From Armatimonadota bacterium (lineage in GTDB: Bacteria > Armatimonadota > SYMT01): DNA of 18,373 nucleotides. The notes beneath the pieces were generated by a model. That model was not told the origin of the DNA. It was given only the letters and a program-made list of their open reading frames with translations, and ran no database searches. Position numbers and translations under genes: made by a program. The stretch spans positions 1 through 18,373 of the forward strand of contig JBKBRF010000078.1 in NCBI GenBank assembly GCA_046292385.1, read 5' to 3'. Each line of letters opens with the position of its first letter. The stretch's first letter is position 1. Below, one piece after another: positions 1 through 18,373 of the stretch.

Positions 1-1101
1 CGGGGTGCGCCGGAAGAGCCGCTTCACGCCGATGTCCATCGGCAGGTTGAGCGAGAGGGTGCCGACGTTCGGCACGTTGTGGCAGGTGGAGCAGGTCGCC
101 ACCACGTTGTTGCTGCCGATCACGTCGTTAAAGCCGGGCACGTCGGAGACGATGAACTCGCGGCCGTTGAAGATCTGCTCCCCACGCGCGATGAGCCGCC
201 GGTTGCCTTTCAGGCCCTTTGCTGACTTCGGCAGCTTCCGCCAGCTCTTGAACAGGTTGAAGACTTCCGGCTTGAAGCGAGACTTCTTCCCGCCGGCGAA
301 CGGGGAGTTCATCCCCTCCACGAAGCGCGTCTTGGTGAGCGACTTCGGCCCCGCCTTCTTGCCGAGCTTTCCGACGACGGCGCTCTGCGTCTGGGCGGTG
401 AAGAGACCGGCTTCGAAGTCGACGATCTGCGCCACTTCCTCGTCGGTCAGCGGCACGGTGCCCTGGCTGTGCCCCTTGTGGGCGCCCTGTGCCTGGCTGG
501 CGAGGTTCTGCGCCAGGGTGGCGCCGGGGTGGGTCTCCCGACCGTCCCACATGATGGTGCTGTTGAAGCGCAGGTTGGTGGCCGGAAGGCAGCGGCGGAA
601 CAGGGAGAGCTCCGCGGCGCCGGCGTAGCCGTACGGGTCGTCCGCGTGCTCCAGCGTGAACTCAGCGTCCTCCGGGATCGGCAGGCCGATCCGGAAGACA
701 CCCCGCTGCAGCAGCATGCTGTACGCGGTCCGGCGGGCCGCTACCGTGCTGGTGTCGGCAAGCGGCGAGTTGGCGCCGTCGTGCGCGCGGAAGACCGGGT
801 CCAGGCCGCCGGAGGCTTCGAAGCGCGCCTGCAGCCGCGCGGGGGTGGTGGTCCAGCCGTCCGCCGGGTCATGACAGCTCGAGCAGGCGCGGCCGTTCGT
901 CCCGGTGCTCCGGAAGAACGGGTGCTGCAGGTCGAGCGGACCGCGGGTGGAAAGGGTCGTCGCCACTCCGGAGGGGTTCTCCGAGGAGACCTTGTGGACG
1001 CGCGGCCGGGCGGCCGCCCCCAGGGTGAGGGCGGCTACCATCGCGCCGGCCACGGCCAGCACCAGCGGAGGGCGGGGATTGCGAGTGGTTCGGTTCGTCA
1101 T
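1..1101 (-). CDS. Exported di-heme cytochrome c peroxidase/MauG-family protein (3' end lies beyond the left edge)
   Basis: Not in the ORF track because it has no stop in the window. Translated by hand from ATG at 1101 (RBS-like GGAGACGAGG upstream), open to base 1. It has an N-terminal signal peptide (MTNRTTRNPRPPLVLAVAGAMVAALTLGAAA), two heme-binding motifs CSSCH (871-885) and CSTCH (79-93), the family motif RRCLPATNL...MWDGRE, and ARGEQIF before heme 2. Confidence 0.88.
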   Translation of the reverse strand, partial: MTNRTTRNPRPPLVLAVAGAMVAALTLGAAARPRVHKVSSENPSGVATTLSTRGPLDLQHPFFRSTGTNGRACSSCHDPADGWTTTPARLQARFEASGGLDPVFRAHDGANSPLADTSTVAARRTAYSMLLQRGVFRIGLPIPEDAEFTLEHADDPYGYAGAAELSLFRRCLPATNLRFNSTIMWDGRETHPGATLAQNLASQAQGAHKGHSQGTVPLTDEEVAQIVDFEAGLFTAQTQSAVVGKLGKKAGPKSLTKTRFVEGMNSPFAGGKKSRFKPEVFNLFKSWRKLPKSAKGLKGNRRLIARGEQIFNGREFIVSDVPGFNDVIGSNNVVATCSTCHNVPNVGTLSLNLPMDIGVKRLFRRTP

Positions 1102-1121
1102 CGCCTCGTCTCCCGCGCGCG

Positions 1122-1826
1122 TTAGATGGTGACCGGCAGCCGGAGCGTGTTGTTGTCCATGTCGCTCTCCAGCAGGATGCCGCCGGGGTTGATCTCGATT
1201 TCCAGGGTGTAGTTGCCGGAGGGAAGAGTGGTCACGTCGATCGCCTGCCCGTCCCGGTTCTCGCTGTAGATATCGGCCCAGCCGATGGAAAGGCCTACGG
1301 TAATCTTCTTCTGTTTGCGGCCGGCGGGACAGGAGCGGTACTTCCCGTTGAAGTTCACGCCCTGCATCTGCGGCCGCGCCAGCATGACGTCGACCGTGCA
1401 GAACGAGATCTTGGTCGTCGCCATCACCTGCGAGCCGCTCGCGTCGAGGAGCCGGTACTCCGCCAGCGTCAGCACGTCCCACTTCCGCTTGTCCCGGTTG
1501 TACACGAATTCGCCGACGGGGCGGTTGATGCGGCGGGAAGTCCCTTGCTTCTTGATCTTCTGCACGGCCTTGAGGCGGGACTTCTTCTTCCCTGCCTTGC
1601 CGGTCACCGTCAGGTCGCCATCCCCCACGTTGATCATGCCGGCGCTGAAGCGGAGCAGCTTGCGGCCGTTCACCTGCTCCACGAAGTAGTTCCGGCCGGA
1701 GCCTTCCCAGGGGATCAGGTCCGGGTACTGCGGCCGTTGACCCTGGCCGGAAGCGGGCGCCAGCAGGGCGGCGCTCGCCAACAGAGAGCACAGTATCGTC
1801 GGGAAGAGCTTCTTCTTGATTTCCAT
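1122..1826 (-). CDS. Exported lysyl-oxidase-family (LOX-fold) protein lacking the copper-binding histidines, 234 aa
   Basis: C-terminal part of track ORF 1122..2708; the probable start is ATG at 1826 (GGAGA upstream). Signal peptide MEIKKKLFPTILCSLLASAALLAPASG. LOX motifs in order: PDL, LRFS..INVG, EYRLLD, KISFC, GLSIGWADIY, GQAIDVT.LPSGNY.L...INP, ESD..NN. Confidence 0.85.
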   Translation of the reverse strand: MEIKKKLFPTILCSLLASAALLAPASGQGQRPQYPDLIPWEGSGRNYFVEQVNGRKLLRFSAGMINVGDGDLTVTGKAGKKKSRLKAVQKIKKQGTSRRINRPVGEFVYNRDKRKWDVLTLAEYRLLDASGSQVMATTKISFCTVDVMLARPQMQGVNFNGKYRSCPAGRKQKKITVGLSIGWADIYSENRDGQAIDVTTLPSGNYTLEIEINPGGILLESDMDNNTLRLPVTI

Positions 1827-1993
1827 CGCACGTTCTCCGCGGCGGGGGAAAGGCCCGGCAGCTCGTCCGTCCTGGCGCACTGCGACGTGACAGTGGCCTG
1901 GACCGGTAGGGCTTGCCCGGCAAGCGCCGCCACCCCGTAATACCGGGCGGTTCCCAGGCTTAAACGGGACGGTGCGAAAAAGTGCGTGACTGC

Positions 1994-3043
1994 CTAGAGA
2001 CCCAGCAAGCCCGCGGCGGCGTTGTGGAAGCGGCGCCGGAAGCGGAGGAAGTCGGCGGCGTCCCGGTCCTGGTAGACGCGGTTGGTGAGCAGCAGGATTC
2101 CGAGGCGGAGTGAGGGGCTCAGGAGCAGGCTGGTGCCGGTGAAGCCGGTGTGGCCGAAGGTATCCGGCGGCAGGAAGTCGCCGGCGGGCAGGAAGCCGTT
2201 GGGGCGGGTGAACCAGCCGAGGGTGTGGCCGTTGAGTCCGGGCGGGTTCTGGTTGCGCGCCATCTCCCGCGCGGCGAGCGGCGCGAGCACCCGGGTGGCG
2301 CCGGCGGCGCCTTCGTTCAGCAGCATCTCCGAATATCGCTGGAGGTCGTCCAGCGTGCCGAACAGCCCCGCGTGTCCGGCCACGCCGCCCAGGGCGTCGC
2401 AGTTGCCGTCGTGCACTTCGCCGACCAGCGACCACCCCCGGTCGGCGCACCGGGTGGCGGCGAGGCGCGGGCGCCACTCGGCGGGGGGAGTGAAGGCGGT
2501 GTCGGTCATCTCGAGCGGCGCGAAGATCCGCTCGCGGGCGAGCTGCGCCACGGAGTAGCCGGCGAGGGTGCGGACCACCTCCCCGAGCAGGATGTAGCCG
2601 AGGTCGCTGTAGGCGTACGCCTCCCCCGGCTCCGCCTGCCGCCCCGAGGCGGCGATCCTCCGCAGGATCTCGTCCGGCGACAGCGCCTGCGAGTGGTACT
2701 GTTCCCACGGCTTCAGCCCGGAGGTGTGCGTGAGACAGTGCCGCAGGGTGATCCCCGGCACCGGCGGAAGGTCGGCGGGCAGGTAGCGGGCGACCTCTTC
2801 GTTCAGGTGCAGCCGACCCTCCTGCGCCAGGATCAGCACGGAGGTGGCGGTGGCGACCGGCTTGGTGAGCGAGGCGAGATCCCAGATGGTGCCCGGGGTG
2901 ACCGCCGCCTGTGCCTCGGGGTCGGCGAGGCCGGTTACCCCTTCGCCCAGGATCTCGCCATCCGCGCGAAAGACGCGGAACGAGGCGCCGGGGTAGAGCC
3001 CCTGGCTGCGTCCTTCCTCCAGCATCTCTTGCAGGCGCTGCAT
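1994..3043 (-). CDS. Beta-lactamase-fold serine hydrolase (AmpC/esterase VIII; NamA/AmiE-like)
   Basis: SxxK (ASLTK), LTHTSG, YxN-like YSDLGY, GEVHDGN, AGHAGLF, GHTGFTG and LLTNR motifs. No obvious signal peptide. Confidence 0.92.
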   Translation of the reverse strand: MQRLQEMLEEGRSQGLYPGASFRVFRADGEILGEGVTGLADPEAQAAVTPGTIWDLASLTKPVATATSVLILAQEGRLHLNEEVARYLPADLPPVPGITLRHCLTHTSGLKPWEQYHSQALSPDEILRRIAASGRQAEPGEAYAYSDLGYILLGEVVRTLAGYSVAQLARERIFAPLEMTDTAFTPPAEWRPRLAATRCADRGWSLVGEVHDGNCDALGGVAGHAGLFGTLDDLQRYSEMLLNEGAAGATRVLAPLAAREMARNQNPPGLNGHTLGWFTRPNGFLPAGDFLPPDTFGHTGFTGTSLLLSPSLRLGILLLTNRVYQDRDAADFLRFRRRFHNAAAGLLGL

Positions 3044-3060
3044 CGTTCCGGCTCTCTCCG

Positions 3061-4302
3061 CTACTTCGTCGAGGCGGTGCGGGCCACGCGGGACTTCAGC
3101 GACTTCAGGTAGGCGTCGTTCGTCCCGGCCTTCGTGACGGCAGTGTAGCTGAAGAGCACCCAGCCTTTACCGCTCCGGCCGCGCACCGCGTCGACCTTGA
3201 GCGCGGCGCGGTCCGGCCCGAAGAGATACGCGGCGATGCCGAACCAGACCGGGAAGTCCGGATGGTCGCGGGTGACGCCGTTCGCCCACGTCTGGAAGCT
3301 GGGGAGGTCGGCGTGATAGGTCATCGGGCAGACGGCGTCGACCAGCCCCTCGCGGATCCAGCCGTACCAGTCCTGCCCCACCACGTTGTAGGCGTCCGAC
3401 TTCTTGAAGTCGCCGGAAAAGCGGCCCCACGCAATCACTGCAGCGCTGAGCATCGCCTCCGGACGGGCAGAGCGCACCGCCGTGCGGACCTCCCGCACCA
3501 GCGCGGTTACCTGGTCGCGCCGGAACTGCTTCCAGCTCCAGGCATAGCCCGTCGGAAGCCCGGTGCGCCCCTTCTTCTTGAGCGCGGCCAGCTTCTCCGG
3601 CGCCACCTTTCCCGCCAGCGACTCTTCGAGTCGGGCCAGGCAGCCGTTACAGTAGCAGAGCTTCCCGTCGGCGTAGCGGATGTAGTCGAGGTGGATGCCG
3701 TCCACGTCGTACCTCGCCGCGATGTCCGCGCAGACCTGCGCCAGGTGCCGCCGCGCCTCCGGGTTGCCGGGGCAGATGAAGACTTCCTTGTCGCCGATGG
3801 TGCAGCGGCGGCCGGTGGGTCCCACCGCCAGCCAGTCGCGGTGGGCGTTCACCAGGTGGGACGGATCGGCGGGCGGCTTGCTGTCGCCCCAGACGTAGCA
3901 AGCGTTCACCCAGGCGTGGACCTGGAGCCCGGCCGCGCGTCCCTCCTCGATGACCCGCGCGAGTGGGTCGAATCCCGCGGGTGCCTTCGCCAGTGCCGGT
4001 GCCCGCGGCTCCAGGGTGCTCTGGTAGTAGGCATCGGCCCGGCCGCGGCACTGCACGAACAGCGTGTTGATCCCATTCGCCTGGGCGTGCTTCACCACCC
4101 GGCTCACGGCCTGCGGCGTGGTGAGGTCGCTCCGTACCACCCACATCCCGCGCACCTCGTCCGGAATCCGCTCGGCAACCGCCGGCGGGGCCGGGGGCTC
4201 CGCGCTCGGACCGGCGGGCGCCACCCGCGGCGAGAGCAGCAGCGCGAGCCCGGCAGCGAGGGAAAGGGGAGCGAGGGCGAGGATGCGGCGACGGAACAGC
4301 AA
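3061..4302 (-). CDS. Exported GHL10 (YddW/DigH-like, UPF0748) glycoside hydrolase
   Basis: TTG start with AGGAGG RBS and a signal peptide. Motifs EVRGMWV, INTLFVQ.RGRADAYY, FDPL, GLQVHAWVN, YDVDGIHLDYIRY, GQDW..W...G.VD...PM.Y. Confidence 0.9.
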   Translation of the reverse strand: MLFRRRILALAPLSLAAGLALLLSPRVAPAGPSAEPPAPPAVAERIPDEVRGMWVVRSDLTTPQAVSRVVKHAQANGINTLFVQCRGRADAYYQSTLEPRAPALAKAPAGFDPLARVIEEGRAAGLQVHAWVNACYVWGDSKPPADPSHLVNAHRDWLAVGPTGRRCTIGDKEVFICPGNPEARRHLAQVCADIAARYDVDGIHLDYIRYADGKLCYCNGCLARLEESLAGKVAPEKLAALKKKGRTGLPTGYAWSWKQFRRDQVTALVREVRTAVRSARPEAMLSAAVIAWGRFSGDFKKSDAYNVVGQDWYGWIREGLVDAVCPMTYHADLPSFQTWANGVTRDHPDFPVWFGIAAYLFGPDRAALKVDAVRGRSGKGWVLFSYTAVTKAGTNDAYLKSLKSRVARTASTK

Positions 4303-4630
4303 GACGTGCCTCCTGAGCTCGGAGCCCCGCCCGGAGCGGCGCGGGGCGGAATGGGGAACCGGGGCCCACTTCGAGCCCCGGCCGGAGATGCCCTTCTCGG
4401 CCCGGTAACCGGGAGAGCAGGGGGCGTCCGCCCGGGGAAGCAGGTCCTACCGTCTCAGGTCGGCATCACGGCGCGACTCTCCAGCGGAAGAGAGGACTGA
4501 AGCGGCGCTCCATCCCGCGGCCCGGCGAAACCCGGCACCCCGTTCGCCCGTCGCTCTGTACAACCAACCCGGGGAGAATTGTCGCACGCTGGAAGGTGGG
4601 TGCACCGAGGGCGCAGCGCCGGTGCTGCCC

Positions 4631-4860
4631 GTGGGGACGTTCGGCCGGCTCCGTGCCCCTACCCCAGTCATCCTGAACGGAGTGAAGGATCTCGGCAGCC
4701 GTGTGGGTCCCGGGGTACGCAGGCGGGTGACGCGGACTCCGCTGCCGGTGCTCTTCCGAGCGCGAGGCGTCCCGCTCCGGCGCGACGGAGACGACGTAGA
4801 TCCTTCAGTTCCTTCAGGATGACAGGGGTAGGGACTCGGAGCCGGCCGAACGTTTCCCGC
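4631..4860. repeat. Composite REP/MITE-like inverted repeat: ~60-bp arms (4631-4692 and 4798-4860) around a ~105-bp spacer
   Basis: Left arm gacgttcggccggctccgtgcccctaccccagtcatcctgaacggagtgaaggatct. The right arm read in reverse complement is aacgttcggccggctccgagtccctacccctgtcatcctgaaggaactgaaggatct. Confidence 0.88.
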
Positions 4861-4982
4861 CGCCCCTGAACGCCGGGCTGCGACAAAGCTCGCCTGCGCC
4901 GCCGGCGGCGTAGCTTTACAGCGTGTGACACGAGCTACCGGAGCGTAGAGTCCAGTCGACGCCGGAATGCCGGAGGCGGTAG

Positions 4983-5090
4983 ATGAGGGTTAGAATGCCG
5001 CTGATTCGCGCCAGGTGGATCGGAGCGGGCGTGCTCTGCATCGCTCTCGTCGCAGGTGCAGCCGCGCTTTGTGGAGGTGGAGAGGGATAA
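4983..5090 (+). CDS. Small 35-aa hydrophobic, signal-peptide-like ORF
   Basis: GGAGG RBS 6 nt before ATG 4983. Translates as MRVRMPLIRARWIGAGVLCIALVAGAAALCGGGEG*. Its TAA overlaps the ATG of the next gene (TAATG). Confidence 0.45.
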   Translation: MRVRMPLIRARWIGAGVLCIALVAGAAALCGGGEG

Positions 5091-5476
5091 TGGCGGAGCG
5101 ATTGCTGCGACTGCACCACGCGCAGATCACCGTGCCGCGCGGGGCAGAGGAGCCGGCCCGGGAGTTCTACTGCGGCGTGCTGGGCCTGGCAGAGATTCCG
5201 AAGCCGGAGGCGCTGCTGGCGCGCGGCGGCTTCTGGCTCCGCCTGGGCGGCCAGGAGATCCACGTAGGGACGGAGGAGGGCGCCGACCGGACCGCCACGA
5301 AGGCCCACCTCGCTTACGAGGTGGCTGACCTGGAGCACTGGCGAAGGCTGCTCCAGGAGCGCGGCATCGCGCCAGAAGACGGTGTGCCGATCCCCGGGCT
5401 GCGGCGTTTCGAGTTTCGTGACCCGTTCGGGAACCGCTGCGAGCTGATCCAGCGGGAAGCCGACAGCGGATGCTGA
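5090..5476 (+). CDS. VOC (glyoxalase/bleomycin resistance) family protein, YwkD-like, 128 aa
   Basis: LHHAQITVP.G.E..AREFY.GVLGL.EI.KP, GG.W, HLAYEV, RFEFRDPFGNR.ELI. Start at ATG 5090 with GGAGAGG upstream. Confidence 0.9.
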   Translation: MAERLLRLHHAQITVPRGAEEPAREFYCGVLGLAEIPKPEALLARGGFWLRLGGQEIHVGTEEGADRTATKAHLAYEVADLEHWRRLLQERGIAPEDGVPIPGLRRFEFRDPFGNRCELIQREADSGC

Positions 5477-5532
5477 GCTGCCGCTGCGGTACGGTGCCGC
5501 GAAAATCGGCGCAGGACAGGACGGGCGCCTGA

Positions 5533-5561
5533 TTGAAGGGATTCCGGGCTGTGGGTATACT
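5533..5561 (+). promoter_or_regulatory. Sigma70-type promoter for hfq-dapF
   Basis: TTGAAG (5533-5538), 17-nt spacer, TATACT (5556-5561): near consensus in a very GC-rich background. Confidence 0.75.
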
Positions 5562-5754
5562 AAGCGAGGTCTTAAGGGCTTCCTCCGGGCAGGCTCCAGG
5601 GGCCGCGCGGCGGCATACCGCCGGTAACCACGGAACGCACGAGCGCGGGACTGCGCCCGCGACGATTACTTCTTCTTTTGACCGCAGCCTCCGGCCCGCC
5701 GGGAGACCGGCCGGTGCCGGACTTGAGGCTGCAGCAGGACCGCCAGAGCCAACC

Positions 5755-6066
5755 ATGAGCAAATCGCAAATCAACCTGCAGGACAGCTTCCTGAACCAGC
5801 TCCGGAAAGAGGGCATCCCGGTCATCCTCTATCTCACCAGCGGGGTCCAGCTCCGCGGCCACGTCCGTGGCTTCGACGCGTTCACGGTGATCCTGGAGGG
5901 ACAGGGCAAGCCGCCGCAGCTCGTCTACAAGCACTCCATCGTCTCCGTAGCTCCGCAGCGTCACTCCGCCAGCCTGCTCGGCGGCAACGGCGGCGAGGAA
6001 GGCGCGCCCCAGGCCGCGCCGGCGCCTGCGGCGGAAGGCCAGCCCGAAGAGGTGCCAGCCGGATGA
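5755..6066 (+). CDS. hfq: RNA chaperone Hfq, 103 aa
   Basis: [34 protein letters not shown]...QLVYKHSI Sm-fold motifs, followed by a Gly/Ala/Glu-rich tail. Probable start is ATG 5755. Confidence 0.96.
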
Positions 6067-6905
6067 AGTTTGCGAAGATGCAGGGGCTGGGGAACGATTT
6101 TGTCGTAGTCGACGGATTCGTCCGCAGCTTTGACGAGGCGACCCTGCCGGACCTCGCGCGCCGGATCTGCGACCGCCACTTCGGCGTCGGCGCGGACGGC
6201 CTGCTGCTCGCGCTGCCTTCCGAGAAGGCCGACTTCCGCATGCGCCTGATCAACGCGGACGGAAGCGAGGCGGAGCACTGCGGCAACGGCATCCGCTGCA
6301 TCGCCAAGTTCGTTTACGAGCGGGGACTCGCGCGGGGCTCGACGATCACCGGGGAGACGGTCGGCCGCCTCAACGTGCTGCAGCTCAGCGTGGCGGACGG
6401 CGTGGTGGAAGCGGTGCGGGTCGACATGGGCGAGCCCCAGCTCGACCGCGCATCCTTACCAATGCTGGGCGATCCCGGCAGCCGCGCCGTGGAGGAGCCG
6501 CTGACGGTGGGGGGGACTACCCTTACGTTCACCGGCGTCTCCATGGGCAACCCGCACGCGGTGACCTTCGTGGACGACGTGGAGACCTTTCCCGTCACCC
6601 AGCTCGGTCCCGGTTACGAGAACCACCCGGCCTTCCCGCGGCGCGCCAACATCGAGTTCATCCAGGTGCTCGGTCCGGCCGAGCTCAAGATGCGCGTCTG
6701 GGAGCGCGGCGCCGGTGAGACGCTGGCCTGCGGGACCGGCGCCTGCGCCTCCGTGGTCGCAGCGGCGCTCACCGGCCGCGCGGAGCGGACCGCGACCGTC
6801 CACCTGCCGGGCGGCGATCTGCTGATCGAGTGGGGCGAGGACGGGCACGTCTACATGACCGGACCGGCCGTGGAGGTCTTCCAGGGAGAGCTTACCGAGG
6901 GATGA
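6063..6905 (+). CDS. dapF: Diaminopimelate epimerase
   Basis: [54 protein letters not shown], with both catalytic Cys present. ATGA overlap with the hfq stop. Confidence 0.97.
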
Positions 6906-6927
6906 AGGATGAAGGATGAGGGATAAA
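6900..6927 (+). repeat. Tandem heptamer repeat (GGATGAA-like) x4
   Basis: ggatgaa ggatgaa ggatgag ggataaa, overlapping the dapF stop codon. Confidence 0.7.
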
Positions 6928-7089
6928 TCCGGACCCTCCGTATCCGGGAGATCCTGCTCCTGCTCGCTGGCGACCTGGTACCACCGGCACGTCCTCGCCA
7001 ACTCAAGCCGGGACGCCGCGACCTGAGGGGCAGGCTTCCAACAGACCTCCCGGCGTAGCTCCGACGCCGGACTGGGAGAGGAGGACCGC

Positions 7090-8286
7090 ATGCGCGACCG
7101 TGCTTCCGACCCGCTCGCCTCGGCCCTCGCCGCCGTCTCCGCCGAGCGGGCGGCGGCGTTCACGCTCGACCTGGTCCGCATCCGCAGCTACACCGGGGAG
7201 ACGAGGGAGGTCGCCCAGCGGTTCGTGGAAGAGCTCCGGAGCCTCGGCTTCGAGACGCAGCTCCACGACGCCTACCGCCAGACGCCGGTGGTCATCGGCC
7301 GGCTGCGCGGGACCGGCGGCGGCCCCACCCTGATCCTGAACGGGCACCTCGACACGGTGCCGATCCCGCACGCCGAGCCGGAGCGGCGCGACGGCTTCGT
7401 TTACGGCCGCGGCGCCGCCGACATGAAGGGGCCAATTGCGGCGGCGGTCGAGGCCGTGCGCGCCGCTCGTGTGGCCGGACTGCAGTTCCGCGGCGACCTC
7501 CTCTTCTGTGCCCACGGCCTGCACGAGGCGCCGGGCGGCACCTCCGAGGACCTGGCGGCAGCGATTGCCGACGGCGCCGTGCAGGGCGACGCGGCGGTGG
7601 TGCTGGAGCTGGGACACGATTCGCTCGTGGTGGTTCAGCTCGGCATGGGCATCTTCCGCGCCGTCTTCCGCCGGGCCGGCGCCGCCACCCACGAGCTGAA
7701 GACACCGGACCGGACTCCGAACCCCGCCCTCGCTGCGGCGGAGGCGGCGCTGGCGCTGGAAGAGCTCGACGAGCGGCTCCGGGCGGTAGAGATTCCGCAT
7801 GCCGGCCGGGAGAGTGTCTTCCTCGGGCAGATTCACGCCGGCGACTTCTACAATCGCCACGCGGAGAGCGCCTGGATCGAGGGCACCCGGCGCTACTCTC
7901 CGGAACGGCGCGCGGCGGATGCGGAGCGGGAGCTGCGCGCGCTCCTGGAACCGGTCGCCTCCCGCCGGGGCGTGTCCCTGGAGCTGAGTTTCCACTGCGT
8001 CCGGGAAGGCTGCCGGATCGATGAAAGCCACCCTCTCTCCCGGGCGCTGCGGCTCGCCTACCAGCAGGAAACCGGGGAGGATCTCCCCGTCCAGGGTTCC
8101 CGTGTGGTGGCGGACGCCGGCGTCTTCCATGCCGCGGGCATCCCCTGTCTCTACCACGGGCTGGCCGGGGAAGGAGCGCACGCCGACGTCGAGCGAGTCT
8201 CCGAGGCGGAGCTCTCCCGCGGCGCGCGGACCTACCTGCGCCTCCTGGCCTCCTACGTCGGGATTTGCCCTCCGTCCGCCGCTTGA
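7090..8286 (+). CDS. M20-family metallohydrolase (ArgE/DapE-like deacylase)
   Basis: GGAGG RBS. Motifs LILNGHLDTVP, YGRGAADMKG, VVLE, ADA and GAHADVE. The usual EE motif reads HE (HGLHEAP). Confidence 0.9.
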   Translation: MRDRASDPLASALAAVSAERAAAFTLDLVRIRSYTGETREVAQRFVEELRSLGFETQLHDAYRQTPVVIGRLRGTGGGPTLILNGHLDTVPIPHAEPERRDGFVYGRGAADMKGPIAAAVEAVRAARVAGLQFRGDLLFCAHGLHEAPGGTSEDLAAAIADGAVQGDAAVVLELGHDSLVVVQLGMGIFRAVFRRAGAATHELKTPDRTPNPALAAAEAALALEELDERLRAVEIPHAGRESVFLGQIHAGDFYNRHAESAWIEGTRRYSPERRAADAERELRALLEPVASRRGVSLELSFHCVREGCRIDESHPLSRALRLAYQQETGEDLPVQGSRVVADAGVFHAAGIPCLYHGLAGEGAHADVERVSEAELSRGARTYLRLLASYVGICPPSAA

Positions 8287-8461
8287 CCAGGGATCAGGCG
8301 AGCCTGCGACTGAAATATAGGCGTATTGCTGCAAGCATGTTGACCATGCGGGCGGGCCTGGGTTATACAGATTTCATTAAGCCCGTCGCCAGTGGGTCGG
8401 GCAAGCAAACAAGCTGCGGCTCTCCAGGCTTGCAGCCGTACTCCAGCGAGGGTTCCGACGC

Positions 8462-9289
8462 ATGTCCAGATCCGAAAGAAGAGGGTTCACCCTCATCGAG
8501 TTGTTGGTTGTTATCGCGATCATCGCGATACTTGCCGCCATCCTGTTCCCGGTCTTTGCACAGGCACGCGAGAAGGCGCGCTCCATCGGCTGTCTCAGCA
8601 ATGCGAAGCAGATGGGCACCGCGCTCCAGATGTACACGCAAGACTACGATGAGATGCTGGTGCCGTGGAACGCCCGGTTGGTCGCTCGCCTGGCGAACTG
8701 GGATCAGCCCCTCTACTACTGGGACTCGCTGCTGCAGCCCTATGTGAAGAGCGGCGCGCCCGACCGCCCGGTCGGACAGGCGGTGTTCGGCGGTGTGTGG
8801 CGCTGCCCTTCCACCCGTAATGCGGCCAGTTATCGCAGCTACGGATACAGCCAGTCGCTGATGTATGGTCCGTGGCCGCTGCAGAATGGGGTGAGCTACT
8901 ACCGCGCCGTTTCGCTAGCGGTACTGGACGCCCCGGCGCAGACCGTATTCGTGGGAGACGGCGGCCGCTTCGGCCGTCTCGCGCCGCCGTTCTGGGGCCA
9001 GACTTCCTTTGATCGCGGCGGAACTACCTCAAAGGTTCCGAACCCGGGGGTCGGGTCCACCTCATCCAGCTCTCTCGGAAACAATGGCTGGGAGTGGCCG
9101 GACATCCACAACGGCGGAGCCAACTACGTCTTCTGTGACGGCCACGCCAAGTGGATGAAGGCAGAGGTGGCCTTTCCACCCGGCATGAACGCGGTGCGCC
9201 GCATCGGAAAGCCCGCCTACAAGGCTTGCGCCGACTACTTCGCGGCGACCGCGGACGAGCGCGCGTGGTGCCTGTCGCTGTCGCGTTAG
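8462..9289 (+). CDS. DUF1559 / prepilin-type N-terminal cleavage-methylation domain protein with H-X9-DG motif
   Basis: [35 protein letters not shown]...CLSN.KQ...MY.QDYDE, WRCPS, and [16 protein letters not shown]. Confidence 0.95.
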
Positions 9290-9314
9290 ACGGCTTCTCC
9301 ATTTCCGCATCTCA

Positions 9315-9348
9315 CCGAGCCCGACTGGATCCCGCCAGTCGGGCTCGG
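9315..9348. terminator. Perfect 14-bp stem hairpin downstream of the DUF1559 gene (terminator-like or 3' stabiliser; no U-tract)
   Basis: ccgagcccgactgg-atcccg-ccagtcgggctcgg. Confidence 0.55.
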
Positions 9349-9407
9349 CTGCGCTTGCCCCGAGGAGTTTCCACCGCCCCGCGCTCGATCCACGGGCGCT
9401 CCGTTTC

Positions 9408-9456
9408 TTGACACTCACCATCCCGATATGCAACACTCTATCCGGATAAACGGATG
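9408..9456 (+). promoter_or_regulatory. Probable metH promoter with a palindromic operator
   Basis: Perfect TTGACA (9408-9413) and a weak TG-C-AACACT -10-like element (9429-9437). The palindrome tATCCG-gataaa-CGGATg at 9439-9456 covers the predicted start site. Confidence 0.55.
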
Positions 9457-9517
9457 GATAACTTCCGGCATCTAAGCTGCGGCCTCGGCAGGACCCCGCC
9501 CACACCTGGATCCCACG

Positions 9518-13213
<3,696 letters not shown>

Positions 13214-13220
13214 TCCGACC

Positions 13221-13459
13221 GAACGCGAAGGCGCCAAGGGAGGGAAGAACGCGAAGAGGTCTGACGCGAACAGACAAAGCTTCTCGTGCGACCGGCGGTT
13301 CGGCAGTCCCGGAAGCTCTCGGGACTTCGGTTCTACGTAATGCTGAGTTCAGCCGCACGGGATTGCATTCGTCCACCAACACCCGCTCTTCCGATCCTTC
13401 GCGACCTTCGCCTGAACCTTCGCGTGTTCGCGTTCAGTTCGGGTTCTTCGCCTTCGCGT
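13221..13459. repeat. Inverted clusters of short CGCGAAG / CTTCGCG repeats
   Basis: gaacgcgaag, gcgccaag, gaacgcgaag and acgcgaa at 13221-13270, facing cttcgcg, cttcgcc, cttcgcg, ttcgcgttc, cttcgcc and cttcgcgt at 13397-13459. Confidence 0.7.
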
Positions 13460-13508
13460 AGAATGAGGAGGGGAGGCGTGCCCTCCCCTCGCTCCCGCGG
13501 AGGACTCG

Positions 13509-14300
13509 ATGCCGTCGCCGTTTCCTGGAATGGACCCGTATCTGGAGCAGGGCTCCGGCAGGCACTCGTTCCATACGCGGCTCGTCACCGGCATCGCGGA
13601 TGCGATCGAGCCGCTGCTGCCGCCCGGCTATTACGTCTCCGTCGAGGAGCGCACGTACATCGCCTTGCCGGACGGCGCCGAGCTTCAGCGCATCCCGGAC
13701 GTCGTCGTGGTGAGCCCCACGCCGCCGGGGGCGGAGGCGGGGTCCGGCGTCGGCGTGCTCCCGCGCTCGTATGAAGTGCTGGTTCCGGCTCCGGACCGGC
13801 TGCGGGAGCGCTACCTGGAGATCCGCGAGCTCGGCGGCTCCGAGCCGGTAGTGACGGTCCTTGAGGTGCTCTCTCCGACCAACAAGCGGCCCGGCCCCTG
13901 CCGCGACGACTACCTGGAGAAGCGCGGAGCGGTCCTGGCCAGCCGGAGCCACCGGGTGGAAGTCGATCTCCTGCGCCAGGGACCGCGGATGCCGGCGCTG
14001 GGAACGCCGGAAGGATGGGACTACAGCATTCTCGTGAGCCGCGCGGAGCGCCGGCCTGCCGCCGAGCTGGTCCCGTTCAGCGTGCGCGAGCCGTTTCCGC
14101 CGCTGCCGATCCCGCTCCATCCGGGGCAGCCCGAGCCGCGCGTCGACCTCGGCGCCGTCTTCACGCAGGTCTACGACCGCGGCCGCTATGCCGCGCGGGT
14201 AGACTACTCCCGTCCCCCCGATCCGGTGCTGGAGAGCGAGGACGCTGCCTGGGCGGCGGGGTTGCTGGCGGAGGTGCGGATGCCGGGCCTGGACCAGTAG
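13509..14300 (+). CDS. DUF4058 family protein (PD-(D/E)xK nuclease-like), copy 1
   Basis: GGAGG RBS. Motifs MPSPFPGMDPYLE, IPDV, ERYLEIR, LEVLSPTNKR, VEVDLLR, and DY..PP.P. Confidence 0.93.
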   Translation: MPSPFPGMDPYLEQGSGRHSFHTRLVTGIADAIEPLLPPGYYVSVEERTYIALPDGAELQRIPDVVVVSPTPPGAEAGSGVGVLPRSYEVLVPAPDRLRERYLEIRELGGSEPVVTVLEVLSPTNKRPGPCRDDYLEKRGAVLASRSHRVEVDLLRQGPRMPALGTPEGWDYSILVSRAERRPAAELVPFSVREPFPPLPIPLHPGQPEPRVDLGAVFTQVYDRGRYAARVDYSRPPDPVLESEDAAWAAGLLAEVRMPGLDQ

Positions 14301-14310
14301 GAGAAATCCG

Positions 14311-15057
14311 ATGCCGTCTCCGTTCCCTGGAATGGACCCGAATCTGGAGCAGCGCGGCGTGTGGCGCTCGCTACGCGCGCACCTGCTGGTGAGTATGGCG
14401 AACCGGATACAGCGGGAGGTTGATCCGCGCTACTGGGTGTCGGTGGAAGAGATCCTGTATCACGCCGTTCCGGATGAGGAATTCCTGCTTGGAAGTCGGC
14501 GGGCGAGTGTGCTGGCAAGTGTCGCCGCAGAATCTCGTCCCGTCGAGGTGGCGGTGCCGGTGCCGGAGGAGGTCCGGGAGCGGTACCTGGAGATCAAGGA
14601 GCCCCGCACTGGAGAAGTGATCACCGCGATCGGGCTGCTCTCGCCGAGCAACAAGCGCCCGGGGCCTGGCCGTGAGGCTTATCTCCGGAAGCGCGAAGCG
14701 ATCCTGGGCAGCCGGACAAATCTGGTAGAGATCGACCTGCTGCGAGACGGGGAGCGAATGCCGGTGCTGCGAGCGCCGTCCGGCTACGATTACAGCGTCC
14801 TGATCCACCGCTCGACGCGTGCGGCACGGGCTGCTCTCTACCCGTTCACGCTGCGTGAGGCTGCGCCCACGGTCCCGATCCCGCTGCGGCCGGGGGAAGC
14901 AGAGCCGACGATCGACCTCGCCGCGCTGTTGGTGGAGGTCTACGACGCCGGCGGCTTCTCCCTGATCCTCGACTACTCTGCCCCGCCGAATCCGCCGCTC
15001 CCGCCGGACGACGAGGCCTGGGCAGACGCGCTTCTTCGCGAGCGAGGTCTGCGATAA
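14311..15057 (+). CDS. DUF4058 family protein, copy 2 (motifs degenerate)
   Basis: MPSPFPGMDPNLE, ERYLEIK, IGLLSPSNKR, LVEIDLLR. Starts 10 bp after copy 1. Confidence 0.88.
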   Translation: MPSPFPGMDPNLEQRGVWRSLRAHLLVSMANRIQREVDPRYWVSVEEILYHAVPDEEFLLGSRRASVLASVAAESRPVEVAVPVPEEVRERYLEIKEPRTGEVITAIGLLSPSNKRPGPGREAYLRKREAILGSRTNLVEIDLLRDGERMPVLRAPSGYDYSVLIHRSTRAARAALYPFTLREAAPTVPIPLRPGEAEPTIDLAALLVEVYDAGGFSLILDYSAPPNPPLPPDDEAWADALLRERGLR

Positions 15058-15108
15058 GGTACCGGCGGCGGTTATGGCTTTTGGCGCACGCCAGGTAGGC
15101 TCACCCCT

Positions 15109-15277
15109 GGTGGGGACGTATCGAGTATTGCGTATTGCGTAGCGGCTCGCTGCGATCTCTTCACCATGAATCGTGCCGGGCGAAGCGCCCGGTTCAGCGT
15201 ATCGCCCGGCAGGATCCATCGGTGAAGCGCGCGAAGCACTCCGCTACGGAATACGCAATACTCGATACGCACCCACC
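15109..15277. repeat. ~170-bp rod-like inverted repeat built on CGTATTG-type heptamers (MITE/REP-like)
   Basis: 15117-15145 pairs with 15241-15269 at 28 of 29 positions. The inner arms 15159-15183 and 15202-15227 also pair. Confidence 0.88.
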
Positions 15278-15334
15278 GCCAGCGGAGCAACTCCCCCGGA
15301 AGTCCCCCACGCTGAGTGGAGAAGGAGGTCAGAC

Positions 15335-15592
15335 GTGTCCGAATCCCTCCGGGAGCTGATCCAGAGCCCCGGCCCTCATACCGCCGAGTCGCTTGCGGAG
15401 CGGCTGCCCGCGTTTCCGGTCGAGGCGATCCGGGAGGCGCTCGACGCGCTTGCGGCCCAGGGCGTGCTGGAACGGAGCGAGCGGCCGGACGGCACGCGCG
15501 AGTACCGGTACGTAGCGCCGGAGCTCTACGCGCAGGCGAACATGGACGTGATCAAAGACCCTTCCGCGCGCTTCAACCGGAGGCGGCGGTGA
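15335..15592 (+). CDS. Small winged-helix-like protein, 85 aa
   Basis: AAGGAGG RBS and GTG start. Helix-turn-helix-wing pattern TAESLAERL...VEAIREALDALAAQGVLER...REYRY. GTGA overlap with the next gene. Confidence 0.72.
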   Translation: MSESLRELIQSPGPHTAESLAERLPAFPVEAIREALDALAAQGVLERSERPDGTREYRYVAPELYAQANMDVIKDPSARFNRRRR

Positions 15593-16536
15593 GCCGGGTC
15601 GCCCTGGCACGCTGCGGCGGCTATGCGCCGGAGGGGGTGGGTGCCGCGCTCGATCAGGCGCTGTCCCTGCTCGGCGGGCTGGAGAGCTTCGTCCGAGCCG
15701 GCGACCGCGTGCTGGTGAAGCCGAACCTGCTAACGGCGCAGCCGCCGGAGAACGCCGCCACCACCCACCCGGCAGTAATCGACGCGCTTCTGGCCCGGTT
15801 AGTCGATCTCGGCGCGAGGCCACGGATCGGCGACTCGCCGGCGTTCGGCTGGGCGGCGCGCGTGGCAGACGGCTGTGGGGTGGGGGAGGTAGCCCGTCGG
15901 TACGGCGTGCCGGTCGTCGAGTTCAACCGCCCCGAGGCCGTAGCGAGCGCGCGCCCTGAGGTGCTGCGCCGGTTCATGATCGACCGCGAGGTGCTGGAGG
16001 CGGACGCCGTCATCAACGTGCCGAAGCTGAAGTCCCACCGGCAGCTCGGCTTCACCGCGGCGCTGAAGAACCTGTACGGCTGCATGCCCGGCAAGCGAAA
16101 AGCGTACTACCACATGGCGCGCGGGAACCGCGATGACGACTTCGCCCTCGTCCTGGCCGCCTTCGCCTACACGGTCGCTTCGACGCTCAACGTCGTCGAT
16201 GCGGTCGTCGCGATGGAGCGGGACGGCCCGTCCGGGGGAGATCCGCGCCCGGTGGGAGCGCTGGTAGCCGGTGTGGACCCGGCTGGCGTCGACGCCGTGA
16301 TCGCCGAGATGATCCGCGCGCCGCGCGCCGACCGATTGATCCTGAATGCGTGCCGCGAGCTCAGACTGGGCGCTCCGGACGCGGATACAATAGAGCTGCG
16401 CGGCGAGAGCCTGGCAGCGCTGACGGTGCCCGATTTCGTGCACCCGTACCTCATCGGGGTGCGCTTCAGCCCGGTCCGCCTGGCGCGGAGCGTGTGGCGG
16501 AACTTCCTGATCACGCGCGCGAGTGCCGTGCAGTAG
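15589..16536 (+). CDS. DUF362 domain protein (no C-terminal ferredoxin domain), 315 aa
   Basis: GDRVLVKPNLL, TTHP, IGDSP, ADAVINVPKLKSH, ALKNLYGC.PG..K, VVDAVVAME.DGP..G.PR, DPAGVD. GTG start at 15589. Confidence 0.88.
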   Translation: MSRVALARCGGYAPEGVGAALDQALSLLGGLESFVRAGDRVLVKPNLLTAQPPENAATTHPAVIDALLARLVDLGARPRIGDSPAFGWAARVADGCGVGEVARRYGVPVVEFNRPEAVASARPEVLRRFMIDREVLEADAVINVPKLKSHRQLGFTAALKNLYGCMPGKRKAYYHMARGNRDDDFALVLAAFAYTVASTLNVVDAVVAMERDGPSGGDPRPVGALVAGVDPAGVDAVIAEMIRAPRADRLILNACRELRLGAPDADTIELRGESLAALTVPDFVHPYLIGVRFSPVRLARSVWRNFLITRASAVQ

Positions 16537-16571
16537 TCCAGACGGCGATTGGGTCGCCGGGAGCAAGTGAG

Positions 16572-17765
16572 ATGAGTGAGCTGAACGGGTTTTCGCCGAT
16601 CCCGCCTCCGGGCGCGGACGTAACGCTGTCCAACGAAGAAATCCTCCGGTACGGGCGGCACCTGATCATGCCCGAGGTGGGGATGGAAGGACAGCGCCGG
16701 CTGAAGTCGGCCCGCGTGCTCCTGATCGGCACGGGCGGCCTCGGCTCCCCGCTCGGTCTCTACCTCGCCGCCGCCGGCGTGGGGACGCTGGGGCTGGTCG
16801 ACTTCGACGTGGTCGACTACAGCAACCTCCAGCGGCAGATCATCCACGGCACCAAAGACGTGGGCCGCTCCAAGCTGGAGTCGGCGCGAGACCGGATCCT
16901 CGACGTGAACCCGCACACCAACGTGGAAGGGTACGAGGCGCTCTTCACCTCGGAGAACGCGCTGGAGATCGTCAAGGAGTACGACATCGTCATCGACGGC
17001 ACCGACAACTTTCCCACCCGGTACCTGGTGAACGACGCGTGCGTGCTGACCGGCAAGCCAAACGTCTACGGCAGCATCTTCCGGTTCGAGGGCCAGGCGT
17101 CGCTCTTCTGGGCGGAGAAGGGTCCCTGCTACCGGTGCCTCTATCCGGAGCCGCCGCCGCCGGGAATGGTCCCGAGCTGCGCGGAAGGGGGCGTGCTGGG
17201 GATCCTGCCGGGCATCATCGGCTGCATCCAGGCAAACGAGGCAGTCAAGCTGATTCTCGGGATCGGCGAGCCGATGGTCGGGCGGCTCCTGCTGTTCGAC
17301 GCGCTCAAGCTGCGCTTCCGGGAGCTGAAGCTCCGCAAGGACCCGCAGTGCCCGATCTGCTCCGAGAACGCCACGATCAAGGAGCTGATCGACTACGAGG
17401 CGTTCTGCGGCATGCCGACGGGCCAGGAGGCAGCCCATACCGCGAAGGTGGAGGAGATCGAGCCGAAGGTGCTGGCGGAGCGGCTGCGCGGCGGCGACCG
17501 GCCCTACCTGCTCGACGTCCGCAATCCGGAAGAATGGGCGATCACCCGGCTGGAGGGCGCCAACCTGATCCCGCTGCCGGAGCTCGACCGCCGCTATCCG
17601 GAGCTGCCGGCGGATGCCGAGATCGTGGTCTACTGCCGCTCCGGCGGCCGCAGCGAAAAGGCCGCCGAGTTCCTGCAGAGCAAGGGCTACGGAAAGGTGA
17701 AGAACCTGCCCGGCGGCACGCTGCGGTGGTCCGACGAGATCGACCCGTCGATGCCGAAGTACTAG
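16572..17765 (+). CDS. moeB: MoeB/MoeZ-type sulfur-carrier adenylyltransferase fused to a rhodanese domain, 397 aa
   Basis: RYGRHLIMPEVG..GQ, GTGGLG, SNLQRQI, DGTDNFPTRY, CYRC and CPIC Zn sites, SCAEGGVLG, and rhodanese LDVR...YCRSGGRS. Start at ATG 16572. Confidence 0.93.
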   Translation: MSELNGFSPIPPPGADVTLSNEEILRYGRHLIMPEVGMEGQRRLKSARVLLIGTGGLGSPLGLYLAAAGVGTLGLVDFDVVDYSNLQRQIIHGTKDVGRSKLESARDRILDVNPHTNVEGYEALFTSENALEIVKEYDIVIDGTDNFPTRYLVNDACVLTGKPNVYGSIFRFEGQASLFWAEKGPCYRCLYPEPPPPGMVPSCAEGGVLGILPGIIGCIQANEAVKLILGIGEPMVGRLLLFDALKLRFRELKLRKDPQCPICSENATIKELIDYEAFCGMPTGQEAAHTAKVEEIEPKVLAERLRGGDRPYLLDVRNPEEWAITRLEGANLIPLPELDRRYPELPADAEIVVYCRSGGRSEKAAEFLQSKGYGKVKNLPGGTLRWSDEIDPSMPKY

Positions 17766-17777
17766 AGAGCGAGACGG

Positions 17778-17815
17778 ACGGGCCGGCGGTGGAGAGCCAC
17801 GCCGGTCCGTTTCGT
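17778..17815 (+). terminator. Probable intrinsic terminator after moeB
   Basis: Stem acgggccggc-g-gtgg / agag / ccac-gccggtccgt, followed by a short T-rich tail. Confidence 0.5.
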
Positions 17816-17833
17816 ACCGGTGGAGGTGGAGAG

Positions 17834-18310
17834 ATGTCGCTTGCCACGTCCCGCCCCGCAGTGCCCGCGCGGCTCACCGAGGATGAGTTCGAGCGCTGGT
17901 GCACGGAAGAGGTCCGCGCGGAGCTCGTAAACGGGAGGGTGGTCGTGATCTCTCCGGTGCCGGCTGAACACGATCAACTGCAGCTCTTCCTCACCTCGCT
18001 GCTTGGCGGTTACCTCGAGCTGCGACCGCAGGGGCGGTTAGCCGGCCCACGGTTTGAGGCGCGCCTCCGGCCTGGCCTTCGCTGCCTGCCGGACCTCCAC
18101 TTCGTCTCGAAAGAGCACCTGGATCGCGTCAAAGGCACGTATCTGGAAGGCGCTCCGGACGCCGCCTTCGAGATCGTCTCTCCCGACAGCGTGGGGCGGG
18201 ACTGGCGGGACAAGTACAGCGACTACGAAGCCGCAGGGGTGCGTGAGTACTGGCCCAAGTTCCGCAGTTGGTGGTGGCAGATTACTGCCACCACCTTTTT
18301 TCGTGCCTGA
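17834..18310 (+). pseudogene. Uma2-family (DUF820) endonuclease, C-terminally truncated at ~18253
   Basis: GGAGG RBS and ATG 17834. Motifs ELVNG, H..L, PDL.FV, GAPD.AFEIVSP, K...Y..AGVREYW. The expected IIDP and the remaining strands are replaced by unrelated PKFRSWWWQITATTFFRA*. Confidence 0.75.
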
Positions 18311-18373
18311 CTGGCGGTTGCGCTACGAGGTCTCCACCGAGTTACAGGCATGGCTGCCGCCGCATTGCCCGTG
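18254..18373. mobile_element. Probable end of an insertion sequence (IS1634-like terminus) inserted in the Uma2 gene
   Basis: Homology breaks abruptly after the EYW codons and the sequence begins CCCAAGTTCCGCAG, which from memory resembles IS1634-family termini. The transposase and the other end are not in the window. Confidence 0.5.
18270..18301 (+). terminator. Strong intrinsic terminator just inside the putative IS end
   Basis: Perfect 11-bp stem ggtggtggcag-atta-ctgccaccacc followed by TTTTTT. Confidence 0.8.

Follow-up and report, generated by a model that had tools for sequence, protein, structure and literature searches.

MbnH is a MauG-type di-heme enzyme that turns a tryptophan in the neighboring protein MbnP into kynurenine and so builds a copper site. 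MauG, which has a Tyr-ligated E heme, is described as installing a quinone cofactor in a separate periplasmic protein by remote oxidation (PMC11951088, PMC6405878). Within the wider family, His-Met ligation is given as that of canonical bCcP and His-Tyr ligation as that of MauG, MbnH and BthA (PMC11892367, PMC6405878); a Tyr-ligated E heme is presented as typical of enzymes that are poor peroxidases, and BthA as an enzyme without the inter-heme tryptophan (PMC11892367). For lysyl oxidase (LOX), the histidine core is reported to be needed for activity and to be conserved across the surveyed groups, one red alga excepted, and the human residues that form lysine tyrosylquinone (LTQ) are named as K320 and Y355 (PMC4448552). 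LTQ formation, as treated in a review, is copper-dependent and autocatalytic, with no other route described there, and no LOX structure with mature LTQ is said to exist (PMC11951088).

Here we describe a two-gene unit in the window, the 18,373-nucleotide stretch of Armatimonadota DNA that was analyzed, in which the gene for a LOX-fold protein (P0001) is followed by the gene for a di-heme protein (P0002). Our best reading of this pair is a maturase-substrate variant of the MauG/MbnH theme, with the LOX-fold partner as its new element. We found no paper in which LOX-fold proteins and di-heme enzymes are linked; neighborhood tables in supplements could hold an earlier mention, and the SSN paper PMC6405878 never uses “lysyl” in its main text.

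The LOX-fold gene and its di-heme neighbor

The P0001 gene (1122..1826, minus strand) runs from an ATG at 1826 to a TAA at 1124-1122, stop codon included, and encodes 234 amino acids. The original prediction of LOX motifs in a protein without histidine held up: P0001 matches Pfam Lysyl_oxidase (PF01186) at 63.7 bits (cut-off 20.4, E 2.3e-17), finds LOXL2 (5ZE3) by phmmer (E 1e-6), and has no histidine among its 234 residues. The position of the former copper talon was located by alignment and tree alignment at residues 107-117, FVYNRDKRKWD (1476..1508, minus strand). There P0001 aligns VYNRDKRKWD where its relatives carry HxxHxHWH, and the FHEEHYHWH of a His-bearing paralog from the same genome aligns with WHDCHRHYH of LOXL2. 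The histidine core of a catalytic LOX, that is, the copper talon with its three essential histidines, is therefore missing from P0001. Against human LOXL2 (5ZE3), Lys139 (1410..1412, minus strand) aligns with the lysine of HKASFCLED and Tyr187 (1266..1268, minus strand) with the tyrosine of WDMY, two residues that we take to be the LTQ pair. Lysine and tyrosine are retained at the LTQ positions in 80 of 80 genome loci and 30 of 30 metagenome loci, every His-less one included. Judged from these alignments, P0001 has lost all copper-ligand histidines and kept the lysine and tyrosine that form LTQ. P0001 thus resembles canonical LOX/LOXL2 in its Pfam domain, its LTQ residues, its conserved cysteines and its C-terminal GxxDxY...NN motifs, but differs in having no copper talon.

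The P0002 gene (1..1101, minus strand) starts with an ATG at 1101-1099 after a spacer of 20 nucleotides (1102..1121, minus strand). This spacer is purine-rich, and its GGGAGA..GAGG before the second ATG looks, by eye, like a ribosome-binding site. The 367 codons of P0002 remain open to base 1, as contig C78 begins with the window and the gene is cut by the end of the assembly rather than by a stop codon; about 85-90 codons are missing, as estimated from relatives of 441-451 amino acids. P0002 matches Pfam CCP_MauG (PF03150) at 34.3 bits (cut-off 25.6), and the domain match combined with two CxxCH sites places it in the CCP_MauG superfamily. In its translation, the first heme-binding motif is CSSCH at residues 73-77 (871..885), WDGR lies at residues 185-188 (538..549), and the second heme-binding motif is CSTCH at residues 337-341 (79..93), all on the minus strand. 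The tryptophan of WDGR is presumably the inter-heme tryptophan of the CCP_MauG family, and W[DN]GR is shared by 100 of the 119 listed members of P0002's own heme family. The Pfam match covers residues 68-211 of P0002 for profile positions 19-85, which indicates a long insertion separating WDGR from heme 1.

The co-orientation of the genes at a distance of 20 bp (minus strand, spacer 1121-1102), the two CxxCH motifs with WDGR (at residues 73, 337 and 185), and signal peptides on both products had all been claimed from the sequence, and all were recovered here. The N-termini of P0001 (MEIKKKLFPTILCSLLASAALLAPASG; 1746..1826, minus strand) and P0002 (MTNRTTRNPRPPLVLAVAGAMVAALTLGAAARPRV) proceed from basic to hydrophobic to small residues; by eye they look like Sec-type signals, and secretion of both proteins is predicted. 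An independent DNA run supplies a contig across the gene junction (X2 record 13, window 952-1238; 1 letter differs). Contigs from two RNA libraries (X10 and X12) also carry parts of both genes at 94-98% identity and extend 346 and 248 letters, respectively, past window base 1. These contigs are at most a weak hint of expression and no evidence of a joint transcript, since DNA may be present in RNA libraries. The X10 pieces end in unlike letters at 1063 and 1123, on either side of the gene junction. A promoter/terminator scan of window 1-2300 returned no promoter-like site and two terminator-like sites, both on the plus strand and no more than in shuffles.

The heme-2 ligand and the family of P0002

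Because the window gene ends before its C-terminus, the ligand of heme 2 (the E heme) was read from relatives by sequence alignment. One of these is a fragment on C90, 95% identical to P0002 across the shared 95 amino acids and 91% identical in DNA over 285 nucleotides, which may be a second copy or a strain variant; another is the homolog in G004, a genome from a sister genus within the window's taxonomic family. In both (VVEFYYDRF in C90, VVEFYYNRF in G004) the first tyrosine falls opposite the methionine of 1IQC and 3O5C, and opposite the tyrosine in 6E1C. FY occupies the E-heme ligand position in 116 of the 119 listed members of the P0002 heme family, and a tyrosine is aligned there in the paralogs on C5 and C6 of the window's genome (G000) and in 10 of 10 partners from Nannocystales. 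By these alignments, the close relatives of P0002 are of the MauG type (Tyr) and not of the peroxide-scavenging His-Met type. Of the two ligands that the original prediction had raised, Tyr and Met, the aligned residue in C90, G004 and the 116 of 119 listed members is Tyr, while the window's own C-terminus lies beyond the contig end. Canonical bCcP (1IQC, 3O5C) has in common with P0002 the two CxxCH motifs and WDGR, and with P0002 relatives the PYFHDGS motif; these relatives, which can be aligned with 1IQC and 3O5C by sequence in the C-terminal part only, differ in carrying Tyr instead of Met at the E-heme position.

P0002 does not fall within either of the two characterized maturase families by curated models. 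The 367-residue part has no match at E ≤ 1 to the MbnH family model TIGR04039 (cut-off 362.85 bits), to which its relatives in G004 and on C6 score 49.4 and 49.8 bits, and it scores 12.4 bits against the MauG equivalog TIGR03791 (cut-off 443.85). Its heme family is very large, with 3464 proteins at E ≤ 1e-10 among 8000 candidates scored; its annotations go no further than “cytochrome c peroxidase” or “RoxA-like.” Most members resemble BthA and other orphan MauG-type enzymes in having no known substrate; P0002 differs from BthA in having WDGR and a candidate substrate encoded next door. As in MauG and pre-methylamine dehydrogenase (preMADH), the pair of TTQ biosynthesis, a CCP_MauG di-heme enzyme stands with a separately encoded, exported partner, the pairing here being proposed; the substrate residues of preMADH are two tryptophans, whereas those proposed here are a tyrosine and a lysine, and no mau genes were seen. 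The likeness to MbnH and MbnP lies in gene order, with the partner gene first and the di-heme gene second, in the export of both products (predicted for the window) and in the tyrosine at the E-heme position (read from relatives for the window). The differences are that the partner here is a LOX-fold and not an MbnP (WxW) protein, that no MbnP was found in G000, and that P0002 is distant, with homologs at about 49 bits against 362.85 and the insertion noted above.

The pairing in related genomes and in Nannocystales

The original prediction that the pair should be neighbors in other genomes was borne out in G004, where a His-less LOX-like gene is followed by the heme homolog (51% identity), and by analogues at 10 of 10 His-less loci in Nannocystales. 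The pair proteins of the window and G004 are 42-51% identical across genera. The flanks of the G004 pair map to contigs C39 and C3 of G000, so that the shared part is the pair alone. The LOX-like gene of G004 contains an in-frame TAG, which may reflect a pseudogene or an error; the contig name states ~4x coverage. No further members of the window's LOX clade beyond G000, G004 and G006 were found in relatives (61 genomes), the phylum (401) or the class (8), and a homologous-protein search gave 3 distant matches. Three of 30 loci from a metagenome scan with alignment A1 were His-less (L094, L104 and L112), with just 43, 432 and 356 nucleotides of downstream sequence, too little to read their neighbor content.

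In Nannocystales (the myxobacterial order of G403), all 87 LOX-family loci of 73 genomes were retrieved, and 10 of them lack the His cluster. Each of these 10 is followed, 0-2.2 kb downstream and on the same strand, by an MbnH-type gene (59-100% identity among themselves), in contrast to 0 of the 77 loci with a His cluster. The link to CCP_MauG is nevertheless not exclusive to His-less forms, as two of these 77 (L162 and L175) have a divergent CCP_MauG gene ~0.6 kb downstream. One partner of a His-less protein, L195:6160-7431, which follows the LOX-like gene L195:5090-6160 (both genes are complete), scores 395.1 bits against TIGR04039 and so passes the cut-off of 362.85, which places the Nannocystales enzyme within the MbnH family; a Nannocystales partner reaches 197.3 bits against the MauG equivalog TIGR03791, below its cut-off of 443.85. 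In G403, G404 and G408, other MbnH paralogs above the cut-off directly follow MbnP (TIGR04052), and the MbnH gene that accompanies MbnP in G453 falls slightly short of it, at 350.6 bits. The LOX-like protein thus fills the slot of MbnH's known substrate. Five of the 10 His-less loci have a five-heme cytochrome gene between the LOX-like and heme genes. Across the His-less clade, 69 columns are invariant, including GHK and GWxDxY, at 54-87% identity. Apparent LOX-heme fusions in L062, L068 and L083 were rejected: the long stop-to-stop frames are high-GC artifacts, and the genes lie in different frames. A complex prediction for a Nannocystales pair (A3 residues 82-424, A2 residues 98-357, two hemes), made without controls, returned scores of 0.32, 0.19 and 0.12 (mark 0.32) and so speaks neither for binding nor against it.

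Among LOX loci without the His cluster and with usable flanks, 12 of 14 distinct loci have a CCP_MauG neighbor, compared with 2 of 151 loci with the cluster (72 genome loci, 77 from Nannocystales, C35a and G006:C487; 0/72 and 2/77 for the two large sets). This is the enrichment that had been predicted. A count of LOX-domain proteins came to roughly 3300. The conserved adjacency familiar from MauG and MbnH is found in the window, in G004 and at all 10 His-less Nannocystales loci. The exceptions are an actinobacterial His-less locus (L066), with no CCP_MauG within 5 kb, and the closest paralog of P0001 (C35b, C35:42452-43147), which is in the same genome and also His-less, and on whose contig no CCP_MauG gene was found. 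In a tree of 194 rows, 6 changes are required to explain the His-less state, and well-supported branches make at least 4 of these unavoidable. The His-less clade of Nannocystales (99*) is sister to local His-type LOX, and the window clade (96*) lies within a group of HxxHxHWH proteins across the deepest split from it, which makes the two losses of histidine independent. Only 3 phylogenetically independent contrasts remain, with heme presence going the same way in 1-2 and no difference in 1-2; a sign test on the 3 pairs gives p 0.5, and significance is out of reach with so few contrasts.

We considered it unlikely that the adjacency is due to chance or merely inherited, with the P0002 family having an unrelated function and the myxobacterial pairs being a separate story. 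Such an account would fit the size of the P0002 family. It would fit, too, the heme-family loci of the window's taxonomic family: of 16 matches listed, 14 were examined (the window's own and the C90 fragment being set aside), and 12 of these have other, heterogeneous neighbors. It would also fit the C5 and C6 paralogs, which have no LOX gene nearby, the missing heme neighbor of C35b, the non-significant statistics, and its relatives' scores of about 49 bits on the MbnH model, by which P0002 is not orthologous to the myxobacterial partner. It sits poorly with the 20-nucleotide same-strand spacer, with a pair retained between genera while its flanks differ, and with the presence of two CCP_MauG subfamilies after LOX-fold genes that became His-less independently, to which L162 and L175 add a third, divergent CCP_MauG after LOX genes. 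The two window-type heme genes linked to LOX group together with moderate support (89, with G000_C5 and P0168).

Loss of all copper ligands could also mean that P0001 is a non-catalytic remnant, retained for binding or structure or decaying as a pseudo-enzyme, and that its link to heme is chemically meaningless. The in-frame TAG of the G004 copy points in that direction, as does the repeated origin of His-less forms, which is expected if loss is easy. We regard this as very unlikely, given that the equivalents of K139 and Y187 persist in every His-less sequence seen, even at ~30% identity and across four or more independent losses, and that the Nannocystales clade has held so many columns invariant; the RNA-library pieces of both genes are a weak hint in the same direction.

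A proposed maturation route and its meaning

In our judgment it is an even call whether the two genes make up a secreted maturase-substrate module, with P0002 acting on P0001 in the manner of MauG with preMADH and MbnH with MbnP. This proposal was partly supported. It survived the test set to refute it, that His-less LOX proteins would occur mostly without a di-heme gene, and it draws on two independent clades; against it stand C35b without a heme neighbor, a heme family mostly unlinked to LOX, and the 3 contrasts. The separate origin of the same pairing in myxobacteria suggests that the heme enzyme modifies the LOX-fold protein in place of copper. In such a scheme, H2O2 and the di-heme enzyme would generate a high-valent, bis-Fe(IV)-type oxidant, and long-range hole transfer would perform the oxidation that copper and O2 carry out autocatalytically in canonical LOX. 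Most likely, Tyr187 would be oxidized to a quinone and captured by Lys139, giving an LTQ-like cofactor and, as the outcome, a copper-independent amine-oxidizing quinoprotein. Less likely, by analogy with the conversion of tryptophan to kynurenine in MbnP, another residue such as Trp116 at the former copper site would be oxidized, giving a new redox or metal site.

The two proteins could instead work as an oxidase/peroxidase couple, with the heme enzyme removing or using H2O2 from the LOX-like protein, or relaying electrons, without maturing it. Canonical LOX yields H2O2 and bCcP-family enzymes consume it, and the five-heme cytochrome in half of the His-less Nannocystales loci hints at electron transfer. 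We consider this quite unlikely, since the His-cluster LOX proteins, the expected producers of H2O2, almost never have such a gene beside them, and we know of no way in which a LOX fold without copper ligands could build its cofactor. Peroxide scavenging also need not depend on the P0002 gene, as G000 already holds a canonical CCP elsewhere (C5:70932-71396, 179 bits). Finally, the tyrosine aligned at the E-heme position in relatives of P0002 is the reported mark of a poor peroxidase (PMC11892367).

Beyond this locus, the maturase-substrate reading leads to a broader and more doubtful proposal, which we offer tentatively: tyrosine-derived quinones may also be made with the help of an enzyme. 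By this second route, MauG/MbnH-type enzymes would install LTQ or a new cofactor at the lysine and tyrosine of copper-free LOX-fold proteins, and the route would have evolved at least twice independently. The two origins would be a true MbnH paralog in Nannocystales and, in the window's lineage, a member of a very large Tyr-type di-heme family. In that case this large family would be a store of enzymes that modify proteins, with partners still to be found.

If the pair is a maturase and its substrate, LOX-fold proteins would be a third substrate class for MauG-type remote oxidation, after preMADH and MbnP, and a small bacterial LOX-fold protein would uncouple the making of the cofactor from catalysis and open LTQ chemistry to study. 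The swap of MbnP for a LOX-like partner inside single genomes is a natural experiment on substrate choice. The pair would also provide a first functional lead for several thousand Tyr-type di-heme proteins annotated as “cytochrome c peroxidase.”

The gene pair and the missing copper site

The window covers the opening 18,373 bases of contig C78 in a genome of 7.0 Mb and 91 contigs (G000). The gene for the LOX-fold protein P0001 (234 amino acids) runs on the minus strand from an ATG at 1826 to a TAA at 1124-1122, and after a spacer of 20 nt (CGCGCGCGGGAGACGAGGCG) the gene for the di-heme protein P0002 begins on the same strand with an ATG at 1101, staying open for 367 codons to base 1. P0001 matched Pfam Lysyl_oxidase at 63.7 bits (cut-off 20.4) and contains no histidine, and P0002 matched CCP_MauG at 34.3 bits (cut-off 25.6), with CSSCH at residue 73, WDGR at 185, and CSTCH at 337. 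Both N-termini look like signal peptides by eye. The original prediction of a co-oriented pair with a 20-nt gap, signal-like N-termini, a His-free LOX match, two CxxCH motifs, and WDGR was correct in every particular when checked by ORFs, Pfam, and motifs. The junction between the two genes is spanned by a contig from an independent DNA run (X2 record 13), which matches window 952-1238 with one differing letter. Past window base 1, contigs from runs X10 and X12 continue for 346 and 248 letters; the truncation of the P0002 gene is thus an effect of the assembly rather than a natural one. X10 and X12 are RNA libraries from different studies, whose contigs contain pieces of both genes (window 1-1655, ~94-98% identity); this is no proof of transcription. 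The X10 pieces break off at 1063 and 1123 with unlike letters, implying that a close relative differs near the junction and in the heme-protein signal peptide. The remaining genes of the window are housekeeping or unrelated: a beta-lactamase-family gene (1994-3043), a GHL10 gene (3061-4302), genes for Hfq, DapF, an M20 peptidase, MetH, and ThiF/rhodanese, a plus-strand gene for an N_methyl/DUF1559 protein (8462-9289), a kind typical of Planctomycetota, and two tandem plus-strand DUF4058 genes (13509-15057).

According to the pertinent part of one survey, LOX activity needs both a histidine "copper talon" and the Lys and Tyr that form lysine tyrosylquinone (LTQ), and these residues are conserved across all surveyed groups bar one red alga (PMC4448552). 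An exhaustive HMMER search returned 3346 relatives of P0001 at E <= 0.001, 20 of them at E <= 1e-30. When P0001, two G000 paralogs, and the 27 best matches were aligned, most rows had H-x-x-H-x-H-W-H at one site, at which P0001 reads VYNRDKRKWD; the paralog at C35:38540-39241 reads FHEEHYHWH, a residue-for-residue match to WHDCHRHYH of human LOXL2. The talon histidines are also missing from the nearest relatives of P0001, namely P0006 (C35:42452-43147), P0007, P0008, and the copy in genome G004. K139 of P0001 aligns with the K of LOXL2 HKASFCLED and Y187 with the Y of WDMY, and the LTQ-position K and Y are present in every His-less sequence found. With its talon histidines gone and K139 and Y187 present, P0001 is therefore a LOX-fold protein that lacks one hallmark of the enzyme family while retaining the other; that it is a non-catalytic remnant is a rival reading. 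The C35 paralogs, 38540-39241 (minus strand, full histidine cluster) and 42452-43147 (plus strand, His-less), lie 3.2 kb apart, and no CCP_MauG gene was found on that contig.

The family of the di-heme protein

The first 285 nt of contig C90 are 91% identical to window 1-285, and C90:1-555 (L093) encodes the last 184 amino acids of a protein almost identical to P0002 (95% over the 95 residues in common), ending ...APYFHDGSAATLEEVVEFYYDRF... Both contigs terminate within this gene region, and C90 represents either a second copy of the gene, perhaps of the whole pair, or a variant from another strain at which the assembly broke off. Complete relatives of P0002, comprising the G004 homolog and G000 paralogs on C5 and C6, are 441-451 amino acids long. 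The best solved relative is 6E1C, named "Di-heme enzyme," which we take to be MbnH; canonical peroxidases and MauG follow, aligned over the C-terminal part only. The first Tyr of an FYY motif aligns with the Met of 1IQC (AVETMG) and 3O5C (AVNTMA) and with the Tyr of 6E1C (IDIYSEG). This is the ligand position of the E heme, which is ligated by His-Met in canonical peroxidases and by His-Tyr in MauG, MbnH, and BthA, as given in the relevant portions of two papers (PMC11892367, PMC6405878).

The family numbers 3464 proteins at E <= 1e-10 among 8000 candidates scored. Its members are ~450 amino acids long, and among the matches listed (P0156-P0274) CxxCH occurs twice or more in all 119, and FY stands at the E-heme position in 116, within ...VV.FY..RF. 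Whether the second heme is ligated by Tyr or Met had been posed with the original prediction: Tyr aligns there in relatives (G004, C90, and these 116 of 119), with P0002's own C-terminus lying outside the window. The only source names are "cytochrome c peroxidase" or "RoxA-like," and the family scored below the cut-offs of both the curated MbnH and MauG models. It has the appearance of a large, uncharacterised family of the Tyr (MauG) type whose genes have varied neighbours. G000 also encodes a canonical CCP (C5:70932-71396, 179 bits); MbnP was not found in this genome.

Pairing of His-less LOX-like and di-heme genes

The window's class comprises only 8 genomes. In G004, of another genus in the same family, a His-less LOX-like gene (42% identity) is followed by a heme homolog (51%). 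By tblastx, C78 and G004 have these two genes alone in common, and the G004 flanks map to G000 contigs C39 and C3; the genes are thus neighbours in another genome too, as anticipated, with unlike flanks. The G004 LOX-like gene (L004:1495-2250, minus strand; L010:1537-2154 on G004:C173) is interrupted once, by an in-frame TAG located precisely at the former talon (GQCV*EKERLHW); the rest of its frame is open. With ~4x coverage given by the contig name, the TAG is possibly a sequence error; it could be that or a young pseudogene. Another genome, G006, has two His-type LOX genes, one with no heme gene within 1.5 kb and the other at a contig end. Adjacency by chance in the window's lineage is a rival explanation. 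Counting against the link, 12 of 14 heme-family loci examined in the window's taxonomic family (16 matches, minus the window's own and the C90 fragment) have other, heterogeneous neighbours; the two LOX-linked heme genes cluster in a group of four members whose support is only moderate (89).

A genome-collection scan with an alignment of LOX-fold proteins (A1) confirmed 296 relatives, of which the best 80 were kept. The His cluster is missing in 8 of these 80, and a CCP-like gene with two CxxCH motifs lies downstream in 7 of the 8 (G004 and six Nannocystaceae-type loci); none was found downstream at the actinobacterial His-less locus L066. No such gene was found beside the 72 His-cluster loci, whether they were probed by tblastn (as many as five heme queries) or scanned for ORFs in which CxxCH occurs at least twice. 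The ORF scan flagged only L029, which encodes a c7/NapC-type five-heme protein, and, at the edge of L040, a fragment with three CxxCH motifs.

Searching the whole order around one Nannocystaceae-type genome with Pfam PF01186 brought up 87 matches, distributed over 43 of its 73 genomes, and all 87 were taken with 5.5-kb flanks. Ten of these loci lack the His cluster, CHGHYHF having become CSGSWLF, CQGSYVL, CGGGPVF, and similar. All ten have a same-strand di-heme gene 0-2.2 kb downstream (mutual identity 59-100%), which was found beside 0 of the 77 His-cluster loci. Two orthologous loci among the 77, from two genomes (L162:5459-7777, plus strand; L175:3266-5995, minus strand), have a different, divergent CCP_MauG gene ~0.6 kb downstream (E 2.4e-8). 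Its product, with EHY at the E-heme position, is distantly like the P0002 family (25% identity to the C6 paralog) and represents a third CCP_MauG subfamily beside a LOX-fold gene.

An oxidase/peroxidase couple, another rival reading, is disfavoured by the Tyr at the E-heme position and by the near absence of pairing among His-type LOX genes, whose products make H2O2.

On a FastTree phylogeny of the LOX domain (194 rows, 188 distinct), 6 changes are needed to account for the His-less state, and at least 4 of these fall on branches with good support. Local His-type LOX genes form the sister group of the Nannocystales His-less clade (support 99); the window clade (96), consisting of P0001, P0006, P0007, P0008, the G004 copy, P0017, and P0026, is nested among HxxHxHWH proteins, and the two His-less clades lie on opposite sides of the deepest split (100). 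This placement indicates two independent losses of the copper site, each accompanied by a neighbour of the CCP_MauG family; the two neighbours belong to different subfamilies. The predicted enrichment of His-less LOX genes beside CCP_MauG genes appears in both counts (7/8 versus 0/72; 10/10 versus 2/77), but C35:42452-43147 and L066 are unpaired, and there are only 3 independent contrasts, in 1-2 of which heme presence shifts the same way, with no difference in the rest (p 0.5; a weak test).

In Nannocystales, the His-less LOX-like proteins (alignment A2, which includes L195:5090-6160) begin with a lipoprotein-like signal (..GC) and then have a long Thr/Ser/Gly/Glu-rich linker. Most of them, though not those of L172 and L192, finish with a C-terminal module rich in Cys (..DGCDCGCG..DPDC..). 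Five of the 10 loci have a five-heme cytochrome gene between the LOX-like and di-heme genes (L150:6100-8061, L151:3441-5324, L170:2297-4120, L212:6211-8052, L213:3430-5340). The encoded protein has ~610 amino acids, five CxxCH motifs, a weak match to Pfam Cytochrome_C554, no NCBIfam match, and a tail that is Gly/Ser-rich, hydrophobic, and Arg-rich.

MbnH as the myxobacterial partner and a proposed maturation

Against the NCBIfam model TIGR04039 ("MbnH family di-heme enzyme," cut-off 362.85), the Nannocystales di-heme partner scored 395.1 bits, and it matched 6E1C at 4.8e-91; Tyr occupies the E-heme position in 10 of 10 partners. By these matches, the partner is identified as an MbnH. Neighbourhoods were searched in five genomes (G403, G404, G408, G453, and G467). 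The MbnP gene (TIGR04052) directly precedes other over-cut-off MbnH paralogs in three of them (for instance G404:C83, G404:C377, G403:C173, G403:C98, G408:C8, G408:C14), the MbnH gene adjoining MbnP on G453 C20 scored 350.6 bits, just under the cut-off, and G467 had no MbnP match. In all five, an over-cut-off MbnH gene comes directly after a His-less LOX-like gene (G404:C210, G404:C163, G403:C34, G403:C162, G408:C24, G453:C33, G467:C41). Since MbnP is the protein that MbnH modifies, from Trp to kynurenine as stated in the section of a review that covers it (PMC11951088), the His-less LOX-like protein occupies the slot of a known substrate. Over-cut-off MbnH genes with neither MbnP nor a LOX-like gene upstream occur at L239:3018-4421 (G403:C136) and G404:C161:62730-63734; at L239, the upstream same-strand frame encodes a 998-aa protein with no obvious signal peptide.

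The evidence best supports reading the two genes as those of a maturase and its substrate, on the MauG/MbnH model. Oxidising equivalents that canonical LOX obtains from copper and O2 would here come from H2O2 by way of the Tyr-type di-heme enzyme, and the likeliest product would be a quinone at Tyr187 captured by Lys139. A product derived from Trp, by analogy with MbnP, is a live alternative. Complex prediction for the Nannocystales pair gave no answer and is neutral either way. LTQ formation is given as autocatalytic only in the portion of the review concerned (PMC11951088), and no paper in the literature searched, a scope without the primary MbnH/MbnP papers and supplements, ties a LOX-fold protein to a di-heme enzyme. 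The novelty would lie in a new substrate fold for protein maturation of the MauG/MbnH type.
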